Shown one piece after another: positions 1 through 64,000 of a stretch of 64,000 nt of DNA. How positions within the stretch are numbered: the first letter of the stretch is position 1; the number at the start of each line of letters is the position of its first letter. The stretch is from contig OY969584.1 in assembly GCA_963701285.1 (NCBI GenBank), forward strand, positions 2,263,709 to 2,327,708, read 5' to 3'. Source of the DNA: an uncultured Chloroflexia bacterium. GTDB taxonomy: Bacteria > Chloroflexota > Dehalococcoidia > SM23-28-2. Under the pieces are notes generated by a model that saw nothing but the letters and a program-made list of their open reading frames with translations, was not told the DNA's origin and did no database searches. The translations under genes were made by a program, and so were the position numbers.

Positions 1-148
1 CCACGACGAGGTTGGCTATCTGGTCATCGATGGGCGTCCCCATGAAGATGATCCGCTCCTTCAGAAGAAGGGAGTAGATGTCGAAGGCGCGCTCGCCGCG
101 CGGGCTGGTCTCGATGACGTACGGGATGATCACGCTCGGCTTCTCCAT
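1..148 (-). CDS. clpP: ATP-dependent Clp protease proteolytic subunit ClpP, N-terminal part (gene continues off the window)
   Basis: Reverse-strand translation from ATG at 148 gives [49 protein letters not shown], a canonical ClpP N-terminus. It lies immediately downstream of tig, the conserved tig-clpP order. Confidence 0.85.
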
Positions 149-153
149 ACAGT

Positions 154-1494
154 TCACTCCTTGTTCGATTCCTCCTCGCCCACAGGCGAGGGCATTTCTC
201 CTGACGCGATGGCTACCAGACGGTCCAGAGTCTTGCGGCCGAAGAGCGAATGCTCCAGGGCCTCACGGCCCTTCCGGCTGGAGAAGATGCGCCGCACCTC
301 CTCCGCCCGCCGGCCCGCCGACGCGACCAGGCGCTCGATTTCGGCGTCGATGTCTTCCTTGCTGACGGTGATGCCCTCCATCTCCGCCACCTTAGTCGCC
401 ACCAGCGATCGCTGCACTCGTTGGGCCGCCTCCCAGCGCAGCTCCTGCCGTAGCTCCTCCTCCGACTTCCGCATGTCGCGCAGGTACGCTTCCACATCGG
501 CGGCGCCGCTGGCGCTGGCCCGGTCATGCAGTAGGTGGTCTATCTCATGCTCCACCAACTGCGGGGGGAAGTCCATGGTGGCGGCGGCCACCATGGCATC
601 CACCACCTTCTCTCGATAGTCGGCATCGGCGTCGTGTTCCGCCTCCTCGCGCAGGTCGGCGGCCAGTCGCTCGCGCAGAGCAGCCAGGCTAGGGAAACCC
701 TCGCCCACCTCCCGCGTGAAGGCGTCCGTGAGCTCGGGCAGGCGCTCCTCCTTGACCTCCTTCACCAGCACGCTGCACTGGCAGGCCTTCCCGGCCAGAC
801 TGCGCTGCGGATAGTCGCTGGGGACGTCCAGGGTGAACTCCCACCGCCGACCCTTCTCGCTGCCAACCAGCGCCTCCGCGAAGCCCGGCACGACGATGGC
901 CACGCCCGGCCGCAGGCGCAGCTCGGCGTCCTCATCGCGGATGATCTGGCGCCCATCGACGCTGATCTGGACATCGGCCCGCACCAGGTCGCCCATCTGT
1001 ACCGGCCGCTCCACCGGTTCCAGCAGGGCGTAGCGGTGGCGCAGCTCCTCGAGCCGTTGGTCCACCTGCTCCGGGCGCACCGTGGCTGGCTCCCGTTCGA
1101 CCCGCACGGCCCGGTAGTCGCCCAGATCGACGCTGGGCCGCACAGGCACGGTGGCCTTGAAGACCAGCGGCTCCTCCTGGACCACCTCGATGTCCGGCGG
1201 GCCGACAGCCGAGATGTCCTCCTGTTCCATCGCTTGCCGGAAAGCCTCGGGGATGACGATGTCCAGGGCCTCGCTCCGAATGGCGTCCTGGCCGAGGTAA
1301 CGCTCCAGCATCGCCCGTGGCGTCTTCCCTTTGCGGAAGCCGGGCACCCTCGTCCGCTGGGCAAGGCGGCGATACGCCCGTTCCAGCGACTTCTCCATAC
1401 GTTCGGGCTCGACTTCGATCTCCAGGACGACTTGGCTATCGGGGATGCGTTCAGTGGAAACTTTCACACCTACGGATGGCCTCCGGTATTTCAT
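154..1494 (-). CDS. tig: trigger factor (ribosome-associated chaperone / peptidyl-prolyl isomerase)
   Basis: 446-aa ORF with the trigger-factor N-terminal signature [14 protein letters not shown], a central FKBP-like region and a C-terminal arm. It precedes clpP. Confidence 0.9.
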
Positions 1495-1659
1495 TATAGC
1501 ATGGCGCCCTTCTAGGATACCCCGGCGTCACGCATTCCCGCTGCCTCGCGCCGCGTCATTCTGAGGGAAGCGAAGAATCCGGGGCGGGGCACGATTACTT
1601 CGGTGCTATAGTCTCCCCCACAACGACCAGACCCTTCGCTGCGCTCAGGGTGACGGCGA

Positions 1660-2628
1660 TCATCGCCGGCGCGGGCTGAGGACGTCGGTCAGGGCGTCGC
1701 CCAGCAGGTTGAAGGCGAACAGCAGCAGCCCCACGACCGTAGCCGGCACCAGCAACAGGTTGGGGTGAGCCCGCAGGGTGCTCAGACCGCTGCCGTCAAA
1801 GATCATCGCCCCGAAGCTGGGGTGCGGCGGCTGCACGCCGATGCCCAGCCAGGTGAGGGCGATCTCGGTGCCGGCCACCGCGCCCAGGGAGAAGGTGATG
1901 CTCACGACGATGATGTTCATAACGTTGGGCAGCAGGTGCCGCCCCAGCACCCGCCACAGCGAGGCGCCCATGGCCCGCGCGGCCAGCACATACTCGCTCT
2001 CGCGCAGCGATAGCACCTGCGAGCGGATCAGCCGGGCGATGCCCACCCAGCCGATAAAGGCCAGCACTCCGAACACCAGGAAATAGTCGGGCCCGCCAGC
2101 GTGCTCGATGGCCCCCAGCACCGGCCAGTGGGCGACGTGGTCCGTGAACGCCTTGTCCACCCGGTCGCGAACAGTGGTGGCGATCAGCAGGAGGAGGAGG
2201 ATGTCTGGCAGGGCGAAAAAAACGTCGGCCACGCGCATGATCAGGTCGTCCACCTTGCCGCCAGCGTAGCCGGCCAGCAGGCCCAGACCCACCCCCAGCG
2301 CCAGCCCGCCGGTGAGAATAACCGCTGCGCTGATGACGACCGTGGTCTGCGCCGCCCAGATCACGCGGCTCAGCATGTCGCGGCCCAGGCCGTCCGTGCC
2401 CAGTGGGTGCGAAAGGCTGGGCCCAGCGTAGGTGTTGTCCAGGTTCTGGTCGTTGTAGCCGTAGGGGGCCACCCAGGGCGCCAGGATGCCCGCCAGGTAG
2501 ACGACGGCGATAATGCCCAGGCAGACCACCGCCAGCCGCTTGCGCAGCAGCCGGCGCAGGACGCCGGCACCGAAGCGCGGTTGCGCCTCGGCCAGAGGCT
2601 CCTGCAGCGCTAGGTCTGCTCCCGCCAC
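1660..2628 (-). CDS. ABC transporter permease, DppC/OppC family (peptide/nickel)
   Basis: 322-aa ORF with multiple transmembrane segments and an N-terminal extension typical of OppC/DppC. It is adjacent to a DppB-like permease and a family-5 substrate-binding protein. Confidence 0.85.
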   Translation of the reverse strand: MAGADLALQEPLAEAQPRFGAGVLRRLLRKRLAVVCLGIIAVVYLAGILAPWVAPYGYNDQNLDNTYAGPSLSHPLGTDGLGRDMLSRVIWAAQTTVVISAAVILTGGLALGVGLGLLAGYAGGKVDDLIMRVADVFFALPDILLLLLIATTVRDRVDKAFTDHVAHWPVLGAIEHAGGPDYFLVFGVLAFIGWVGIARLIRSQVLSLRESEYVLAARAMGASLWRVLGRHLLPNVMNIIVVSITFSLGAVAGTEIALTWLGIGVQPPHPSFGAMIFDGSGLSTLRAHPNLLLVPATVVGLLLFAFNLLGDALTDVLSPRRR

Positions 2629-3609
2629 CTAGCCGCCGCCTCTCGCCCCCAGGCGCACACGCGGGTCGATGAACCCGTAAGCGATGTCCGTCGCCAGGTT
2701 CACCAGAATGAAGGCGGTGGCTGTGATGAGGGTCACCGCCATGATGACGTCGTAGTCCTGGTGGCCCACCGCGCTCCAGACGAACTGGCCGATGCCCGGG
2801 ATGCCGAACAAGGTCTCGACGAACAACGAGCCCCCCAGCAGGCCCACCAACGCGAACCCAACGATAGTTGTCATCGGCAGCAGAGCGTTGCGGGCTATGT
2901 GCCGGCTCACCACCACGAACTCTCGCAGCCCCTTGGCCCGCGCCGTCCGCACGAAGTCCTGGTCCAGCACCTCCAGCGTCTGCGCCCGCATGAAGCGGGC
3001 GACCCCGGCGACGCCCGGCAGTGAGAGCACCAGCACGGGCATAATGATGCGCTTGTCGAAGATGCCCAGCTTCAGGCCCAGGATGTCGCGTTCCACCCAG
3101 CCGCTGCTGGGCAGCCAGCCCAGCTTGATCGCGAAGATGTAGGAAAGGATGGGTATGGTCACCAAGACCGGCAACGAACTGAATAGCAGGAAGAAGCCGA
3201 TAATGAACGGGTCCTGCCAGCTGCCCTGGCGCAGCGCCGCCCAGATGCCGGCCGGCAGGCCGATGGCGAAGATGATGACGAGAGCCAGCAGGTTGTACTG
3301 GACCGTGACCCACATCTTCTTGAAGATGACGTCCTCCACCGCCACCCCCAGATACGTTGTGCTGGTGCCCAGCTCTCCGTGCAGGGCGTCCCACATGTAG
3401 CGGCCGTACTGAACGAAGAAGGGGTCGTCCAGCCCGCGCTGCTCACGGATGCGTTCCACGACCACCGGATCGTGGTACTGCCCCTGGAGGGTCGCGATGG
3501 GGTCGCCGGGGCCGAATCGACCCAGGGCAAAGGTGGCCAGCGAGACGGCCACCAGGACGAAGGGCGCCCAGAGGAGGCGCCGCACTATGTAGGGGAGGAT
3601 GCCCTGCAT
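2629..3609 (-). CDS. ABC transporter permease, DppB/OppB family
   Basis: 326-aa membrane protein whose N-terminus MQGILPYIVRRLLWAPFVLV is the typical DppB start. It is abutted end-to-start with the DppC-like gene. Confidence 0.85.
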   Translation of the reverse strand: MQGILPYIVRRLLWAPFVLVAVSLATFALGRFGPGDPIATLQGQYHDPVVVERIREQRGLDDPFFVQYGRYMWDALHGELGTSTTYLGVAVEDVIFKKMWVTVQYNLLALVIIFAIGLPAGIWAALRQGSWQDPFIIGFFLLFSSLPVLVTIPILSYIFAIKLGWLPSSGWVERDILGLKLGIFDKRIIMPVLVLSLPGVAGVARFMRAQTLEVLDQDFVRTARAKGLREFVVVSRHIARNALLPMTTIVGFALVGLLGGSLFVETLFGIPGIGQFVWSAVGHQDYDVIMAVTLITATAFILVNLATDIAYGFIDPRVRLGARGGG

Positions 3610-3633
3610 CGCTCTGTTGCCCTCCCCCGGTAT

Positions 3634-5307
3634 CTACTTCTCGATGTGCACGTAGCGCAGTCGGGGGATCACGAAGGGCGGCAACAGGTAGTCCTTGACG
3701 TAGGGCTTGATGAGGACATTCAGCTCGTCGTGGAAGAGCGGGATCCAGGGCACATCGTTGACGATGATCTGCTCGGCCTGCTGGTAGAGCGCCAGCCGCC
3801 TGGCCGAATCCTGTTCCGAATCCGCCTGCTCCAGCAGTTGGTCCACCTCCGGATTGCTGTACTTGGACTCGTTGTCCTTGCTGGCGCCGTAGAGCTTGAC
3901 CTTCAGGAAGTTCTCCGGGTCCATGTAGTCGGCCACCCAGCCCACTTCGAACATCTGGAACTTGCCGTCGCGCATGTCCTGGAAGAAGGTAGAGGGCTCC
4001 GCCTGGTCTACCGCCACATCGATGCCCAGATTCTGTTTCCACATGCCCAACAGGGCCTCGCTTACCGGGCCCACGCTCGCCCCCCGGCCCGACGACGCGA
4101 TTTGCACGGGCGGGAGGTTCCCGGCGTACTTGGACTCACTCAGCAACTGCTTGGCCTTGACCGGGTCGAAGGTCAGGCCCTGAAGGTTCTCGTTGTAGCC
4201 GGGCATCCCTGGCGGCAGGATGCCGTTCGCCTCGATCACGGCGCCCTTCAGCACCGTCTCGATAAGCTTGTCCTTGTCGACGGCGAGGGCGAAGGCCTGC
4301 CGCACCTTCACGTCGTCGAACGGGGGCTTCTCCACATTGAAGCCAATGTACCAGATGTCCATCCGCGGCTCGCTGTGGAACTCCTTGTTCAGGGGCTCAT
4401 TGGGGTCGCGCACCCGCTCGATGTCGTCCAGACCCACGCCCGTGACGTCGACCTCATTGTTCTCATACATGGTGATGCCCGAGCCGCCGGCCAGGGTATA
4501 CTCGGCCCGCGCCAGCAGCGGCGCCCCAAGGTGATAGCTGGTGTTGGCCTCCAGGACGATGCGCTGCCCCAGGCTCCACTCCTTCAGTTTGAAGGGGCCG
4601 GTCGCGTTGGGGTGCTGCTGCCAGTTGGTCTTGCTGAAACAAGACGTGCCTTCCGTCTGGTTATGGTCCACCACGAAGGCGGTGGGATAGGTCAGCTTGG
4701 CCAAAAAGTAGGCCTTGGGGGCGTCGATGGTGATGGTCAGCTTGTAGGGGTCATTTGGGTCGAGTTGGATTCCGCTCACGCCGCCCTGTCCGGTCGCGGC
4801 GAACTCCTTGGCCCCGACGATGTCCCCCAGGTACGTTTCGGCGATGGGCGACTGGGTGCTGGGGTTCAGCGCCCGCTCCAGTGAGTACTTGACATCCTCG
4901 GCGGTTACCTGGCGGTCCTGCTTGTGGAAGAGCACGCCCCGCCGCAGGTGGAAGGTGTAGGTCGTCTCGTCAGGGCTGATCTCCCAGCTCTCGGCGATAT
5001 CGGGCACGACCTTCAGGTCGCGGTCGGTAGTCACCAGTCCGCCGAAGATCTCGACGATGTAGGCTCCGGAATCGACGTCACTGGCACAGGCGGGGTCCAG
5101 AGTGATGGGGTCGTTGCCGAGGAGGCGCAGCGTGCCGCTGGCGCCTGTCGAGGTGGGAGTCCCGGTGGTCTGGACCACGGGCGTCTGCGTGCCTGAGGGG
5201 CCTACTTCGCTGTCCCCGCCACCACCCGCCACCAGCGCCGCGACCACACCGACCGCCACCGCCGTCGTGGCGGCCAGCCCCCCCAGCACCAGCCAGAGCG
5301 CCCTCAT
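3634..5307 (-). CDS. ABC transporter substrate-binding protein, family 5 (peptide/nickel)
   Basis: 557-aa ORF with an N-terminal signal/transmembrane segment and a Thr/Pro-rich linker. Its length and motifs fit OppA/DppA-like solute-binding proteins. Confidence 0.8.
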   Translation of the reverse strand: MRALWLVLGGLAATTAVAVGVVAALVAGGGGDSEVGPSGTQTPVVQTTGTPTSTGASGTLRLLGNDPITLDPACASDVDSGAYIVEIFGGLVTTDRDLKVVPDIAESWEISPDETTYTFHLRRGVLFHKQDRQVTAEDVKYSLERALNPSTQSPIAETYLGDIVGAKEFAATGQGGVSGIQLDPNDPYKLTITIDAPKAYFLAKLTYPTAFVVDHNQTEGTSCFSKTNWQQHPNATGPFKLKEWSLGQRIVLEANTSYHLGAPLLARAEYTLAGGSGITMYENNEVDVTGVGLDDIERVRDPNEPLNKEFHSEPRMDIWYIGFNVEKPPFDDVKVRQAFALAVDKDKLIETVLKGAVIEANGILPPGMPGYNENLQGLTFDPVKAKQLLSESKYAGNLPPVQIASSGRGASVGPVSEALLGMWKQNLGIDVAVDQAEPSTFFQDMRDGKFQMFEVGWVADYMDPENFLKVKLYGASKDNESKYSNPEVDQLLEQADSEQDSARRLALYQQAEQIIVNDVPWIPLFHDELNVLIKPYVKDYLLPPFVIPRLRYVHIEK

Positions 5308-5442
5308 CTCAGCCCAGCATCCCTCCGCAGTTGTAGCTGCAGGGCTTCAACCCTGCCCGCCCACCCGCTCATGGTGAGCCGTCGAGACATTGAGTCTATG
5401 ATACCCATCGGCCGGACGGCGTTCAAGGCGTCGGCGTCCGCT

Positions 5443-5508
5443 TCGCTCATGGTGAGCTTGTCGAACCATGAGGCCCCCGCCCACCCTTCGACAAGCTCAG
5501 GATGAGCG
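5443..5508. repeat. composite inverted-repeat intergenic element, copy 1 (unit approx TTCGACAAGCTCAsnATGAGCG, two inverted units)
   Basis: gctcatggtgagcttgtcgaaccatgag ... ccttcgacaagctcaggatgagcg. The same family recurs at 14863, 23401, 50995 and 52381. Confidence 0.8.
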
Positions 5509-5516
5509 TCCACGGG

Positions 5517-7373
5517 CTAGGCCTTGGCGCCGCCTTCGTCCAGGTCCAGCTTCAGGTGCAGCTCCCGGAGCTGCGCCTCGGAGACGGCCGACGGAGCCCC
5601 GAACATGGGGTCGGAGGCCGTCTTCGTCTTCGGGAAGGCGATCACCTCGCGAATGTCCCGCTCGCCGGCCAGGATCATCACTATCCGGTCGAGGCCCCAG
5701 GCTATGCCGCCGTGAGGCGGCGCGCCATACTCGAACGCCTCCAGCATGTGCCCGAATCGCTCCTGTGCCTCCTGGGGCGGGATGCGCAACAGGCCGAACA
5801 TCTTCTCCTGCACGTCGCGGCGGTGGATCCTGATGCTGCCGCCGGCGATCTCCCAGCCGTTGCAGACGATGTCATAGGCGCGGGCGCGCACGCGGCCGGG
5901 GTCGCTGTCCATCAGGGGCAGGTCCTCGTCCCTGGGCGAGGTGAAGGGGTGGTGAACCGCATCCCAGCGCTCCTCCCGCTCGTTCCACTCCACCAGAGGG
6001 AAGTCGGTGACCAGACCGAAGGCGAGCAGACCCTCGTCCGCCAGCTTGAGCTGGCGCGCCAGCTCCCGGCGCAGGGCGTCCAGCGCCTGACAGGCCCGGT
6101 ACTCTTCGTCCGCCACGAGGATCAGGAGGTCGCCACGCCGGGCGCCGGCCCGCTGGGCCATCGCCCGCACCTCCGCCACCGTCAGGTGGCGGTGCATAGG
6201 CGAGTGGAACTCCTCCTCCGTCAACGCCTCGATGGGCCCTTCGCCCAGCAGGCCGATGGAGATGAGTCCCTTCCCACCGACGCCCTCCACGAAGCGGGTC
6301 AGGTCGTCCACCTGGCGGCGGCTGAAGGCCGCGCCGCCGGCGGCGCAGATGGCGCGCACGACGCCGCCCCCGGCCAGCGTCTCGCGGAACACCGCGAACT
6401 CGGAGTCGCGCAGCAGGTCGGAAAAGTCGGCCAGTTCCATCCCGTAGCGCAGATCCGGCTTATCGGAGCCGAAGCGGCGCATCGCCTCGTCGTAGGTGAA
6501 GCGCGGGAAGGGTTTGGTGACGCGCAGGTCCGGCCGCACGTTTTCCGCCAGCGCCGAGAGCAGCCCCTCCATCAGATTCAGCATGTCCTCTTCGTTGATG
6601 AAGCTGATCTCCACGTCTAGCTGGGTGAACTCCGGCTGGCGGTCGGCCCGCAGGTCCTCGTCGCGGAAGCAACGGGCGATCTGGAAGTATCGCTCGAAGC
6701 CGGCCACCATCAGGAGCTGCTTGAGCTGCTGCGGCGACTGCGGCAGGGCGTAGAAGCAGCCGGGGTTGACGCGACTGGGCACCAGGTAGTCCCGGGCCCC
6801 CTCCGGCGTGCTCTTGATGAGAATGGGCGTCTCCACCTCGATGAACCCGTTGTCGCCCAGGAAATCGCGGATGAACTTCACCACCCGGGCTCGGAACCAC
6901 ATGTTCCGGTGCATGCGCTCGCGGCGCAGGTCGAGGTAGCGATAGCGTAGGCGCAGGAGGTCCTCCACCTCCGACTCCTCGTTGATGTAGAACGGGGGCG
7001 TCTTAGCGGGGTTGAGGATGGTAGCGCCGGCCGCCTGCACCTCCACCTCGCCGGTCGGCAGCGCGCGGTTCTCAGTGCCCGGCCGGCGGCGCGCCACCTT
7101 GCCTTTCACCTGCATTACGTACTCGGCCCGCACCTGGTCGGCGGTCGCGTAGGCCTCCTGGGCCTGCTTGGGGTTGAACACCACCTGGACGATGCCGTCG
7201 TTGTCGCGCAGGTCGACGAAAATGAGGGCGCCGTGGTCGCGGCGGCGGTGCACCCAACCCGCCAGGCTCACCTCCTCGCCCTCGTGGTCGGCGCGCAGCT
7301 CGCCGCAGCTGTGGGTCTTGTATGACGTCCTCATGGTCAAGCAGAGTTTCGCACGGGGTCTGGCGTGAGTCAA
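5517..7373 (-). CDS. aspS: aspartate--tRNA ligase (true start may be the internal ATG at 7334, MRTSYKTHSCGELR)
   Basis: 618-aa ORF with a class IIb aaRS anticodon-binding OB fold and catalytic motifs (FRDE, GGGIAWGLDR). Confidence 0.9.
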   Translation of the reverse strand: MTHARPRAKLCLTMRTSYKTHSCGELRADHEGEEVSLAGWVHRRRDHGALIFVDLRDNDGIVQVVFNPKQAQEAYATADQVRAEYVMQVKGKVARRRPGTENRALPTGEVEVQAAGATILNPAKTPPFYINEESEVEDLLRLRYRYLDLRRERMHRNMWFRARVVKFIRDFLGDNGFIEVETPILIKSTPEGARDYLVPSRVNPGCFYALPQSPQQLKQLLMVAGFERYFQIARCFRDEDLRADRQPEFTQLDVEISFINEEDMLNLMEGLLSALAENVRPDLRVTKPFPRFTYDEAMRRFGSDKPDLRYGMELADFSDLLRDSEFAVFRETLAGGGVVRAICAAGGAAFSRRQVDDLTRFVEGVGGKGLISIGLLGEGPIEALTEEEFHSPMHRHLTVAEVRAMAQRAGARRGDLLILVADEEYRACQALDALRRELARQLKLADEGLLAFGLVTDFPLVEWNEREERWDAVHHPFTSPRDEDLPLMDSDPGRVRARAYDIVCNGWEIAGGSIRIHRRDVQEKMFGLLRIPPQEAQERFGHMLEAFEYGAPPHGGIAWGLDRIVMILAGERDIREVIAFPKTKTASDPMFGAPSAVSEAQLRELHLKLDLDEGGAKA

Positions 7374-7569
7374 CGAGTGCGGCGTTCGGGTGGGCGGAAC
7401 CGGGCCGAATGTAGCGAAGGCCTTCAGGCTTCCATGCGAGACATGGAAGGCTGAAGCCTCGCGCTAGGCCCGACACAACGACCGGTGCCGGAAGATCTGC
7501 CTCCGCAAGTCCTCGTATAATGGGGATGGGTCAGGGTCACCGGTGAGGACGATCTGCGGTATTCTTTGA

Positions 7570-8298
7570 ATGGAGACCAATGCTGAGATGCAACACTACA
7601 CGTACGACGACTTGTCCACGAAGCTACTCGACGCTCTGCCTGAACTGAAGGAACGCGTCGACTCGCTCTTCCGCGAGTGGGGCCAACATCGACCCGGCCA
7701 ACATGTTGTCTATGGAGACCTGCTCACCCCGTACATCACGGCTCTGCTCGAGTCCGCTGGACCGGACGAGACGCTGCAACGCATCTTCGCCTTTCTTGAG
7801 GAGCTATCCAAGCATCCCGAGGAACGGGTGCAGGAGGTCGTCAGCGTGACCCTGTGCGAGTACCTCGTCGGTCATGGGTTTCTCACGAAGGCCTGGCCAT
7901 ACATGGGCGAAAGCACCCGCCGTATGGTGCTCGAGATTGTGATGTGGCAGCCCCAACCTGGAACCGGCGATAGATACACCAACGCGGATCGAGCGCAGTA
8001 CGATCAGAGCTGGCGAAAGCAAGTGGAGGAGCTAGGGGGCCCGGACAGGGTCTCCGTGGCAGACGTGTACCGGATCCGCCAGAAGCTCACTGAGAAGTTC
8101 CGACTCCGGCGTCCCGCCCGCAATGATCCTGATCCCTATCGGGGAGCAGACGATGCGCGGTACAGGGAGCGGTTTAGGGAGGAGCTGGAGAAGCTGGGTG
8201 GTCCACTGCAGGTCGACTCACTTGATGTGGCCAGGATCCGTGATAATCTCTTCCAGGAATTTGGCTTACCGCGGTTCGATCGCCCGGAGCGCACCTAA
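7570..8298 (+). CDS. hypothetical protein with an internal roughly 50-aa tandem repeat (alternative start 7588)
   Basis: 242-aa ORF with GC lower than its flanks. The C-terminal half contains two similar segments of pattern ELGGP..V...DV.RIR..L...F.L. No recognisable family. Confidence 0.5.
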   Translation: METNAEMQHYTYDDLSTKLLDALPELKERVDSLFREWGQHRPGQHVVYGDLLTPYITALLESAGPDETLQRIFAFLEELSKHPEERVQEVVSVTLCEYLVGHGFLTKAWPYMGESTRRMVLEIVMWQPQPGTGDRYTNADRAQYDQSWRKQVEELGGPDRVSVADVYRIRQKLTEKFRLRRPARNDPDPYRGADDARYRERFREELEKLGGPLQVDSLDVARIRDNLFQEFGLPRFDRPERT

Positions 8299-8356
8299 GC
8301 CCCAAGGACGCGTCCTTCCCCCACGCCTACGCGGGCAACAACCCGAAAACAGAGGT

Positions 8357-8396
8357 GGGCCCGTCGTGACTATGTCCGCATCGTGATGACGGGCCC
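8357..8396. terminator. bidirectional hairpin terminator between convergent genes
   Basis: GGGCCCGTC-(22-nt loop)-GACGGGCCC, a perfect 9-bp GC stem between the 7570 gene (+) and the anti-sigma gene (-). Confidence 0.5.
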
Positions 8397-8433
8397 CTGA
8401 ACGGTCCTCGCTCTCAAATCACACTTGGTGCAG

Positions 8434-9549
8434 TTACTGCAGCCCGCCGTGGGCGTGGCCTTGCCCGGACGGTCCATGGCCGTTCGAGTTGCCCTGCCCA
8501 TTGCCGTGCTCGCCGTTTCCGTGACCTCCGCCGTGATTGCCCTGCCCCTGCCCCTGCCCCGTTTCTCCGCTGCCTTCGGGCGTGGCGGTAGGTGTGGGCG
8601 TAGGCGTCTCGGTGGCTCCCGGTGTGGGCGTCTCGGTGGCTGTGGGCGTAGGCGTGGCCGTAGCAGTGGGTGTGGGCGCGCCGCACTCACCCCCGAGCAC
8701 ATGCCACCCGGGGTGCTTGTCGGGATGCCTAATGATGTCAGAAACCGAAGGTAGCATTACGCAGTGACCGTCGGGGTTGGTGGCGGCCACCTTGGTGAGG
8801 CCGGGCGGACCTGCGGGCGTGGGCGTGGGTGTGGGCGTCGCTGTAGGCGTGGGCGTCGGTGTGGGTGTGGTGGAAGGTTCGGGTGTGGCGGAACCTGTGG
8901 GCGTGGCGGAAGGTGTGGGCGTCGGTGTGGGCGTGGCGGAAGGTTCGGGTGTGGCAGAAGGCGTGGGTGTCACCGATGGGCACTGACCCCCAATGACGTG
9001 CCAGCCGGGGTGCTTTTCGGGATGCCTGACGATGTCCGAAACCGAAGGTAGCATCACACAGTGGCCATCAGGGTTGGTGGCCGCTACCTTGGTTACGGGC
9101 GAAGGTGACGCACTCCCACCGCCGGCCTGCTGGTTCGGGCCGTTGAGGTGTAGAGCACTCAAGACACCGCTGGCCAAGCCGCCGCCACCACCTGCGGCCC
9201 CTGCGATGCCGAAAGCGGCGCCACCCAAGAGCAGAGCAGCCGCGACGGCAGTACCCCAACGAAAGGCTGGATTCTTCCACATAAGATCCTCCTTGCTAGC
9301 GGTCGCCTTGGCATCGAGGGCGGCCCGAATAAGCTTCTCTCGACCCGCCGACAAAGCCTCGCCCGGCGGTGCGGGGGCACTGCCGCGCAGCGAAGCCGAT
9401 AGGGCAAGATAGGGACGTAGTTCGTTGGCCCTTTCCGGGTATCGCCGCAAGCAGGCCTCGACGTCGCCGCCGCTAGCCTCTAGCTCCTCGAGGCAGCGCG
9501 CCAGAAGATCATCCAGGGAGCCACCCATCGCCTTTCCTCTTCCTATCAC
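8434..9549 (-). CDS. anti-sigma factor (single-pass membrane) with duplicated Cys/His extracytoplasmic module, Pro/Thr linkers and a His/Gly-rich tail
   Basis: The N-terminal cytoplasmic region resembles anti-sigma domains. There is one TM helix (FRWGTAVAAALLLGGAAFGIAGAAG). A roughly 40-aa module VTKVAATNPDGHCVMLPSVSDI(I/V)RHP(E/D)KHPGWHV(I/L)GG(Q/E)C occurs twice, separated by (PT)n linkers. The C-terminus is GNHGGGHGNGEHGNGQGNSNGHG. The gene lies immediately downstream of the ECF sigma gene. Confidence 0.65.
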   Translation of the reverse strand: MIGRGKAMGGSLDDLLARCLEELEASGGDVEACLRRYPERANELRPYLALSASLRGSAPAPPGEALSAGREKLIRAALDAKATASKEDLMWKNPAFRWGTAVAAALLLGGAAFGIAGAAGGGGGLASGVLSALHLNGPNQQAGGGSASPSPVTKVAATNPDGHCVMLPSVSDIVRHPEKHPGWHVIGGQCPSVTPTPSATPEPSATPTPTPTPSATPTGSATPEPSTTPTPTPTPTATPTPTPTPAGPPGLTKVAATNPDGHCVMLPSVSDIIRHPDKHPGWHVLGGECGAPTPTATATPTPTATETPTPGATETPTPTPTATPEGSGETGQGQGQGNHGGGHGNGEHGNGQGNSNGHGPSGQGHAHGGLQ

Positions 9550-9573
9550 TTCTTTCGGGGAACGGGCCGCAAA

Positions 9574-10140
9574 CTACTCGACCCGCGCGAAATTCTTTGG
9601 CGCTTCTTCGGTGACCAAGTGCCCGCGCAGGGCCTTTAAGGCGCGAGCGTGGAGAGAATAGACTGCTCGCTCCTTCTTACCAAACAGCACGGCGATCTCT
9701 GGGACTGAGAATCCGGCGTAGTAGTAGAGGACCACCACCTCACGCTGTTTCCCAGTGAGCTTGTCCAGCGCGGCTCCGAGATCCAAGCGCTCCACGGCTG
9801 GCAGCGGCTCTGTGGCAGAGGCCGCCGCTCCCTCCAGCCGCACGGTTGGACGGGATTTCCGGAGCCAATCCGTCACCGCATGCCGAGCTACTCCATAGAG
9901 CCAGGCCAACAACGGCTTCCGCGAGGGGTTGTAAGAGGAGATCGTCTTTAGGGCCTTGAGGAAGACAGTGGACGTTATGTCCTCGGCAGCCTGCCGGTTC
10001 CTAATGCGCCCTAGGACATACAGATACACCTTCTGGGCATATTTGTCATAGATGCGAGCCCAGGCCTCAGGGGACGCCGCCTTGATCTCGCGGCAGAGGT
10101 CTCGCTCCTCCTCCCACGTACTCCCCGGAGATTGTTGCAT
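9574..10140 (-). CDS. RNA polymerase sigma-70 family ECF sigma factor
   Basis: 188-aa ORF with sigma region 2 (YLYVLGRIRNRQAAEDITSTVFLKA) and a region 4 HTH (REVVVLYYYAGFSVPEIAVLFGKKERAVYSLHARALKALR). Confidence 0.85.
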   Translation of the reverse strand: MQQSPGSTWEEERDLCREIKAASPEAWARIYDKYAQKVYLYVLGRIRNRQAAEDITSTVFLKALKTISSYNPSRKPLLAWLYGVARHAVTDWLRKSRPTVRLEGAAASATEPLPAVERLDLGAALDKLTGKQREVVVLYYYAGFSVPEIAVLFGKKERAVYSLHARALKALRGHLVTEEAPKNFARVE

Positions 10141-10414
10141 ATCAGCCCTTTACCATTAACGAGCAGCGATGCCGATGGCTTCGGCCCGAGGGCGCGGCGC
10201 GAGGCTATCATCGCGCGTCTACTGGACACCTGATGATTATGACAACTTTAGTGGCTCTTCTGTTACTCCTTCTTACGCGCCTTTTGCGCCAAACCGTCGC
10301 AGCAGATCGCGACGCACTCTAAGTGGATAGGGCGTCCGCTCTCTAGTCGCCGCGTGACGTCGCCTGCTAGCCCCGGTTTGCTGCCCGCCCGCACGCGATG
10401 CTACGATCCTGTCG

Positions 10415-11614
10415 ATGACTGCCACACCGTCGACCCTCGCCCTTTACGTCCACATCCCCTTCTGCCAGGCCAAGTGCCGCTACTGCGACTTCAACTCCTA
10501 CGCCGGGCTCGAGAGCCTGATGGTGCCCTACGTCGATGCTCTCATCGCCGAGATGGCCTTCTGGCGCGAGACCACCCGCGACACCAGCCTGACCACTGTG
10601 TTCTTCGGCGGCGGCACGCCCAGCTTCCTGCCGCTGGCCCAGACCAAGCGCATCCTGACCGCTATCCGTGGCTCCTTCCACCTGGCGCCCGCCGTCGAGA
10701 TCACGATCGAGGCCAACCCCGGCTCCGCCGACAGCGCTCGCCTGGCCGGCCTGCGCCATCTGGGCTTCAACCGCCTGAGCCTGGGCGTCCAGTCCTTCCA
10801 GGACGATGAGCTACGCCTGCTGGGCCGCATCCACTCGGCGCCAGGAGCGCGCGACGCCTACCAGGCTGCCCGGCAGGCGGGCTTCCGGAACGTGAACCTG
10901 GACCTGATCTACGGGCTGCCGGGCCAGCCGCTGGTGGCCTGGCGGCGCACCCTGACAGAAGCCATCGCCCTCCGGCCGGAGCACCTCTCGCTCTACGCCC
11001 TCACCCTGGAGGACGGGACGCCCCTCGCCGCCGACGTGGCCCGCGGTCACCTGCCTGCGCCGGACCCCGACCTGGCCGCCGACATGTACCTCTGGGCCGG
11101 CGAGGCGCTGGCCGCCGCCGGCTATCGCCAATACGAAATCTCCAACTGGGCCCTGCCCGGCCGTCGCTGCCGCCACAACCTGGTCTACTGGCGCAACGAG
11201 CCCTACCTGGGCTTGGGGGCCGGCGCCCACTCCTGTCTGGGCGGCTTCCGCTTCAGCAGCGTGCGTGACCCGCGCGACTACATCCGCCGGGTGGCAGCCG
11301 CGGGCGACGGTCCGCCTGCGGGCGGCGTCGGCTCGCTCCTGGCCCGCCTCGGCCATCTGGAGGCCGCCGTCGATGTGACGCCCGCCCGCGCCATGGCCGA
11401 GAGCGCCATCCTGGGCCTGCGCCTAACGGAGGGGGTGAGCCTGGCAGCGTTCCGCCGCCGCTTCGGCGTCGAGCTGCTCTCGCTCTACGGGCCGGCGGTG
11501 GCAGACCTAAGCGCCCTGGGCCTGCTGGAGCGAGCGAACGGCCGCCTCCGCCTCACGGCCAGGGGGCGCCTGCTGGGCAACGAGGCGTTCGAGCGGTTCC
11601 TGCCGGACGCGTAG
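10415..11614 (+). CDS. hemW: radical SAM heme chaperone HemW (coproporphyrinogen III oxidase-like)
   Basis: YVHIPFCQAKCRYCDFNSY CxxxCxxC radical-SAM motif plus a HemN C-terminal domain. Its length (399 aa) fits HemW rather than HemN. Confidence 0.85.
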   Translation: MTATPSTLALYVHIPFCQAKCRYCDFNSYAGLESLMVPYVDALIAEMAFWRETTRDTSLTTVFFGGGTPSFLPLAQTKRILTAIRGSFHLAPAVEITIEANPGSADSARLAGLRHLGFNRLSLGVQSFQDDELRLLGRIHSAPGARDAYQAARQAGFRNVNLDLIYGLPGQPLVAWRRTLTEAIALRPEHLSLYALTLEDGTPLAADVARGHLPAPDPDLAADMYLWAGEALAAAGYRQYEISNWALPGRRCRHNLVYWRNEPYLGLGAGAHSCLGGFRFSSVRDPRDYIRRVAAAGDGPPAGGVGSLLARLGHLEAAVDVTPARAMAESAILGLRLTEGVSLAAFRRRFGVELLSLYGPAVADLSALGLLERANGRLRLTARGRLLGNEAFERFLPDA

Positions 11615-11810
11615 CCGCCTACACCAGCTCGATCGCACGTTTGGGTCTCGTCCCCTCAGATCGCTCGCCCGCTTGCCTTCGTATATCGACAGAAAGAGCC
11701 ACTCGCGACACCACGCGATCCGACGGCTGGATGGGAGGCACAGATCGAGGCGCTCCAGCGAGCAACGGCCGCAAGGCAGGGGTAGACCGTGGTTATCAAC
11801 ATGAAGGAGG

Positions 11811-12185
11811 GTGACGATGCCCAACTCATTCGTGCACATTGAGCTGCAAACCAATGATCTGGATAAGGCGAAGAACTTCTATCAGCGCCTCTTCGAGTGG
11901 AAGCTCGAAGACATGCCCATGGGCGACGGCGCGTCCTACACCGTGATCAACGTTGGAGAGGGCACGGGCGGAGGCATGTTCACCAATCCCGTCCCTGGCG
12001 CTCCCTCCCACTGGCTCGCCTACGTCGACGTCCCCGACGTCGACGTGGCGACGGAGAAGGCCAAGTCGCTCGGCGCCACCATCGTCCAGCCCAAGACCGA
12101 GGTCCCCGGTATGGGCTGGTTCAGCGTTATCATCGACCCCACCGGCGCTGCCCTCGCCCTCTGGCAGACCAAAGCCGGCCAGTAA
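11811..12185 (+). CDS. VOC family (glyoxalase/bleomycin-resistance fold) protein
   Basis: 124-aa ORF with the pattern FVHIELQTNDLDKAKNFYQRLFEWK ... GMGWFSVIIDPTGAALALWQ typical of PhnB/VOC proteins. Confidence 0.7.
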   Translation: MTMPNSFVHIELQTNDLDKAKNFYQRLFEWKLEDMPMGDGASYTVINVGEGTGGGMFTNPVPGAPSHWLAYVDVPDVDVATEKAKSLGATIVQPKTEVPGMGWFSVIIDPTGAALALWQTKAGQ

Positions 12186-12204
12186 TGGTAGCAAGGGGAA
12201 GAAG

Positions 12205-12705
12205 ATGACTCAACAGACTGGCGGAACCTTGACGGTGACGACGCCTTCGGAGCGGGAGATCGTTTGGACCAGGAGCTTTGATGCGCCGCGCGGCCTGGTC
12301 TTCGAGGCGTACAGCAAGCCGGAATACCTCAAGCGCTGGATGGGCCCGAGGGGTCTCGAGATGACTGCCTGTGAGATGGACTTCCGTCCTGGCGGCACCT
12401 ATCGCTTCGTCCATCGCGCACCGAACGGCCAGGAGTTCGCGTTCAGGGGCCAGTACCGCGAGATCGTCCCGCCCGATCGCATCGTCCGAACCTTCGAGTT
12501 CGAGGGCATGCCCGGTCACGTGTCGGTCGAGACACTCGTCTTGACCGAGCGGGACGGCAAGACCACGATCACGGGCACCTCCGCCTTCGACTCAGTTGAA
12601 GAGCGCGACGGTGTGTTGCGGTCAGGCATGGAGGAGGGCGCGGGCGAGAGCTTCGACCGTCTCGCCGAGCACCTCGCGGCGGTCATGAGCAAGTCCGGCC
12701 GGTAG
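12205..12705 (+). CDS. SRPBCC family protein (AHSA1/START-like)
   Basis: ATG at 12205 (MTQQTGGTLTVTT...) has a GGGGAAGAAG RBS and gives a 166-aa protein with the SRPBCC pattern FDAPRGLVFEAYSKPEYLKRWMGP. The longer 250-aa track ORF is an upstream read-through. Confidence 0.7.
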   Translation: MTQQTGGTLTVTTPSEREIVWTRSFDAPRGLVFEAYSKPEYLKRWMGPRGLEMTACEMDFRPGGTYRFVHRAPNGQEFAFRGQYREIVPPDRIVRTFEFEGMPGHVSVETLVLTERDGKTTITGTSAFDSVEERDGVLRSGMEEGAGESFDRLAEHLAAVMSKSGR

Positions 12706-12782
12706 GCCAGACCTCACATAGCCTTCAGCGCGAGGTTGGGCCGAATCTCCTCGACGGCGATACCGTCGGGGAGGTTCGGCAT

Positions 12783-13235
12783 CTATCCGAAGAGCGGATG
12801 CGTCAGCGTCAGCCCCACCTGCGAGCCGAAGTTCTGGAAGAAGGCGAAGGCCATCAGCGCTGCCCCCGCCAGGGCCATGTTCTTCATGAAATGCGCCTGC
12901 TGGTTCGCCGCCATCATGGCGTCCTTCAACCCCCAGAACCGGTGCATGGTGAACGCCGCGGGCACCAGGAAGATGACGAGCAACAATGCCGCCAGGTCCG
13001 CCCAGATCCCGAGGACGAACATTATTCCGCCTATGCCGATGAGAAGCCCGGTGGCCGGCACCGCGATCTCCGGTAGCGGGAGGCCCATCTGCCGGGAGTA
13101 GGCCACCATCCCCTTGTACTGGCGGAAGTGGCCGACACCACTCATCACGAAGATGGCCGAGAACAGGATCCGCCCGGCCAGAATCACCCCATCCATGAAC
13201 AACCCACCTCCTTGGTTATCGTTAGTCGCTACCAT
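12783..13235 (-). CDS. DoxX family membrane protein
   Basis: 4-TM small protein (ILAGRILFSAIFVMSGVGHF ... GIGGIMFVLGIWADLAALLLVIFLVPAAFTMH) divergent from an HxlR regulator, which is the classic pairing. Confidence 0.75.
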   Translation of the reverse strand: MVATNDNQGGGLFMDGVILAGRILFSAIFVMSGVGHFRQYKGMVAYSRQMGLPLPEIAVPATGLLIGIGGIMFVLGIWADLAALLLVIFLVPAAFTMHRFWGLKDAMMAANQQAHFMKNMALAGAALMAFAFFQNFGSQVGLTLTHPLFG

Positions 13236-13297
13236 TATGATAGTCTACTAGGCTTACCCTTGTCAAGTCCCTTACCTTGTGTTAGGATGACCTTGAG

Positions 13298-13675
13298 ATG
13301 AAACCGCGATACGACATCGATCTGGAGCACGCCTGCCCCAAGTACGAGCGAGCTGTCGATATCCTTGGCAAGCGCTGGACGCCGGTCATAGTTCGCGCTC
13401 TGCTCGGCGGCTCGCAGCGGTTCAGCGAGCTCAGCGCCTACGCGGCCCCCATCAGCGACCGCCTGCTCTCCGAACGGCTCAAGGAGCTCGAACGGGAAGG
13501 CATCGTCGAGAGACAGGTCTTTCCGGAAACCCCGGTCCGTATCGCCTACGTCATCACCGCCAAGGGGCGCGAGCTGGAGAATGTCGTCGAGGCTATTCAG
13601 CGCTGGGCGGACAAGTGGGAAGCGCTGGTCGAAGAAACGCCCGCGGTCGCGTCACAGGCTAAGCTTAGCGACTAA
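13298..13675 (+). CDS. HxlR family (MarR-like, DUF24) transcriptional regulator
   Basis: CPKYERAVDILGKRWTPVIVRALLGGSQRFSEL is the HxlR winged-HTH signature. It is divergent from the doxX-like gene. Confidence 0.85.
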   Translation: MKPRYDIDLEHACPKYERAVDILGKRWTPVIVRALLGGSQRFSELSAYAAPISDRLLSERLKELEREGIVERQVFPETPVRIAYVITAKGRELENVVEAIQRWADKWEALVEETPAVASQAKLSD

Positions 13676-13717
13676 CGCACTGGCCCGTCGGCATCCGGGT
13701 GGGGTCGTCCGCTGCCT

Positions 13718-14764
13718 CTACGAAGCGCTACCCAAGCGGTGCATACCCCGGATGGCCGCCAGCAGCGGCTCTACGTCCGGGTGATCACCCGATGCGGGCA
13801 CCAGCCCGTGCGGATCAGGGGCAAAGGGGTTCCCCAGGAGCACGTCCAGGCAGGCGCGCACCGACCAGGCCAGCGCCGTCAGGTCGTAGCCACCCTCCAG
13901 GGCGAACAGCAGTCGGCCGCCGCAGAGCTCCTCCGCCGCCTGGCGCAGCATGACGACCAGCTCGCGATACCCGGCGCAGCTCAGCGACATCCAGGCCAGC
14001 GGGTCGGCGAAGTGCGCGTCGAAGCCGGCGGACACCAGGACTAGCTGCGGCCGATATCGGCGGAGGGCGGGCAGCAGCACCACCTGGAAGGCGCGCCGGT
14101 ACTCCTGGTCACCGCTGTTCATGGGCAAGGGCACGTTCACCGTGAAACCCATGCCGGGGCCCGTGCCGGCTTCCCGCCAGGTGCCGGTGCCGGGATAGAG
14201 CGGGAACTCGTGGGTGGACAGGTAAAGGACCGCCGGGTCGGCGTAGAAGGCCTCCTGGCTGCCGTTGCCGTGATGCACGTCGAAGTCGACGATGGCCACC
14301 CGCTCCAGGCCTCGCCGCGCGACGGCATGACGGGCGGCGATGGCCACGTTGTTGAACAGGCAAAACCCCATGGCGTGGCCGGGCGTGGCGTGGTGGCCGG
14401 GCGGCCGCACCAGGCAGAAACCCGCATCCACATCGCCGCCCAGCACCGCATCCGTGGCCCGCAGGCAGCCGCCGGCCGCCCGCAGTGCCGCCTCGTAGGA
14501 TCGAGACGAGACGGCCGTGTCCATGTCCAGGGCTCGCTCGCCGGCCGCTATTCGCTCCCGCACCCAGCGGATCATCTCCGGCCGATGCACCAGCTCCAGG
14601 TCGGCCTCGGTCGCGTCGTCAGCGGGAATGGGCACCAGAGCAGAGCGCAGGCCGCACTCGTCCAGGAGCGCCAGTATCGCCCGCAGGCGCACGGCGCTCT
14701 CCGGGTGGCCGTCGGTATCGTGCTCCAGGTACAGAGGGTCGTACACCAGGCCCACGCGCGCCAT
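13718..14764 (-). CDS. histone deacetylase family protein (AcuC/acetoin utilisation-type deacetylase)
   Basis: 348-aa ORF with HDAC zinc-site motifs ([19 protein letters not shown]-like EGGYDL). Confidence 0.85.
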
Positions 14765-14862
14765 CGCGCTCTCCTCCCGGCATCATCCTAGGCCAAGCGC
14801 GGGCCTCAAACAACGGCCGAGGCGGTCCAGCCCCTGCGGCATGAATCCCGCGGACCCTTGTC

Positions 14863-14935
14863 CGCTCGTGGTGAGCTCGTCGAACCACGAGCGCCGCCAT
14901 CCTTCGACAGGCTCAGGATGAGCGGAATCGGTGAT
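14863..14935. repeat. composite inverted-repeat intergenic element, copy 2
   Basis: gctcgtggtgagctcgtcgaaccacgagc ... ccttcgacaggctcaggatgagcgg. Confidence 0.8.
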
Positions 14936-15032
14936 GCCCTGAAGCCGCGGGTCCTTCCCCCAAAGGCCGACCCGCCTTCGGCGGGAACCCGCAGAACTGC
15001 TCCCGCCCACCTAGAGACAAATCGCCCTCGGT

Positions 15033-16932
15033 GTGCTAACATCTTTCGCCGAACAGATGTACGTCATCGGCACCGCCGGCCACGTCGACCACGGCAAGTC
15101 GACCCTGGTGAAGGCCCTCACCGGCATCGACCCCGACCGCCTCCAGGAGGAGAAGGAGCGGGAGATGACCATCGACCTCGGCTTCGCCTGGCTGCGCCTG
15201 CCCAGCGGCCAGGAGGTCAGCATCGTCGACGTGCCCGGCCACGAGCGCTTCATCAAGAACATGCTGGCCGGCGTGGGCGGCATCGACCTGGCCCTGCTGG
15301 TCATCGCCGCCGACGAGGGCGTGATGCCCCAGACCCGCGAGCACCTGGCCATCCTCGACCTCCTGGACGTGCGACATGGCATCGTCGTCGTCTCCAAGAA
15401 GGACCTGGTGCCGGACCCGGAGCTGCCTGGCGGTGGTGGAGGCCGAAATCACCGAAGCGATGGCCGGCACCGCGCTGAAAGAAGCACCCGTCCTCGCTTG
15501 CTCGGCGGTCAGCGGCGAGGGTCTCCCCGAGCTGCTCGCCGCCATTGAGACGGAGCTGACCCGCACGCCGGCCAAGCGCGACCTGGGCCGTCCTCGCCTG
15601 CCCATCGACCGCGTCTTCACGGTGGCCGGCTTCGGCACCGTGGTCACCGGCACCCTCATCGACGGCTCACTCCGCCCCGGCCACGAGGTGGAGGTGGTGC
15701 CAGGCGGGCTGCGGGCGCGCATCCGCGGCCTCCAGACCCACCAGCGCAAGGTGGAGGACGCCTCGCCCGGCCGCCGCCTGGCCGTCAACCTGAGCGGCCT
15801 CTCTCCCGCCGACCTGCGCCGTGGCATGGTCGTCACCACCCCCGGCTGGCTTCGGCCGACGACCGCGGTCGACGTCCGCCTGCGGGCGGTGCGATACGCA
15901 CCGCGCGCCATCCGTCACAACGTTCAGGTCACCTTCCACACCGGCGCCAGCGAGGTGCCCGGCCGCCTCCTCCTGCTGGACTGCGACGAGCTGGCCCCCG
16001 GCCAGCAGGCCTGGGCCCAGCTCCGGCTGGAGGAGCCCGTGGCCGTCGTTCCCGGCGAAGCCTTCGTCGTCCGCTCGCCCAACGATACCCTCGGCGGCGG
16101 CAGCGTGGTGGACGCCCACCCGCGCCGCCACCGCCGCTTCCACGGCCCGACCCTGGAGACGCTGGAGAAGCTGGCCCGCGGCTCGCCCGAGGAGGCGCTG
16201 CTGGTGGCGCTGGCCCGCCTGGAGCCGTGCGAGGCGGGCCAGCTCGCCCGCCACAGCGAGTTCGCCGCCGACGAGGCCATGGCCGCCGCCGCCGCGCTGG
16301 TGGCCAGCGGCCGCGCCGTGGCCCTGACCGCGGGCGAGCTGGCGCCATCGACCCTGCTCATCACCGCCGATGGCTTCGCTCGCCTCACCGCCCGCGCCCG
16401 GGAGGTCCTGTCGTCCTTCCACCGCCAGCACCCTCTGCGGCGGGGCGTCGCCCGCGAGGAGCTGCGCAATCGTTTGGGCTTGGAGGCCCGCCCCTTCGAC
16501 GCGTTCGTGGCGACCTCGGCCGGTCGCGGCGAGATTCGCGAGTCGGCGGGCAGTGTGGCGCTGGCCGACCACCAGCCGCGCCTTTCGCCCGCCCACCAGG
16601 CCGCCGCCGACGCCTTCCTGGCCGCCCTCAGGGCTGATCCCTACTCCCCACCCACCGACCGCCTGCCGGAACCCGAGCTCCTCGCCTTCCTCGAGGAGCA
16701 AGGACGGATCGTGCGTGTGGAAGGGGGTATCGCCTTCGCCCGCGAGGCGTATGATGAGATGACGACCCGCATTGTGGAGCACCTGCGCGCCCACGGCACC
16801 ATCACCCTGGCCCAGGTGCGCGACATGTTCTCGACCAGCCGCAAGTACGCCCAGGCCCTGCTGGAGCACCTGGACGACCAGCGCATCACCCGCCGCGTGG
16901 GCGACGAGCGGGTGCTGCGGAAGGGAGGCTGA
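15033..16932 (+). CDS. selB: selenocysteine-specific elongation factor SelB, reading frame interrupted by a 1-nt indel near 15424-15428
   Basis: The N-terminal GTPase domain ([27 protein letters not shown]) lies in the ORF 15033-15548. The remaining domains II/III and winged-helix domains lie in the ORF 15376-16932 in the +1 frame. Removing one C from gagctgcCtggcggtg restores ...[15 protein letters not shown]. No selA, selD or tRNA-Sec is in the window. Confidence 0.8.
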
Positions 16933-16954
16933 CAACGGGTAGGAGGCAAATGAA

Positions 16955-17305
16955 ATGGCGGAGACGAACCTAGCAGCCGTTTGTGGAATCTACTGCGGCG
17001 CGTGCAAATGCCTAGACGAGATGTGCAAGGGATGCAGTGCAGAGAAAGGAAGAGTGTTCTGGACAAAATCGGAAGAAACCCCTTGGGATACGTGCCCAAT
17101 ATGGGAGTGCTGTGTGGAACAGAAACGACTTCAACACTGCGGTCTCTGTTCCGATTTTCCCTGTAGCACATACCTTGAGTTGAAGGACCCCAACGACCCC
17201 GAAGCCGATTTGCACAAGCGGCAGAGTATTGAGAGTCTCAAGCATCGCACCGATGTCGGAACAAGGAGATGGCTTGAGGAACAAGAGGAGCTATCCGGCA
17301 AATAG
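16955..17305 (+). CDS. Cys-rich DUF3795-like protein
   Basis: 116-aa ORF with about 50% GC, clearly lower than its neighbours. Cysteine pattern CGIYCGACKC...CKGC...C..WECC...CGLCSDFPC. Confidence 0.55.
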   Translation: MAETNLAAVCGIYCGACKCLDEMCKGCSAEKGRVFWTKSEETPWDTCPIWECCVEQKRLQHCGLCSDFPCSTYLELKDPNDPEADLHKRQSIESLKHRTDVGTRRWLEEQEELSGK

Positions 17306-17340
17306 GGACATGCTCGACTTGGATAGGCGGTGAACAGGGG

Positions 17341-18573
17341 ATGACCCTCGACTTCCAGCGAGTCGCCGCCCAACTCGACGGCCTGGGCCCCCACCTGCGC
17401 TCGCGGGCCGGGGAGGCGCACGAACGGTTGACCCGCGCCCTCGAAGCTGTGCACGCTTGGGCCCGCCGGCCGGATGACTTGCGCCGCCGCCTGGCCGAGG
17501 CGGACACCCGCTGGCGGCTGGCCGAGCCCTTAGGCGAGCCCCTTGATGCGGCCATCGATCCGCCGCCTCCACCGGCCGACTACGTGGCCCTGGCCACCGA
17601 CGGCTCCCACATCGACGTCGACCGCCACAGCCCGCTGCCCTGCTACCTGATGAACCTCGGCTGCGCCCGCATCCGCTACGGCCGCTCGCCGGACGCCGAG
17701 CTCGCCAATGAGCCGGAGCTGGCCTATGCCGACCAGCGCCTCGTCCTGGGCGACCCCAGCGACGCCAGCCGAGAGGCAACCCTGCGCGGCGACCTCCTGG
17801 CCGCGCTCCGCAGTGTGCGCGAGGTGGAGCGGCTGGCCGACCTGGCGGCTGCCAGCGACGCCGACCTGCCCACCCTGGCTCTCGTCGACGGCACCTTCCT
17901 CCTCTGGGGCCTGGCCCGGGAGGAGATCACCGGCCCGGTCAAACGCTACCTTCTGGACGAAGGGATGATTCCCGCCCTCGACCGCCTGCAGGCGCTGGCC
18001 CGCGAAAGGCCGGTGCTCCCGGCGGGCTACGTCAGCCGGCCCGACCGGGGTGAGGTCGTCCATTCCCTGCGGGTGGCCGTCTGCCCCCTGCCCAGGGTCG
18101 ACTGCAAGGCCTGCCCCCGTCGCGACGGCGGCGAGCGACCCTGCGACGAAGTGGGCGTCGCTTCCGACCGCCAGCTCTTCGCCGCGCTCCTCGCCCCCGG
18201 CCAGCGGTCGGCCGTCTTCGCGCCCCAGCCCACGCCGAGGTCGATCGAAGCGGAGTACTACGGCGCCCACCGCCTGGCAATCTTCTACCTGCGAACGCCC
18301 GCCGGCGGCATCGACGAGATCGCCTGCGTGGAGATGCCCCTCTGGCTGGCCCAGGACGACCAGCGCGTAGCCTTGCTCCACGCCCTCCTCCTGGACCAGT
18401 GCCGCCGGAGCGTGGGCTATCCCCTGGCCCTTGCTGAAGCTCACGAGCAGGCGGTGATCACCGGGCCGGAGCGCGAGGTCTTCCGCAGCCTGCTGGAGAC
18501 GGAGGTGGCTGCCGCGGGGATGGTTGCATCGACATCGGCCAAAGCCTTGAGAAAGAGGGAGCGCGGGCTATGA
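17341..18573 (+). CDS. NurA-like 5'-3' nuclease domain protein
   Basis: 410-aa ORF with the NurA motifs ALATDGSHIDV (N-terminal catalytic Asp in D-G-S) and LALVDGTFLLWGL (second D-G motif). Its stop overlaps the next start (ATGA). Confidence 0.65.
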   Translation: MTLDFQRVAAQLDGLGPHLRSRAGEAHERLTRALEAVHAWARRPDDLRRRLAEADTRWRLAEPLGEPLDAAIDPPPPPADYVALATDGSHIDVDRHSPLPCYLMNLGCARIRYGRSPDAELANEPELAYADQRLVLGDPSDASREATLRGDLLAALRSVREVERLADLAAASDADLPTLALVDGTFLLWGLAREEITGPVKRYLLDEGMIPALDRLQALARERPVLPAGYVSRPDRGEVVHSLRVAVCPLPRVDCKACPRRDGGERPCDEVGVASDRQLFAALLAPGQRSAVFAPQPTPRSIEAEYYGAHRLAIFYLRTPAGGIDEIACVEMPLWLAQDDQRVALLHALLLDQCRRSVGYPLALAEAHEQAVITGPEREVFRSLLETEVAAAGMVASTSAKALRKRERGL

Positions 18574-19154
18574 ACGAAGCCCCACCGCAGATCATCGGGC
18601 AGGTGGTGCAGGCGGACATCGCCAGCTTCACCACCGGTTGCCCGTTGCTCCAGACGCCACCGCTGGGTAGCCTGCTCAGGGTAGACGAGGGCAACGCTAT
18701 CTTCGCTGTCGTCTGCGACGCCTCCACCGAGAGCATCGACGGCCGCCCGCCGGTGGCGCGCCTGTCCGGCGAGGCGGATCTGGAATCGTACCTGGAGACC
18801 CATCCCCACCTGCGCCATCTCCTCCAGACCAAGTGCGAGGCCGTCGTCGTCGGCCACCAGGACGGGGCCCAGTTCCACCACTATCTGCCGTCGGCGCCCG
18901 CCCCCCTCTTCGCCCCCGTCCGCCGCTGCTCGGCCGAGGAGACGGCCCGCTTCAGTCAGACTCTCGACTTCCTAAAGCTCCTCCTCGAGGCGCCCGCCCA
19001 CAGCGACGAGACGACCGCTGCCTGCCTGCGCCTGGCCGCCGCAGTCCACAGCGACGGCCGCGCCTTCCTGGTGCGGGCGGGCAAGGAGCTGGCGCGCCTG
19101 CTGGCGACCGAGCCCCAGCGCCTCACGTCCATCCTCAGGAGGGTGCGACCATGA
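18570..19154 (+). CDS. hypothetical protein, translationally coupled between the NurA-like and HerA-like genes
   Basis: 194-aa ORF with ATGA overlaps at both ends. No recognisable motif. The N-terminal IIGQVVQADIASF...GSLLRVDEGNAIFAVVCDA resembles a small beta-barrel pattern, which is speculative. Confidence 0.5.
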   Translation: MNEAPPQIIGQVVQADIASFTTGCPLLQTPPLGSLLRVDEGNAIFAVVCDASTESIDGRPPVARLSGEADLESYLETHPHLRHLLQTKCEAVVVGHQDGAQFHHYLPSAPAPLFAPVRRCSAEETARFSQTLDFLKLLLEAPAHSDETTAACLRLAAAVHSDGRAFLVRAGKELARLLATEPQRLTSILRRVRP

Positions 19155-20797
19155 ACGACCACGACTCGCCGACAGCGGACGCCCGGCGGCTGGGCCTGGT
19201 GGTGGGCGGCTCCCTGTCCGAGGGGCTCGATGTGCGCCTGGACAGCGGCCGCTCGGTGGAGGAGATGGCGGTGGGCAAGTACGTCATCATCCAGGGCCAG
19301 CGCTCCCGCTTCTTCGCCATCCTCAACGACGTGAAGCTGCGCTCCACCAGCGCCGAGATCGCCTGGTCGCTGCCGGAGCTGGCCGACGACTTCTCGCGCG
19401 AGGTGATGGCGGGCACCGCCACCTTCGGCAGCCTCCACGTGGTGCCCTACCTGAAGGTGGGGCCCACCGCCGACGCCCCCTTCGAGCCGGCCAAGACGGT
19501 GCCCGGCCACTTCGCCGAGGTGTGGGACGCCTCGCAGGAGGACGTGGAGCGCATCTTCGGCCAGGACGACGGCGACCACTTCGTCATCGGCAGCCCCTTG
19601 GACATGGAAGTGAAGGTCTGCCTCAACTACCAGCGCTTCGCCGAGCGCAGCAACGGCGTCTTCGGCAAGAGCGGCACCGGCAAGACCTTCCTCACCCGCC
19701 TCATCCTGGCCAGCGTCATCCTCAAAAGCGGCGCCCAGCGCGAGGCCCGCAAGCGGGTGGTCAACCTGGTTTTCGACATGCACAACGAGTACGGCTGGAA
19801 GGGCACAAGCGAGGGCCCCAGCGGCGAGGTCAAGGGCCTGAAGCAGCTCTTGGACGCCAGCGTCGCCGTCTTCACCCTCGACCCCGAGAGCTCGCGCCGC
19901 CGCGGCGTCCCCACCGACGCTGTGGTGGAGGTCGGCCTCGATGAGGTGGAGCCCGAGGACGTGGAGGTACTCAAGGAGACCCTCTACCTGACCGACCTGG
20001 CGGTGCAGGCCTGCTTCTCGCTGGAGCGCCACTTCCGCCGCGCCTGGATCCAGCAGGCCATCGCCCTGGACGCCGCCGATGAGGAAGGCCGCGACCTCCT
20101 GAAGAGCCTGAACATCGACGAGCGCTCCTTCCGGAACCTGCGCCGCGGCCTGGAGCGGCTGGCCCGCCTGGGCTTCCTCCACCCCCACAGCGACCAGAAG
20201 TCGGTGCAGACCATCCTCGGCTATCTGGAGAAAGGTCGCAACGTGGTCCTGGAGTTCGGCCGCTATGAGAACGACCTGACCGCTTACATCTTCGTCGCCA
20301 ACCTGCTCACCCGCCGCATCCACGAGCGCTACCGCCAGCAGACGGAGGCGGCCATGGGCGAGAGCGGCCAGGAGCCCATCCACCTGATGATCACCATCGA
20401 GGAAGCCCACAAGTTCCTCAACCCGGCCGTGGCCAGCCAGACGGTCTTCGGCCAGATCGCCCGCGAGATGCGCAAGTACAACGTCACCCTACTGATCGTC
20501 GACCAGCGGCCCAGCGCCATCGACGCGGAGGTCATGTCCCAGGTCGGGACCAAGATTGCCTGCCTGCTGGACAACGAGGCCGACGTGGACGCCGTCCTGG
20601 CCGGCGTGGGCGAGAAGCGCGAGCTGCGGTCGGTCCTGGCGCGGATGGAGTCGCGGCAGCAGGCGCTCATCTTCGGGCACGCCGTGCCCATGCCGGTGGT
20701 CGTCCGCACCGAGGAATACGGCTCGGAGGCGTCCTACGCCCGCTTCGCTGCGGCCCGCCCCTTCCGCGAGCGGCTGGAGGAGATGTACAGCGAATGA
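19151..20797 (+). CDS. HerA-like (FtsK-HerA superfamily, DUF87) ATPase/helicase
   Basis: The track ORF starts at 18833, but the ATG at 19151 gives MNDHDSPT... with a HAS-barrel-like N-terminus (LGLVVGGSLSEGLDVRLDS...VGKYVIIQG). Walker A is GKSGTGKTFL, Walker B is LMITIEEAHKF, and the HerA-type motif is LLIVDQRPSAID. Confidence 0.7.
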   Translation: MNDHDSPTADARRLGLVVGGSLSEGLDVRLDSGRSVEEMAVGKYVIIQGQRSRFFAILNDVKLRSTSAEIAWSLPELADDFSREVMAGTATFGSLHVVPYLKVGPTADAPFEPAKTVPGHFAEVWDASQEDVERIFGQDDGDHFVIGSPLDMEVKVCLNYQRFAERSNGVFGKSGTGKTFLTRLILASVILKSGAQREARKRVVNLVFDMHNEYGWKGTSEGPSGEVKGLKQLLDASVAVFTLDPESSRRRGVPTDAVVEVGLDEVEPEDVEVLKETLYLTDLAVQACFSLERHFRRAWIQQAIALDAADEEGRDLLKSLNIDERSFRNLRRGLERLARLGFLHPHSDQKSVQTILGYLEKGRNVVLEFGRYENDLTAYIFVANLLTRRIHERYRQQTEAAMGESGQEPIHLMITIEEAHKFLNPAVASQTVFGQIAREMRKYNVTLLIVDQRPSAIDAEVMSQVGTKIACLLDNEADVDAVLAGVGEKRELRSVLARMESRQQALIFGHAVPMPVVVRTEEYGSEASYARFAAARPFRERLEEMYSE

Positions 20798-20800
20798 CGT

Positions 20801-20828
20801 GTAGGGGCGGCTCGCGAGCTGCCCCTAC
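20801..20828 (+). terminator. hairpin terminator downstream of the herA-like gene
   Basis: gtaggggc-ggctcgcgagct-gcccctac, an 8-bp GC stem 4 nt after the stop codon. Confidence 0.45.
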
Positions 20829-20874
20829 ATCGCTCAGCCGTAGCCGCAGGGCTTCAGCCCTGCATTGCGTCCGC

Positions 20875-20902
20875 CTTGACAAGCCGCGCCCGCGCCGTAT
20901 GA
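20875..20902 (+). promoter_or_regulatory. sigma70-like promoter (TTGACA-16-TATGAT) for the lipoprotein gene
   Basis: Exact consensus hexamers about 40-80 nt upstream of the candidate starts at 20941 and 20983. Confidence 0.5.
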
Positions 20903-20940
20903 TCGGCCTGCGATTCGATGTCTAGCCGAGCGGCTTCCAT

Positions 20941-21756
20941 ATGAAGGTGAGGAATCCCGTGTCGGGTCATGCTGGCGCGAAAATGAGATCCTCCGTTTGC
21001 CCGGCCCTCAAACTACTGGCAGCCGGTGGAGCCCTTGCCCTGGCGGCCATATCCTGTGGCGGTGGCGAGGGACCCCCGCCTTCGGGTACGCCGACGCCCT
21101 CTGCGGCGGTGGCGGAAGGCCCAGACTTCGTGGTGCAAGGCGTGGATCCGGCCACGCTATGCTTCGATTTGGACGCCCTTCCCAGTGGTTTCGTTCTGGA
21201 CGGCGAAGGCGCGCGTGACAACGAGTCCGCCGCTCAGTTGGCGCCCGACCCTCGACAACGCGAGCAGGAGTACCAGACATGGGGTCGCATCAGCGGCTAC
21301 TATCGTCAGTGGGCCTTTTCGCCCCCCAGTGAGCTCAAAAAGGAAGAGGCGAGTCGCCTAAGCAAGGAGGAGGCAGACGCAGCGGAGGAAAGGGCGAGGC
21401 AAGAGATCCTGGCTGCGCCCTTCAGTGGGGCCACTTGTACTGTCGATCTCTACACTAATGCCCAGGGGGCGCGCGAAGCCTTCGCCGCTCTGGCCAGCGA
21501 TGTGAAGAACCCACCCGTACCCGCCGGCACCAAGGTCGACGTGGATGAAGGCGCCGGCCCTGGGATCGGCAGCGAGAGCAGGGCCTTTGCGCAACGATTT
21601 CAGGGGATCAACGTCTTCGTCGTCATCTTCGTGATGCGAAATGTTGTCGCACAGGCGTCTGTGGTCGCTCCCACAGAGAACGACGCCGCCGGTAGCGCAG
21701 AAGAGCTGGCACGAGCCCTGGGGGAGCTTCTCCACACCCGCTTACAGGTCGAATAG
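20941..21756 (+). CDS. hypothetical lipoprotein (alternative start 20983)
   Basis: Signal peptide ending in the lipobox LAAISC followed by GGGEGPPPSGTPTPS. There is an acidic, coiled region in the middle and no known domain. Confidence 0.6.
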   Translation: MKVRNPVSGHAGAKMRSSVCPALKLLAAGGALALAAISCGGGEGPPPSGTPTPSAAVAEGPDFVVQGVDPATLCFDLDALPSGFVLDGEGARDNESAAQLAPDPRQREQEYQTWGRISGYYRQWAFSPPSELKKEEASRLSKEEADAAEERARQEILAAPFSGATCTVDLYTNAQGAREAFAALASDVKNPPVPAGTKVDVDEGAGPGIGSESRAFAQRFQGINVFVVIFVMRNVVAQASVVAPTENDAAGSAEELARALGELLHTRLQVE

Positions 21757-21965
21757 TAGCCTCCAGGCCAGGCGCCGCTGGCGCCTGCGCCCGGCCGCCT
21801 CGGGGACAGAAGGCGACGCGCCGCTGCCAGCACGACCGCAGCGAGCAGTCCAAAGACAGGCGTTCCTTGACAAGCCCCGCTCCCGTCGTATCACTGGGCC
21901 ACGGCCTGTGCGAACCATCAGACACCGGCCTCACAGTGACAGGCCGAGAAGGAGACCTTGCCGTA

Positions 21966-23123
21966 TTGAACAGAGGCGTTCTCTTCCTGCTCGCCGTCGC
22001 CCTCGCCCTGCTGGCATCTCCCGGCCTTGGCACTGTGGCTGCCTACGGTGATGATCTGTTGATCTCGAACAATCAGATATCTGGGCCTGCCGCTGGCCCC
22101 CTCATAGACGTCACGGGCAATCGCATCGGGGTCACAGACAACGAGCTGAGCGGCACGACCGGCTACGGAATCCAGGCAGAGACCTTAGCGGGCTTCATCT
22201 CCACCGACGTCACAATCGCCCGCAACACCTTCAACCGCGGACAAGCCCATCCACCTTCTGGACTCGGACCCAGGTGACGGCTTCCCCCTGGCCGCGACCA
22301 TCGGCGGCAGCCAGGCCGACGCCAACACCTTCACCGACTCCGGGGGGGCTCTCGGCGACTCCAACTACCTGCTGGCGCTGACCGACATCCAAACGAACAT
22401 CGATGCCCGATACAACGACTGGGGCCTCTGCACGGCGGCCGAGATCGAGCAGGAGATCTACGACAAGGCCGACGACCCCGCACTGGGCCGCGTCGACTTC
22501 GAACCCTTCATCGCCGCCAGCGGTTGCTCGTCGACCCCCACGCCAACGACCACCGCTACGCCCAGCCCAACGCCCACACCTGGCGGCACCCGGACGGTGA
22601 CCATTCCTCCGGGAGCTGGGCCAACTTCGCCTGGACCGGCGATAGCTCCGCTCAGACCGTCGCCGACTGCTTTAACGGGGGCAACATATCCGTCATGTAC
22701 CGCCTGGACGCCGCCACCCAGGCCTTCCAGCGCTGGATCAGCGGCCGCCCGGAGCTGACCAACATGGGCGACGTCCAGCGCTACGACGCCCTCCTGGCCC
22801 TCAACGCCGGCAGCCAGCCGGCCACCTGCACCATGCCCGACGTGTTGCTCGCCCGCACCGTGACCATCCCGGCCGGGAGCTGGGCCAACTTCGCCTGGAC
22901 CAGCATGATCAGCCCCCCTGCCGACGGCGCGGCCGCCTGCTTCGGGCAAGGCAACATCGCCGTCATGTACCACTTGGACACCGCCACCCAGACCTTCCAG
23001 CGCTGGATCAGCGGCCGCCCGGAGCTCTCGAACATGGGAGCCGTCGCTCAGTACGACGCCCTGCTGGCCCTCAGCGCCAGTGGTCAGCCGGCCGCCTGCC
23101 AATTCGCCGGCGCGGCCCCCTGA
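21966..23123 (+). CDS. secreted right-handed beta-helix (PbH1/NosD-like) repeat protein with a PT linker and a duplicated C-terminal roughly 85-aa module; reading frame disrupted twice by compensating indels
   Basis: Start is a TTG at 21966 with a GAAGGAG RBS 10 nt upstream, followed by the signal peptide NRGVLFLLAVALALLASPGLG. The ATG at 21867 sits inside a TTGACA-16-TATCAC promoter. Frame 0 carries the beta-helix repeats (ISNNQISG, VTDNELSG, TIARNTF). Near 22236 coding continues in the +1 frame (...NTFTDSGGALGDSNYLLALTDIQTNIDARYNDWG..., then the PT linker). Near 22605 it returns to frame 0 for two copies of the SWANFAWT...QRWISGRPEL module. The two indels, about 370 bp apart, are +1 and -1. 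Confidence 0.6.
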
Positions 23124-23145
23124 GCCATGAAGGGAGGCCTACACC

Positions 23146-23385
23146 ATGCCACGCGGCAAGGGTCTGAGACGCTTCTTCGGCTGGTCCTGGCTCTCCGGCG
23201 TGTCCCTTCCCGGCTTCAGGCTCCCCAAGGCCGCCGAGGACGAACTGCGTAGCGAGATCGACGAGGACCTCAGCGCGCCGGAGGAGCCGCCGGAGCCGCT
23301 GCCGGACGCGGAGATAAGCGAGAAGGAGCGCGAAGAGGCGGTGCGCCGCGACCAGCGTGAGCTGGAGGAAAAGGGCCGGCGCTAG
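23146..23385 (+). CDS. small acidic hypothetical protein
   Basis: 79-aa ORF with an RBS AAGGGAGG 8 nt upstream. Charged, low-complexity C-terminus. Weak support. Confidence 0.3.
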   Translation: MPRGKGLRRFFGWSWLSGVSLPGFRLPKAAEDELRSEIDEDLSAPEEPPEPLPDAEISEKEREEAVRRDQRELEEKGRR

Positions 23386-23400
23386 GCCGAGGGATCGGGC

Positions 23401-23495
23401 TCGCCCTTCGACAGGCTCAGGGCGAGCGGTCCTGTTCCCCCCTCATGGTGAGCGGCCTGCTGCCCGCTCATGGTTCGACGGGCTCACCATGAGCG
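23401..23495. repeat. composite inverted-repeat intergenic element, copy 3 (three units)
   Basis: ccttcgacaggctcagggcgagcgg ... ctcatggtgagcgg ... ccgctcatggttcgacgggctcaccatgagcgg. Confidence 0.8.
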
Positions 23496-23571
23496 GAAGC
23501 CTAGGACTGCCAGGCGGTCGCAGCCGCCAGTAGAGGCCCCAGCGCCCCCGCTCAGGGGCTTGGGGGAACCC

Positions 23572-23886
23572 TCACGAGAGGCGCCGGTGGGCGAACCAGC
23601 GGCTCTTCTCCTGACGGCTCTTGCCCGGGCGGCGGCTGGCCTGCCAGTCCACGTACAGCTCGTACACCTCGCCCTCGCTCGTACGCACGCGATAGTGGAC
23701 GCGCTGGGCCTGGTCGCGGCGCTCAAGGTGGCCGGGGATCTCTTGCCCAGCGCCCTGCTCCTCCCAGCGCTGGAGCACCTCCGCCACCCGGTGCTCCTTC
23801 TTTCCCAGGCGGAAGACCGCCGGCGAAGGCGCTTCTCCTTCGCCCAGCTCCACCTCAATGGCCTTGCCGATGAACTCTACCGGCAC
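23572..23886 (-). CDS. hypothetical protein
   Basis: 104-aa ORF with plausible codon usage. No motif recognised. Confidence 0.35.
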   Translation of the reverse strand: MPVEFIGKAIEVELGEGEAPSPAVFRLGKKEHRVAEVLQRWEEQGAGQEIPGHLERRDQAQRVHYRVRTSEGEVYELYVDWQASRRPGKSRQEKSRWFAHRRLS

Positions 23887-23913
23887 AGTGGACCTCGCAG
23901 GAACAGAACCAGA

Positions 23914-26472
23914 CTAGCTGCCCGGCGCCGGCGCCAGGCGCGGGAAGAACCGCCCCAGGATGCGGCCCAAGTCTCCCTCTTCCCAGCTCACCAGGATCTG
24001 GCTGGCGACGAAGATGGAGCTGTAGGTACCGCTGATGACACCGATGAGGAGCACCACCAGGAAGCTCTGGATGCTCACGCCGCCCAGCAGGAGAAGGGCG
24101 ACGATCGTCACCGCCACCGTCATCGAGGTGTTGATGGAGCGGGCGAGCGTCTCCGTAAGGCTGGCGTTGACCACCTCCGCGAAGGGCACACCTGGGTTCC
24201 GACCTACATTCTCTCGGATGCGGTCGAATACGACGATAGTGTCGTGCGTGCTGAACCCGATCACCGTCAGCAGTCCGGTGATGAACATGGTGTTGATCTC
24301 GGTGCCGAAGACCTTCCCGAAAATGGAGAAGAGACCGACTACGACCACCACGTCGTGCAAAGTGGCCACGATGGCGGCGATGCCGTAGCGCCACGGTTTC
24401 GCCAACCCCCGGAACGCAAAGCTTATGTACAGCACAATCGCCACCGACGCCGCCAGCACAGCCACGGTGGCGTTCCGCCCGATCTGCCGCGACACGATCT
24501 CCGACACAGAGTTGAAATCGAGCACCGTCAGCGGGCCAAAGCGGCTCTGCAGCCCGGCTTGAATGCTGTCCCGCTCAGAAGGCAGGGCGGGGCCGACCGG
24601 CGGCACGTCGCTCGCCCCCTGCAGCTGACCCATCCGGATGAGGAAGTCACCCTCGCCGGTGCGCTGCACGCGGGCCTCGGGGTGGCCCAGGTCGACCAGA
24701 GCCGTGTGGACATCGCTCGCCTGCACCGATTGCTCCAAGCGGACGGTCATGCTGGTCCCAGCGGAGAACTCGATGCCCGGCCTCAGCGCCGGCGGTACCA
24801 ACAGCGAGATAATGCCAGGCACCATGATGGCCGCTGAGAGCAGGTAGTAGAAGCCGCGCCGGTGCACGAAGTCCAGGAAGTGCCCGCCGCCGCGGCCCGG
24901 GGAGGCGCTGGGCAGGCTCTGTCGCACCGGCAGCCCCGCCGCCGCCTCCGGCGTCGGCTTGACGGCCGGCGCGCCGAACCAGCCCAGCCGGCGCGACATT
25001 CCGGTGGTCACCATCAGCCGCAGGTAGGTGCGCGTGACGACGATAGCCGAGAACATGCTGACCAGCACACCGATGGCCAGGGTAATAGCGAACCCCTTTA
25101 CCAGGGCTGCCTGGAACTGATCGCCGAACCACCAGAGGATGCCACAGGTGATGAGGGTCGAGATGTTGCTGTCTCGGATCGAGGTCCAGGCGCGGTTGAA
25201 CCCGGTTTCGATGGCCGTCACCAGGTTGCGCCCCGCGCGTAACTCCTCCTTGAGCCGCTCGAACACAAGCACGTTCGCGTCTACGGCCATGCCTACCGAC
25301 AGGACGAAAGCGGCGATGCCCGCCAGGGTCAGGGTCACCGGCCACAGCTTGAAGATCATCAGAACCACCGAGGTGTAGGTGACCAGCGCCATGCCAGCCA
25401 GCACGCCCGGCAGTCGGTAGTACGCAATCATGAAGATTATGACGGCCAGGATGCCGATCTCGCCCGCCTGGACGCTGTGCCGTACCGACTCGTCGCCCAG
25501 GGTGGCGTCCACCGTGCTCTCCTGGATGACATTCAGGGGCACCGGCAGAGCACCGGAGTTCAGCTGAATTGAGAGCGTTCGCCCCTCGTCGGCCGTCGGC
25601 CCGGTGATGACGGCGGCGCCGCCGGAGATGCGGGTTAGGATGGTGGGCGCCGAGATGATGTCGTTGTCCAAGAAGATGGCCATGGGCAGGCCGACCAGGC
25701 GGTTGGTAAGCTGGTCAAACAGTTTGCCACCCTCAGAGTTGAAATGGATTGAGACCTCGGGCCTGCCCAAGTTGTCGAAGATCACCTTGGCGTTGGGCTG
25801 AAGGAAGCTCCCCGTAAGGGTCTTTTCAAGACCGTCGCTCCCCACGCCCTTGGCCGCTATCCAGACCACGCTGCCCTTCTGTGTCCCGTCAGTGCCGATG
25901 CACTGGGTAAGGTTCTTGTTCGCGTCGGTCCTAATGTAGGCTGGGTGCAAGTCACCATTCGAGTCCGCCACCGTATCGGCCGGAACAGTGAGTGTCTGCC
26001 CGCTGGCGTCCTTGCAGACGATGTTGCCGCTGTCGTCCCGCTGCGGCTCCTCGAATTGTAGGAGGGCAGTGCGGCCGATGAGGTCGCGGGCAGCCTGCTG
26101 ACTGATGCCCGGGAGTTGAACGGCCAGGCGGTTGGCGCCCTCCCGCTGGATCTGCGACTCAGAGACGCCGAAGCCATTCACGCGCCGCTCGATAATGCTT
26201 TGGGCGCCCTTCATGGCATCGTCCACGCTGGTGCCAGAGGGCAACTTGCTGGTGTCGGCCTCGAGCAGCACGTAGGTGCCGCCCTTCAGGTCCAGACCGA
26301 GACGCATCGTCGGCCGGTCCACGCCGCCGAGTTGAAGGCCATGGCCCTTGGGCCAAGAGATGAAGCCGGGCAGATAGCGCCCGGGGTTGGAGGGCCAAAC
26401 GATGACCACAGCCATCGCTGTGAGGAGAAAGATGAGGGCGAAGACCGCCAGGTTCCCGCGACTACGCATCAC
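23914..26472 (-). CDS. secDF: protein translocase subunit SecDF (fused SecD-SecF)
   Basis: 852-aa ORF. The N-terminal half is SecD (periplasmic P1 head plus 6 TM helices). The C-terminal half is SecF (FLDFVHRRGFYYLLSAAIMVPGIISLL ...). Confidence 0.9.
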   Translation of the reverse strand: MMRSRGNLAVFALIFLLTAMAVVIVWPSNPGRYLPGFISWPKGHGLQLGGVDRPTMRLGLDLKGGTYVLLEADTSKLPSGTSVDDAMKGAQSIIERRVNGFGVSESQIQREGANRLAVQLPGISQQAARDLIGRTALLQFEEPQRDDSGNIVCKDASGQTLTVPADTVADSNGDLHPAYIRTDANKNLTQCIGTDGTQKGSVVWIAAKGVGSDGLEKTLTGSFLQPNAKVIFDNLGRPEVSIHFNSEGGKLFDQLTNRLVGLPMAIFLDNDIISAPTILTRISGGAAVITGPTADEGRTLSIQLNSGALPVPLNVIQESTVDATLGDESVRHSVQAGEIGILAVIIFMIAYYRLPGVLAGMALVTYTSVVLMIFKLWPVTLTLAGIAAFVLSVGMAVDANVLVFERLKEELRAGRNLVTAIETGFNRAWTSIRDSNISTLITCGILWWFGDQFQAALVKGFAITLAIGVLVSMFSAIVVTRTYLRLMVTTGMSRRLGWFGAPAVKPTPEAAAGLPVRQSLPSASPGRGGGHFLDFVHRRGFYYLLSAAIMVPGIISLLVPPALRPGIEFSAGTSMTVRLEQSVQASDVHTALVDLGHPEARVQRTGEGDFLIRMGQLQGASDVPPVGPALPSERDSIQAGLQSRFGPLTVLDFNSVSEIVSRQIGRNATVAVLAASVAIVLYISFAFRGLAKPWRYGIAAIVATLHDVVVVVGLFSIFGKVFGTEINTMFITGLLTVIGFSTHDTIVVFDRIRENVGRNPGVPFAEVVNASLTETLARSINTSMTVAVTIVALLLLGGVSIQSFLVVLLIGVISGTYSSIFVASQILVSWEEGDLGRILGRFFPRLAPAPGS

Positions 26473-26671
26473 TCATCTCGATGGCAAGCTCGGCCAGTAG
26501 GCATGCTAGACTCCATGCTAACGCAGCCAGACCGTAGCGTAAAGTGCAGTGGGTCCAGGTACCATCTCTCCCATTCGCAGCTGCGCTGCCGGCAGGAAGG
26601 TCGCCGCTACATTTGTCCGTCTCGGCTCAAGATACCAGATGGGCCCGCTCCTTGCGCTCCATCCTCCCCTC

Positions 26672-28192
26672 CTATCCACACCCAGCCTGTGCTTCCGCCC
26701 GCTCTCGTAGCTCGCGACGGGCCAGCGCCAGCGCTTCCTCGCGCGTACGGACGTCACCCGCGCCCTGCGCTTCCTCCACGATCGCCAGGAGCTGCCCCAC
26801 CAGCGGCCCCGGCGACAGACCCAGCGCCTCCATCAGGTCGTGGCCCGTCAGCAGGCGGGGCGGCGTCGCCAGCGTCTCGTCGGCCGAGCGTTGGGTCAGG
26901 AAGTACTTCACCACCGCCACGTGCCCCTGCCAGCCACCCCACTCCACCCGCGGGCCCACGGTGGCCAGGTGATCGGCCAGGCTCAAGAAGAGCACGTCGA
27001 TCGCGGCGTCGCCGCAGTCCCGGAAGTAGCGAAACAGGGCCCGGCGCGAGGGCGGGCCGTCCTGGGCTATCTGGAGAGGGCGCAGGTGCTCGCGCACCAT
27101 GGCCTCCACCAGGCGAACCTCCACGCCGGGGAACCGTAGGCGGCGCATGATGGCCCCCGCCTTGGTCGCCCCTTCGCGGGCATGACCGAAGAACCGCATA
27201 CGGCCCGTTTCGTCGATCGTGCGCGTTTCGGGCTTGGCGATGTCGTGCAGCAGACCCCCCAGCTTCAGCAGACCGACGCGACCGTGGCCGGGCGAGGCCT
27301 CCTCCGCGAAGTGCTCCTCCACCATCGGTAGGTCCTTCAGCTCCGCCCAAACGTGGCGCCAGAGCGGCGCCCAGTGGCGGTCGGCCGGCTCGTCGTGGCC
27401 CAGGAGGATGTCCAGAGCCGCCACCGCCTCCAGGGTGTGCTGGAAGACATCCCAGTGATGCTCCGGCGGCTGCGTCTCCCCCCGGGTGCCCGTCACTTCC
27501 GGCAAGAGTTGCCCCAGCAGGCCCAGCTCATCGGCCAGGCGCAGGCCGACGGCCCCCCGCGGCGAGCCCAGGATGCGCAGCAGCTCGTCCCGCTGGCGCT
27601 CTGGCGCCGCCTGAGCAAGCAGCGGTGCGTCCCGGCGTACTAGGGCGGCCGTCTCCGGCGCCAGCGAGAAGTCCAGCTCGGCGCAGTGACGCACCGCCCG
27701 CAGAAGCCGCAGAGGGTCGCGGTGAAAGATGTCCTCGCTCAGCGCCCGCACCAGCCGTCGCTCCAGGTCGCGCTGGCCGCCGCAGGGGTCGATCAGGGGC
27801 CTGCGCTTCCCTTCCACGAAGGGCGCCAGGGGCATGGCCATGGCGTTGATGGAGAAATCGCGCTGCGCCAGGTCACTTTCCACGTCGCCGCGCACCGGAA
27901 GAAGGTCGATGCTGTGCAATCCGCTCTCGTCCCGCAGGACCACGCGTGCGATGCTGAACTCCTCGTGCAGGGGGACGAAGCTGCCGCCCAGAGCGTCGGC
28001 CAAGCGACGCCCCAGGTCCAGCGGGTCGGCTGTCACCGAGAGGTCGATGTCGTGGGCCGGGCGGCCCAGCAGAGCGTCGCGCAGAAAGCCACCCGCCACG
28101 TACGCCTCGACGCCTTCGGCATCAAGAAACGTGTGCACGGCGGCCAGCGTCGCCCGCTGCCGAACGTTGAGGTCTCGCTTCTTCCCTGCCAC
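26672..28192 (-). CDS. cca: CCA tRNA nucleotidyltransferase with HD domain
   Basis: Pol-beta nucleotidyltransferase head (GGFLRDALLGRPAHDIDL) plus an HD phosphohydrolase domain (LLHDIAKPET). 506 aa. Confidence 0.85.
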   Translation of the reverse strand: MAGKKRDLNVRQRATLAAVHTFLDAEGVEAYVAGGFLRDALLGRPAHDIDLSVTADPLDLGRRLADALGGSFVPLHEEFSIARVVLRDESGLHSIDLLPVRGDVESDLAQRDFSINAMAMPLAPFVEGKRRPLIDPCGGQRDLERRLVRALSEDIFHRDPLRLLRAVRHCAELDFSLAPETAALVRRDAPLLAQAAPERQRDELLRILGSPRGAVGLRLADELGLLGQLLPEVTGTRGETQPPEHHWDVFQHTLEAVAALDILLGHDEPADRHWAPLWRHVWAELKDLPMVEEHFAEEASPGHGRVGLLKLGGLLHDIAKPETRTIDETGRMRFFGHAREGATKAGAIMRRLRFPGVEVRLVEAMVREHLRPLQIAQDGPPSRRALFRYFRDCGDAAIDVLFLSLADHLATVGPRVEWGGWQGHVAVVKYFLTQRSADETLATPPRLLTGHDLMEALGLSPGPLVGQLLAIVEEAQGAGDVRTREEALALARRELRERAEAQAGCG

Positions 28193-28228
28193 CTTCGCCG
28201 CCGGCCTCAGCCTCCGGTGGAGGCAGGC

Positions 28229-28747
28229 TCAGGGGTCGGCGGCCACCTCCTCCTCTTCGTCACCGGGCACCGGCTCTATCTTCATCAGCTCGTCCGGGCT
28301 CTCCAGGTGGTCGATGTAGAGGACGCCGTTGATGTGGTCGATCTCGTGCTCGAGGGCGTGGGCCAGGAGGTCGTCCTTGGCCTTGACGCGAACTGGCCGC
28401 CCCTGGCGATCCAGCCCCTTCACCACTACACTCTCCGAGCGCGTCACCTCCGCTCGATAGCCGGGAACGGACAGGCAGCCCTCGTCCAGCCGCCGCTGGC
28501 CCGAGCGCTTGACGATCTCCGGGTTGACCAGGGCGACGACCTCCTCGTCCGGTACCTCGATAACGATGACCCGCAGGGAGACCCCGATCTGGGGCGCCGC
28601 CAGGCCCACCCCGTTGGCCTCCCGCATGGAGTCGATCATGTCGTCCATGAGGCGCAGGATGGAGGCGTCCACCTGGGGCACGCGCTTGGCCCGCCGGCGT
28701 AGGACAGGGTCGCCCAGTAGCCTTATGGGACGAACGGCCAAAGCCAA
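28229..28747 (-). CDS. def: peptide deformylase
   Basis: Motifs GVGLAAPQIG, EGCLSVPG and HEIDHINGVLYID (HExxH) are all present. Confidence 0.9.
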   Translation of the reverse strand: MALAVRPIRLLGDPVLRRRAKRVPQVDASILRLMDDMIDSMREANGVGLAAPQIGVSLRVIVIEVPDEEVVALVNPEIVKRSGQRRLDEGCLSVPGYRAEVTRSESVVVKGLDRQGRPVRVKAKDDLLAHALEHEIDHINGVLYIDHLESPDELMKIEPVPGDEEEEVAADP

Positions 28748-28888
28748 GACCTCCCGACGAAAAAGTCAAGGTTCGCCACATATTCTACCCTTCTCACTGC
28801 AGATATGGAAACGCCTGCCGGCAGGCAGGGATGCACGGATATCGCGGTCACCTCCATCCGTTCATCCGCTTCGAATCCGTTGTGAGCT

Positions 28889-31411
28889 TCAAAGCAGGCT
28901 CACCGGATCGATGTCCACTGTCCAGGCCTGGGGCAAAGAGAGCGCGCCCAGGAGCTCCGCCGGGTCGCCGCCGCGCAGGGTGATCTGCCAGCGATAGCGC
29001 CCTCGCACTCTCGGCACCAGCGCCGGCGCCGGCCCCAGCACGTCCAGGTTCGCGATGCCCCGCACATCGCGCTCGCGGCGGAGCGCAGCCGCCAACTGCA
29101 GCGCCTTTTCCTGGGCTAGCGCCGCGTTCGTATGACCGAACACCAATCGGGCTAGCCGCCCGAACGGGGGATAGCCCAGGCGCCGGCGTAAGTTGACCTC
29201 GTGCTCGTAGAAGGCGGCGTAGTCGTGGCGGGCGGCGGCCTCGATGGCGTAGTGATGGGGGGTGTAGGTCTGGATGATGACTCGCCCGCCCCGCGGGCCG
29301 CGACCGGCGCGTCCCGCCACCTGCTCCAGCAGCTGGAACGTTCGCTCGCCGCTGCGATAGTCGGGCAGGTTCAGGCCCACGTCGGCGGAGATGACGCCCA
29401 CCAGCGTCACAGCCGGCATGTCCAGCCCTTTGGCGATCATCTGAGTTCCGATGAGAATGTCGGCGTCGTGGGCCAGAAAACGCGCCAGGATGCGCTCGTG
29501 CGAGCCCCGCCGCCGCGTCACGTCGCGGTCCCAGCGTAGGAGGCGAGCGCCGGGGAAGGCGTAGGTCGCCTCCTCCTCCACCTTCTCGGTGCCAATCCCC
29601 AGGAACCGGATGCGCGCGCTCTGACACTGAGGGCAGCGCTCCGGCAGGCGGCGGCCGCGATGGCAGTGGTGGCAAACCAGGCGCTCCTCCGCCGCGTGAT
29701 AGGTCAGGGAAACGGCGCAGGCGGAGCAGGTGGGAACGTAGCCGCAGTCGCGGCACTGGACGAAGGAAGCGGCCCCCCGGCGGTTGAGGAAGAGGATGAC
29801 CTGCTCGTGCGCGCCCACAGCCTCGGCCACGGCTCGCCCCAGCGAGCGGCTGAAGATGCTGCGGTTGCCCGCCTTCAGCTCGCGGCGCAGGTCCACCACC
29901 TCCACCGCCGGCAACGGCCGGACGACACAAGACTCCCCGCCCTCGCTGGCGGCAGCCGGAGGCTGATCCGCCTCGGCCAGAGGCTGCACCCGCTCCCGCA
30001 ACTCCAGGACGCGATAGCGGCCGACCCTGGCCTTGTGGTAGCTCTCCAGGTCGGGGGTGGCGCTGCCAAGCACCAGGACGGCGCCGGTCAGCTCGGCCAG
30101 CTTCTCGGCTACGGCGCGGGCATGGTAGCGAGGCGCCGGCTCCTCCTGCTTGTACGTCCACTCGTGCTCCTCGTCCACCACGATCAGCCCCAGGTCGGGT
30201 TGCGGCGCGAAGACGGCGCTGCGCGCACCGACGACCACGGCGTAGTGCCCGTCGCGGATGCGCCGCCACTGGTCGAACTGCTGGCCGAGGGAGAGAGCGC
30301 TGTGCATGACGGCCACCTGGCCGGGAAAGCGCTCGGCGAAGCGCCGTATCGTCTGCGGAGTGAGGGATATCTCCGGCACCAGGACGATGGCCCGCCGGCC
30401 CAGAGCGATCGTGCGCTCCAGCGCCTGCAGGTAGACCTCCGTCTTGCCGCTGCCGGTGACGCCGTAGAGCAAGAAGACCGGCGCCGCCTCGCCCTCGCGC
30501 CCTTCCAGGGCAACCGCTATCTCTCGGTAGGCCGCCTCCTGGGCCGACGTGAGCAGCGGCGGCTCGCGCGGCGAGACCTCCAGGTCGGCCAGAGGGTCCC
30601 GCTCCACCTCCACGTCCTCGACCGCCACCAACCCTCGCTCCACGAGCTCGCGCAGCCCCGCCTGGCCGATCCTGGTCTCGGCCCGCAGCCTGGCCAGGGG
30701 CAGCGGCGAGCCCTCACCGGCCAGAGAGTTGAGGACCGCCGCCATCGGCCCCCGCCGCGCTCTTGACCGTCGGCCGCCCTCGCAATCGGCGCGCAGCAGG
30801 CCCGTCGCCGCCTCGGCTCTGGCGGCTTCGCGCTCCACCAGTAGGCGGACGTGGGGCACCACCTTCGCACGCACCTTCGGTCGCCCCAGCTCATAGCGAC
30901 GCTCCACCAGGCCCCGGCCGACGAGCTGATCCACCAGCCCGCCCAGGCTGCGCAGGCCGGCCTCGCGGCGCAGCTCCTCCTGCTCGACCTCGCCGCGGCC
31001 GACCAGCGCCTCCAGCGCCTGGCGCTGCCGCGGCGTCAGGTCCAGCGCTGCAATGGCCTCGCGCGCCACCAGCGGCCGCAGCTGGGTCAGTGGCTTGCGA
31101 CGGAAGCCGGGCGGGAGCATGAGGGCGACGCAATCGAAGATGGGAGCCAGGTAATGGTCGCTGATCCAGCGGGCCAGAGCGGCCCGCTCGGGCGAGAGGA
31201 GAGGCCGGCCATCCATAGCGGCGGTGATGTCCCGCGTCTCGGGAAAGCGCGGCTCTTCGCTGACCTCCAGCACCACCCCCTGCAGGGTGCGGCTGCCGAA
31301 GGGCACGTAGACCGCCTGGCCCACCGCCACGCTGAGACCATTGGGGAGGGAGTAGGTGAAGGTGCGACGATGAGGCGCAGTGGAGTTGACGGCTACTTCG
31401 GCGAAGGGCAT
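28889..31411 (-). CDS. priA: primosomal protein N' (replication restart helicase PriA)
   Basis: DEXH helicase Walker A LLYGVTGSGKTEVY and a Cys-rich zinc-binding insertion CRDCGYVPTCSACAVSLTYH...CHHCH...CPQC. The ATG start at 31411 gives MPFAEVAVNS. The track ORF extends to a GTG at 31444. Confidence 0.9.
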   Translation of the reverse strand: MPFAEVAVNSTAPHRRTFTYSLPNGLSVAVGQAVYVPFGSRTLQGVVLEVSEEPRFPETRDITAAMDGRPLLSPERAALARWISDHYLAPIFDCVALMLPPGFRRKPLTQLRPLVAREAIAALDLTPRQRQALEALVGRGEVEQEELRREAGLRSLGGLVDQLVGRGLVERRYELGRPKVRAKVVPHVRLLVEREAARAEAATGLLRADCEGGRRSRARRGPMAAVLNSLAGEGSPLPLARLRAETRIGQAGLRELVERGLVAVEDVEVERDPLADLEVSPREPPLLTSAQEAAYREIAVALEGREGEAAPVFLLYGVTGSGKTEVYLQALERTIALGRRAIVLVPEISLTPQTIRRFAERFPGQVAVMHSALSLGQQFDQWRRIRDGHYAVVVGARSAVFAPQPDLGLIVVDEEHEWTYKQEEPAPRYHARAVAEKLAELTGAVLVLGSATPDLESYHKARVGRYRVLELRERVQPLAEADQPPAAASEGGESCVVRPLPAVEVVDLRRELKAGNRSIFSRSLGRAVAEAVGAHEQVILFLNRRGAASFVQCRDCGYVPTCSACAVSLTYHAAEERLVCHHCHRGRRLPERCPQCQSARIRFLGIGTEKVEEEATYAFPGARLLRWDRDVTRRRGSHERILARFLAHDADILIGTQMIAKGLDMPAVTLVGVISADVGLNLPDYRSGERTFQLLEQVAGRAGRGPRGGRVIIQTYTPHHYAIEAAARHDYAAFYEHEVNLRRRLGYPPFGRLARLVFGHTNAALAQEKALQLAAALRRERDVRGIANLDVLGPAPALVPRVRGRYRWQITLRGGDPAELLGALSLPQAWTVDIDPVSLL

Positions 31412-31533
31412 GGCGCGGACACCCGAGGCCAATATATCACCCACCGCCAGCAGATCGAAGCGAGGGCTGGCACCGCAGCCCTCGCCTGCCTCGCCGCCCC
31501 GCCTCAGGCGGGCCTACTCTTCTTCCTCTTCCT
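31401..31533. repeat. diverged direct repeat A, a copy of the priA-5' / rplS-3' intergenic segment (pairs with 32497-32612)
   Basis: About 85% identity to copy B. Copy A carries the real priA start and a remnant of the rplS poly-Glu end plus stop (ctactcttcttcctcttcctc, which is the reverse complement of GAGGAAGAGGAAGAAGAGTAG). Confidence 0.7.
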
Positions 31534-31685
31534 CGTTTATTTGGAGCACGACTAGGCGGACCTTGTGGCACGGATGGCGAATGTCACCCCTGGGCGGTGA
31601 CGAACCAGACGATGGCGTCGGCTAGGAGGGGGCGCGGGCGAATTCGAGTCAATCCGTAGGCTTCCACGCACTTACCGTTGAAGCA

Positions 31686-32393
31686 TCATTCAGTGCCAAA
31701 AAAGCGAGCGCGGCCTCCGGCCATTCCCTGCAGCATCCTCGCTCGGAAGTCAGTGGCCGAGAGGGGGCTGAGTCCTACCCGGCCTCGAACATCATTGAAA
31801 ACTTCATGAACAATAGCGAGCCAAGGGTCACCAGACAGTCCAGCGTGCTGTATCAAGCTGTTCAGTGCCCTAACTGCAGCCAAAACGGTCACCTCTTCAG
31901 CCCCGTCCAGCGATGACATTCGTTCATTCACATCAATGCTGGGATTATCCACCCAGTCTCTCAGGCAAGCTAGCTGCAGTCGTGCCCTGGCAATTATCAC
32001 GGTCAAAGACTCGGTGGCCAAACTGTAAACTTCAAGAGCTTGTTTAGGTAGGCCAGAAACATCAAATGCTTGATGCTCCGAGAGCATTTCCTCCGTAATT
32101 GCAACCTTCTTCTCAGACGCAGGCAAAGCATACTTGGCTACCAGTGACGGATTCTGAAACAGACCCTTTGGGCGGTTAAATATCTCGTCTCCTCGTTCGA
32201 TTGTTTCCGCCGCTAGCGCGTACCCATCGTTATACGTTTCCATTGCCAATTGCTGGAGCGCGATTTGAGTTTGAAGATGGCGCATGAGACGAACAGCTTG
32301 GACTTTGTCTTTCCCACGTAATTTCCTACTCAGTAGCCACGGCATCACTGATTCCCTCTGGCTACTCGCCGCCTTTTCTAACAGGGCTCCCAT
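31686..32393 (-). CDS. hypothetical protein encoded on a low-GC islet (alternative start 32345, MPWLL..., with a GAGGGA RBS)
   Basis: 235-aa ORF with about 50% GC against a roughly 68% background. No known domain. It sits between the two copies of the duplicated priA-rplS intergenic region. Confidence 0.55.
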   Translation of the reverse strand: MGALLEKAASSQRESVMPWLLSRKLRGKDKVQAVRLMRHLQTQIALQQLAMETYNDGYALAAETIERGDEIFNRPKGLFQNPSLVAKYALPASEKKVAITEEMLSEHQAFDVSGLPKQALEVYSLATESLTVIIARARLQLACLRDWVDNPSIDVNERMSSLDGAEEVTVLAAVRALNSLIQHAGLSGDPWLAIVHEVFNDVRGRVGLSPLSATDFRARMLQGMAGGRARFFGTE

Positions 32394-32496
32394 TTTCTCT
32401 GCCGAATCCTAGCTCGCAGGCGCCACGGTTGGCAAGGGAACCGACTATGCAGCCACTCGTACCCTAAGGGTGGAGCGATGTGTGAGGGTTCATTCT

Positions 32497-32612
32497 GCGA
32501 AGGGCACAGCCCCAATATATCACCCGCCATCCACAGATCGAAACGAGGGCTGTCATCGCAGCCCTCGCCGGTTTGCCCGCCAGGCGAACGCGCCTACTCT
32601 TCTTCTTCTTCC
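32497..32612. repeat. direct repeat B (native rplS 3' end and downstream region; contains a degenerate priA start remnant GTGCCCTTCGCAGAATGA)
   Basis: Aligns to 31401-31533. It includes the rplS terminator-like hairpin gcgagggctg...cagccctcgc. Confidence 0.7.
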
Positions 32613-33037
32613 TCCTCTTCTTCCTCCCCTTCCTCCTCCTCTTCCTCCTCCTCTTCTTCCCGCTCCTCCTCGCCCTTCGCCACCGGCTCGGCCAGCGCCC
32701 GCCGCTTTTCCTTGATGCGAGCCGCCTTGCCCGTCAGCCCCCGCAGGTAGTAGAGCTTGGCCCGCCGGACGCGGCCAGCGCGCCGCACCTCCACCTTCTC
32801 AAGCCGCGGCGAGTGCAAGAGGAATGTCCGCTCCACCCCTACGCCGTGGCTGATGCGCCGCACGGTGAAGTTGGAGTTGCCTCCTCCCCGCCGCAGTCGG
32901 ATCACAACGCCCTCGAAGGTCTGGGTGCGCTCGCGGTCACCCTCCACCACCTTGGCGCTCACCCGAACGGTGTCACCCGGGCGGAACGGCTTGATGTCGG
33001 AGCGTTCCTTCAGTTCGACCAACGATTTCAGGTCCAT
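32594..33037 (-). CDS. rplS: 50S ribosomal protein L19 with a roughly 33-residue poly-Glu C-terminal tail
   Basis: [52 protein letters not shown] is canonical L19. The C-terminus [25 protein letters not shown] is encoded by (GAG/GAA)n. Confidence 0.9.
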
Positions 33038-33060
33038 GGCAACTGTCCTACAGTGAACTA

Positions 33061-33792
33061 CTATTTGGGCAGCATCGTCAATAGCCAGCGCCGCTCTTCT
33101 TCCGTCAAGTCGGCCTGAGCCAGAAGGTCGGGGCGCCGACGGGCGGTGCGCAGCAGGCTCTCGCGGCGGCGCCAGCGGGCGATCTCCCGGTGGTTGCCCG
33201 AAAGGAGCACCTCCGGCACCGTCCGGCCGCGGAACTCCGCCGGGCGGGTGTACTGGGGGTACTCCAGCAGACCCCCAGCGAATGACTCTTCGACCGAGGC
33301 GTCGGGCGAGCCCAACGCGCCGGGGAGCTCCCGCACGACCGCGTCGGCCACCACCATCGCCGGCAGCTCGCCCCCCGAGAGCACGTAGTCGCCGATGCTC
33401 ACCTCATCAGTCGCCAGGTGCTCGTGCACGCGCGCGTCCACGCCTTCGTAGTGCCCGCACACCAGAACCAGGCGCGCCTCGTGCGCGAGCTCCACCGCCA
33501 CCTCCTGCCGGAACAGCCGCCCTTGCGGCGTCAACAGCACGACCGGCCCTCGCTCCGGCGTCTGGGCGAGAACCGCCTCGACGGCGGCAAACAGCGGCTC
33601 GGGCGTCATCACCATGCCCGGCCCGCCGCCATAGGGGTAATCGTCCACGCTGTGATGTCGATCGGTGGCCCACCCGCGGATATCGTGGATGTGGATCTCC
33701 ACGAGCCCCTTCTCCACAGCCCGCTTCACGATGCTTTCGTCGAAGGGGCCCCGGAACATGCCCGGGAAGATGGTCAGGATATCGATGCGCAT
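33061..33792 (-). CDS. trmD: tRNA (guanine37-N1)-methyltransferase
   Basis: [13 protein letters not shown]...[14 protein letters not shown]-class TrmD signature. It is in the conserved rplS-trmD linkage. Confidence 0.9.
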
Positions 33793-33876
33793 CTCACTGT
33801 CATCCGTCGCGGTTCGAAGGCTTCCGTAGGGGCAGTTCGCGAACCGCCCCTACACCCGGATCCCACCCGCGTCGAG

Positions 33877-34417
33877 TCATTCTCTTCCTGACATCTCTCC
33901 GCCCGCCGGCTCGACCCCTCTCGGCGTCGCCACGTGGTCCCCCACCTCACCCCGCAGGGTCTCGATGGCGTGAGGCAGCACCGGCAGGAGCTGGGCCAGG
34001 TTCTGGCGAACCGCCCGCTCGCTGCCCGGCAAGTTCACGATTAGCGTGCGGCCGCGCAGGCCCGCCACGGCCCGGCTGAGCATTCCCATCGGTGTACGCT
34101 TCAGGCTCTCCTGGCGCATGGCCTCGGCCATGCCCGGCACCTGCCGATCGATGACCGCCAACGTGGCTTCCGGGGTCACGTCGCGGGGCGAGAGGCCGGT
34201 ACCGCCGCTGGTGAGGATCAGGTCGAGTCGCTCCTCATCGGCCCAGGCGCGCAGTCGGCCGGCGACGACCTCCTGCTCGTCGGGCACCACCTCATAGCAC
34301 TCCACCTGCGCGTCCAGGCCAGCCAGCAACTCGCGGATGGCGCCGCTGCTGGTATCGAACGCGCTGGCCGCGCGCCGCCTTGTCGCTGACGGTGAGGATG
34401 CCCACGCGAATGCTCAT
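33877..34417 (-). CDS. moaB: molybdenum cofactor biosynthesis protein B (MoaB/MogA family), reading frame interrupted by a 1-nt indel near 34358-34365
   Basis: The N-terminus MSIRVGILTVSDKAARGQR lies in ORF 34292-34663. The remainder, ...FDTSSGAIRELLAGLDAQVECYEVVPDE...LILTSGGTGLSPRDVTPEA, lies in ORF 33877-34329 in another frame. A single extra G in cagcgcGttcgat accounts for the shift. Confidence 0.75.
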
Positions 34418-34463
34418 GCCGCTCCGTCTCAAGATTTCGTCCCTAAAATGCCGCTGCGCCTGC

Positions 34464-34491
34464 TTGACAAAACTGGACGCAATGGTATCAT
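34464..34491 (+). promoter_or_regulatory. dcw-cluster promoter (TTGACA-16-TATCAT) upstream of mraZ
   Basis: cTTGACAaaactggacgcaatggTATCATg, about 140 nt upstream of the mraZ start. Confidence 0.55.
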
Positions 34492-34492
34492 G

Positions 34493-34527
34493 TGGGGCGA
34501 ACGGGGATGGAGTGGGGAAAAGTGGGG
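34493..34527 (+). promoter_or_regulatory. putative MraZ operator: four TGGGG-like direct repeats with 10-bp spacing
   Basis: gTGGGGcgaacGGGGAtggagTGGGGaaaagTGGGGcag, immediately downstream of the -10 hexamer. MraZ is known to bind spaced TGGGN direct repeats in its own promoter. Confidence 0.5.
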
Positions 34528-34634
34528 CAGCCCCTTTCCCCACCTCCTCTTCTCTGGCCCACCGATCATAGCACAGGTAGCGCTCTAGGAGAATGCCTGT
34601 CTGCGACCGTGGGGCCGCCGGGACGCGAAATCTT

Positions 34635-35060
34635 ATGACACTGGGCGAAGAGTTCTGGGGCATTTACGATCTCACCGTGGACGATCGCGGCCGCCTGGCC
34701 GTGCCCGCCCGCTATCGCCACCTGTTCGAACGAGGGGCCATGGTGGTGCTGGGCGCTGACGGCCAGGCTGAGCTCTGGACGATGGAAGGATACAGCACCT
34801 CCTCCCTGGAGTACACCGAAGAATCCATGACCACCGCCGAGGGCCGCGACCTGCGTCGCCAGCGCTTCGCCTTCGCTTGGGACGCGCAGCTGGACCGCCA
34901 GGGACGCGTTCTCGTCCCCATCAAGCTCCGCGAAAAGGCCGCCCTGGACGGCTCGGTGGTCGTCAGCGGCCGCGGCGAGTGTCTGGAGATCTGGAACCCC
35001 CAGCGCTGGGCGGAGACAGAGTCCCGACTAGCCCAGGGCCGCTCTGGCGAGCCCAGGTAG
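34635..35060 (+). CDS. mraZ: transcriptional regulator MraZ
   Basis: Two MraZ/SpoVT-AbrB-like halves (DDRGRLAVPARYR and DRQGRVLVPIKLREKAAL). Start is MTLGEEFWG at 34635; the track ORF starts at 34593. Confidence 0.8.
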   Translation: MTLGEEFWGIYDLTVDDRGRLAVPARYRHLFERGAMVVLGADGQAELWTMEGYSTSSLEYTEESMTTAEGRDLRRQRFAFAWDAQLDRQGRVLVPIKLREKAALDGSVVVSGRGECLEIWNPQRWAETESRLAQGRSGEPR

Positions 35061-35075
35061 CGAGGACGAGAGGCG

Positions 35076-36014
35076 GTGAGCGTCATCTCTCGGCCCACAC
35101 TCGGCCACACATCGGTGATGGTCGACGAGGTGCTGCACAGCCTGGCAGTGCAGCCCGGCGGCCGCTACGTTGACTGCACACTAGGGGGAGCCGGCCACGC
35201 CGAGGCCGTGCTTGAAGCCGCCTCGCCCGGCGGTCTGCTCCTTGGAATCGACGCCGATCCCAACGCCCTGCGCCTGGCCAGCGCCCGCCTGGCCCGCTTC
35301 GGCGACGCCACCGTCCTGGTGGAGGGCAACTTCCGTGACCTGGCTGCCATCTGTCGCGCCCGCGGCTTCGCTCCCGTGCACGGCGTGCTATTCGACCTCG
35401 GCCTCTCTTCCCTCCAGCTCTCCGACGAGGCGCGCGGCTTCAGCTTCCAGACCGAGGCGCCCCTGGACATGCGCTTCAGCCCCCAGCAGGCCCTCACTGC
35501 CGCCGACATCGTCAACGGCTACCCGGAGCAGGAGCTGGCCGCCATCCTCTGGCGCTACGGCGAGGAACGCCACGCCCGCGCCATCGCCCGCCGCATCGTG
35601 CGCCAGCGGCCGCTGGCCACGACTCTGGATCTGGCCCGCGTGGTCGAGCAAGCGGTGCGCGGCGAGCGCTCCCACATCCACCCGGCGACCCGCAGCTTTC
35701 AGGCCATTCGCATCGCCGTCAACGCCGAGCTCGAGAACCTGACCCTCGCCCTGGGCCAGGCGCGGGAGCTTCTGGGCTATGCCGGCCGCCTGGTGGTCAT
35801 CAGCTACCATTCGCTCGAAGACGCCATCGTCAAGAATTTCTTCCGTGCCGAGGCGCGAGACTGCATCTGCCCGCCCGACATCCCTGTCTGCGTTTGCGGC
35901 CACACGGCCACCCTGCGTCTGGTCACCCGCGGCGCCCTCCGCCCCCAGTCCGCCGAGGTGGCCGTCAACCCCCGCGGCCGGAGCGCCCGTCTCCGCGCCG
36001 CCGAGAGGATCTGA
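35076..36014 (+). CDS. rsmH: 16S rRNA (cytosine1402-N4)-methyltransferase RsmH (MraW)
   Basis: GHTSVMVDEVL...YVDCTLGGAGHAEAVLE...FDLGLSSLQL SAM-methyltransferase motifs. It is in the conserved position after mraZ. Confidence 0.9.
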   Translation: MSVISRPTLGHTSVMVDEVLHSLAVQPGGRYVDCTLGGAGHAEAVLEAASPGGLLLGIDADPNALRLASARLARFGDATVLVEGNFRDLAAICRARGFAPVHGVLFDLGLSSLQLSDEARGFSFQTEAPLDMRFSPQQALTAADIVNGYPEQELAAILWRYGEERHARAIARRIVRQRPLATTLDLARVVEQAVRGERSHIHPATRSFQAIRIAVNAELENLTLALGQARELLGYAGRLVVISYHSLEDAIVKNFFRAEARDCICPPDIPVCVCGHTATLRLVTRGALRPQSAEVAVNPRGRSARLRAAERI

Positions 36015-36016
36015 GC

Positions 36017-36466
36017 GTGGCCACGCGAGTGCACGCCCGGCCAGCGGTCAGGTTCCCCGAACGCGCTGCCCCGAGCGAGGGGCGGCAGCTCAGCTTGCCA
36101 GCCCTGGTGACCATCTGTGTGGTGGTCATCGGACTGGCCGGGCTGCTGCCCCTCATAGTTAGCAGCGAAACCACCAGGACCAGCAGCGATGTCCAGCAAC
36201 TGGAGCGTGCCTCCAACGACTGGCAGGCGCGTGTCCAGGAGCTCCAAGCCGACATCGCCTTCCTGGGCTCGCTGGATCGAATCGAGAAGGAGGCGCGCGA
36301 GCGCTTGGGTATGGTTCCCCCCACCGAGACCGTCTACGTCACCGTGGACGCGCCAGAGCCCGAGGCCCAACTCGTGCCCTCGCGCTTCCTCCCTGCCAAG
36401 AAGGAGCAACCGCGCCAGGAGGAGTCGTGGTGGGAATCCCTCTTGCACAAGCTTCCCCTTCCCTGA
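36017..36466 (+). CDS. ftsL: cell division protein FtsL-like
   Basis: GTG start 3 nt after the rsmH stop. A single TM helix (LVTICVVVIGLAGLLPLIV) is followed by a coiled coil (QQLERASNDWQARVQELQADIAFLGSLDRIEKEARERLGM). Confidence 0.65.
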   Translation: MATRVHARPAVRFPERAAPSEGRQLSLPALVTICVVVIGLAGLLPLIVSSETTRTSSDVQQLERASNDWQARVQELQADIAFLGSLDRIEKEARERLGMVPPTETVYVTVDAPEPEAQLVPSRFLPAKKEQPRQEESWWESLLHKLPLP

Positions 36467-36551
36467 TCCAGGCACCGGCCGGGGGAGGCCGCGCCAACGG
36501 GCGCAAGGTGAGTCCTAGAGGGGGCCTTTCGCCCCGGAAGGACGGCGGCCG

Positions 36552-38295
36552 GTGACCAAAGTGGGGAACGGCATCGCCCGACGCCTGGCCATCGTGGTGG
36601 CCGTGCTCCTGGTGGCCGCCCTCGGCCTCGTCGGTCGCCTGGCCGACCTCCAGTTGCGCAACCACCAGCATTACCTCCTGGCGGCTCAGCAGGAGCACGT
36701 CAGCCGCCTCGATATCGTGCCCCGCCGCGGCGCCATCCTCGACCGCAACGGCTACCCCCTGGCAGCCAGCGTCGACGCCTACGACGTGCTGGTAGACAAA
36801 CACATCTGGGGCGACGGGGACAGCGCCCGTCGCGCCGCCGAGAAGCTGGCAGACGTCCTCAACCGTCCCGCTGACGACATCCTCGCCGACCTGGACGCCT
36901 CCATCAGCCGCGAGGTGTCGGTGGCCCGCGACCTGGACTACCAAGCCAGCGTCTCCGTAGAGGACCTGGGCCTGCCCGGCGTCCGCCTCATGCGCTCCAG
37001 CCGCCGCGTCTACCCCGAGGGGAATGTGGCGCCGGCCCTGCTGGGCTTCACCGGGCGGGATAACGTCGGTCTGACCGGCCTGGAGGCGGACTACGACAGC
37101 CAGCTGGGCGGCGCCGCCGGCGCTCTGGTCTACGAGCGCGATGGCAGGGGCAACCCTATCCCTGTCGCCGGGGAGAAGCAGGTGGCGGCCGAGCCGGGCG
37201 CCGACGTCATCCTTACCATTGACCGCTACATGCAGCAACTGGCCGAACGGGAGCTGGACACCGCGATCAAGGATCACAAGGCCAGCGGCGGCACCATCAT
37301 CATCATGGACCCCCGCACCGGCGCCATACTGGCCATGGCCAGCCGCCCCTCCTTCGACATCACCCACCTCGACCTCGCGGACGAGGGACAGCTCGACCTC
37401 TATCGCAACCGCGCCATCACTGACCTCTACGAGCCGGGCTCGGTGTTCAAGCTCATCACCATGTCCGCCGCCCTGAACGAGGGCCTGGTCTCCCCCCAGA
37501 GCACCTACGTCGACGAGGGCGTCGCCCACGTCTCCGGCTGGACCATCACCAACTGGGACCTGGGCGCCCACGGCGTGCAGACGGCCACCCAGAATCCTCA
37601 CCAAGAGCCTGAATACCGGCGCCGTCTGGCTGAGCCAGCTGCTGGGGCCAGACGGCTTCTACGACTATGTGAAGCGCTTCGGCTTCGGCCAGGCCACCGG
37701 CGTCGGCCTCTCCGGCGAGGCGGCGGGCCAAGTGCGCACCTCCGCCGACGAAGGCTGGTCCGAGGTGGACATGGCCACCAACAGCTTCGGCCAGGGCATA
37801 AACGTCACCCCCCTGCAGATCGTCACCGCCGTCTCGGCCATCGCCAACGGCGGCCGCCTCATGCGGCCCTACCTGGTACAGGAGATCCGCCAGGGCGACC
37901 ACAGTCAGGTGACCCAGCCGGTGGTAGTGCGTCAGGTGATCACGCCGGAAACAGCCAAGACCGTCACCACCATGATGAACGCGGTGGTGGACGGCATCAC
38001 CTCTATCTATGCCATTTCCGTTCCTGGTTATCGAGTGGCGGGTAAGACGGGCACGGCCTCCATCTCCGTCCCGGGCGGCTACAAGCCAGACTCCTACATT
38101 GCCTCCTTCGCCGGCTTCGTCCCCAGCGACGACCCGGTCCTCGCCATGCTCGTCAAGATCGACGAACCCAAGGACGTACCTTGGGGCTCCGCGGTGTGCG
38201 CGCCCGTCTTTGCCCGCCTGGCCTCATCCATCCTTTCTTATCTAAAGGTACAGCCCGAGGCACCGGCACTGGTGCAGGGAAACCCTTCGCAGTAA
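36552..38295 (+). CDS. ftsI: penicillin-binding protein (FtsI-type transpeptidase), reading frame interrupted by a 1-nt indel near 37591
   Basis: ORF 36552-38045 carries the N-terminal dimerisation domain and the transpeptidase SxxK region (YEPGSVFKLITMSAAL). ORF 37669-38295, in the +1 frame, carries ...KRFGFGQATGVGL...SFGQGINVTPLQ...KTGT. One extra A in cagAatcctc restores ...GVQTATQILTKSLNTGAVWLSQLLGPDGFYDYVKRFGFG. Confidence 0.85.
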
Positions 38296-38304
38296 GATCG
38301 GGCC

Positions 38305-39672
38305 ATGCTGGGGATGCAAGACATAACCAGCGGCCTCGGCCCGATGGTCTTGGCCGTCGGCGGCCCCCGGCAGGGTCGACCCTTCGCCCACGTCACCATC
38401 GACTCCCGCCAGGTCCAGCCTGACGACCTGTTTGTTGCCCTGCCCGGCGAAAGGCGCAACGGCCACGACTTTATCGCCGATGCGGTGGCCAGGGGCGCCA
38501 CCGGCGTCGTTGCGCAGCAGTTCCCCGGTTCCCTTTCGCCGGAGGTGACCGTCTTCCAGGTACACGATAGCCTGGCGGCCCTGCAGGCGCTGGCCGGCTA
38601 CTGGCGCGCCAAGCACGACGTGAAGGTCATCGGCATCACCGGCAGCATCGGCAAGACCACCTGCAAGGAACTCACCGCCGCGGTCCTCGCTCGGGCCTAC
38701 GCCGTTCTCAAGAGCGAGGCGAACCTGAACACGGAGATCGGCCTCCCCCTCACCCTCCTAGAGCTGCGCCCCGACCATCAGCGCGCCGTCCTGGAGATGG
38801 GCATGTACGGCCCGGGCGAGATCCGAGCCCTCTGCCAGATCGCCCGGCCGCAGATGGGGGTAGTGACCAACGTGGGCCCCGTCCACATGGAGCGGCTCGG
38901 CAGCCTTGAGGCCATCGCCGCCGCCAAGGCCGAACTGGTGGAGAGCCTGCCACCCGACGGCACCGCCTTCCTCAACGGCGACGATTCTCTGGTTGCGGCT
39001 ATGGCCGAGCGCACGGCCGCCCGCGTCATTTGCTTCGGCACCTCTTCGGAGTGCCACGTGCGGGGCACCGTCCTGGCCAGCGCCGGCCTCCAGGGCATCA
39101 CCCTGCGCCTGGCCTGCGGCGACGAAAGCGTCGACGTAGACGCGTTTCTTCCTGGCCGCCACAACCTGTACAACGCCCTCGCCGCCGCCGCCGTGGGGCT
39201 GGCCGATGGCCTTTCCCTTCAGCAGGTGACCGAGGCCCTGGCGACGGCCAAGGTGCCCCTCCGGCTGCGCACGCTGCCTGGGCCTCGGGGCAGCACCATC
39301 ATTGACGACAGCTACAACGCCAGCCCGGCTTCCATGCTGGCCGCCCTCGACCTGCTGGCGGAGCTCCCCGGCCGCCACCTGGCCCTGCTGGGCGACATGC
39401 TGGAGTTGGGCGCCTTCGAGGCGGAGGGACACCGTCTCGTCGGCCAGCGGGCCGCTCACGTCCTCGACTCCCTGTACGTCCTGGGCGAGCGCGGCCGACT
39501 CATCGGCGAGGCAGCAGCCCAGGAGGCGGGCCACCCTGAGGTGCGCTTCCTGGAGTCAAAAGAGGAGGCGGCATCGGTCTTGCGCAACGTCCTCGGCCGG
39601 GGCGACCACTTGCTGATCAAGGCCTCCCGCGCCCTGGCCCTGGAGACGGTCGTCGAGGAACTGACGGCCTGA
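38305..39672 (+). CDS. murF: UDP-N-acetylmuramoyl-tripeptide--D-alanyl-D-alanine ligase
   Basis: GITGSIGKTTCKEL Mur-ligase P-loop with MurF-type N- and C-terminal domains. It directly follows ftsI; no murE lies between them. Confidence 0.85.
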   Translation: MLGMQDITSGLGPMVLAVGGPRQGRPFAHVTIDSRQVQPDDLFVALPGERRNGHDFIADAVARGATGVVAQQFPGSLSPEVTVFQVHDSLAALQALAGYWRAKHDVKVIGITGSIGKTTCKELTAAVLARAYAVLKSEANLNTEIGLPLTLLELRPDHQRAVLEMGMYGPGEIRALCQIARPQMGVVTNVGPVHMERLGSLEAIAAAKAELVESLPPDGTAFLNGDDSLVAAMAERTAARVICFGTSSECHVRGTVLASAGLQGITLRLACGDESVDVDAFLPGRHNLYNALAAAAVGLADGLSLQQVTEALATAKVPLRLRTLPGPRGSTIIDDSYNASPASMLAALDLLAELPGRHLALLGDMLELGAFEAEGHRLVGQRAAHVLDSLYVLGERGRLIGEAAAQEAGHPEVRFLESKEEAASVLRNVLGRGDHLLIKASRALALETVVEELTA

Positions 39673-39673
39673 G

Positions 39674-40636
39674 ATGATCCACGCGCTGGTACTGGGAATG
39701 ATAGCGTTCGCGATTTCCCTGACGGCCGGAGAGCCCCTGGTGAGATTCCTTCGCCGCCGCGGTCTGGGCAAGGAGATCAACGTTGACGGCCCCGCTTCCC
39801 ACCAGGTGAAGGCAGGCACTCCGACGATGGGCGGCGTCCTCATCTTCGCCACCGTCTTGCCCATCACCCTGGCCGCCAACATCGTCGACCGGCTGTCCAT
39901 CCTTCTGCCCTTGGGCACCATCGTCGCCGCCGGCCTTCTTGGCCTGTCAGACGACCTGCGCACCATCGTCGGCCGCGGGCGCGGCACCGGCATCCAGCGG
40001 CGCCTCAAGGGCGTGCTCCTGGCCGCGCTGGGCCTGACCGCCGCCTTCATCCTCTACTTCGCAGTGGACACCCACGACGTGCTCATCCCCTGGGCCGGCC
40101 AGTTCGACCTGGGTCCCGTTTACATCCCCCTGGCGGCAACCGTCATCATGCTTGCCGCTGGCGGCGTCGCCCTCACCGACGGCCTGGATGGTTTAGCCGC
40201 CGGCACGACCGCCCTGGCCTTCCTCGCCTACGGCGTCATCGCCCTGCTCCAGGAGCAGATCTACCTGGCCACCTTCTGCTTCACAGTCGTCGGCGCCACC
40301 GGCGGCTTCCTCTGGTACAACAGCTATCCTGCCCGCGTGTTCATGGGCGATACCGGCGCCCTGGCCCTGGGCTCTTCCCTGGCGGTGGTCGCCCTCATGA
40401 CCAGCCAGTGGCTCATCCTGCCCATCATCGGCATCGTGTTCGTGCTGGAAGCGTTCTCTGACATGATCCAGATCGCCTACTTCCGCCTCACCGGCGGCCG
40501 GCGGGTATTCAAGATGAGCCCCCTGCACCACCACTTCGAGCTCCTGGGCTGGTCCGAGCCGCAGGTGACGATGCGTTTCTGTCTGCTGGGCATGGTTGGC
40601 GCCCTTCTGGGCATCACCCTGGCGGCGCAGGTTTGA
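39674..40636 (+). CDS. mraY: phospho-N-acetylmuramoyl-pentapeptide-transferase
   Basis: 10-TM protein with the MraY motifs PTMGGVLIF, DDLRT and FMGDTGALALG. Confidence 0.9.
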   Translation: MIHALVLGMIAFAISLTAGEPLVRFLRRRGLGKEINVDGPASHQVKAGTPTMGGVLIFATVLPITLAANIVDRLSILLPLGTIVAAGLLGLSDDLRTIVGRGRGTGIQRRLKGVLLAALGLTAAFILYFAVDTHDVLIPWAGQFDLGPVYIPLAATVIMLAAGGVALTDGLDGLAAGTTALAFLAYGVIALLQEQIYLATFCFTVVGATGGFLWYNSYPARVFMGDTGALALGSSLAVVALMTSQWLILPIIGIVFVLEAFSDMIQIAYFRLTGGRRVFKMSPLHHHFELLGWSEPQVTMRFCLLGMVGALLGITLAAQV

Positions 40637-40637
40637 G

Positions 40638-42059
40638 ATGAAACTGGTGACAAACGACGAGCAATTTCGCGGCAAGCGGGTGACCGTCGTCGGCCTCGGC
40701 CTGGAGGGGATCGACCTGGTGCACTTCCTCCACAATCGCGGCGCCCGCATCACCGTGAGCGACGCCAAACCGGCCGAGAGACTGGCCGCCCCCCTGGAGC
40801 AGATCGCCGGCATCCCGGCGCATCTCTCCCTTGGCGCCAACGACCCCGAGGACATCGCCTCTGCCGACATGGTCTTCGTGTCGCAGAGCGTGCCCCTGGA
40901 CCTGCCGGCGCTGGTCCAGGCGCGAGAGCGCGGCGTGCCCATCAGCTCGATGTTCAAACTCTTCGTGGAGCTCTGTCCGGGGCCGGTCGTCGCTATCACC
41001 GGCAGCAGCGGCAAGTCCACCACCACCAGCCTGGCCGGCGAGATGTTCCGCCACGACGGCAAGCCCTGCTTCGTGGGCGGCAACATCGGCGTCGGGCTCC
41101 TGGCCCACTTGAACGAGATCACGGCCGACACCTGGGTCATCCTCGAGGTGAGCCATACCCAGCTTCAGCTCCCCCCGCAACGCAGCGCCCACGTGGCCTG
41201 CGTCCTGAACATCACCCCAAACCACCTGGACCGCTTCACCTGGGACGAATACTGGCGCCTCAAGGCCAGCATTCTCCGCGGCCAGACGGCCGATGACTAC
41301 GCTGTCCTCGGCTACGACGACCCCGTGGCCAGTGCCCTGGCCGGTCTGTCTGACAGCCAGGTGGTCTACTTCAGCCTCCGCCGCGATATCCCCGGCGACG
41401 GCGGCTTCCTGCGCGACGGCTGGATCGTCTTCCGCTGGCGTGGCCGCCAGCAGCGCCTCTTTCCCGTGGATGCCCTCCATCTGCGCGGCCGCCACAACTG
41501 GGCCAACGCCGCTGCCGCCGCCGTGCTGGCCCGCCTGGGCGGCGTGAGCGCGGCGGCCATCGGCCAGGCGGTCCGTGATTTCGAAGGGGTGCCTCACCGC
41601 CTGGAGCTGGTGGCCCGCGCCAATGACGTCGACTACTACAACGACAGCATCGCTACCACACCCCAGCGCACCCTGGCGGCGTTGCGGTCCTTCGGCCAGC
41701 CGCTGGTGCTCCTGCTGGGCGGCCGCGAAAAACACCTGCCGCTCGACGAGCTGGCCCGCGAAGCCTGCCGCCGCTGCCGCGCCGTCGTCTTCTTCGGCGA
41801 GGCGGGCCAGCTCCTGGAGGATGCCCTTCAGAGCGCCGCCGCCACTCACCCGCCCGACCAGCGGCCCGGGTTGGTGCGGGTGCCCGGCCTGGCCGAAGCC
41901 ATGGAGGAAGCCTACGCCCTGGCCCGCCCCGGCGACGCTGTCCTCCTTTCGCCCGCTTGCACCAGCTTCGACGCCTACGAAAACTTCGAGGAGCGCGGGG
42001 CCCACTTCCGCCGCCTGGTCCTCGCGCTCGTCCAGGAGGTGCACTCATCGCCACGCTAG
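40638..42059 (+). CDS. murD: UDP-N-acetylmuramoylalanine--D-glutamate ligase
   Basis: The ATG at 40638 gives MKLVTNDEQFRGKRVTVVGLGLEG (Rossmann) followed by ITGSSGKSTTTSL (P-loop). The track ORF starts upstream at 40596. Confidence 0.9.
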   Translation: MKLVTNDEQFRGKRVTVVGLGLEGIDLVHFLHNRGARITVSDAKPAERLAAPLEQIAGIPAHLSLGANDPEDIASADMVFVSQSVPLDLPALVQARERGVPISSMFKLFVELCPGPVVAITGSSGKSTTTSLAGEMFRHDGKPCFVGGNIGVGLLAHLNEITADTWVILEVSHTQLQLPPQRSAHVACVLNITPNHLDRFTWDEYWRLKASILRGQTADDYAVLGYDDPVASALAGLSDSQVVYFSLRRDIPGDGGFLRDGWIVFRWRGRQQRLFPVDALHLRGRHNWANAAAAAVLARLGGVSAAAIGQAVRDFEGVPHRLELVARANDVDYYNDSIATTPQRTLAALRSFGQPLVLLLGGREKHLPLDELAREACRRCRAVVFFGEAGQLLEDALQSAAATHPPDQRPGLVRVPGLAEAMEEAYALARPGDAVLLSPACTSFDAYENFEERGAHFRRLVLALVQEVHSSPR

Positions 42060-43249
42060 AGACGGCCTACTCCCAGCGCGAAGCCGGCCGCCTGCGGCCC
42101 GGCTCCCCCGACTTCGCCCTCATCCTGGTTGCCGCCATGCTTCTGGTGGTAGGCCTCCTGGTCGTGTACAGCGCCAGCTTCGCCGTGGGCGAGCTGGAAT
42201 ACGGCGACACCAACTACTTCATCTTCCGCCAGGCCGGCGCGGCGGTGCTGGGCCTGGCTCTCCTTTGGTTCTTCATGCGCCTGGACTACCACTTCCTGCG
42301 CACCGCCAGCCTTCTGATGATGTTCCTGGCCCTGGTGGGCCTGCTCGCCGTCCTGGTGCCGGGCATCGGCCTGGAGCGGAACGGGGCTCACCGCTGGCTA
42401 AGCCTGGGCCCGCTGCCGCCCCTCCAGCCGTCGGAGTTCGCCAAGCTCGCCATCATCGTCTACATCGCCGCCTGGCTGTCCAGCCGCCGCGACAACATCA
42501 AGCACTTCTCCATGGGCTTCCTTCCCTTCACCCTGATGGTCGGCCTGGTGGCCAGCCTGGTGCTCCTGGAGCCCGATATGGGCACCACCCTGATCATCGT
42601 TCTTACCACCTGTACTCTCTTCTTCGTGGCCGGCGCCCCGCTGAGCCACCTGGGGCTCCTGATCCTGGGGGGAAGCTTCATTAGCTGGAGTCTCATCAAC
42701 ATCACCCACTACCAGGCCGACCGCATCGTCTCCTTTCTTTCGCCGACGCAGGACCCCGAGGGCCTGGGCTACCACATCATCCAGCTCCTTATCGCCCTCG
42801 GCAGCGGCGGCCCGACCGGCCTGGGCTGGGGCGAGAGCCGCCAGAAGTTCTTCTACGTCCCCGGCTCCCACACCGACGGCGTCTTCGCCATCCTCGGCGA
42901 GGAACTGGGCTTCGTGGGAGCGGTAGCCGTCATCGCCCTGTTCGCCTTCCTCGTCTACCGCGGCATCAGGACGGCCCTCAACGCCCGCGATCACTTCGGC
43001 GCCTACCTGGCGGTAGGCATCCTCTCCTGGATCGCCTATCAGACCCTGATCAACATCGGCGGCATCACCCGCTCCATACCCATGACCGGCATCCCGCTGC
43101 CCTTTGTTAGCTACGGCGGCTCGGCCCTCGTGGCCACCCTGGCCGGCGTCGGCATACTGCTGAGTGTATCCCGCTTCAGCCGCAGCGATGGCTATCTGGA
43201 GCGCGAAACGCCGCGCCCCCGCTTCCGCTTTCGCAGGGTGACACGATGA
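41957..43249 (+). CDS. ftsW: peptidoglycan glycosyltransferase FtsW (SEDS family); start uncertain
   Basis: SEDS motifs are present (LVVYSASFAV..., PSEFAKLAIIVYIAAWL, GLGWGESRQKFFYVPGSHTDGVFAILGEELGFVG). The first in-frame ATG is at 41957 and overlaps murD by about 100 nt. No canonical start codon lies just after the murD stop. Confidence 0.8.
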   Translation: MHQLRRLRKLRGARGPLPPPGPRARPGGALIATLETAYSQREAGRLRPGSPDFALILVAAMLLVVGLLVVYSASFAVGELEYGDTNYFIFRQAGAAVLGLALLWFFMRLDYHFLRTASLLMMFLALVGLLAVLVPGIGLERNGAHRWLSLGPLPPLQPSEFAKLAIIVYIAAWLSSRRDNIKHFSMGFLPFTLMVGLVASLVLLEPDMGTTLIIVLTTCTLFFVAGAPLSHLGLLILGGSFISWSLINITHYQADRIVSFLSPTQDPEGLGYHIIQLLIALGSGGPTGLGWGESRQKFFYVPGSHTDGVFAILGEELGFVGAVAVIALFAFLVYRGIRTALNARDHFGAYLAVGILSWIAYQTLINIGGITRSIPMTGIPLPFVSYGGSALVATLAGVGILLSVSRFSRSDGYLERETPRPRFRFRRVTR

Positions 43250-44340
43250 AGGTTGTCTTCGCTGGCGGCGGCACCGGCGGCCATGTATACCCCGCTTTGG
43301 CGGTGGCCGGTGCCCTGTCCCAAGAGCTCGGCGACGACCTCGACGCGCTGTACATCGGCGGCACGGCCGGCCTCGAGCGCGAGTTGGTCACGCGGGCCGG
43401 CTTCCCCTTCCGCGCCGTCGCCGCCGAGGGCGTTCGCGGCCGCTCCCCCTGGGGCTTCGCCGCCGGCCTCGCCAAGCTCGCCCAGGGCACGGTCGAGGCC
43501 CGCACCATCCTGCGTCGCTTCCAGCCCCAGGCGATCCTCACCACCGGCGGCTATGCCAGCGTCCCCGTGGCCGTGGCGGCCCGCAGCCTCGACCGTGTAC
43601 CGCTGGTCGTCTTCCTCCCCGACGTCCGGCCGGGCTGGGCAGTGCGCTTCATGGCACGCCTCGCCCGACGCGTCGCCGTCAGCAGTCCGCTTTCACTACC
43701 CTCTCTCCCAGCGGGCAAGACCGCCGTCACCGGCTACCCCGTGCGCTCCGCCTTCTGGCAGGCCACCAAGGCCGAGGCCCGCCACCGCCTCACCACCCCC
43801 GATGAGGAGCGCATCCTCTTCGTCGCCGGCGCCACCCTCGGCGCTCGCACTCTCAACCAAGCCGTCGCTGCGCACCTCTCCCAGGTTCTGGAATTATGTC
43901 AACTCATCCACATCAGCGGCCGCGCCGACTACCCCCGGCTCCAACGCCTCCATCAGGACCTCCCCGAACGGCTGCGGCAGCGCTACCACCTCCACCCCTA
44001 CCTGTACGAAGACCTGCCCTGGGCCATGGCTGCCGCCGACCTGGCCGTCATGCGCTCCGGCGCCTCGGTGATGGGCGAGCTGCCGGCGCTGGGCCTGCCC
44101 GCCGTCCTGGTGCCCTACCCCTACGCCGGCGGCCACCAGCGCTTCAACGCCCGGTACCTGGCCGACGCCGGCGCCGCTATAGTGGTCGAAGACAACAAGC
44201 TTAACGGCTTCCTCCCCCTTGTCGGCGAGCTCCTGGCCGACGAGGAGCGCCGCGCGGCCATGGCCGAAGCCACCCGCCGCCTGGCCCAACCCAATGCCGC
44301 TCGCGACATCGCCCGCATCCTCTTGGAGGTGGCGCGATGA
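43246..44340 (+). CDS. murG: undecaprenyldiphospho-muramoylpentapeptide beta-N-acetylglucosaminyltransferase
   Basis: MKVVFAGGGTGGHVYPALAVA glycosyltransferase-28 N-terminus with a C-terminal UDP-GlcNAc binding region. Confidence 0.9.
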   Translation: MKVVFAGGGTGGHVYPALAVAGALSQELGDDLDALYIGGTAGLERELVTRAGFPFRAVAAEGVRGRSPWGFAAGLAKLAQGTVEARTILRRFQPQAILTTGGYASVPVAVAARSLDRVPLVVFLPDVRPGWAVRFMARLARRVAVSSPLSLPSLPAGKTAVTGYPVRSAFWQATKAEARHRLTTPDEERILFVAGATLGARTLNQAVAAHLSQVLELCQLIHISGRADYPRLQRLHQDLPERLRQRYHLHPYLYEDLPWAMAAADLAVMRSGASVMGELPALGLPAVLVPYPYAGGHQRFNARYLADAGAAIVVEDNKLNGFLPLVGELLADEERRAAMAEATRRLAQPNAARDIARILLEVAR

Positions 44341-45749
44341 GCGATGCCGCTATCCCGCGTCGCGTTCACCTGGTGGGCATCGGCGGCGTCCACATGTCCG
44401 CCATCGCCCGCATCCTCCTGGCCTGGGGCCACCAGGTCTCGGGCTGCGACCTTCGGCTCTCACCCCTCACCGACCGCCTGCGCGAGCTGGGCGCCGTCGT
44501 CCACCAGGGACACGATCCCGCCCACCTGGGCGACGCGGAGCTGGTGGTGTACACTGCCGCGGCCCACGCCGACAACCCGGAGTTGGCCGAGGCCCGCCGT
44601 CGCGGCCTGCCCGTCCTCCTGCGGGCGGAGATGGTAGCCCGTCTGATGGCCGGCCGCCGCGCCATCGCCGTGGCCGGCTGCCATGGCAAGACCAGCACCA
44701 CCGCTCTCATCGCCTTCATCCTCCATGAGGCCGGCCGCGACCCGACGTTCCTGGTCGGGGGCGAGGTGCTCGACCTGGCCACCAACGCCCAGGCCGGTCG
44801 TGGCCCAGAGATCGTGGTGGAGGCCGACGAGTTCGCCGGCGCCTTCCTCCACTACCACCCTCAGATCGCCGTGGTCACCAACATCGAGCCCGACCACCTG
44901 GACTACTACGGCAGCTTCCCTCGCGTGGTGGCTGCCTTCCGCCAGTTCCTGTCGCAGGTGCCTCCCGAGGGCACCATCGTGGCCTGCGACGACGACCCCA
45001 CCCTTGCCGAGATGCTCTCGCATCCCCAGCAGCACCCGCCCATCCGGGCGCGCGTTGTGAAATACGGCCTCGGCGAGGATTCAGAAATTTCCGTCGAAAA
45101 TCTTTTGAGAAAGGATGTAGACGGGTATACTTTTCTGCTAGAATACGGCGGAGAGTCCCATGGGGCTTTCGAGACCCGTCTGGCGGGGATCCATCAGGTG
45201 AGGAACGCCCTGGCCGCTGTTGCCGTCGCCAGCGTGTTGGGTTTGCCGGAGGGGGCCATGCGCGATGCCGTCGCCCGCTTTCGCGGCGTCCAGCGCCGCT
45301 TCCAACACATCGCCGACGCCGCCGGCGTAACCATCATGGACGACTACGCCCACCATCCCACCGAGGTCCGCGCCACCATCGCCGCCGCCGTCCAGCGCTT
45401 CCCCGGCCGACGCCTGGTATGCCTCTTCCAGCCTCACACCTACACCCGCACCCGCTACCTGCTGGACGGCTTCCGCGCCTGCTTCCAGGGGGTGGACGAA
45501 CTGCTCATCGCCGAGACCTACGCCGCCCGCGAGGAGCCGACCGCCGGCATGAGCGCCCGCGAGCTGGCTGCTTTGCTCCAGAACCCGCCTGCCCGCTACG
45601 TCGGCAGCCTGAACGAGGCAGCGGGGGCGGTGCTAGCGGTCCTGCAGCCGGGCGATGTCTTTTTCACCATCGGCGCCGGCGACGTGGACGAGGTGGGTCC
45701 CAAGGTGCTGGAAGGGCTGAGGCAGGGACAATGGACGAAGAGTTCCTGA
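44337..45749 (+). CDS. murC: UDP-N-acetylmuramate--L-alanine ligase
   Basis: VHLVGIGGVHMSAIARIL Rossmann N-terminus and VAGCHGKTSTTALIAFIL P-loop. Confidence 0.9.
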   Translation: MSDAAIPRRVHLVGIGGVHMSAIARILLAWGHQVSGCDLRLSPLTDRLRELGAVVHQGHDPAHLGDAELVVYTAAAHADNPELAEARRRGLPVLLRAEMVARLMAGRRAIAVAGCHGKTSTTALIAFILHEAGRDPTFLVGGEVLDLATNAQAGRGPEIVVEADEFAGAFLHYHPQIAVVTNIEPDHLDYYGSFPRVVAAFRQFLSQVPPEGTIVACDDDPTLAEMLSHPQQHPPIRARVVKYGLGEDSEISVENLLRKDVDGYTFLLEYGGESHGAFETRLAGIHQVRNALAAVAVASVLGLPEGAMRDAVARFRGVQRRFQHIADAAGVTIMDDYAHHPTEVRATIAAAVQRFPGRRLVCLFQPHTYTRTRYLLDGFRACFQGVDELLIAETYAAREEPTAGMSARELAALLQNPPARYVGSLNEAAGAVLAVLQPGDVFFTIGAGDVDEVGPKVLEGLRQGQWTKSS

Positions 45750-46657
45750 CCGAGCTGCGCGCCCTGGCGCTCCTTCGCCTGGATGAGCCGATGGCCCGCC
45801 ACACCACCTTCGGCATCGGCGGGGCCGCCGACTGCTACGCCGCTGCTGCCAGCGAAGGCGAGCTGCTGGCGCTGACGGACGTCGCCCGTCGCCACGGCGT
45901 CCCCTTCTTCGTTCTGGGCTCCGGCAGCAACATCCTGGTGGGGGATGGCGGCATCCGCGGTCTCGTCATCGAGAACCGCTGCGCCAACTGCCAGGAGCCC
46001 GTCCCCCAGGCCAACGGCGCCCTCTTGCTGCGTGCCGCCTCCGGCGCCAGCCTTGCCGCCCTGTCCCGCCGGCTCGCCCAGGCTGGCCTGGCCGGACTCG
46101 AGTGGGCCTGCGGCATCCCAGGCACCCTGGGCGGCGCCGTCGTCTACAACGCCGGCGCCTACGGCGGCTGCCTGGCCGACGTGCTGCTCAGCGTGCGGGT
46201 AGCTAACGGCAGCGCCCCGGCGGAGGTGGCCGCGTCGGAGCTGGCCCTGGGCTATCGCGGCAGCGCCTTCACCCGCGGCGTTCTTGCCGGCAAGCTCGTC
46301 CTCTCTGTCGATCTGCTCCTGCAACAGGGCGACGCCAGCGACCTGAACCGCCGCATCGCCGACCTGGACGCCCGCCGACTGGCTGCCCAGCCCCGCGGGC
46401 GCAACGCCGGCTCCATCTTCAAGAACACGCCCGAGCACCCCGCCTGGTGGCTGATCGACCAGGTGGGGCTGCGCGGCCATGGCATCGGCGACGCCCAGAT
46501 CTCGGAGCGCCACGCCAACTTCTTCGTCAACCGCGGCCGCGCCCGCGCCGCCGACGTCGTCGCGCTGATGGAGTTGGCCCAACAGCGGATCCAGGAGCGC
46601 TTCGGCCTCCGCCTTGAGGCGGAGGTGGCGCTGGTGGGGGAGGGCTTCCGTGGCTAG
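45731..46657 (+). CDS. murB: UDP-N-acetylenolpyruvoylglucosamine reductase
   Basis: The ATG at 45731 gives MDEEFLTELR... with an FAD-binding domain (TTFGIGGAADCYAAA, FFVLGSGSNILV). The track ORF is extended upstream. Confidence 0.85.
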   Translation: MDEEFLTELRALALLRLDEPMARHTTFGIGGAADCYAAAASEGELLALTDVARRHGVPFFVLGSGSNILVGDGGIRGLVIENRCANCQEPVPQANGALLLRAASGASLAALSRRLAQAGLAGLEWACGIPGTLGGAVVYNAGAYGGCLADVLLSVRVANGSAPAEVAASELALGYRGSAFTRGVLAGKLVLSVDLLLQQGDASDLNRRIADLDARRLAAQPRGRNAGSIFKNTPEHPAWWLIDQVGLRGHGIGDAQISERHANFFVNRGRARAADVVALMELAQQRIQERFGLRLEAEVALVGEGFRG

Positions 46658-47717
46658 CCCTCTGCGCGTCGGCATCCTCTTCGGCGGCCGCTCGGCCGAG
46701 CACGAGGTGTCGGTCGTCTCCGCCCAGGGCGTGATGGGCGCCATCGACCGCGATCGCTTCCTGGTGGCGCCCCTGGGCGTCACCAGAGACGGCGCCTGGC
46801 TCACCCCCGATGAGACCCAGGCCGCCCTGGACACCATCAAGGCCGAACGCATGGCCAGTCTCTCTGCTTCGCCGGCAGGCGGCGACATCCGGCCGCAGGT
46901 GCTGGACGCCTTGCGCGAGCTGGACGTAGTCTTCCCCCTGGTGCACGGCACCTTCGGCGAGGACGGCTCCCTCCAGGGCCTGCTGGAGATGCTGAACCTG
47001 CCCTACGTGGGCGCCGGCGTCGCCGGCAGCGCCGTGGGCATGGACAAGGCCCTCCAGCAGATGATCCTCCGCCAGGCGGGCCTGCCCGTCCCTCAGTCGC
47101 TGGTGGTGACCACCAGCCGCTGGCAGGAGGAGCGCTCGACTCTGTCTCATGAGGTCGAGAGGCAGGTGGGCTACCCCTGCTTCGTAAAGCCGGCCAACAG
47201 CGGCAGCAGCATCGGCACGTCCAAAGTGCGCTCGCGCGAGGACCTGGCCGGCGCTATGGCCGACGCCTTCCACCACGACCGCAAGGTCCTCGTCGAGCAG
47301 GCCATCGAGGGACGCCAGGTCGAGTGCAGCGTGCTGGGGAACGACCGACCGGAGGCGTCGCCCATCGGCGAGATCGCCTTCAGCCGCGAGTTCTATGATT
47401 ATGCGGCCAAGTATCAGGACTCGACCACCAGGCTCATCATCCCGGCGGAAATCCCGCCGGAGCTGACCCGTGCTCTGCAGGCCATGGCCATCGCCGTGTT
47501 CCAGGCGCTGGACTGCGCCGGCATGGGGCGAGTGGACTTCTTCCTGACCCCTGACGGTCAGCCCTACGTGAACGAGATCAATACCATCCCCGGCTTCACA
47601 CCCGTGAGCATGTATCCCAAGCTCTGGGAGGCCGCCGGTCTCTCCTACCGCGACCTCATCACGCGGCTCATAGAGCTGGGCCTGGAGCGCCACCAGCAGA
47701 GGCAGCACCTTGTCTAG
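46650..47717 (+). CDS. ddl: D-alanine--D-alanine ligase
   Basis: GTG at 46650 (VASPLRVGILFGGRSAEHEVS) followed by an ATP-grasp domain (CFVKPANSGSSIG, GMGRVDFFL, NEINTIPGFT). Confidence 0.85.
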   Translation: MASPLRVGILFGGRSAEHEVSVVSAQGVMGAIDRDRFLVAPLGVTRDGAWLTPDETQAALDTIKAERMASLSASPAGGDIRPQVLDALRELDVVFPLVHGTFGEDGSLQGLLEMLNLPYVGAGVAGSAVGMDKALQQMILRQAGLPVPQSLVVTTSRWQEERSTLSHEVERQVGYPCFVKPANSGSSIGTSKVRSREDLAGAMADAFHHDRKVLVEQAIEGRQVECSVLGNDRPEASPIGEIAFSREFYDYAAKYQDSTTRLIIPAEIPPELTRALQAMAIAVFQALDCAGMGRVDFFLTPDGQPYVNEINTIPGFTPVSMYPKLWEAAGLSYRDLITRLIELGLERHQQRQHLV

Positions 47718-48492
47718 CTACGACCGGCTGCCACCGCCCCGCCGACCCCTGCGCGGCCACGTCCTTCTAGACGAAGGCGAAGAGCCAGGCGGCCCCCACC
47801 TGTGGCGGCGCCTGCTCATCATCCCCCTGCTGGCCGTGCTGATCGGCGGCGTCATGGCCCTCTACTTCTCCCCTCTGCTGCGCGTGCAGCAGGTCGAGGT
47901 AGTGGGGACCAAGACCGTGGACGCCAATGCCCTCGCCCAGCTCTCCGGGCTCCGGGGCCGCAGCATGCTCACCACCCGCCTCTCGGAGGTGGAGGACAAG
48001 CTGGCCGCCCAGCCGATGATCAAACGCATCCAGGCCGAACGCATCTGGCCCGACACCGTTCGCTTGGTGGTGGAGGAGCGCGAGCCCTGGGGCTACTGGC
48101 ACACCCCCGACGGCGACTTCGTGGTGGACAGCGACGGCGTCGTCCTCGAGGGCGTATCACCCCCGACCGGGGGCCTCACCATCTATCAGGAGAACGGCGC
48201 CAAGACCTATAAGCCAGGCGATCGGGTGGACGCCGATGCCATTCGCCTGGCCAAGCAGCTCATGGACTATTCTGCCACCGCCCTGGACCTGACGGTGGAG
48301 CGCCTGCAATACGACGACAGCGAAGGTCTTTCTCTCGTCACCAATGCCGACTATCGCGTTGTCCTGGGCGACAGCCACAGCCTGGACTACAAGCTGGCCG
48401 TCTGGGAAGCACTGGAGCAGAGGTTGGGCCGCGAAAGTATCCGGGGGCACGTCCTGGATCTGAGATTCGGAGATAGGCCCTCCCTTCGCTGA
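47710..48492 (+). CDS. ftsQ: cell division protein FtsQ/DivIB (POTRA domain)
   Basis: Cytoplasmic N-terminus, one TM helix (LLIIPLLAVLIGGVMALYF) and a POTRA region (VQQVEVVGTKTVDANALAQ). Sits between ddl and ftsA. Confidence 0.8.
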   Translation: MSSYDRLPPPRRPLRGHVLLDEGEEPGGPHLWRRLLIIPLLAVLIGGVMALYFSPLLRVQQVEVVGTKTVDANALAQLSGLRGRSMLTTRLSEVEDKLAAQPMIKRIQAERIWPDTVRLVVEEREPWGYWHTPDGDFVVDSDGVVLEGVSPPTGGLTIYQENGAKTYKPGDRVDADAIRLAKQLMDYSATALDLTVERLQYDDSEGLSLVTNADYRVVLGDSHSLDYKLAVWEALEQRLGRESIRGHVLDLRFGDRPSLR

Positions 48493-48507
48493 AGGGGGAG
48501 GTGGGAG

Positions 48508-49755
48508 ATGTATCGCAACGGCACTCTGGCAGCGATAGATGTAGGGAGCACCAAGGTCTGCACCCTGGTCGGCGAGCTCACCCCCGAGGGGGAGATGCGC
48601 ATCGTGGGGGTAGGCATCGCTCCCACCGGCGGCATCAAGAAGGGGATGGTGGACAACATCCAGCAGGCCACCGAGTCCATCCTCAACTCCTTGGAGAAAG
48701 CCGAGCGCTCCAGCGGCACTCGCATCGTCTCCGCCCGGGTGAGCATCGGCGGCGGCCACGTCAGCGCCATCATCAATCGCGCCGTGGTGGCCATCCCCGG
48801 CCGCAATCGGCCCATCGGTCCCGAAGACGTGGCCCGCGTGCTGGAGGCTGCCGGCGGCATGAGCATCCCCAGTGACCGCCAAGTGCTGCACGTGATCCCC
48901 CGCTACTTCGTGGTGGACAGCCAGGACCACGTCAGCGACCCTGTGGGCATGTTCGGCCAGCGCCTGGACGTAGAGACCCTGGTCATCACCGGCGCCGTCA
49001 ACGCCATCCAGAACCTCACCAAGTGCGTCGAGGGCGCCGGCGTGCAGGTAGAGGACCTGGTGGTCAGCGGCATGGCCAGCGCCGAGGCCGTGCTGGAGCC
49101 CGAGGAGAAGGAGCAAGGCGTGGTGCTGGCTGACATCGGTGGTGGCACCACCGATGTCGCTCTCTTCACCGAAGGTAGCGTCTATCACCTCGGCGTCCTC
49201 CCCGTCGGCGGCTACCACCTGACCCACGACCTGGTGGCCGGCCTGCGCGCCCCCTTCAGCACCGCCGACGAGGCCAAGACCGCCTACGGCCACGCCATCC
49301 CCAGCACCATCGACGCCGAGGAGCTGGTGGAGATCGATGCCTTCGGCAACGAGCGCCGCCGGACCGTCTCCCGCCGCCGCCTGTCGGAGATCCTCCAGGC
49401 CCGCGTCGAGGAGATCCTGGAGATGGTCTACATGGATGTCCGCCGCGCCGGCACCGACGACATGCTGGCCGCCGGCCTCGTGCTCAGCGGCGGCAGCGCC
49501 AACCTGCCCGGTATCGATACCCTGGCCGAGCAGGTTCTGCGCATGCCGGCCCGCATCGGCGTGCCGCGCGGCATCCACGGCCTCTCCGACATCCTGGCCA
49601 ACCCGTCCTACGCCACAGCCGTCGGCCTGCTGCACTGGGCCCTCCGCGACCAACCGGCCAACGGCCGCAAGCACCGCGAGAAGAAGCTGCCCGGAGCCCG
49701 CAGCGACTGGCTGGGCACCATCGGCCGCTGGCTGAGATTCCTGCTGCCTCAATAG
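48508..49755 (+). CDS. ftsA: cell division protein FtsA
   Basis: Actin-like ATPase motifs (LAAIDVGSTKVCTLVGE, DIGGGTTDVALF). 415 aa. Lies immediately upstream of ftsZ. Confidence 0.9.
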   Translation: MYRNGTLAAIDVGSTKVCTLVGELTPEGEMRIVGVGIAPTGGIKKGMVDNIQQATESILNSLEKAERSSGTRIVSARVSIGGGHVSAIINRAVVAIPGRNRPIGPEDVARVLEAAGGMSIPSDRQVLHVIPRYFVVDSQDHVSDPVGMFGQRLDVETLVITGAVNAIQNLTKCVEGAGVQVEDLVVSGMASAEAVLEPEEKEQGVVLADIGGGTTDVALFTEGSVYHLGVLPVGGYHLTHDLVAGLRAPFSTADEAKTAYGHAIPSTIDAEELVEIDAFGNERRRTVSRRRLSEILQARVEEILEMVYMDVRRAGTDDMLAAGLVLSGGSANLPGIDTLAEQVLRMPARIGVPRGIHGLSDILANPSYATAVGLLHWALRDQPANGRKHREKKLPGARSDWLGTIGRWLRFLLPQ

Positions 49756-49779
49756 GGAATTTGAACTGACCGAGAGACG

Positions 49780-50883
49780 ATGAGAAGCATTCGGGGAAAG
49801 GAGGTCAAGGTGGCCAGCAAGATCCCGCCAGAAGGACTGCCGCCCATCAAGGTGGTGGGGGTGGGCGGCGCCGGCTGCAACGCCATCAACCGCATGATCG
49901 AGGCGCGCGTGACCGGCGTCCAGTTCGTGGGTGTCAACACCGACTCCCAGGCCTTGCTGTTCTGCGAGGCCGAGACGCGCCTGCGCATCGGCGAGCGCCT
50001 CACGCGCGGCCTGGGCGTCGGCGCCGATGCTCAACAAGGCCAGCGTGCCGCCGACGAGAGCCGCGACGAGATCCTGGAGGCCGTCAAGGGCGCCGACATG
50101 GTGTTCATCACTGCCGGCATGGGCGGCGGCACGGGCACCGGCGCCGCCCCGGTGGTCGCCGAGGCCGCTAAGGAGAGCGGCGCCCTCACGGTGGCCGTGG
50201 TTACCCGCCCCTTCGCCTTCGAGGGCTCACGCCGCCGCATCCAGGCCGAAGACGGTATCTCCCAGCTCCGCGACCGCGTGGATACCCTCATCGTTATCCC
50301 CAACGACCGCCTGCTGGCCATCTGCGACCAGAAGACATCCATCGCCGAGGCCTTCCGTGTGGCCGACGACGTCCTTCGCCAGGGCATTCAGGGCATCTCC
50401 GAGCTCATCACCGTCCCGGGCGACATCAACCTGGACTTCGCCGACGTGCGCCGCATCATGCACGACGCCGGCCCGGCTCTCATGGCCATCGGCCGCGGCT
50501 CCGGCGACAACCGCGCGGTGGAGGCGGCCCGCGCCGCTATCACCAGCCCCCTCCTGGACGTGAGCATCCACGGCGCCCGCGGGGTGCTCTTCAACTTCAC
50601 CGGCTCCTCCAACCTGGGGCTGCACGAGCTGAACATGGCCGCCCAGGTCATCGCCGAAGTGGTCGACCCGGACGCGGAGATCATCTTTGGCACCGCCACC
50701 GACCCGAACATGGGCGACGAAGTGAAGATGACCCTTATCGCCGTAGGCTTCTCTACCCCGGAGGTGCTCGAGCAGACGACCCGCGAGGAGCGTCTGCGCC
50801 AGATTCGCGTCGAGTCCCTCCAGCAGGGCATTTCGGACACAGAGCTACCGACTTTTTTGCGCCGCCCGGTGGTCCACCGCTAA
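49780..50883 (+). CDS. ftsZ: cell division protein FtsZ
   Basis: Tubulin signature [13 protein letters not shown], plus [17 protein letters not shown] and NLDFADV motifs. Confidence 0.95.
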
Positions 50884-50994
50884 GGGGGAACGGCTCACCG
50901 GGCGTTCGTCACTGACAGTATCTGGCTTCTTGCCACCAACCCCCTCCCCAGCAGCGGGCCTGTGGCCAGGACAGGCCCGCTGCCGTTTTCCGCC

Positions 50995-51124
50995 GATCGA
51001 GGTGCTCGTGGTGAGCTTGTCGAACCGTGAGCGCGGGATGGCGGCCGCCCTCGCCCGCTCGCCCTTCGACAGGCTCGGGGTGAGCGGGCAAGGTAGGGGC
51101 GCTCGGCCAAGCGCCCCTACCTTG
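50995..51124. repeat. composite inverted-repeat intergenic element, copy 4, plus an adjacent GC-rich hairpin
   Basis: gctcgtggtgagcttgtcgaaccgtgagcg ... ccttcgacaggctcggggtgagcggg, followed by ggtaggggcgct-cggccaa-gcgcccctacc (an 11-bp perfect stem at 51091-51124) after ftsZ. Confidence 0.8.
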
Positions 51125-51190
51125 CCCCCACGTTCTCGACAGACTATCGTGAGACTGAAGCCGCAGGCAGTTCCAGGGAGGAGGCACGCC

Positions 51191-52372
51191 GTGGGCGCCA
51201 ACGTCGACTACCGCGGTCGCCTGGCCAAGATCCAGGGCCGCATGGACGACCAGGGCCTCGATGCCCTCGTCGCCACCCGCCTGAGCACCGTGGGCTACGT
51301 CTTCGGCGGGTTCGTTCCCTGGCGCAGCGTGGCCATCATCCCCCGCCAGGGCGAGCCGGAGCTGTACGTCGTCGGCCTCGACGCCGAACGTCTGAAGGAC
51401 GACTGCTTCTTCAAGAACGTCAACCTGACGGCGCCCTTCCCCGGCATGACGATCTGGGACCAGGCCCTCTCCTACCTACGAGCGCGCGGGCTGGAGAACG
51501 GCGCCATCGGCGTGGAGCTGGGCCATTCGCCCATCCGCATCGAGACCTTCCTCCTGGCCAGCGAGCAGGAACTCCTGCGCGGCGCCTTCCCGGAGGCCTC
51601 CTTAGTCAGTGCCACCGACCTCATGAACGACCTCTTCCTCATCAAGGACGAGGCGGAGATCGAGTCCTTCCGGCGCGCGGCCGAGATCTGCGACCTGGGC
51701 ATGGCCGCGGTCCTCAAGGAGCTGCGGGTAGGGATGACCGAGACCGAGGTGGCCGGCGTCGCCGAGCATGCCATGCGCGCCGCCGGCAGCGAGCTCAACT
51801 GGACATTCACCGGCGGCCAGGAGATCGCCTCCGGCTATCGCACCGCCTACAACTGGGGCGGCTGCACTCCGCCCAGCCACAAGCGCATCCAGCGCGGCGA
51901 CAATGTCGTCCTCGACTTGCACGCCATGTACAACCTGTACCTGGGCGACCTCTCCCACAACGCCATCGTAGGTCAACCCTCGCCTGCCCAGAAAGAGCTC
52001 GCCGACATCTTTGTGGCCGCCGGATGCCTGGTCGTGGACAGCCTGCGCCCCGGCGTCACCTACGGCGAGGTGGCCCAGAAGGTGGAGGCCTTCCTGGACA
52101 AGACCGGCTACCGTCAGTACGCCATGCCCGGCTACGGCCATGGCATCGGCATCGTCGGCAACGAGTGGTATCCGCTCATCGTCAACTCCAGCGTCCCCTG
52201 CGAGTCGAACGCGAGCCTTGTCCTCCAGCCTAACATGGTCGAGATCGCCGCCATCGTCCTCAACAAGCCGGGCGTGGGCGGCATGCGGATGGAGATGCCC
52301 GTCCTCATAACGCCGGACGGCAACGAGCCCCTGAACAAGACCCCGATCGAGCCCACGGTGATCGTGGTGTAG
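51191..52372 (+). CDS. M24 family metallopeptidase (Xaa-Pro aminopeptidase / creatinase-like)
   Basis: GTG start after the repeat element. Creatinase-like N-domain and a pita-bread fold with metal ligands (DLHAMYNLYLGDLSHN, GYGHGIGI, EMP). The track ORF from 50930 reads through the repeat. Confidence 0.75.
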   Translation: MGANVDYRGRLAKIQGRMDDQGLDALVATRLSTVGYVFGGFVPWRSVAIIPRQGEPELYVVGLDAERLKDDCFFKNVNLTAPFPGMTIWDQALSYLRARGLENGAIGVELGHSPIRIETFLLASEQELLRGAFPEASLVSATDLMNDLFLIKDEAEIESFRRAAEICDLGMAAVLKELRVGMTETEVAGVAEHAMRAAGSELNWTFTGGQEIASGYRTAYNWGGCTPPSHKRIQRGDNVVLDLHAMYNLYLGDLSHNAIVGQPSPAQKELADIFVAAGCLVVDSLRPGVTYGEVAQKVEAFLDKTGYRQYAMPGYGHGIGIVGNEWYPLIVNSSVPCESNASLVLQPNMVEIAAIVLNKPGVGGMRMEMPVLITPDGNEPLNKTPIEPTVIVV

Positions 52373-52380
52373 TCCCCACC

Positions 52381-52455
52381 CGCTCGTCCTTCGACGGGCT
52401 GAGGATGAGCGGGAGTCACGGGCGGCTCATGGTGCGCTCGTCGAACCATGAGCCG
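52381..52455. repeat. composite inverted-repeat intergenic element, copy 5
   Basis: ccttcgacgggctgaggatgagcgg ... gctcatggtgcgctcgtcgaaccatgagc. Confidence 0.8.
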
Positions 52456-52771
52456 GGCCTCCACAAGCGTGCCGCACCGGCGGCTGCACGGCCCTCACTG
52501 GCCCCCCACCGTCAGCCGGAAGTCGCGCGAACCCGACCAGCCGCTCACGACGCCACCCTCGAGGGTCGCGTTCCAGCTAAGGGTAACGGTACCCCCAGAG
52601 GGGCGCTGCTCACACTACACCGAGGTGCGGCTGCTCAAGACACCGGGCACTCTGGGGACGCAGCCCGGCCCCGGTTCAGCCCAAGATGGAGTACCGCGGG
52701 CGAATGGCGGGACCGGGGTGGTTCTTCGTCAGACGAGGACTGATCCGGCCAGCGGTATCTTTGCGGCCCGA

Positions 52772-53110
52772 TCAGCGCCGAACGGGGAGCGGTTGCTTCA
52801 CTTTCTTGGCCTGAACCGCTCTCAGAATCCGCACACCGGCTCTCTCGATGTCCTCCGCGTTCATCACTGGGACAATGTTAACGTTGGCCTTCATGTCCAG
52901 CCTTAGGGGCTCAGCGATCTCCGGCAGTTGCTCGGGCCTTTCTATGCTCAGAAACAAGTAGACGGTCCTCTGACCGTTGGCCGCGAAGAAGTAGACGCTC
53001 TCTGGCTCCACATCGCCCAGGTATCTCTGGATCTCCGGGAACAGGGAGCCGTCTAGAATGGCCGCATTCCCTACCTGGACGGGCATCTCAACCTGGACTA
53101 GAAGCCGCAT
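52772..53110 (-). CDS. hypothetical small alpha+beta protein (DUF3303-like or dimeric alpha/beta-barrel-like; family assignment uncertain)
   Basis: The ATG at 53110 gives MRLLVQVEMPVQVGNAAILDGSLFPEIQRYLG... (112 aa). GC is lower than the flanks. The longer 140-aa track ORF has an implausible N-terminus. Confidence 0.45.
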   Translation of the reverse strand: MRLLVQVEMPVQVGNAAILDGSLFPEIQRYLGDVEPESVYFFAANGQRTVYLFLSIERPEQLPEIAEPLRLDMKANVNIVPVMNAEDIERAGVRILRAVQAKKVKQPLPVRR

Positions 53111-53190
53111 GTCAGTCTCCTCTTCGCTTCTCCAAACAAGATACGCGGGACGCGGTCGTCTGGATTGGGTAGCCGAGCACCGAATTCTAG

Positions 53191-53243
53191 ACACAACATC
53201 TTGGGCCTAGACCCTTGACAAACCCAACATCTTGTGCTATCTT
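53191..53243 (+). promoter_or_regulatory. nrdR promoter (TTGACA-17-TATCTT) overlapped by two tandem NrdR-box-like palindromes
   Basis: acacaacatcttgggc at 53191-53206 and cccaacatcttgtgct at 53223-53238, with centres 32 bp apart as is typical for NrdR box pairs. TTGACA is at 53215-53220 and TATCTT at 53238-53243. Confidence 0.5.
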
Positions 53244-53293
53244 AACCTTCGCCCCCTCTGGGGCGACCGGACTGCTGGTTCCAAATTCTGTCC

Positions 53294-53923
53294 ATGAACT
53301 GCCCTTACTGTGGCTCCGAGGACTCCAAGGTCATAGACTCCCGCGCCAGCGAGGGCGGCATCCGCCGCCGCCGCCAGTGCCTGGCCTGCGGCCAGCGCTT
53401 CTCCACCATCGAGCGCACGGAGCTGGGCGTCCTCCTCGTCGCCAAGAAGGACGGCCGCCGCGAGGAGTTCTCCCGCGACAAGATCCTCCTCGGCGTCCGC
53501 CGGGCCTGCGAGAAGCGCCCCATCCCCCTCGGCGCGATTGAGGCCCTGGTGGACGACGTCGAGGCCCGCGTCCACGCCCTGGGCAAGGCCGAGGTGCCCA
53601 CCCGCTTCATCGGCGAGCTGGTCATGGAGCGCCTGCGCGAGCTGGACGACGTCGCCTACATCCGCTTCGCCAGCGTCTACCGCGCCTTCCGCGACGTAGA
53701 GGACCTGAAGGAGGAGCTGGCCGCCCTGGAGCGAGGCCGCACGCCGGCCACCTCCAGCCAGCAGCTGCCGCTGCTGCCCACCGAGGCCCTGGAGGGCGCG
53801 ACGCCCCGTCGACCGCGCCGACCGCGCCTTCGGGCGGTGCCGGGGATCCGCGAGCAAGAACCGAGAAGCAGCAGGTCAGCGCAGGAGACGAAAACGCAAG
53901 CGAGAACGGCCAAGGGAGCCTAG
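53294..53923 (+). CDS. nrdR: transcriptional repressor NrdR with an extended basic C-terminal tail
   Basis: MNCPYCGSEDSKVIDSR...CLACGQRFST zinc ribbon plus an ATP-cone (KKDGRREEFSRDKIL). It is 209 aa against the usual 150 or so; the extra 60 aa are Pro/Arg/Ser-rich. Confidence 0.9.
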   Translation: MNCPYCGSEDSKVIDSRASEGGIRRRRQCLACGQRFSTIERTELGVLLVAKKDGRREEFSRDKILLGVRRACEKRPIPLGAIEALVDDVEARVHALGKAEVPTRFIGELVMERLRELDDVAYIRFASVYRAFRDVEDLKEELAALERGRTPATSSQQLPLLPTEALEGATPRRPRRPRLRAVPGIREQEPRSSRSAQETKTQARTAKGA

Positions 53924-53949
53924 ATCGGACTGGGAAAGGAGACAGGTAG

Positions 53950-54108
53950 ATGGCCCGAAAGGTAACTAGTCCACGAGCAGCGAGCGCTGCCTCCAAGGTA
54001 CTCAGGAGTAAAAGCACAGGCGGCAAATCCAAGACTGCGGCCGGCAGCGCTCTGAGCCAGCGCGAGAAGCCAAAGGCCCCGCCCGCGAAGAGGCAAGCCA
54101 AAGGGTAG
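53950..54108 (+). CDS. small basic Lys/Ala/Ser-rich protein (52 aa), putative
   Basis: AGGAG RBS 9 nt upstream of the ATG. Sequence MARKVTSPRAASAASKVLRSKSTGGKSKTAAGSALSQREKPKAPPAKRQAKG. Absent from the 60-aa-or-longer ORF track. Confidence 0.35.
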   Translation: MARKVTSPRAASAASKVLRSKSTGGKSKTAAGSALSQREKPKAPPAKRQAKG

Positions 54109-54128
54109 ACGGAGGAGGTGAGACAAGG

Positions 54129-54347
54129 ATGCCAAGCCAGCACGTAGTGCCCCACGACGGCAAGTGGGCTGTGCGAGCCGAGGGCGCTGAACGAGCTACT
54201 TCAGTCCACGACACCCAGCGTGAGGCCATCGATGCGGCGCGCGAAATAGCGCGCAGACAAGGCACGGAACTGCTGATACACGGGGAGGACGGCAAGATCC
54301 GCGCGCGGGACAGCTACGGGCATGACCCGTTCCCTCCGAGGGGCTGA
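54129..54347 (+). CDS. DUF2188 family protein
   Basis: 72-aa ORF with a GGAGG RBS. The pattern HVVPHDGKWAVRAEGAERATSVHDTQREAIDAAREIARRQGTELLIHGEDGKIRARDSYGHDPFPP matches DUF2188. Confidence 0.7.
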   Translation: MPSQHVVPHDGKWAVRAEGAERATSVHDTQREAIDAAREIARRQGTELLIHGEDGKIRARDSYGHDPFPPRG

Positions 54348-54503
54348 GAACGCAGGAGAGCGCACCAGCCAACGGCAGTGCCCGGCGAGGGCAGTGTCGC
54401 GATGGACGACCGAATGAGATACGAACGATAGGGGGGCGGCACGTGAGTGAAACAGCCGCGATGCTTGGGACGCAACCAGGCCGCCCTGTGATGGGAGGAT
54501 GAC

Positions 54504-54962
54504 ATGACGCAGCACTCAATCTCAGACCGGCTCGGCACTTTGATGAGACAGCGAAGCCTGAGCGTGGGGGCACTAGCGGAATCGACGGACGTTCCGGAGC
54601 TCACGATCGACGCCATCCTTGACGGGAGCATCGCCAAGCCCCCGCCTTACGTCGTGAGCTTCCTCGCGGGGGCGCTCGGCGTGTCAACTGTCTGGCTGGC
54701 GAAGGGTGTCGATCCAAAGAGGGACCAAACGGTTCGCGCCGACGTCGACGAGTGGCGCTACGAGTCCGCAGATCAATATCGGCACTTCTGCGAAGACCAT
54801 CATATCCACTGGAAGGACATCCGGGTGCTCTGGGAATTCGCCTTTGGCCGAGCCAGCGCGCGAGGGAAGGCCATCTCGTACAATGCGTGGAGCGTACTCT
54901 ACCGGGAGTGCTTTCGGCGCGGACCGGAGCAGCGACCACGCTCTCTGTTCACCAGCGTCTAG
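54504..54962 (+). CDS. XRE-family HTH transcriptional regulator with a C-terminal extension (DdrO/ImmR-like)
   Basis: HTH_XRE at the N-terminus (RLGTLMRQRSLSVGALAESTDVPELTIDAILDG) plus a roughly 80-aa C-terminal domain. GGGAGG RBS. It lies immediately upstream of a COG2856 metallopeptidase gene. Confidence 0.7.
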   Translation: MTQHSISDRLGTLMRQRSLSVGALAESTDVPELTIDAILDGSIAKPPPYVVSFLAGALGVSTVWLAKGVDPKRDQTVRADVDEWRYESADQYRHFCEDHHIHWKDIRVLWEFAFGRASARGKAISYNAWSVLYRECFRRGPEQRPRSLFTSV

Positions 54963-54976
54963 TAGATAGGTGGGCA

Positions 54977-55831
54977 GTGTCACCTAAGGGCCATTCCACC
55001 AAACGAGCGGTGAGGAATGCAGTCTCGAAACTTCTCGCGCGCGCGGGTATTCGGGAGGCGCCCGTCGACCTCTGCCGCGTAGCGCGGGTGCAGGGGGTCC
55101 TCCGCATCGAGGACGCCGACCTAGGAAACGTGGACGCCTGCATTATACCGTGCGAAGGAGGATTCGCCATCAAGGTCAACCGAGACGCGCCCGAGCGGCG
55201 GCGCCGGTTCTCCCTCGCGCACGAGATCGGCCACACTCTTCTCAAAGACGCGCCCACCGGCTGCAAGTACAGACACCTGACGACTAGAGCCAACGTGCGC
55301 CGCCCCGCCAATCACCGGCGGGAGGAGAGAATCTGTGACTTCGCCGCAGCTGAGATCCTCATGCCGGAGTCACTGTTCCGCCCCTGGCTTGCGGGAAGGG
55401 CGATGTCAATCCGTGCGATAGAGGCCGCTGCTACCCACTTCGAAGTCTCCAGGCAAGCGGCGGCAATTCGCCTGGCCGAGTCGTCCGAAGCGCCCGCCGA
55501 GGTAGTCTGCTGGAAGCCCCGGGGTTCAGTGCTAGAAGCCGCGTGGTTCAGCGGATTCAGGCACTTTAGCCAGTACGCCTCGCAGGACGAAATGTCGCGG
55601 GCGTTCACCGACCTCGAATCGGCCCCCGTCCGCGCACTTTGGTCGTCGCGGACAGCAATCAGCAACGACGAGCCGGTCCGGGCCGAGGGCAGGGGGCCCA
55701 AGTTCTACTGCGAGTCTAAGGCCTTCGGCACGGGAGAGCACCGCTACGTGCTGTCGGTGATAAAGGAACGTCTGACACCAAAGCAGTTCGAAGGCCTTAT
55801 GACAGTCATGGCACACCGCCTCGGCGGCTGA
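54977..55831 (+). CDS. ImmA/IrrE family (COG2856, DUF955) zinc metallopeptidase
   Basis: GTG start 15 nt after the XRE stop, with an AGGTGG RBS. HEIGH (HExxH) lies about 80 residues in, with a downstream ICDFAAAEILMPESLF motif typical of ImmA/IrrE. Length of about 284 aa matches Deinococcus IrrE. The track ORF at 54752 reads in from upstream. Confidence 0.7.
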   Translation: MSPKGHSTKRAVRNAVSKLLARAGIREAPVDLCRVARVQGVLRIEDADLGNVDACIIPCEGGFAIKVNRDAPERRRRFSLAHEIGHTLLKDAPTGCKYRHLTTRANVRRPANHRREERICDFAAAEILMPESLFRPWLAGRAMSIRAIEAAATHFEVSRQAAAIRLAESSEAPAEVVCWKPRGSVLEAAWFSGFRHFSQYASQDEMSRAFTDLESAPVRALWSSRTAISNDEPVRAEGRGPKFYCESKAFGTGEHRYVLSVIKERLTPKQFEGLMTVMAHRLGG

Positions 55832-55860
55832 CGCCGCCGTTAGAAGGGAGACGACCCGTC

Positions 55861-58236
55861 ATGACCACGACCTCCGACCGCCGCCTCGTGGAGAAGCGCC
55901 ACCGCCGGCCCATCGAGTTCTCGCCCAACGCCCACGTCGTCCTGGAGCGCCGCTACCTGGCCAAGGACGACCAGGGGGCACCCGCCGAGTCGCCCGAAGA
56001 CCTCATCGCCCGCGTGGCCTACAACCTGGCCGAGGCGGAGCTCAACTACAAGCCCCTGGAGGACTTCGACGCCGCCTCCCAGTGGGGAGAGCGCTTCTAC
56101 GAGCTCATGGCCGCGCTCGACTTCCTACCGAACTCGCCCACCCTCATGAACGCCGGCCGCGAGCTCCAGCAGCTCGCCGCCTGCTTCGTGATCCCCGTCT
56201 CCGACTCCATCGACGGCATCTTCGACGCCCTCAAGGCCGCCGCCCTCATCCATAAGTCCGGCGGCGGCACCGGCTTCGGCTTCAGCCGCCTGCGCCCCGA
56301 GGGCGACCGCGTCCAGTCGACCATGGGCATCGCCTCCGGGCCGGTCTCCTTCATGAAGGTGTTCGACGCCGCCACCGAGCAGATCAAGCAGGGCGGCACC
56401 CGTCGCGGCGCCAACATGGCCATCCTCTCCGTCAGTCACCCCGACATCGAGGACTTCATCGACCTCAAAGCCGACATGACCAGCCTCACCAACTTCAACA
56501 TCTCCGTGGGGGCCAGCGAGGCCTTCATGGAGGCGGTGAAGCACGAGCGCGACTGGCCGCTGGTTAACCCCCGCTCCGGCGAGGTGGCCCGCAAGGTCTC
56601 GGCCCGCGTCCTCTTCCGCAAGATCGTGGAGAACGCCTGGCGCAACGGCGACCCCGGCCTCGTCTTCCTCGACCGCATGAACCGCGCCCACACCTGCCCC
56701 AACCTGGGGGAGATCGAGGCCACCAACCCCTGCGGCGAGGTGCCCCTACCGCCCTGGGGCGTCTGTACCCTCGGCTCCATCAACCTCTCCCATTTCGTCG
56801 TCGGCGACGGCCAGAAGAAGGTCGATTTCGACCGCCTGGCCCAGCTGGTGCCGCTGGCCGTCCGCTTCCTAGACAACGTCATCGACATGAACCGCTATCC
56901 GCTGTCCCAGATCCGCGATACCGCCCAGAAGGCTCGCAAGATCGGCCTGGGGGTCATGGGTTTCGCCGACATGCTCTTCCAGCTGCGCATCCCCTATGCT
57001 TCCGACGAGGCGCTGAAGGTGGGCGAGGCCGTCATGCGCTTCATCCAGCAGAAGGCCAACGAGGCCTCGTTGGCCCTGGGCGAGGAGCGCGGCGTCTTCC
57101 CTGCCTGGGAAGGCTCCGTCTATGACCCCACCACCGGCGACCCTCGCAGCGGGCCTCGCTACCGCAACTCCAGCCGCACCACCATCGCCCCCACCGGCAC
57201 CATCTCCATCATCGCCGACTGCTCCTCGGGCATCGAGCCGCTGTTCGCGCTGGCCTTCACCCGCCAGCACTTCCTCGACCCCAAGGACCCCTCAAAGCTC
57301 ACCCAGCTCACCGAGGTCAACCGGCACTTCCTCCAGGTGGCCAAGGAGGAAGGCTTCTACTCGGAGGAGCTCATGGAGTACCTGGCGGGCGGCGGCAAGG
57401 TATCCGAGCGGCCGGAGGTGCCCCAGTGGGTGAAGGACGTCTTCGTGACCGCCCACGACATCTCCCCCGAGTGGCACGTGCGCATGCAGGGCGCCTTCCA
57501 GAAGCACACCGACGACGCCGTCTCCAAGACCATCAACTTCCCCATCGAGGCCACGGTGGACGACGTGGGCAAGGCCTACTGGCTGGCCTACGAGCTGGGG
57601 TGCAAGGGCATCACCATCTACCGCGAGGGCTCCCGCGACTGGTCCGTCCTCTCCCACGCCGTGGTCAACGTGAAGGGCCCCGAGCAGGAGCCGGAGGCCG
57701 TGGTCACCGAGACCGTGGGCGCGGTGCGCCCCGGCCCCTATCGCCGCCGCCTCCCCGACGAGCGCCAGTCCATCACCCACAAGTTCGCCGTGGGCGAGCA
57801 GGAGGGCTACCTGACCGTCGGCCTCTACGAGGACGGCCGGCCGGGGGAGATCTTCGTCAAGATCGCCAAGGAGGGCTCCACCGTCTCCGGCCTCATGGAC
57901 TCCGTGGCCCTGCTGACCTCCGTCTCCATGCAGTACGGCGTGCCGCTGGAGGACCTGGCCCGCAAGCTGAAGAACACCCGCTTCGAGCCCTACGGCCGCA
58001 CCAACAACAAGAGTATCCCCTGGTCCACGTCGCTGGTGGACTACATCTTCCGCTGGCTGGAGCTGAAGTTCGTGCCGGGGGCCGCCCACAGCCACGACCC
58101 GCTGCCCAAGTACGAGAACGGGATGCCCGTCTCGCCCGATAGCTCCGGCCTGGGCTGCCCGGACTGCGGCAGCATCCTGATCTACCAGGAGGGCTGCCTC
58201 GTCTGCCGGGCCTGTGGGTACAACAAGTGCGGATAG
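55861..58236 (+). CDS. nrdJ: adenosylcobalamin-dependent ribonucleoside-diphosphate reductase (class II, NrdJ)
   Basis: 791-aa ORF with class II RNR motifs (PTLMNAG, NPCGEVPLPPWGVCTLGSINLS, radical Cys loop) and a C-terminal CPDCGS...CLVCRACG zinc ribbon. Confidence 0.9.
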   Translation: MTTTSDRRLVEKRHRRPIEFSPNAHVVLERRYLAKDDQGAPAESPEDLIARVAYNLAEAELNYKPLEDFDAASQWGERFYELMAALDFLPNSPTLMNAGRELQQLAACFVIPVSDSIDGIFDALKAAALIHKSGGGTGFGFSRLRPEGDRVQSTMGIASGPVSFMKVFDAATEQIKQGGTRRGANMAILSVSHPDIEDFIDLKADMTSLTNFNISVGASEAFMEAVKHERDWPLVNPRSGEVARKVSARVLFRKIVENAWRNGDPGLVFLDRMNRAHTCPNLGEIEATNPCGEVPLPPWGVCTLGSINLSHFVVGDGQKKVDFDRLAQLVPLAVRFLDNVIDMNRYPLSQIRDTAQKARKIGLGVMGFADMLFQLRIPYASDEALKVGEAVMRFIQQKANEASLALGEERGVFPAWEGSVYDPTTGDPRSGPRYRNSSRTTIAPTGTISIIADCSSGIEPLFALAFTRQHFLDPKDPSKLTQLTEVNRHFLQVAKEEGFYSEELMEYLAGGGKVSERPEVPQWVKDVFVTAHDISPEWHVRMQGAFQKHTDDAVSKTINFPIEATVDDVGKAYWLAYELGCKGITIYREGSRDWSVLSHAVVNVKGPEQEPEAVVTETVGAVRPGPYRRRLPDERQSITHKFAVGEQEGYLTVGLYEDGRPGEIFVKIAKEGSTVSGLMDSVALLTSVSMQYGVPLEDLARKLKNTRFEPYGRTNNKSIPWSTSLVDYIFRWLELKFVPGAAHSHDPLPKYENGMPVSPDSSGLGCPDCGSILIYQEGCLVCRACGYNKCG

Positions 58237-58284
58237 GGTAGCCCACCGCTGACGCGGGCAGGCAGGCAACTGGGAGCTAAGGCC

Positions 58285-58842
58285 ATGCAGGACAAGGTCG
58301 CGTACATCAAGTTCTTTGCTGGTGTGGATCAGACGTCTATCAGCGCGCTCATGACGGCCGTTGAGCACAAACTGGCCCAGGGCGCCAGGGAGTTCGTCCT
58401 GCTCATATCATCGCCCGGCGGCACCGTGTTCCACGGGCTCTCTGCTTACAACTTCCTCAAGGGCATCCCCGCCAGGGTTACGACCCACAACTTCGGGAGC
58501 GTAGACTCCATCGGTGTCGTCCTGTTCTGCTCCGGCGCCCGCCGGTTCAGTGTGCCCCACGCGAGGTTTCTGTTGCACGGTGTCCAGGCGAACTTCCCCC
58601 AGGGAGCCAGCCTGGAGGAGAAACAACTCGAGGAGCGCCTGAAAGGCCTCAGGATCGACAGTGAGAACATAGCAGGAGTAATCGCCGCCAACACCGGGAA
58701 GTCAGAGGAATCCGTAACCGAGGACATGCTGAGCAGGACGACACTGAACCCCGAGCAGGCGGTCGCCTACGGCCTGGTGCACGAGATCAAGGAGCAGCTG
58801 CTGCCCGCAGGCGCCGAGCTAGTATCCATCGGTCAGGGGTAG
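58285..58842 (+). CDS. ClpP/S14-family (ClpP-like, crotonase-fold) serine peptidase homologue
   Basis: LISSPGGTVFHG (compare ClpP INSPGG), Ser in GSVDSIG, His in RFLLHGV and a C-terminal LNPEQAVAYGLVHEI (compare ClpP EAveYGLID). 185 aa with GC slightly below the flanks. Confidence 0.6.
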   Translation: MQDKVAYIKFFAGVDQTSISALMTAVEHKLAQGAREFVLLISSPGGTVFHGLSAYNFLKGIPARVTTHNFGSVDSIGVVLFCSGARRFSVPHARFLLHGVQANFPQGASLEEKQLEERLKGLRIDSENIAGVIAANTGKSEESVTEDMLSRTTLNPEQAVAYGLVHEIKEQLLPAGAELVSIGQG

Positions 58843-59056
58843 CTAGGAGTCATCGCCATAACCTATACGACGATTCCTTCACCACCTACCGGAAGAGGTA
58901 CACCAGGGGCCGGGTCCGCCCTCGCGCCCCACCACCCGCAGCGCCTGACGCCCGCCGCCCCCTACGACCCTCCGCCCCCGCCCCCACGCACCGCCCACCC
59001 TCTTCGCCCCGCCGCGTCCACCCCCGCGCCGCATCAATTGACACCCGCATAGCGTG

Positions 59057-59084
59057 GTTTTATTATGTAAATGAGCGGCGGTGC
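59057..59084 (+). promoter_or_regulatory. sigma70-like promoter (TTGACA-16-TATTAT) for the small membrane protein gene
   Basis: aaTTGACAcccgcatagcgtggtttTATTATgtaaat in an AT-enriched patch. Confidence 0.5.
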
Positions 59085-59104
59085 GACAAGCCCCCGCCAA
59101 AAAT

Positions 59105-59138
59105 GACGAGCGGCGGTCTGCCGGCCTACCGCCGCTCG
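59105..59138 (+). other. 12-bp perfect hairpin in the 5' leader (possible attenuator or RNA structure)
   Basis: acgagcggcggt-ctgccggcct-accgccgctcgt followed by a pyrimidine-rich guucuucccuu. It sits about 40 nt after the predicted TSS and 80 nt before the start codon. Confidence 0.4.
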
Positions 59139-59219
59139 TGTTCTTCCCTTCGCCACCAGCGAAGCGCTGACAACCTCCCGCCCGCGCCATACGATAGACC
59201 CCGGAGGCCTGCGCCCGCC

Positions 59220-59444
59220 ATGTACCCATCCGGCAACCGCCCGTCCCTCTGGACCGAGTTCTGGCTCCTCACCCGCGCCGTCTACGCCATCCTCTTCTGG
59301 CCGGTGCTGGCGCTGGTCGCCCTGATCCTGGGCCTGCTGGCCTTTTTCTACCTATTCGCCACCTATTGGGCCTTCGCCCTCCTGGCCGCGGGCGCCTTCG
59401 CCCTGGCCGCGGGCGCCTTCGCCTGGTGGGAGCGCCGCCGTTGA
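59220..59444 (+). CDS. small 2-TM membrane protein with an in-frame perfect 21-bp tandem duplication
   Basis: GGAGG RBS 12 nt upstream. MYPSGNRPSLWTEFWLLTRAVYAILFWPVLALVALILGLLAFFYLFATYWAFALLAAGAFALAAGAFAWWERRR. The unit ctggccgcgggcgccttcgcc occurs at 59382-59402 and 59403-59423. Confidence 0.55.
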   Translation: MYPSGNRPSLWTEFWLLTRAVYAILFWPVLALVALILGLLAFFYLFATYWAFALLAAGAFALAAGAFAWWERRR

Positions 59445-59616
59445 CAGATTGGCGACCTATCCAGCGCTCTAGTCACCTCCCGCGTCGCAGAGTGCGCTTG
59501 CCGTAACATCGTAGGCACGCGCGCGTCCTACATTTGGGTGTCACGTCACACGTGGCCTCGCTGCACCTGTAGACCCGCTGGAAGACTTGGAGGCGCATCA
59601 TCAGATCGGCGCGAGG

Positions 59617-61600
59617 ATGGGCGACGCTGACGGTCGGCCTGGTACTGGTCCTGCTGATCGCGACCACTGTCTCGGCGCTCCTCGCCACGCGTCAGCAGCA
59701 GTCGCATCTCCAGTCGCTGGAAGCGACTTCCCTCTATGCCAACGCTCTGGAAGCCGCCCGCAGCGAGTTCCTGGCTGCCACGGGTGACCTGGCGGGTGCT
59801 GCAGTGACCCGAGACCAGGACCTCTTCCTCCGGTACGACACGGATTTCGGCCTGGCCCGCGAGGACTTGGCGCGTGCTCGGGCCATCGCCCTATCCGAGG
59901 GCACAGACGCCGACGTTGCTACGGTGGATGATTTGATCGCGAGAACGGACTCCTACGACCAGCAGATTCGAGACGCTCTTGCGCTGTACCTGGCCGAAGG
60001 TGAGCAAGCGGTAACTGAGGCGGCGTCCCCCCTCATAGACGGCGCCATTCAACTTACCGAAGACCTCCGTGCGTTGGTCATACGACAGGAAGCGTCGGTA
60101 TCTGCCCAGCGGGAGGCGGCGGCGCGGACCTCAGACCGTTCGTTCCAAGTGCAGCTGATCCTGGGCGTCGTCGCCCTAATGGCGGGAACCCTGGCCGGCG
60201 CCACGCTCGTCGGCAGAACCCGGCAGTTGGAGCACAACATAGAGCGACGCACTAAGGCCGAGGCCAGGATAAGGCACCTGGCGCATCACGACGCTCTCAC
60301 CAATCTGCCCAACCGGACTCTGCTGGAGGAGCGTCTCGCCGATGCCTTGGCTGAGGCAGGCCGCAAGGGCAATATGCTTGCCCTGCTACACCTCGACCTG
60401 GACCGCTTCAAGCGGGTCAATGACGTCGTCGGACACGCCTTGGGAGACCACATGTTGCAGGCCGTCGTTGAGCGACTGACGGCCATCGCGCCCGACGCCG
60501 ACATGGTCGCTCGCGTCGGAGGCGACGAGTTCACGATACTGTTGCCGGAGATCTCCAGGGCCCAGGACGCGGTTGACGTCGCCAACAGGGCCCTCGAAGC
60601 CCTTAGACAACCGCTGACGGTGGACCATCGCGAATTCCACACGACAGCGAGCATGGGGATCTCCTTCTACCCCAACGACGCCGACGAAACCGACACCCTC
60701 CTGAGGAATGCCGACATCGCCATGTACCGAGCCAAGGAGCAAGGGAGGGACAACTACCAGCTTTATGCTCCCGCCATGCATGCCCAAATTGCCGAGCGGA
60801 TGACCCTGGAAAACGAACTGCGGCGCGCTTTGGAGCACGGGGAGCTTGTGGTCTACTACCAGCCGCAGGTGGAGATAGCCAACGGGCGGATCGTCGGCGT
60901 GGAGGCCCTGGTGCGTTGGCAGCACCCCCAGCGAGGGCTCATGCTCCCCGGAGACTTCATCCCCCTGGCGGAAGAGTCCGGCCTGATCGTACCGCTGGGG
61001 ACATGGGTGCTGCGCACCGCCTGCGCCCAAGCCAAGGCGTGGCAGGAAGCCGGCCTTCCCCCCATTCGCGTCGGCGTGAACCTCTCGGCGCGGCAGTTCC
61101 AGCAGGGAAATCCCTCGGAGGTGGTGGAACTGGCCCTGCAGGAGACTGGCCTCGACGCTCATTGCCTGCAACTGGAGATCACCGAGACCGTCGCGATGCA
61201 GGACATAGACTTCACCATCGCCACGCTGAGCAACCTCAAGAAGATGGGAGTTCAGGTCGCCATAGATGATTTTGGCACCGGCCATTCTTCCCTGAACTAC
61301 GTGAAACGCCTGCCTATCGATGAAGTGAAGATAGACCGGTCCTTCGTGCGCGATCTCACCACCGATTCCAACGATGCGGCGATAGTTGGCAGCGTTGTCG
61401 CGATGACGCACAAGCTGCACCTCAAGGCGCTCGCCGAAGGTGTCGAGACGGAAGAGCAACTCGCCTTCCTGAAGAAACGAGGCTGTGACCTGGTGCAAGG
61501 GTTCCTCTTCGCCAGGCCGATGCCCGCTGAGGCTGTCGAGAAGATGATCGCCCAGGGAACAGTCCTCCGAGTGCCTGCCCTGCGTCACAAGTCTGTCTAA
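59617..61600 (+). CDS. GGDEF-EAL (diguanylate cyclase/phosphodiesterase) protein with an N-terminal membrane-anchored sensor region; the start is ambiguous and likely carries an indel
   Basis: GGDEF site VGGDEFTILL with RxxD. The EAL domain has EALVRW, QLEITE, DDFGTG and EGVETEEQ. In the coding frame the open stretch begins at 59573 and encodes a TM helix (WATLTVGLVLVLLIATTVSALLA) but has no ATG, GTG or TTG. The only nearby ATG (59617) is in the -1 frame. A second TM helix is QVQLILGVVALMAGTLAGATLVG. The track ORF starts at a GTG at 59804. Confidence 0.8.
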
Positions 61601-61709
61601 CCCACCGTCACCTGCCCGACCCTCGCTCAACACCCGCCCGCCGGGCCCGGATGCCTCCTCGCGGTGAGCCAGCCGCGCCCGATAGCTGCCGTGCTATCAT
61701 GGCTCCAGG

Positions 61710-62378
61710 ATGCGCCTCGCCACCATCGCCGAAAGGATCGCCCACGTGCGCGAGCGCGTGCAGGGCGCCGCCGAGCGCGCCGGCCGCTCGCCCGCCGACG
61801 TGACCATCGTGGCGGTGAGCAAGTCCGTCGCGCCCCAGGCAATCGAGGAAGCGGCGGCCGCCGGCATCGCTCATCTGGGCGAGAGCCGGGTGCAGGAGGC
61901 AGCCGCCAAGATCCCCGGCCTCCGCGAGCTGTCCGTCACCTGGCACCTGGTAGGCCACCTCCAGACCAACAAGGCAAAGACAGCCCTGGAGCTCTTTGAT
62001 ATAATCCACAGCGTGGATTCGCTCCATCTGGCCGAGATCCTCTCCCAGCGCGCCCAGCGGCCCCTGCCCGTTTTCCTCGAAGTCAACGTGACCGGCGAGG
62101 CGAGCAAGCTCGGCTTCCCGCCCGAGGATGTAGCCGCCGCGGCGCAGGCCGTCGCCCGTCTGCCCCGTCTCGACCTGCGTGGCCTCATGACCGTCGCCCC
62201 CTGGGTACGCGACCCGGAGGCGGTGCGGCCCGTGTTCCGCCGGTTGCGTCGCCTGCGCGACGCCATTAGCCTGCGCGAGCTGTCCATCGGCATGAGCGAC
62301 GACTTCGAAGTGGCCATCGAGGAAGGCGCGACGCTGGTGCGCATCGGGCGGGCCATCTTTGGCGAGAGGACGCCCTGA
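61710..62378 (+). CDS. yggS: YggS family pyridoxal-phosphate homeostasis protein (PLPBP)
   Basis: TIVAVSKSV (PLP Lys) ... HLVGHLQTNKAK ... LSIGMSDDFEVAIEEGATLVRIGRAIFG. 222 aa. Confidence 0.9.
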   Translation: MRLATIAERIAHVRERVQGAAERAGRSPADVTIVAVSKSVAPQAIEEAAAAGIAHLGESRVQEAAAKIPGLRELSVTWHLVGHLQTNKAKTALELFDIIHSVDSLHLAEILSQRAQRPLPVFLEVNVTGEASKLGFPPEDVAAAAQAVARLPRLDLRGLMTVAPWVRDPEAVRPVFRRLRRLRDAISLRELSIGMSDDFEVAIEEGATLVRIGRAIFGERTP

Positions 62379-62379
62379 A

Positions 62380-63192
62380 ATGCGCCTGGCCGTCATCGGC
62401 GCCGGCGTCATGGGCGAGGCCGTCATCGCCGCCCTGCTGCGGCGTGGCCTGGCCCAGCCGGCCGACATCACCGCCTGCGATGTCGTTGCCCAGCGGCGAG
62501 AGCACCTGTCCCAGGCCTACGGCATCCCCATTGCCGAGCAGGCGGCCAGCGCCGCCGGCGGCGTCGACCTGGTCGTGCTGGCGGTGAAACCGCAGGAGTT
62601 CCCCGCCGTCGCCGACGAGCTGCGCGGCCGGCTCGCGGCCGGCCAGACCGCCGTCTCCATCATGGCCGGCGTCAGCCTGACCGCCCTCCGCGACGGGCTG
62701 GGCCACGACGCCATCGTCCGCGCCATGCCCAACACGCCCGCTCAGATCGGCGAGGGCATGGTCGTCTGGACGGCCACGGAGGCCGTGGGCGCCGCCGCCC
62801 GCGAGGACGTCCGCCGCACCCTAGCCGCTCTGGGCCAGGAGCTCTACGTAGCAGAAGAGAAGTACGTGGACATGGCCACCGCCGTCAGTGGCAGCGGCCC
62901 GGCTTTCGTCTTTCTGATGATGGAGGCGATGGTCGACGCCGCCGTCCACATCGGCCTGCGGCGCGAGATGGCCACCGCCATGGTCCTCCAGACCGTACTG
63001 GGATCGGCCCGCTACGCCCAGGCCACCGGCCGCCACCCGGCCGATCTGCGCAACCAGGTGACCTCGCCCGGCGGCACCACCGCCGAGGGGCTACTAGCGC
63101 TGGAGGAGGCAGGCCTGCGCGCCGCCTTCGCTCAGGCCATCATCGCCGCCTATGAGCGGGCGAAGCAGCTGGGAGGAGCGACGACACGCTAG
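62380..63192 (+). CDS. proC: pyrroline-5-carboxylate reductase
   Basis: MRLAVIGAGVMGEAV Rossmann motif and a C-terminal P5CR dimerisation domain (SPGGTTAEGL). The ATG at 62380 is 1 nt after the yggS stop. Confidence 0.9.
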   Translation: MRLAVIGAGVMGEAVIAALLRRGLAQPADITACDVVAQRREHLSQAYGIPIAEQAASAAGGVDLVVLAVKPQEFPAVADELRGRLAAGQTAVSIMAGVSLTALRDGLGHDAIVRAMPNTPAQIGEGMVVWTATEAVGAAAREDVRRTLAALGQELYVAEEKYVDMATAVSGSGPAFVFLMMEAMVDAAVHIGLRREMATAMVLQTVLGSARYAQATGRHPADLRNQVTSPGGTTAEGLLALEEAGLRAAFAQAIIAAYERAKQLGGATTR

Positions 63193-63245
63193 CCAGCTTC
63201 GTCCTCATCCTCACCCAGGTCCTCACCGCGGCCATCTTCTTCCGG

Positions 63246-63431
63246 GTGCTGCTCTCCTGGTTCCCGATTGACCCCCGCAACCCGCTGGTGATCCTCCTCT
63301 ACGACATCACCGAGCCCATCCTCGAGCCCTTGCGCCGCGTCATCCCCCGCCTGGGGATGTTCGACATCAGCCCGATTGTGGCCATCCTCCTAATCCAGGT
63401 GATCGGGAGGGCGGCGGCCAACGCCCTCTGA
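63246..63431 (+). CDS. yggT: YggT family membrane protein (possibly N-terminally truncated or with an unresolved start)
   Basis: (V/M)LLSWFPIDPRNPLVILLYDITEPILEPLRRVIPRLGMFDISPIVAILLIQVI is the YggT core. The frame is open upstream to 63156 and encodes a plausible first TM (SFVLILTQVLTAAIFFR), but there is no start codon there. Confidence 0.7.
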   Translation: MLLSWFPIDPRNPLVILLYDITEPILEPLRRVIPRLGMFDISPIVAILLIQVIGRAAANAL

Positions 63432-63439
63432 CAGCCGGC

Positions 63440-63724
63440 CTACTCGACCGCCTTGCCGAACTCCGCGGTGGGGATGGCTGTCATCGTCTCATAGCGGATG
63501 TTGCCGCCCGAGGCCTCGCGAGTGAGGATACGCAGCGCCACCTTCTCGTCCGGCGCCTCCAGCACGACCACGAAGTCGTAGTGGCCCATGACGGCGTAGC
63601 TGCCGATGACCTTGCCGCCCAGGGCCTCGGCGCGCTTCACCGCCTGCTGGTGGCGGTCGGCCACGGCGGTCAGGTTCTTCAGCCCCTCGTCGGTGGACTT
63701 GCCCAGAGCAACGTAGACCGGCAT
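63440..63724 (-). CDS. GYD domain protein
   Basis: MPVYVALGKSTDEGLKNLTAVADRHQQAVKRAEALGGKVIGSYAVMGHYDFVVVLEAPDE... is the GYD family signature. The internal ATG at 63724 is more plausible than the track start at 63760. Confidence 0.75.
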   Translation of the reverse strand: MPVYVALGKSTDEGLKNLTAVADRHQQAVKRAEALGGKVIGSYAVMGHYDFVVVLEAPDEKVALRILTREASGGNIRYETMTAIPTAEFGKAVE

Positions 63725-63825
63725 TGTTTTGCTCCTCCCGCGCACACTTAATAGGGACAACCGTGCCCCATCTTACAACCGGCGGTCAAGCGGGCGAGAT
63801 GCCATTCCACGTGCCACCAAAACAC

Positions 63826-63854
63826 TTGTTTTCCTTTTGCCCCCGTGCTATGAT
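63826..63854 (+). promoter_or_regulatory. sigma70-like promoter (TTGTTT-17-TATGAT) upstream of recA
   Basis: acacTTGTTTtccttttgcccccgtgcTATGATgcg, about 45 nt upstream of the recA N-terminal codons. Confidence 0.45.
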
Positions 63855-63896
63855 GCGTCCGACAATCGGCCGCGATAGATTCTCCAAAGGGGGAAC

Positions 63897-64000
63897 GTGC
63901 CATCAGCACTGACGACAAGCGAAGAGCCCTGGATCTAGCCCTGGAGCAGATCGAGAAGAAGCACGGCCGGGGGGCCATCATGCGCTTGGGCGAGGCCTCC
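63897..64000 (+). CDS. recA: recombinase RecA, N-terminal fragment (continues beyond the window); start codon region likely carries a 1-nt deletion
   Basis: The frame encoding ...AISTDDKRRALDLALEQIEKKHGRGAIMRLGEAS (canonical RecA N-terminus) has no start codon back to the stop at 63851. The GTG at 63897 is in the adjacent frame; gtg(N)ccatcagc would give M-x-ISTDDKRR. Confidence 0.8.

What the first reader, a model, noticed from the sequence alone, without database searches (positions are those of the whole stretch)
17341..20797. Translationally coupled NurA-like nuclease / unknown 194-aa protein / HerA-like ATPase operon
Three genes are fused by ATGA stop-start overlaps at 18570-18573 and 19151-19154.
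- Gene 1 carries both NurA catalytic motifs (TDGSH and LVDGTF).
- Gene 3 is a HerA/FtsK-superfamily ATPase with Walker A GKSGTGKT, Walker B IEEAH, an LLIVDQRPS motif and a HAS-barrel-like N-terminus.
- The middle gene has no recognisable domain.

HerA-NurA is the archaeal and Deinococcus-Thermus DNA-end-resection pair. HerA-family ATPases are also the motor of several recently described anti-phage systems, such as HerA-SIR2 and HerA-DUF4297. A three-gene version with an obligatorily co-translated extra subunit is not a described architecture, to my knowledge.

The GC content here is host-like (about 70%), so a resident repair or restart module is as plausible as a defence system. A Cys-rich low-GC DUF3795 gene sits 35 bp upstream, and selB ends only 22 bp before that, so the whole stretch may be one transcript.
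Basis: partly seen in the sequence, partly recalled or inferred. Interest (0 to 1): 0.75.

Follow-up and report, generated by a model that had tools for sequence, protein, structure and literature searches.

The report
HerA–NurA module with solo HAS-barrel subunit
The "unknown" middle gene encodes a free-standing copy of the barrel domain that HerA DNA motors use to dock the NurA nuclease, and it is always translated together with HerA across a whole class of bacteria, which points to an undescribed third subunit of a known DNA-end-processing machine.

Summary
Three same-strand genes (17341-18573, 18570-19154, 19151-20797) are joined by ATGA stop/start overlaps. Gene 1 is NurA and gene 3 is a HerA ATPase with intact Walker motifs.

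It belongs to an unannotated family of about 485 clusters, essentially confined to Chloroflexota/Dehalococcoidia.
- The gene directly precedes HerA in 83 of 83 related loci.
- Stop and start overlap in 78 of 84 loci, always with a Shine-Dalgarno written into its last codons.
- NurA lies upstream on the same strand in 55 of 55 loci with enough flank, but abuts only in the window's clade.

The context is housekeeping, GC is host-like, and nothing matches plasmids, phages or viral contigs.

Best reading: a vertically inherited NurA-HerA DNA-end-processing module with a stoichiometric accessory HAS-barrel subunit acting at HerA's NurA-docking face. This is a new variant of a known system. The subunit's exact role is inferred, not shown.

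The parts
17341..18573 (+). NurA-family nuclease gene (410 aa). The NurA domain covers residues 84-373.
   Evidence: Pfam NurA 2.7e-21, profile positions 4-254 of 254. D87/G88/S89 and D182/G183 are at least 95% conserved in 54 orthologues. Orthologue found upstream on the same strand in 55 of 55 related loci with at least 2.5 kb of flank.
18082..18144 (+). Conserved Cys4 cluster inside NurA (C248, C255, C258, C268; CPx5CxxCx9C). Probably a metal-binding insertion.
   Evidence: C248, C258 and C268 are identical in at least 95% of 54 orthologues and C255 in at least 80%. Metal binding is inferred.
18555..18561 (+). Shine-Dalgarno-like GAGGGAG inside the NurA 3' end, 8 nt before the middle gene's ATG.
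   Evidence: Read from the sequence.
18570..18573 (+). ATGA overlap between the NurA stop and the middle gene's start.
   Evidence: Overlap (-4 or -10) is conserved in 11 of 60 related loci, all from the closest clade plus a few others.
18570..19154 (+). Stand-alone HAS-barrel protein (194 aa): beta-barrel at residues 8-119 (nt 18591-18926) plus a helical bundle at residues 122-192 (nt 18933-19145).
18720..18824 (+). Most conserved surface element of the middle protein: loop at residues 51-70 (T53, G58, R59, P61, A63, E68; family consensus DPGRRPxARG) plus helices 71-84 (P79, L81, L84, L85).
   Evidence: Invariant columns in alignment A1. The loop has low pLDDT (53-74) despite its conservation. 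Its equivalence to HerA's NurA-contacting alpha1 helix and preceding loop is inferred from strand order and a weak hhalign register, not from a superposition.
19137..19142 (+). AGGAGG Shine-Dalgarno for HerA. It is written into codons R190-R191 of the middle gene, 8 nt before the HerA ATG.
   Evidence: All 78 overlapping junctions carry an SD core of at least 4 nt, 5-11 nt before the HerA start (8 nt in 48). 67 of 78 have at least 5 nt. The amino acid varies (RR, GR, ER, KR) while the GGAGG/GAGG bases are kept.
19151..19154 (+). ATGA overlap between the middle gene's stop and the HerA start.
   Evidence: Overlap of 4 nt in 65 loci, 1 nt in 9 and 8 nt in 4, out of 84.
19151..20797 (+). HerA-type hexameric ATPase/translocase gene (548 aa): own HAS-barrel at residues 15-103 and ATPase core from about residue 145.
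   Evidence: Pfam DUF87 1.4e-23 and HAS-barrel 3.7e-5. Best PDB sequence matches are HerA chains. Walker A GKSGTGKT, Walker B ITIEEAH and VDQRPS are at least 95% conserved in 68 orthologues.
20800..20829 (+). 30-nt palindrome 3 nt after the HerA stop. Probably the operon's 3' hairpin, or a REP-like element.
   Evidence: 15-nt arms, 93% complementary. A second copy at 33826-33853 carries compensatory stem changes, with 0 matches expected by chance. There is no T-run, so its terminator function is inferred.

Best explanation
This is a chromosomal, vertically inherited NurA-HerA DNA-end-processing module of Dehalococcoidia-class Chloroflexota. In this lineage it carries a third, dedicated subunit.

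The third subunit is a 194-aa protein made of a HerA-type HAS-barrel plus a small helical bundle. It is produced in fixed proportion with HerA by translational coupling: its stop overlaps the HerA start, and the HerA ribosome-binding site is written into its last codons.

Proposed mechanism:
1. HerA forms the ATP-driven hexameric DNA translocase.
2. NurA supplies the nuclease.
3. The solo HAS-barrel protein binds at or stacks on HerA's HAS-barrel face, which is where NurA docks in every solved HerA-NurA complex.
4. There it acts as an adaptor or collar that sets how, or when, NurA is coupled to the motor.

Shown here: the identity of the three folds, the strict linkage and coupling, the lineage distribution, and the non-mobile housekeeping context.

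Inferred, not shown: a physical complex with HerA, the stoichiometry, the site of binding, and a role in end resection for recombinational repair or fork restart.
For: - NurA and HerA assignments with conserved catalytic, Walker A and Walker B motifs.
- It directly precedes HerA in 83 of 83 loci. Stop and start overlap in 78 of 84. An SD core lies inside its C-terminal codons in 78 of 78 overlapping junctions, with the bases kept while the amino acid varies.
- NurA is upstream on the same strand in 55 of 55 loci with at least 2.5 kb of flank.
- The three genes' distance matrices correlate at r = 0.88-0.92, so they are co-inherited.
- 349 loci in species-representative genomes; the best 80 are nearly all labelled Chloroflexota/Dehalococcoidia, including SAR202.
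- No match for the middle protein in plasmids, phages or IMG/VR viral contigs, none for NurA in plasmids, and no PHROGs family for either.
- Neighbours are AspRS, a HemN-like enzyme, SelB, SecDF, CCA-adding enzyme and PriA. GC is host-like.
- In solved complexes the HAS domain, specifically its alpha1 helix and preceding loop, is the NurA docking surface of a HerA6:NurA2 assembly (PMC9960219; PMC12977600).
- The middle protein's most conserved element is the loop-plus-helix at the corresponding place in its barrel.
Against: - No direct evidence of a complex.
- HerA here keeps its own complete HAS-barrel, so an extra barrel is not obviously needed.
- The profile-profile match between the middle protein family and the partner HerA barrel is weak (E = 0.16), so the structural equivalence of the conserved loop is not proven.
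- The C-terminal helical domain gave no informative match.
- The biological role of bacterial NurA-HerA is itself unsettled.
- HerA's closest solved sequence relatives are anti-phage HerAs, not Deinococcus HerA.
- NurA is often separated from the pair by 0.2-5.8 kb of unrelated genes, so NurA need not be made in fixed proportion with the other two.
Confidence: 0.6

Rival explanations
1. The middle protein is a negative regulator or decoy. As a HAS-barrel mimic it occupies NurA, or caps HerA's docking face, so that the nuclease stays uncoupled from the motor until DNA damage or a DNA end displaces it.
For: - It has the same fold as the NurA docking domain (PMC9960219; PMC12977600).
- The partial correlation of evolutionary distances is highest for NurA and the middle protein (0.63, against 0.24 for the middle protein and HerA). 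This is a weak hint only.
- The conserved but flexible loop carries a basic GRRPxARG motif followed by an acidic run in many members.
Against: - Strict translational coupling to HerA rather than to NurA suggests the fixed ratio matters with HerA.
- A pure inhibitor would be expected to be lost more often, yet it is present in 83 of 83 loci.
- Mirror-tree partial correlations are confounded by rate differences.
Confidence: 0.2
2. The trio is an anti-phage or anti-plasmid defence system: HerA as motor or sensor platform, NurA as the DNA-degrading effector, and the middle protein as regulator. This would be analogous to SIR2-HerA, HerA-DUF4297 or TdpAB.
For: - HerA's best PDB sequence hits are SIR2-HerA and other anti-phage HerAs (8wiv 6.9e-16, 8xau 7.6e-15).
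- PADLOC HerA models match at up to 9.2e-30.
- NCBIfam anti-phage HerA models score slightly above the repair HerA models, although all are far below their cut-offs.
Against: - No PADLOC hit for NurA or the middle protein.
- The PADLOC and NCBIfam anti-phage HerA matches have their best stretch in the C-terminal ATPase part (about residues 382-528 at the widest), which all HerAs share.
- Retention in every fetched Dehalococcoidia locus with enough flank, with congruent divergence of the three genes.
- Housekeeping neighbours and host-like GC.
- The middle protein is absent from plasmids, phages and IMG/VR, and NurA from plasmids.
- No SIR2, DUF4297 or other known effector partner is present.
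Confidence: 0.15
3. The middle protein is an assembly factor that nucleates or stabilises the HerA hexamer through barrel-barrel contacts and is not part of the working machine.
For: - HAS-barrels form the ring-closing crown in HerA and in F1/V1 ATPases (PMC9960219).
- Co-translation with HerA would place it next to nascent HerA.
Against: - Other HerAs assemble without such a factor (PMC9960219; PMC12977600).
- Coupled translation yields roughly equimolar product, which is wasteful for a catalytic chaperone.
- The conserved surface loop-helix and the conserved C-terminal bundle suggest a lasting partner interface.
Confidence: 0.05

Closest known systems
Bacterial NurA-HerA of Deinococcus radiodurans (PDB 7wrw, 7wrx, 7f6d; PMC9960219)
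   Same: - Bacterial chromosomal nurA-herA operon with the nuclease gene first.
- HerA has a HAS-barrel, a RecA-like core and a helical insertion.
- NurA docks on the HAS-barrel ring.
- Proposed role in DSB end resection.
   Different: - The Deinococcus system is described as a two-gene operon with no separate HAS-barrel protein.
- The window's HerA is so diverged that Deinococcus HerA does not appear among PDB sequence hits at E <= 1e-3.
- The window's NurA has no PDB sequence hit at all and carries a conserved Cys4 cluster.
Archaeal HerA-NurA (Sulfolobus 4d2i; Thermococcus kodakarensis 9x1l/9x1m; PMC3326311, PMC12977600)
   Same: - HerA6:NurA2 architecture.
- The HAS domain is the NurA interface.
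   Different: - The archaeal genes sit with mre11-rad50; none was seen among the neighbours examined here (roughly 14 kb upstream and 10 kb downstream).
- There is no free-standing barrel subunit.
- The NCBIfam archaeal HerA equivalogs score far below their cut-offs (61.8 against 970; 58.5 against 800).
Anti-phage HerA systems (SIR2-HerA/Nezha, HerA-DUF4297, TdpAB)
   Same: - A HerA hexamer whose HAS-barrel face carries an effector.
- HerA sequence similarity in the C-terminal ATPase part.
- The barrels of these HerAs also match the middle protein structurally.
   Different: - The effector partners (SIR2, DUF4297, TdpB) are absent.
- The partner here is NurA.
- There is no defence-island or mobile context.
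- The module is conserved across a whole class.
HAS-barrel domain (Pfam PF09378), the N-terminal crown of F1/V1/FliI-type ATPases
   Different: Here the barrel is a separate polypeptide with its own C-terminal helical bundle and no ATPase domain. The window protein itself scores nothing against PF09378 at E <= 1.

Membership tests
NurA nuclease (PF09376) | Significant full-length match to the NurA domain profile | tested here: met
   76.7 bits against a cut-off of 21; profile positions 4-254 of 254; residues 84-373.
NurA nuclease (PF09376) | Conserved acidic catalytic motifs (DGS motif I and the later xDG motif) | tested here: met
   ATDGSH (D87) and LVDGTF (D182) are present and at least 95% conserved in 54 orthologues. 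That these are the catalytic positions rests on established knowledge of NurA, not on a superposition.
NurA nuclease (PF09376) | 5'-3' exo/endonuclease activity stimulated by HerA | not testable with these tools
   Needs biochemistry.
HerA (FtsK-HerA superfamily ATPase) | DUF87/HerA central ATPase domain with Walker A and Walker B | tested here: met
   PF01935, 84.5 bits against 23.2. GKSGTGKT and ITIEEAH are at least 95% conserved.
HerA (FtsK-HerA superfamily ATPase) | N-terminal HAS-barrel | tested here: inconclusive
   PF09378 scores 24.2 bits, just below its 25.2 cut-off, at residues 15-103. No structure was predicted for HerA itself.
HerA equivalogs of NCBIfam (archaeal repair HerA; anti-phage HerA) | Score above the equivalog cut-off | tested here: not met
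   Best scores are 77 against 800 (anti-phage) and 61.8 against 970 (repair). This is a separate HerA clade.
HAS-barrel domain (PF09378), applied to the middle protein | Sequence match to the Pfam profile | tested here: inconclusive
   The window protein has no hit at E <= 1. 28 of 68 family members hit at E <= 0.1, best 2.7e-9. Seven homologues carry the precomputed annotation.
HAS-barrel domain (PF09378), applied to the middle protein | Beta-barrel fold shared by the HerA and F1/V1 ATPase N-termini | tested here: met
Known anti-phage HerA systems (SIR2-HerA, HerA-DUF4297, TdpAB) | Adjacent SIR2, DUF4297 or TdpB effector gene | tested here: not met
   The neighbours are NurA and the HAS-barrel protein. 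PADLOC gives no hit for either.
Known anti-phage HerA systems (SIR2-HerA, HerA-DUF4297, TdpAB) | Patchy distribution in defence islands or on mobile elements | tested here: not met
   Housekeeping neighbours. No plasmid, phage or IMG/VR match for the middle protein, and no plasmid match for NurA. Present in every fetched locus with enough flank, with congruent divergence of the three genes.
Archaeal herA-mre11-rad50-nurA operon | Linkage to mre11 and rad50 | tested here: not met
   No such genes were found among the ORFs examined from 3.6 to 31.4 kb of the window, nor between NurA and HerA in related loci. The rest of the genome was not examined.

The most novel reading that the evidence does not exclude
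The solo HAS-barrel protein forms its own ring, probably hexameric, that stacks coaxially between the HerA hexamer and the NurA dimer. The result would be a three-tier machine in which the NurA-docking platform has been split off from the motor as an exchangeable, separately evolving subunit. That would be a natural example of modular effector docking on HerA motors, the principle that anti-phage HerA systems also exploit.
Probability: 0.3. Interest if true: 0.7.

Novelty: new variant of a known kind. Interest (0 to 1): 0.55.

Why it matters
HerA hexamers are the motor of archaeal and bacterial end resection and of several recently solved anti-phage systems. In all of them the HAS-barrel face is where the effector docks.

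A lineage in which an extra HAS-barrel is a separate subunit, strictly co-translated with HerA, gives a natural handle on how effector docking and motor activity are coupled.

It also adds a component to DNA repair in Dehalococcoidia and SAR202, abundant but poorly tractable bacteria important in the subsurface, the oceans and bioremediation.

Finally, it assigns a fold and a functional partner to an unannotated family of about 485 sequence clusters, labelled "hypothetical protein" wherever a source names it.

Tried and rejected
1. Linked-chain co-fold of the middle protein with HerA residues 1-145, using a 30-row paired alignment (A3).
3. Profile search of the middle family against PDB sequences. 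Nothing found (best E = 1.7).
4. hhalign of the middle family against the partner HerA N-terminus. Weak (E = 0.16), so the idea of a recent duplication of HerA's own barrel is rejected.
5. A conserved fourth gene between NurA and the middle gene. Rejected: the intervening ORFs are heterogeneous (IS200/RAYT-like transposase in 13 loci, glutaminyl cyclase, LOG-family protein, M20 peptidase, GNAT).
6. DUF3795 or selB as part of the module. Rejected: DUF3795 is conserved next to NurA in only 1 related locus.
7. A NurA to middle-protein fusion (P0248, 372 aa). It comes from a 2x-coverage contig with a fragmented NurA and is probably a frameshift artefact.
8. Rfam gathering search of the window. No hits.
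9. AFDB50 fold library. Unavailable.
10. The founding FtsK-HerA/HAS-barrel comparative-genomics paper could not be read. An early mention of solo HAS-barrel proteins there cannot be excluded.
11. Organism guess of Tepidiforma. The organism is left unidentified.
12. The first alignment given to the genome scan (A2) was too diverse to yield search patterns, so A1 was used instead.
Full report
**Observation.**
- Both ATGA stop/start overlaps are present in the sequence.
- The public protein collection holds exactly these three products for a 2,656,704-bp contig held by NCBI and ENA.
- The quoted motifs (TDGSH, LVDGTF, GKSGTGKT, IEEAH, LLIVDQRPS) and the 35-nt and 22-nt gaps to DUF3795 and selB are correct.
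- GC across the trio is 67-73%, like its surroundings. The bin covering the DUF3795 gene is 58%.

**Genes 1 and 3.**
- Gene 1 matches Pfam NurA over the whole profile (76.7 bits, cut-off 21). Its two acidic motifs are at least 95% conserved in 54 orthologues.
- Gene 3 matches the HerA central domain (84.5 bits, cut-off 23.2). It has an N-terminal HAS-barrel signal just under threshold (24.2 against 25.2).
- Its Walker A, Walker B and VDQRPS motifs are at least 95% conserved in 68 orthologues.
- Its best PDB sequence relatives are HerA chains: SIR2-HerA 8wiv, 8xau, HerA-DUF4297, Sulfolobus 4d2i and Thermococcus 9x1l.
- All NCBIfam HerA equivalogs score about tenfold below their cut-offs, so this is a separate HerA clade.
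- NurA has no PDB sequence hit.

**Gene 2 is a stand-alone HAS-barrel protein.** The window protein hits nothing in Pfam, NCBIfam, PADLOC or PHROGs. It nevertheless belongs to a sizeable family:
- 462 clusters in the word-indexed search, named "hypothetical protein" wherever a source gives a name.
- 485 clusters at 50% identity in the exhaustive search, almost all 190-210 aa.

Evidence for the fold:
- Seven homologues carry a precomputed PF09378 annotation.
- When 68 diverse members were scanned, 28 matched HAS-barrel, best 2.7e-9.
- An AlphaFold2 model built on 23 sequences is confident (pLDDT 87, pTM 0.82). It shows a beta-barrel at residues 8-119 followed by a helical bundle at residues 122-192.
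- All 50 listed Foldseek matches against the PDB are HerA chains.

It is not a recent copy of its partner's barrel: the profile-profile comparison with the partner HerA N-terminus is weak (E = 0.16). The C-terminal bundle could not be assigned.

**Linkage.** A scan of one genome per species found 349 loci encoding a relative, and the best 80 were fetched.
- Across these and three metagenomic contigs, the gene is directly followed by HerA on the same strand in 83 of 83 loci.
- Its stop overlaps the HerA start in 78 of 84 loci, counting the window: by 4 nt in 65, by 1 nt in 9 and by 8 nt in 4.
- In all 78 overlapping junctions a Shine-Dalgarno core lies 5-11 nt before the HerA start, inside the last codons of gene 2.
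- The residue at that place varies (RR, GR, ER, KR) while the GGAGG/GAGG bases are kept. The coupling is therefore itself under selection.
- NurA is upstream on the same strand in 55 of 55 loci with at least 2.5 kb of flank, at 6-5783 nt (median 954).
- NurA overlaps gene 2 in only 11 of 60 loci.
- The genes in between are unrelated housekeeping or mobile genes, with no conserved fourth member.

The invariant core is therefore gene 2 plus HerA, with NurA a constant but looser neighbour. The fully fused trio is a feature of the window's clade.

**Distribution and context.**
- The fetched loci are almost all labelled Dehalococcoidia or Chloroflexota, including SAR202. One carries an Acidobacteriota label and one a delta-proteobacterium label; both are metagenome bins.
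- Identities to the window are 48-78% for HerA, 40-67% for gene 2 and 37-67% for NurA.
- The three pairwise-distance matrices correlate at r = 0.88-0.92, as expected for genes inherited together.
- Gene 2 has no match in 72,556 plasmids, 50,697 phage genomes or IMG/VR viral contigs, and NurA has none in the plasmids.
- The window neighbours are a solute-binding protein, AspRS, a HemN-like enzyme, a deacetylase, SelB, SecDF, CCA-adding enzyme and PriA.
- A palindrome follows the HerA stop, and a strong promoter-like site precedes the next gene, so the transcription unit ends at HerA.

**Mechanism.**
- In both solved HerA-NurA complexes a HerA hexamer docks a NurA dimer through the HAS domain. 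In Thermococcus the contacts are the alpha1 helices and the loops before them (PMC12977600). In Deinococcus the interface is ionic (PMC9960219).
- The most conserved surface of the middle protein is a loop (T53, G58, R59, P61, A63, E68; consensus DPGRRPxARG) and the helices after it (P79, L81, L84, L85). They are inserted between barrel strands at the corresponding position. The loop is predicted to be flexible despite its conservation.
- Taken with the obligatory co-translation with HerA, the most likely reading is a stoichiometric accessory subunit that works at the HAS face of the motor, as an adaptor or collar for NurA.
- This step is inference: no interface could be predicted here.
- The rivals are a decoy or gate that keeps NurA uncoupled, a defence system, and an assembly factor. 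They are listed with their tests.
- Chance adjacency is excluded.

**Comparison and novelty.** It works like bacterial and archaeal HerA-NurA.
- It differs from the Deinococcus system, which is described as a two-gene operon (PMC9960219).
- It differs from the archaeal system, which is linked to mre11-rad50.
- It differs from the anti-phage HerA systems, which use SIR2, DUF4297 or TdpB effectors and have a patchy, island-borne distribution.
- No paper describing a separate HAS-barrel subunit was found. The 2004 paper that defined the HAS-barrel could not be read.

I rate it a new variant of a known kind, of moderate interest.

Noticed in passing
window 15033-16932, indel at 15425: selB is split into two reading frames (15033-15548 and 15376-16932). 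The window has GAGCTGCCTGG where an independent read-based assembly of the same sequence (L086) has GAGCT-CCTGG, which restores one frame (…[12 protein letters not shown]…). This is either a 1-nt assembly error or a real selB pseudogene in this strain.
   Followed up: partly
window 20800-20829 and 33826-33853: A 28-30-nt GC-rich palindrome (GTAGGGGCGGCTCGCGAGCTGCCCCTAC) occurs twice in the window. The two copies differ by compensatory changes that keep the stem, and none is expected by chance. It looks like a REP-like element or a T-less terminator hairpin.
   Followed up: partly
window 18082-18144 (NurA residues 248-268): NurA of this clade carries a conserved Cys4 cluster (CPx5CxxCx9C; at least 80-95% conserved in 54 orthologues). 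This suggests a zinc-binding insertion, which to my knowledge is not described for studied NurA proteins.
   Followed up: partly
window 19137-19142: Dual coding: the AGG AGG codons for R190-R191 of the middle protein are also the Shine-Dalgarno of herA. Across 78 loci the bases are kept while the first residue varies (R, G, E or K).
   Followed up: yes
window 16955-17305: The Cys-rich DUF3795 gene (Pfam 7.4e-7) lies in a low-GC bin (58%, against about 70% around it). It is conserved next to NurA in only one related locus (L006, 82% identity), so it is probably a recent insertion rather than part of the module.
   Followed up: partly
L025:537-1100 and 12 other related loci: In 13 Dehalococcoidia loci, an ORF of about 187 aa resembling an IS200/RAYT-type Y1 transposase sits on the same strand. 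In 12 of them it ends within about 70 nt of the middle gene, often overlapping its start.
   Followed up: no
L084:3450-5167: An apparent NurA to HAS-barrel fusion protein (P0248, 372 aa) comes from a 2x-coverage contig in which NurA is fragmented. It is most likely a frameshift artefact rather than a true Rosetta-stone fusion.
   Followed up: partly
window 20876-21756: A near-consensus sigma-70-type promoter (TTGACA-16-TATGAT, 11 of 12) precedes a 271-aa ORF. The ORF has what looks by eye like a signal-peptide or lipoprotein-type N-terminus (not tested) and no Pfam match.
   Followed up: no
window 28889-31441 (- strand): The replication-restart helicase PriA lies about 8 kb downstream of the module. 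The proximity may be coincidental and was not checked in related loci.
   Followed up: no

What the first reader, a model, noticed from the sequence alone, without database searches (positions are those of the whole stretch)
54504..55831. DdrO/IrrE-like (XRE + COG2856 metalloprotease) pair inserted between nrdR and the class II RNR gene, about 8 kb from recA
An XRE HTH protein of 152 aa has an 80-aa C-terminal domain. The next gene starts 15 nt downstream and encodes a roughly 284-aa ImmA/IrrE-type peptidase, with HEIGH about 80 residues from the N-terminus and the downstream E-containing helix. The size and motif positions match Deinococcus IrrE (281-328 aa), which cleaves the XRE repressor DdrO after DNA damage.

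The pair is embedded in nrdR, small basic ORF, DUF2188, [pair], nrdJ, ClpP-like. nrdJ is a classic damage-inducible locus, and recA is at the window end. This may be a LexA-independent DNA-damage regulatory switch, or an ImmR/ImmA-type module left by a mobile element. The segment 53925-55860 has lower GC than nrdR and nrdJ.
Basis: partly seen in the sequence, partly recalled or inferred. Interest (0 to 1): 0.6.

Follow-up and report, generated by a model that had tools for sequence, protein, structure and literature searches.

The report
IrrE-like protease switch inside RNR operon
Between the repressor gene nrdR and the B12-dependent ribonucleotide reductase gene nrdJ sits a small helix-turn-helix protein and an IrrE/CapP-type zinc protease, a pair whose relatives lie beside DNA-precursor genes in many Chloroflexota, so it may link a DNA-damage signal to dNTP supply.

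Summary
54504-54962 encodes a 152-aa XRE-type HTH protein. 54977-55831 encodes a 284-aa M78 peptidase with H82-E83-x-x-H86 and E117. Profile and predicted fold match Deinococcus IrrE/PprI over the full length, including the GAF-like C-terminal domain that ImmA lacks.

The main new result is context. Of 38 species-level genomes with a full-length homologue, 36 have it next to nrdR/nrdJ and one next to thyX. M78 and NrdR divergence are correlated (Spearman 0.74). The NrdR boxes and the only clear promoter lie upstream of nrdR, and gene spacers are short, so the pair appears to be co-transcribed with nrdJ.

The cassette is accessory. Relatives with 83-96% identical NrdR have nrdR followed directly by nrdJ, and homology breaks at 53844 and resumes at 55841. 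No integrase, tRNA or viral relative was found.

Best reading: a locally acting, probably ssDNA-stimulated protease/repressor switch added to NrdR control of dNTP-synthesis genes. The fold and the synteny are shown; the signal, the cleavage and the DNA target are inferred. No operator was found, and no motif is shared with recA. The C-terminal half of the XRE protein shows no detectable DdrO similarity. A global DdrO-like regulon and a prophage remnant are both disfavoured. This is a new variant of a known kind.

The parts
53191..53206 (+). NrdR box 1 (ACACAACATCTTGGGC)
   Evidence: It is one of only two 12/16 matches to the NrdR-box consensus in the 64 kb window. The two are in tandem with 31-nt start-to-start spacing. 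The same box arrangement is seen in relative L003.
53215..53243 (+). Sigma-70-like promoter TTGACA-17-TATCTT (TG-extended) upstream of nrdR, enclosing NrdR box 2 (53222-53237, ACCCAACATCTTGTGC)
   Evidence: Promoter scan gives 10/12. Sequence read. A TTGACA + box + -10 + box architecture recurs upstream of nrdR in most Dehalococcoidia loci.
53294..53923 (+). nrdR (209 aa; Zn ribbon + ATP-cone + long C-terminal tail)
   Evidence: Pfam PF22811 and PF03477. NCBIfam TIGR00244 at E=6e-53. The tail beyond residue ~183 is specific to cassette-bearing relatives.
53844..55840 (.). About 2.0 kb accessory segment (end of the nrdR tail, basic ORF, DUF2188, XRE, M78) that is absent from close relatives
   Evidence: blastn against L101 and L103-L106 shows homology breaking at window ~53844 and resuming at 55841. 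GC3 is lower in this segment.
53950..54108 (+). 52-aa Lys/Ala/Ser-rich basic protein, no family hit
   Evidence: ORF. No Pfam, NCBIfam or PADLOC hit. Homologues lie next to XRE-M78 pairs in L090, L100, L115 and, divergently, in Armatimonadota L063.
54129..54347 (+). DUF2188 protein (72 aa)
   Evidence: Pfam PF09954 at E=1.6e-28. PADLOC candidate PDC-S16 at E=1e-38. A DUF2188 gene also lies beside M78 homologues in L051 and L058. The association of DUF2188 with CapH/CapP-like pairs is reported in 10.1101/2022.04.27.489752.
54430..54503 (+). Conserved non-coding block directly upstream of the XRE start (GGGNGGCGGC…AGTGAA…ATGCTTGGGACGC…GCCGCCC…GGAGGA)
   Evidence: Nearly invariant among window, L090 and L091 although the flanking coding sequence diverges. 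Absent in L112 and L115. No covariation and an unremarkable fold, z=-0.64. Function unknown; it is a candidate operator or internal promoter.
54504..54962 (+). XRE-type HTH protein (152 aa): HTH at residues 5-67, helical C-terminal half at 71-152
   Evidence: Orthologues are 50-62% identical and carry an extra C-terminal CxxC…CxxC ribbon that is missing here.
54941..54946 (+). (CT)3 run; loss of one CT fuses XRE and M78 into one 441-aa ORF in another sample
   Evidence: L100/P0064 is 99.92% identical over 2504 nt, with this 2-nt gap as the only difference.
54977..55831 (+). IrrE/CapP-type M78 metallopeptidase (284 aa): peptidase domain (R75, H82, E83, H86, E117), helical middle region, GAF/PAS-like C-terminal domain (~174-265)
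   Evidence: Pfam. Invariant columns. PDB profile hits IrrE 8slm/3dte and CapP 7t5t. AF2 model with pLDDT 86.8. Foldseek top hits are PprI/IrrE, CapP and the Mtb regulator 6cyy (my identification of 6cyy as PrpR is from memory, not checked). PADLOC capP at E=1.4e-33.
55861..58236 (+). nrdJ, class II (B12-dependent) ribonucleotide reductase; starts 29 nt after the M78 stop
   Evidence: Pfam. NCBIfam NF006417 at E=1e-300.
58285..58842 (+). ClpP-family protein (185 aa), probably the last gene of the transcription unit
   Evidence: Pfam CLP_protease at E=1e-23. Below the NCBIfam ClpP cut-offs. Conserved after nrdJ in cassette-less relative L101 (83%) but not in other loci.

Best explanation
The pair is an accessory two-protein proteolytic switch of the IrrE/DdrO-CapP/CapH kind. 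It sits inside the NrdR-controlled nrdR-nrdJ operon.

**Proposed mechanism (inferred by analogy, not shown)**
- The 152-aa XRE protein is a dimeric DNA-binding repressor.
- The 284-aa zinc peptidase is kept quiet until a signal is sensed in the groove between its peptidase and GAF-like domains. The signal is most likely single-stranded DNA from stalled replication or damage.
- The peptidase then cleaves the C-terminal half of the XRE protein and relieves repression.
- CapH/CapP and ImmR/ImmA act on the operon beside them, and this subfamily sits almost only beside nrdJ or thyX. The most likely output is therefore expression of the dNTP-synthesis genes it is co-transcribed with. That would add a replication-stress input to the ATP/dATP input of NrdR.

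**Shown**
- Gene structures, catalytic motif, full-length IrrE-like fold and NrdR boxes plus promoter upstream of nrdR.
- Tight operon spacing, phylum-wide synteny with nrd/thyX, co-divergence with NrdR, and presence/absence polymorphism.

**Inferred**
- ssDNA as the signal, cleavage of the XRE protein, the DNA target, and the direction of the effect on nrdJ.
For: **Identity**
- PF06114 at E=3.8e-14.
- H82, E83, H86 and E117 are invariant in 30 homologues.
- The family profile hits IrrE/PprI 8slm at 3.8e-19 and 3dte at 1.3e-18 across profile positions 47-268, and CapP 7t5t at 3e-14.
- The AF2 model has pLDDT 86.8 and pTM 0.84.
- Its best PDB matches are PprI+ssDNA 8sln (E=2.7e-12, TM 0.63/0.73), IrrE 3dti and CapP. 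The C-terminal domain also matches LOV/PAS/GAF folds.
- PADLOC capP scores E=1.4e-33.

**Possible ssDNA-contact residues**
- Window R75 aligns with IrrE R85 (D. geothermalis numbering), which equals R75 in D. deserti.
- The R of RYVLS (R256) aligns with IrrE R267 (alignment; residues named in 10.64898/2026.05.16.725639 and PMC12828697).
- The literature reports that ssDNA stimulation needs the GAF-like domain and was not seen for ImmA and Rir, which lack it (PMC12828697, PMC10904395).

**Partner**
- The HTH resembles the 434 repressor and the CapH N-terminal domain (7t5u, E=0.0018 with a profile).
- A small gene lies directly upstream of M78 in the 45 partner-bearing loci examined. In 16 of those 45 it has a detectable XRE HTH.

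**Link to dNTP genes**
- 36 of 38 GTDB species loci with a full-length homologue are adjacent to nrdR/nrdJ.
- One of the two exceptions (L064), plus three further loci, are HTH-M78-thyX.
- Planctomycetota locus L051 has DUF2188-ORF-M78-class II RNR.
- Pairwise identity of M78 against adjacent NrdR gives Spearman 0.74, with 0 of 2000 Mantel permutations reaching it.

**One operon**
- Tandem NrdR boxes and a promoter lie only upstream of nrdR.
- No promoter-like site and no + strand terminator-like site was found between nrdR and 59330.
- M78-to-nrdJ spacing is 29 nt here, -4 nt in L001 and 18 nt in L007. nrdR-to-HTH spacing in other loci is 0-90 nt.

**Not a phage or ICE remnant**
- Flanks are dcw genes, nrd genes and recA, with no tRNA.
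- Only 7 weak, N-terminal-only relatives occur in 2.9 million viral contigs.
Against: - No operator was found. There is no conserved palindrome beyond the NrdR boxes upstream of nrdR.
- The conserved 75-nt block upstream of the XRE gene is limited to the nearest relatives.
- In one layout the pair lies downstream of nrdJ, so it cannot simply gate read-through.
- The XRE C-terminal half has no detectable similarity to DdrO or CapH C-terminal domains and was modelled at pLDDT <50. A cleavage site cannot be named.
- The XRE Pfam hits are below curated cut-offs.
- The cassette is dispensable: relatives with 83-96% identical NrdR lack it, and other relatives carry unrelated cargo at the same site.
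- Lower GC3, the DUF2188 match to PADLOC defence candidate PDC-S16, and an HNH gene in L001-L006 give the cassette a defence-islet flavour.
- Nothing here shows that nrdJ expression changes with damage.
Confidence: 0.5

Rival explanations
1. It is a global, LexA-independent DNA-damage regulator like DdrO/IrrE. The XRE protein represses a dispersed regulon (recA, repair genes, nrdJ), and the peptidase removes it after damage. Its position in the nrd operon is incidental or only sets its expression level.
For: - Full-length IrrE-like fold and conserved catalytic and basic residues.
- recA lies 8 kb away with its own palindrome AAAACACTTGTTTT over the -35 region and no Cheo-type LexA box.
- Co-transcription with an NrdR-controlled operon would raise the pair when dNTPs are low.
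Against: - The recA palindrome occurs nowhere near nrdR, XRE or nrdJ.
- No RDRM-like site lies near these genes (the motif was recalled from memory).
- The cassette is missing from relatives with 83-96% identical NrdR, which is unlikely for a master regulator.
- In Deinococcus irrE and ddrO are not adjacent and not nrd-linked (established knowledge). Here linkage to nrd/thyX is 37 of 38.
Confidence: 0.1
2. It is a small defence or conflict cassette (basic ORF, DUF2188, CapH/CapP-like regulator). The nrdR-nrdJ spacer is only a permissive integration hot spot. The pair regulates DUF2188 or itself, not nrdJ.
For: - The cassette is an indel relative to close relatives and has lower GC3.
- The spacer holds other cargo in L108 and L113, and an HNH gene in L001-L006.
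- DUF2188 matches PADLOC candidate PDC-S16 at E=1e-38, and M78 matches capP at E=1.4e-33.
- DUF2188 operons with CapH/CapP-like genes are described as putative defence systems (10.1101/2022.04.27.489752).
- More distant M78 homologues sit by transposases (L049), a DNA methylase (L046) and kinase+PurA-like fusions (L082, L088).
Against: - In Dehalococcoidia the module is only HTH+M78, with no DUF2188 or effector, tightly packed between nrdR and nrdJ.
- The subfamily is almost never found elsewhere.
- It co-diverges with NrdR.
- A second dNTP gene, thyX, is the neighbour in four loci. A neutral hot spot does not predict that.
Confidence: 0.2
3. It is an ImmR/ImmA-type immunity module left behind by a decayed prophage or ICE.
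For: - XRE plus M78 gene order, lower G+C and accessory distribution.
Against: - No integrase, tRNA or flanking repeats, and core-gene flanks.
- The peptidase has the GAF-like domain that ImmA (169 aa) lacks (PMC12828697).
- No full-length relative occurs in IMG/VR.
- The same site is occupied across a phylum, with co-divergence.
Confidence: 0.05
4. The peptidase acts on something other than the XRE protein, for example NrdR itself. Or its GAF-like domain senses a nucleotide rather than ssDNA. Either way the module would be a metabolite- or repressor-directed protease for dNTP homeostasis.
For: - It is encoded in the same operon as NrdR, beside nrdJ or thyX.
- GAF domains commonly bind nucleotides (general knowledge).
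- NrdR carries a lineage-specific C-terminal tail whose end differs between cassette-bearing and cassette-less relatives.
Against: - An HTH partner always accompanies the peptidase, as in every characterised system. In one sample the two are even fused.
- thyX-linked loci have no nrdR and no NrdR boxes nearby.
- No direct evidence for either idea.
Confidence: 0.1

Closest known systems
Deinococcus IrrE (PprI) / DdrO
   Same: - M78 zinc peptidase with HExxH+E, a helical middle region and a GAF-like C-terminal domain.
- Similar length, and identical numbering of R75, H82, E83 and H86 with D. deserti IrrE.
- Best sequence-profile and fold match.
- The partner is a small XRE HTH protein with a helical C-terminal half.
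   Different: - Here the two genes are adjacent and embedded in an NrdR-controlled nrdR-nrdJ operon.
- No RDRM-like operator or dispersed regulon is seen.
- The XRE C-terminal half has no detectable DdrO similarity, and orthologues carry a Zn-ribbon tail.
- The cassette is dispensable among close relatives.
- The phylum is Chloroflexota, not Deinococcota.
CapP / CapH (regulators of CBASS and other defence operons)
   Same: - An adjacent HTH + M78-GAF pair acting, in the known cases, on the neighbouring operon.
- PADLOC capP at E=1.4e-33 and a CapH N-terminal-domain hit at E=0.0018.
- DUF2188 neighbours, as reported for some CapH/CapP-like pairs.
- A flexible loop between HExxH and the third zinc ligand, which in the window's clade holds a Cys (G95-C96), recalling the cysteine-switch loop.
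- Natural HTH-peptidase fusions exist in both.
   Different: - Known CapH/CapP genes lie upstream of, and divergent from, a defence operon. Here the pair is co-directional and internal to a housekeeping operon (nrdJ or thyX).
- The CapP match covers only the N-terminal ~180 residues by sequence.
- The Cys is absent in the Dehalococcoidia members.
ImmA / ImmR (ICEBs1, phage phi105) and Rir/Crh
   Same: XRE repressor plus COG2856/M78 anti-repressor protease encoded side by side.
   Different: - ImmA and Rir are short (169 and 122 aa), lack the GAF-like domain and were not ssDNA-stimulated (PMC12828697).
- They reside on mobile elements. Here there is no mobile-element context.
nrdR-nrdJ operons autoregulated by NrdR (e.g. 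Streptomyces nrdRJ; knowledge from literature, not re-read here)
   Same: nrdR is co-transcribed with nrdJ from a promoter overlapped by tandem NrdR boxes 31 nt apart.
   Different: Four extra genes, including a protease/repressor pair, lie between nrdR and nrdJ. I found no paper describing this.

Membership tests
Peptidase M78 / COG2856 (ImmA/IrrE superfamily) | PF06114 match above the curated threshold, with HExxH and a downstream Glu zinc ligand | tested here: met
   53 bits against a cut-off of 22. H82, E83, H86 and E117 are invariant in 30 homologues.
IrrE/CapP subgroup (three-domain, ssDNA-stimulated) | C-terminal GAF-like domain following a helical HTH-like middle region, with full-length similarity to IrrE | tested here: met
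   Profile alignment to 8slm and 3dte runs through residues ~65-281. Foldseek gives PprI/IrrE over ~269 columns at TM 0.60-0.73, and the C-terminal domain hits LOV/PAS/GAF folds.
IrrE/CapP subgroup (three-domain, ssDNA-stimulated) | Basic residues lining the inter-domain ssDNA groove (IrrE R85, R207, R267 in D. geothermalis numbering) | tested here: inconclusive
   R75 aligns with R85 and R256 aligns with R267, and both are conserved. The R207 equivalent is not conserved in the alignment. No coordinates or complex model were available.
IrrE/CapP subgroup (three-domain, ssDNA-stimulated) | Cleavage of the partner HTH repressor, stimulated by ssDNA | not testable with these tools
   Biochemical assay needed.
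DdrO family | N-terminal XRE HTH domain | tested here: met
   434-repressor match at E=0.007, or 3e-4 with a profile. Confident five-helix model of residues 5-67. Pfam HTH hits are below cut-off.
DdrO family | C-terminal dimerisation domain homologous to DdrO, with the L106-R107-type cleavage site | tested here: not met
   DdrO 6jq1 appears only at E=0.9, and only over the HTH (residues 5-82). Nothing matches residues 83-152. The C-terminal model has pLDDT <50, so fold-level similarity remains untested.
DdrO family | Binds a palindromic operator (RDRM) upstream of recA and other repair genes | tested here: not met
   No RDRM-like site or shared palindrome near recA, nrdR, XRE or nrdJ within the window. 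A genome-wide test was not possible.
CapH/CapP regulators | Pair located upstream of, and divergent from, a defence operon | tested here: not met
   The pair is co-directional with and internal to nrdR-nrdJ. The neighbours are RNR or ThyX genes in 50 of the 80 GTDB-species loci.
ImmR/ImmA of mobile elements | Short single-domain peptidase inside a prophage or ICE with an integrase | tested here: not met
   The protein is 284 aa with a GAF-like domain. No integrase or tRNA. No full-length viral relatives.
NrdR regulon operon | Tandem 16-bp NrdR boxes about 31 bp apart overlapping the promoter | tested here: met
   Boxes at 53191-53206 and 53222-53237 flank or overlap TTGACA-17-TATCTT. They are the only such matches in the window.

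The most novel reading that the evidence does not exclude
The nrd/thyX-linked subfamily is a dedicated dNTP-homeostasis sensor. Its GAF-like domain would read a replication-stress or deoxynucleotide-related signal (ssDNA, or a nucleotide ligand). Its protease would inactivate a repressor (the XRE partner, or even NrdR). Chloroflexota would then have a proteolytic, SOS-independent route from stalled replication to RNR and thymidylate-synthase expression, layered on NrdR. This would be the first housekeeping metabolic target for an IrrE/CapP-type switch.
Probability: 0.3. Interest if true: 0.75.

Novelty: new variant of a known kind. Interest (0 to 1): 0.6.

Why it matters
IrrE/DdrO and CapP/CapH show that a zinc protease can turn ssDNA into transcriptional derepression. 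So far this is known only for Deinococcus repair genes and for phage-defence operons.

A subfamily tied to ribonucleotide reductase and thymidylate synthase genes would extend the logic to dNTP supply. It would also give a concrete candidate for damage or replication-stress control of RNR in Chloroflexota, a phylum whose regulators are little studied.

NrdR is regarded as the master RNR regulator. This module would add a second, independent input within the same operon. Natural variants with and without the cassette, and a split/fused variant, would serve as ready-made comparisons.

Tried and rejected
- **Exact look-ups.** The two window proteins and P0001 were not on record for contigs.
- **RNA elements.** Rfam found nothing in the window or six loci except tRNAs elsewhere. 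The conserved 75-nt block upstream of the XRE gene gave no covariation and z=-0.64. A small uORF in it is not conserved in frame (read). It is absent in L112 and L115.
- **Operator hunting.** This covered inverted and direct repeats at 52700-56000, nrdR upstream regions of ~35 loci, a window against L003 comparison, the nrdR-HTH spacers and the thyX-type upstream regions. Only the NrdR boxes and promoter are conserved.
- **Motifs shared with recA.** Searches for the Cheo box GAAC-N4-GTTC, the recA palindrome and an RDRM-like pattern found nothing near nrd.
- **M78-nrdJ gap in Dehalococcoidia.** The apparent ~325-nt gap turned out to be an N-terminal extension of NrdJ, so the true spacing is ~18 nt.
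- **XRE protein.** The homologue search found only two relatives. The model of the C-terminal half was too poor for a fold search.
- **AFDB Foldseek.** The library was unavailable.
- **Burroughs & Aravind 2020.** The paper was not held.
- **NrdR boxes at thyX loci.** None were found upstream of the thyX-type loci.
Full report
**1. Checking the observation**

54504-54962 (ATG, 152 aa) is preceded by GGGAGGA. 54977-55831 (GTG, 284 aa) is preceded by AGGTGGG and starts 14-15 nt after the first gene's stop. The public annotation of a 2.66 Mb contig has exactly these products, P0063 and P0001.

The second protein matches Peptidase_M78 (PF06114, E=3.8e-14, above threshold). It carries H82-E83-I-G-H86 and E117.

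The first protein is only a sub-threshold Pfam HTH (E=0.005-0.024). It aligns with the phage 434 repressor (E=0.007 alone, 3e-4 as a four-sequence profile). Its residues 5-67 model confidently as five helices.

The neighbourhood is as described. nrdR is at 53294-53923, a 52-aa basic ORF at 53950-54108, DUF2188 at 54129-54347, nrdJ at 55861-58236 and a ClpP-family gene at 58285-58842. The start of recA is at the window end.

Third-position GC is 0.66-0.77 in the four inserted genes, against 0.91 in nrdR and 0.96 in nrdJ.

**2. What the peptidase is**

A profile of 30 homologues hits Deinococcus IrrE/PprI best: 8slm at 3.8e-19 and 3dte at 1.3e-18. The alignment runs from the peptidase domain to the end of the C-terminal domain. 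CapP (7t5t) follows, over the N-terminal part only.

The AlphaFold model (pLDDT 86.8, pTM 0.84) has these best PDB matches:
- PprI bound to ssDNA (8sln, E=2.7e-12, TM 0.63/0.73)
- IrrE (3dti, 3dte)
- CapP
- a Mycobacterium tuberculosis transcriptional regulator (6cyy and related entries; I recall these as PrpR, an identification I did not check)

Its C-terminal domain alone matches LOV/PAS/GAF domains. PADLOC's capP model scores E=1.4e-33.

R75, H82, E83 and H86 have the same numbers as in D. deserti IrrE (PMC12828697). R75 and R256 (in RYVLS) align with the IrrE ssDNA-contact residues R85 and R267 in D. geothermalis numbering. The alignment is, and the residues are named in 10.64898/2026.05.16.725639.

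The literature reports that ssDNA stimulation requires the GAF-like domain. It was not seen for ImmA and Rir, which lack that domain (PMC10904395). By architecture, the protein therefore belongs with IrrE/CapP and not with ImmA.

Residues 92-108 are modelled at low confidence. They lie where CapP has its cysteine-switch loop. In the window's clade the loop holds a Cys (…APTGC…), but not in Dehalococcoidia. This is a resemblance only.

**3. What the partner is**

The XRE protein has few detectable relatives, 50-62% identical. Those relatives end in a CxxC…CxxC ribbon that the window protein lacks.

With a profile, the HTH also resembles the CapH N-terminal domain (7t5u, E=0.0018). DdrO (6jq1) appears only at E=0.9, and only over the HTH. 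Residues 71-152 are predicted helical but at pLDDT <50.

It is untested by fold.

Across 45 partner-bearing loci, a small gene lies directly upstream of the peptidase. These genes are very diverse, and 16 have a detectable XRE HTH, the best at E=2.7e-12.

**4. The context is the main finding**

Homologues 55-76% identical lie in the same order as in the window: nrdR, (HNH or basic ORF + DUF2188), HTH, M78, nrdJ. Homologues about 33% identical in Dehalococcoidia MAGs lie in ftsA-ftsZ-nrdR-small gene-M78-nrdJ.

I scanned one genome per GTDB species with the family alignment, then ran tblastn with the window proteins. Counts for the 80 retained loci:

| Homologue type | Loci | Beside nrdR/nrdJ | Layout |
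|---|---|---|---|
| Full-length | 38 | 36 | 27 M78→nrdJ, 6 nrdJ→M78, 3 with nrdR only |
| N-terminal match only | 42 | 10 | not broken down |

The unlinked N-terminal-only loci were mostly Proteobacteria.
- One of the two full-length exceptions, L064, plus L078, L085 and L037, have HTH-M78 followed directly by a ThyX gene (Thy1, E=6e-42).
- The other exception, L049, is flanked by transposases.
- A Planctomycetota locus, L051, has DUF2188-ORF-M78-class II RNR.
- Pairwise identities of M78 and the adjacent NrdR correlate across 35 loci: Spearman 0.74, with 0 of 2000 Mantel permutations reaching it. This indicates long co-inheritance.
- About 430 clusters at 50% identity match the family profile at E≤1e-30.

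**5. Operon structure**

The only two 12/16 matches to the NrdR-box consensus in 64 kb are tandem, 31 nt apart. They lie at 53191-53206 and 53222-53237 and bracket TTGACA-17-TATCTT upstream of nrdR. The same promoter-plus-boxes layout recurs upstream of nrdR in L003 and in most Dehalococcoidia loci.

No other promoter-like site and no + strand terminator-like site was found before 59330. Spacers are short:
- M78-to-nrdJ: 29 nt here, -4 nt in L001, 18 nt in L007
- nrdR-to-HTH in other loci: 0-90 nt

I infer that the pair is co-transcribed with nrdJ under NrdR control.

**6. The cassette is accessory**

I searched metagenomes with NrdR. Relatives with 83-96% identical NrdR and ~93% identical NrdJ (L101, L103-L106) have nrdR followed directly by nrdJ. 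Homology to the window stops at 53844 and resumes at 55841.

- L110 and L111 also lack the cassette.
- L108 and L113 hold unrelated ORFs there.
- L112 and L115 have the pair.
- L090 has the cassette and L101 lacks it, yet both are about equally distant from the window in the flanks.

So the cassette has been lost repeatedly, or exchanged through the flanking genes. The context shows no integrase or tRNA. Viral contigs hold only seven weak, N-terminal-only relatives.

**7. Mechanism**

The best-supported explanation is a locally acting protease/repressor switch of the IrrE/CapP kind. It would add a replication-stress or DNA-damage input, probably ssDNA, to NrdR's nucleotide input on dNTP-synthesis genes.

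The weak points are these:
- No operator could be found.
- The conserved 75-nt block upstream of the XRE gene is confined to the nearest relatives and has no structural signal.
- In one layout the pair lies downstream of nrdJ.
- Cleavage and signal are inferred by analogy.

A global DdrO-like regulon is disfavoured, because the cassette is dispensable and recA shares no motif with it.

A defence-type cassette using the spacer as a hot spot remains a real rival. Points for it:
- DUF2188 matches PADLOC defence candidate PDC-S16.
- An HNH gene sits in the cassette in L001-L006.
- GC3 is lower.
- The literature links DUF2188 with CapH/CapP-like pairs.

It does not explain the effector-less HTH+M78 modules of Dehalococcoidia or the thyX neighbours.

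**8. Novelty**

Full-text searches found no description of an XRE/M78 pair in nrdR-nrdJ or thyX operons. The combinations tried were COG2856 with ribonucleotide reductase; IrrE, DdrO and Chloroflexi; nrdR, nrdJ and IrrE; and DUF2188.

I rate it a new variant of a known kind. The components and the likely chemistry are known. The embedding in, and apparent dedication to, dNTP-synthesis operons is new.

Noticed in passing
window 54941-54946; L100:1287-1290: A contig from another sample (ERR12035932) is 99.92% identical over 2504 nt. Its only difference is the loss of one CT from a (CT)3 run. That fuses the XRE and M78 genes into a single 441-aa ORF (P0064). It could be a real split/fused polymorphism or a sequencing error.
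   Followed up: partly
window 54430-54503: A ~75-nt non-coding block just upstream of the XRE start is nearly invariant in window, L090 and L091, although the neighbouring coding sequence diverges. It has an inverted repeat GGCGGC…GCCGCC, no covariation and no unusual folding energy. It is absent in L112 and L115.
   Followed up: partly
window 63819-63832: A perfect palindrome AAAACA-CT-TGTTTT overlaps the -35 region of a likely recA promoter (TTGTTT-17-TATGAT, with TG). No Cheo-type LexA box is present. This is a candidate operator for an unknown recA regulator, and it is found nowhere else in the window.
   Followed up: partly
L064:5995-8363, L078:5983-8354, L085, L037: In four Dehalococcoidia genomes the HTH-M78 pair is followed directly, with overlapping stop/start in L064 and L078, by a long (509-514 aa) ThyX-domain protein instead of nrdJ. 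No NrdR boxes are nearby.
   Followed up: partly
L040, L047, L048, L083, L159 (nrdJ): The tblastn match to NrdJ is split at residue 291 by about 1.1 kb of extra in-frame-looking sequence. This suggests an intein at a conserved site.
   Followed up: no
L007:10856-11180: Dehalococcoidia NrdJ carries a ~110-aa N-terminal extension (MSSNQRGKGNSRAHVDRSRVARAIF…) that gene callers treat inconsistently (846 aa against 737 aa). It may be a degenerate ATP-cone-like region.
   Followed up: no
window 53844-53923; L090:1-261; L101: NrdR here is 209 aa with a ~60-aa basic, low-complexity C-terminal tail. The last ~25 residues differ between cassette-bearing relatives (ending …AKGA) and cassette-less ones.
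   Followed up: partly
window 5484, 14900, 23404, 51062 (and palindromes at 51013-51127): A dispersed repeat of the CCCTTCGACAAGCTCAGG type occurs at four or more sites, against 0.06 expected. Palindromic REP-like elements lie between ftsZ and the M24 peptidase gene and create spurious ORFs.
   Followed up: partly
L082:7309-8916, L088:7190-8648: More distant M78 homologues in an Actinomycetota MAG and an archaeal MAG are followed by a nucleotide-kinase domain fused to an adenylosuccinate-synthetase-like domain. This is another nucleotide-metabolism-type neighbour.
   Followed up: no
L063:5179-5325 (-), 5475-6876: A homologue of the 52-aa basic protein (MARGKVTSAGAASAASKVLKSGSTGK…) lies divergently next to an XRE-M78 pair in an Armatimonadota MAG, followed by a 1062-aa helicase-like gene. 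The small basic protein therefore travels with such pairs outside the nrd context.
   Followed up: no
window 59038-59066: This is the strongest promoter-like site in the region (TTGACA-17-TATTAT, 11/12). It lies upstream of a 113-aa hydrophobic ORF (59103-59444) with no family match, and marks the likely end of the nrd transcription unit.
   Followed up: no
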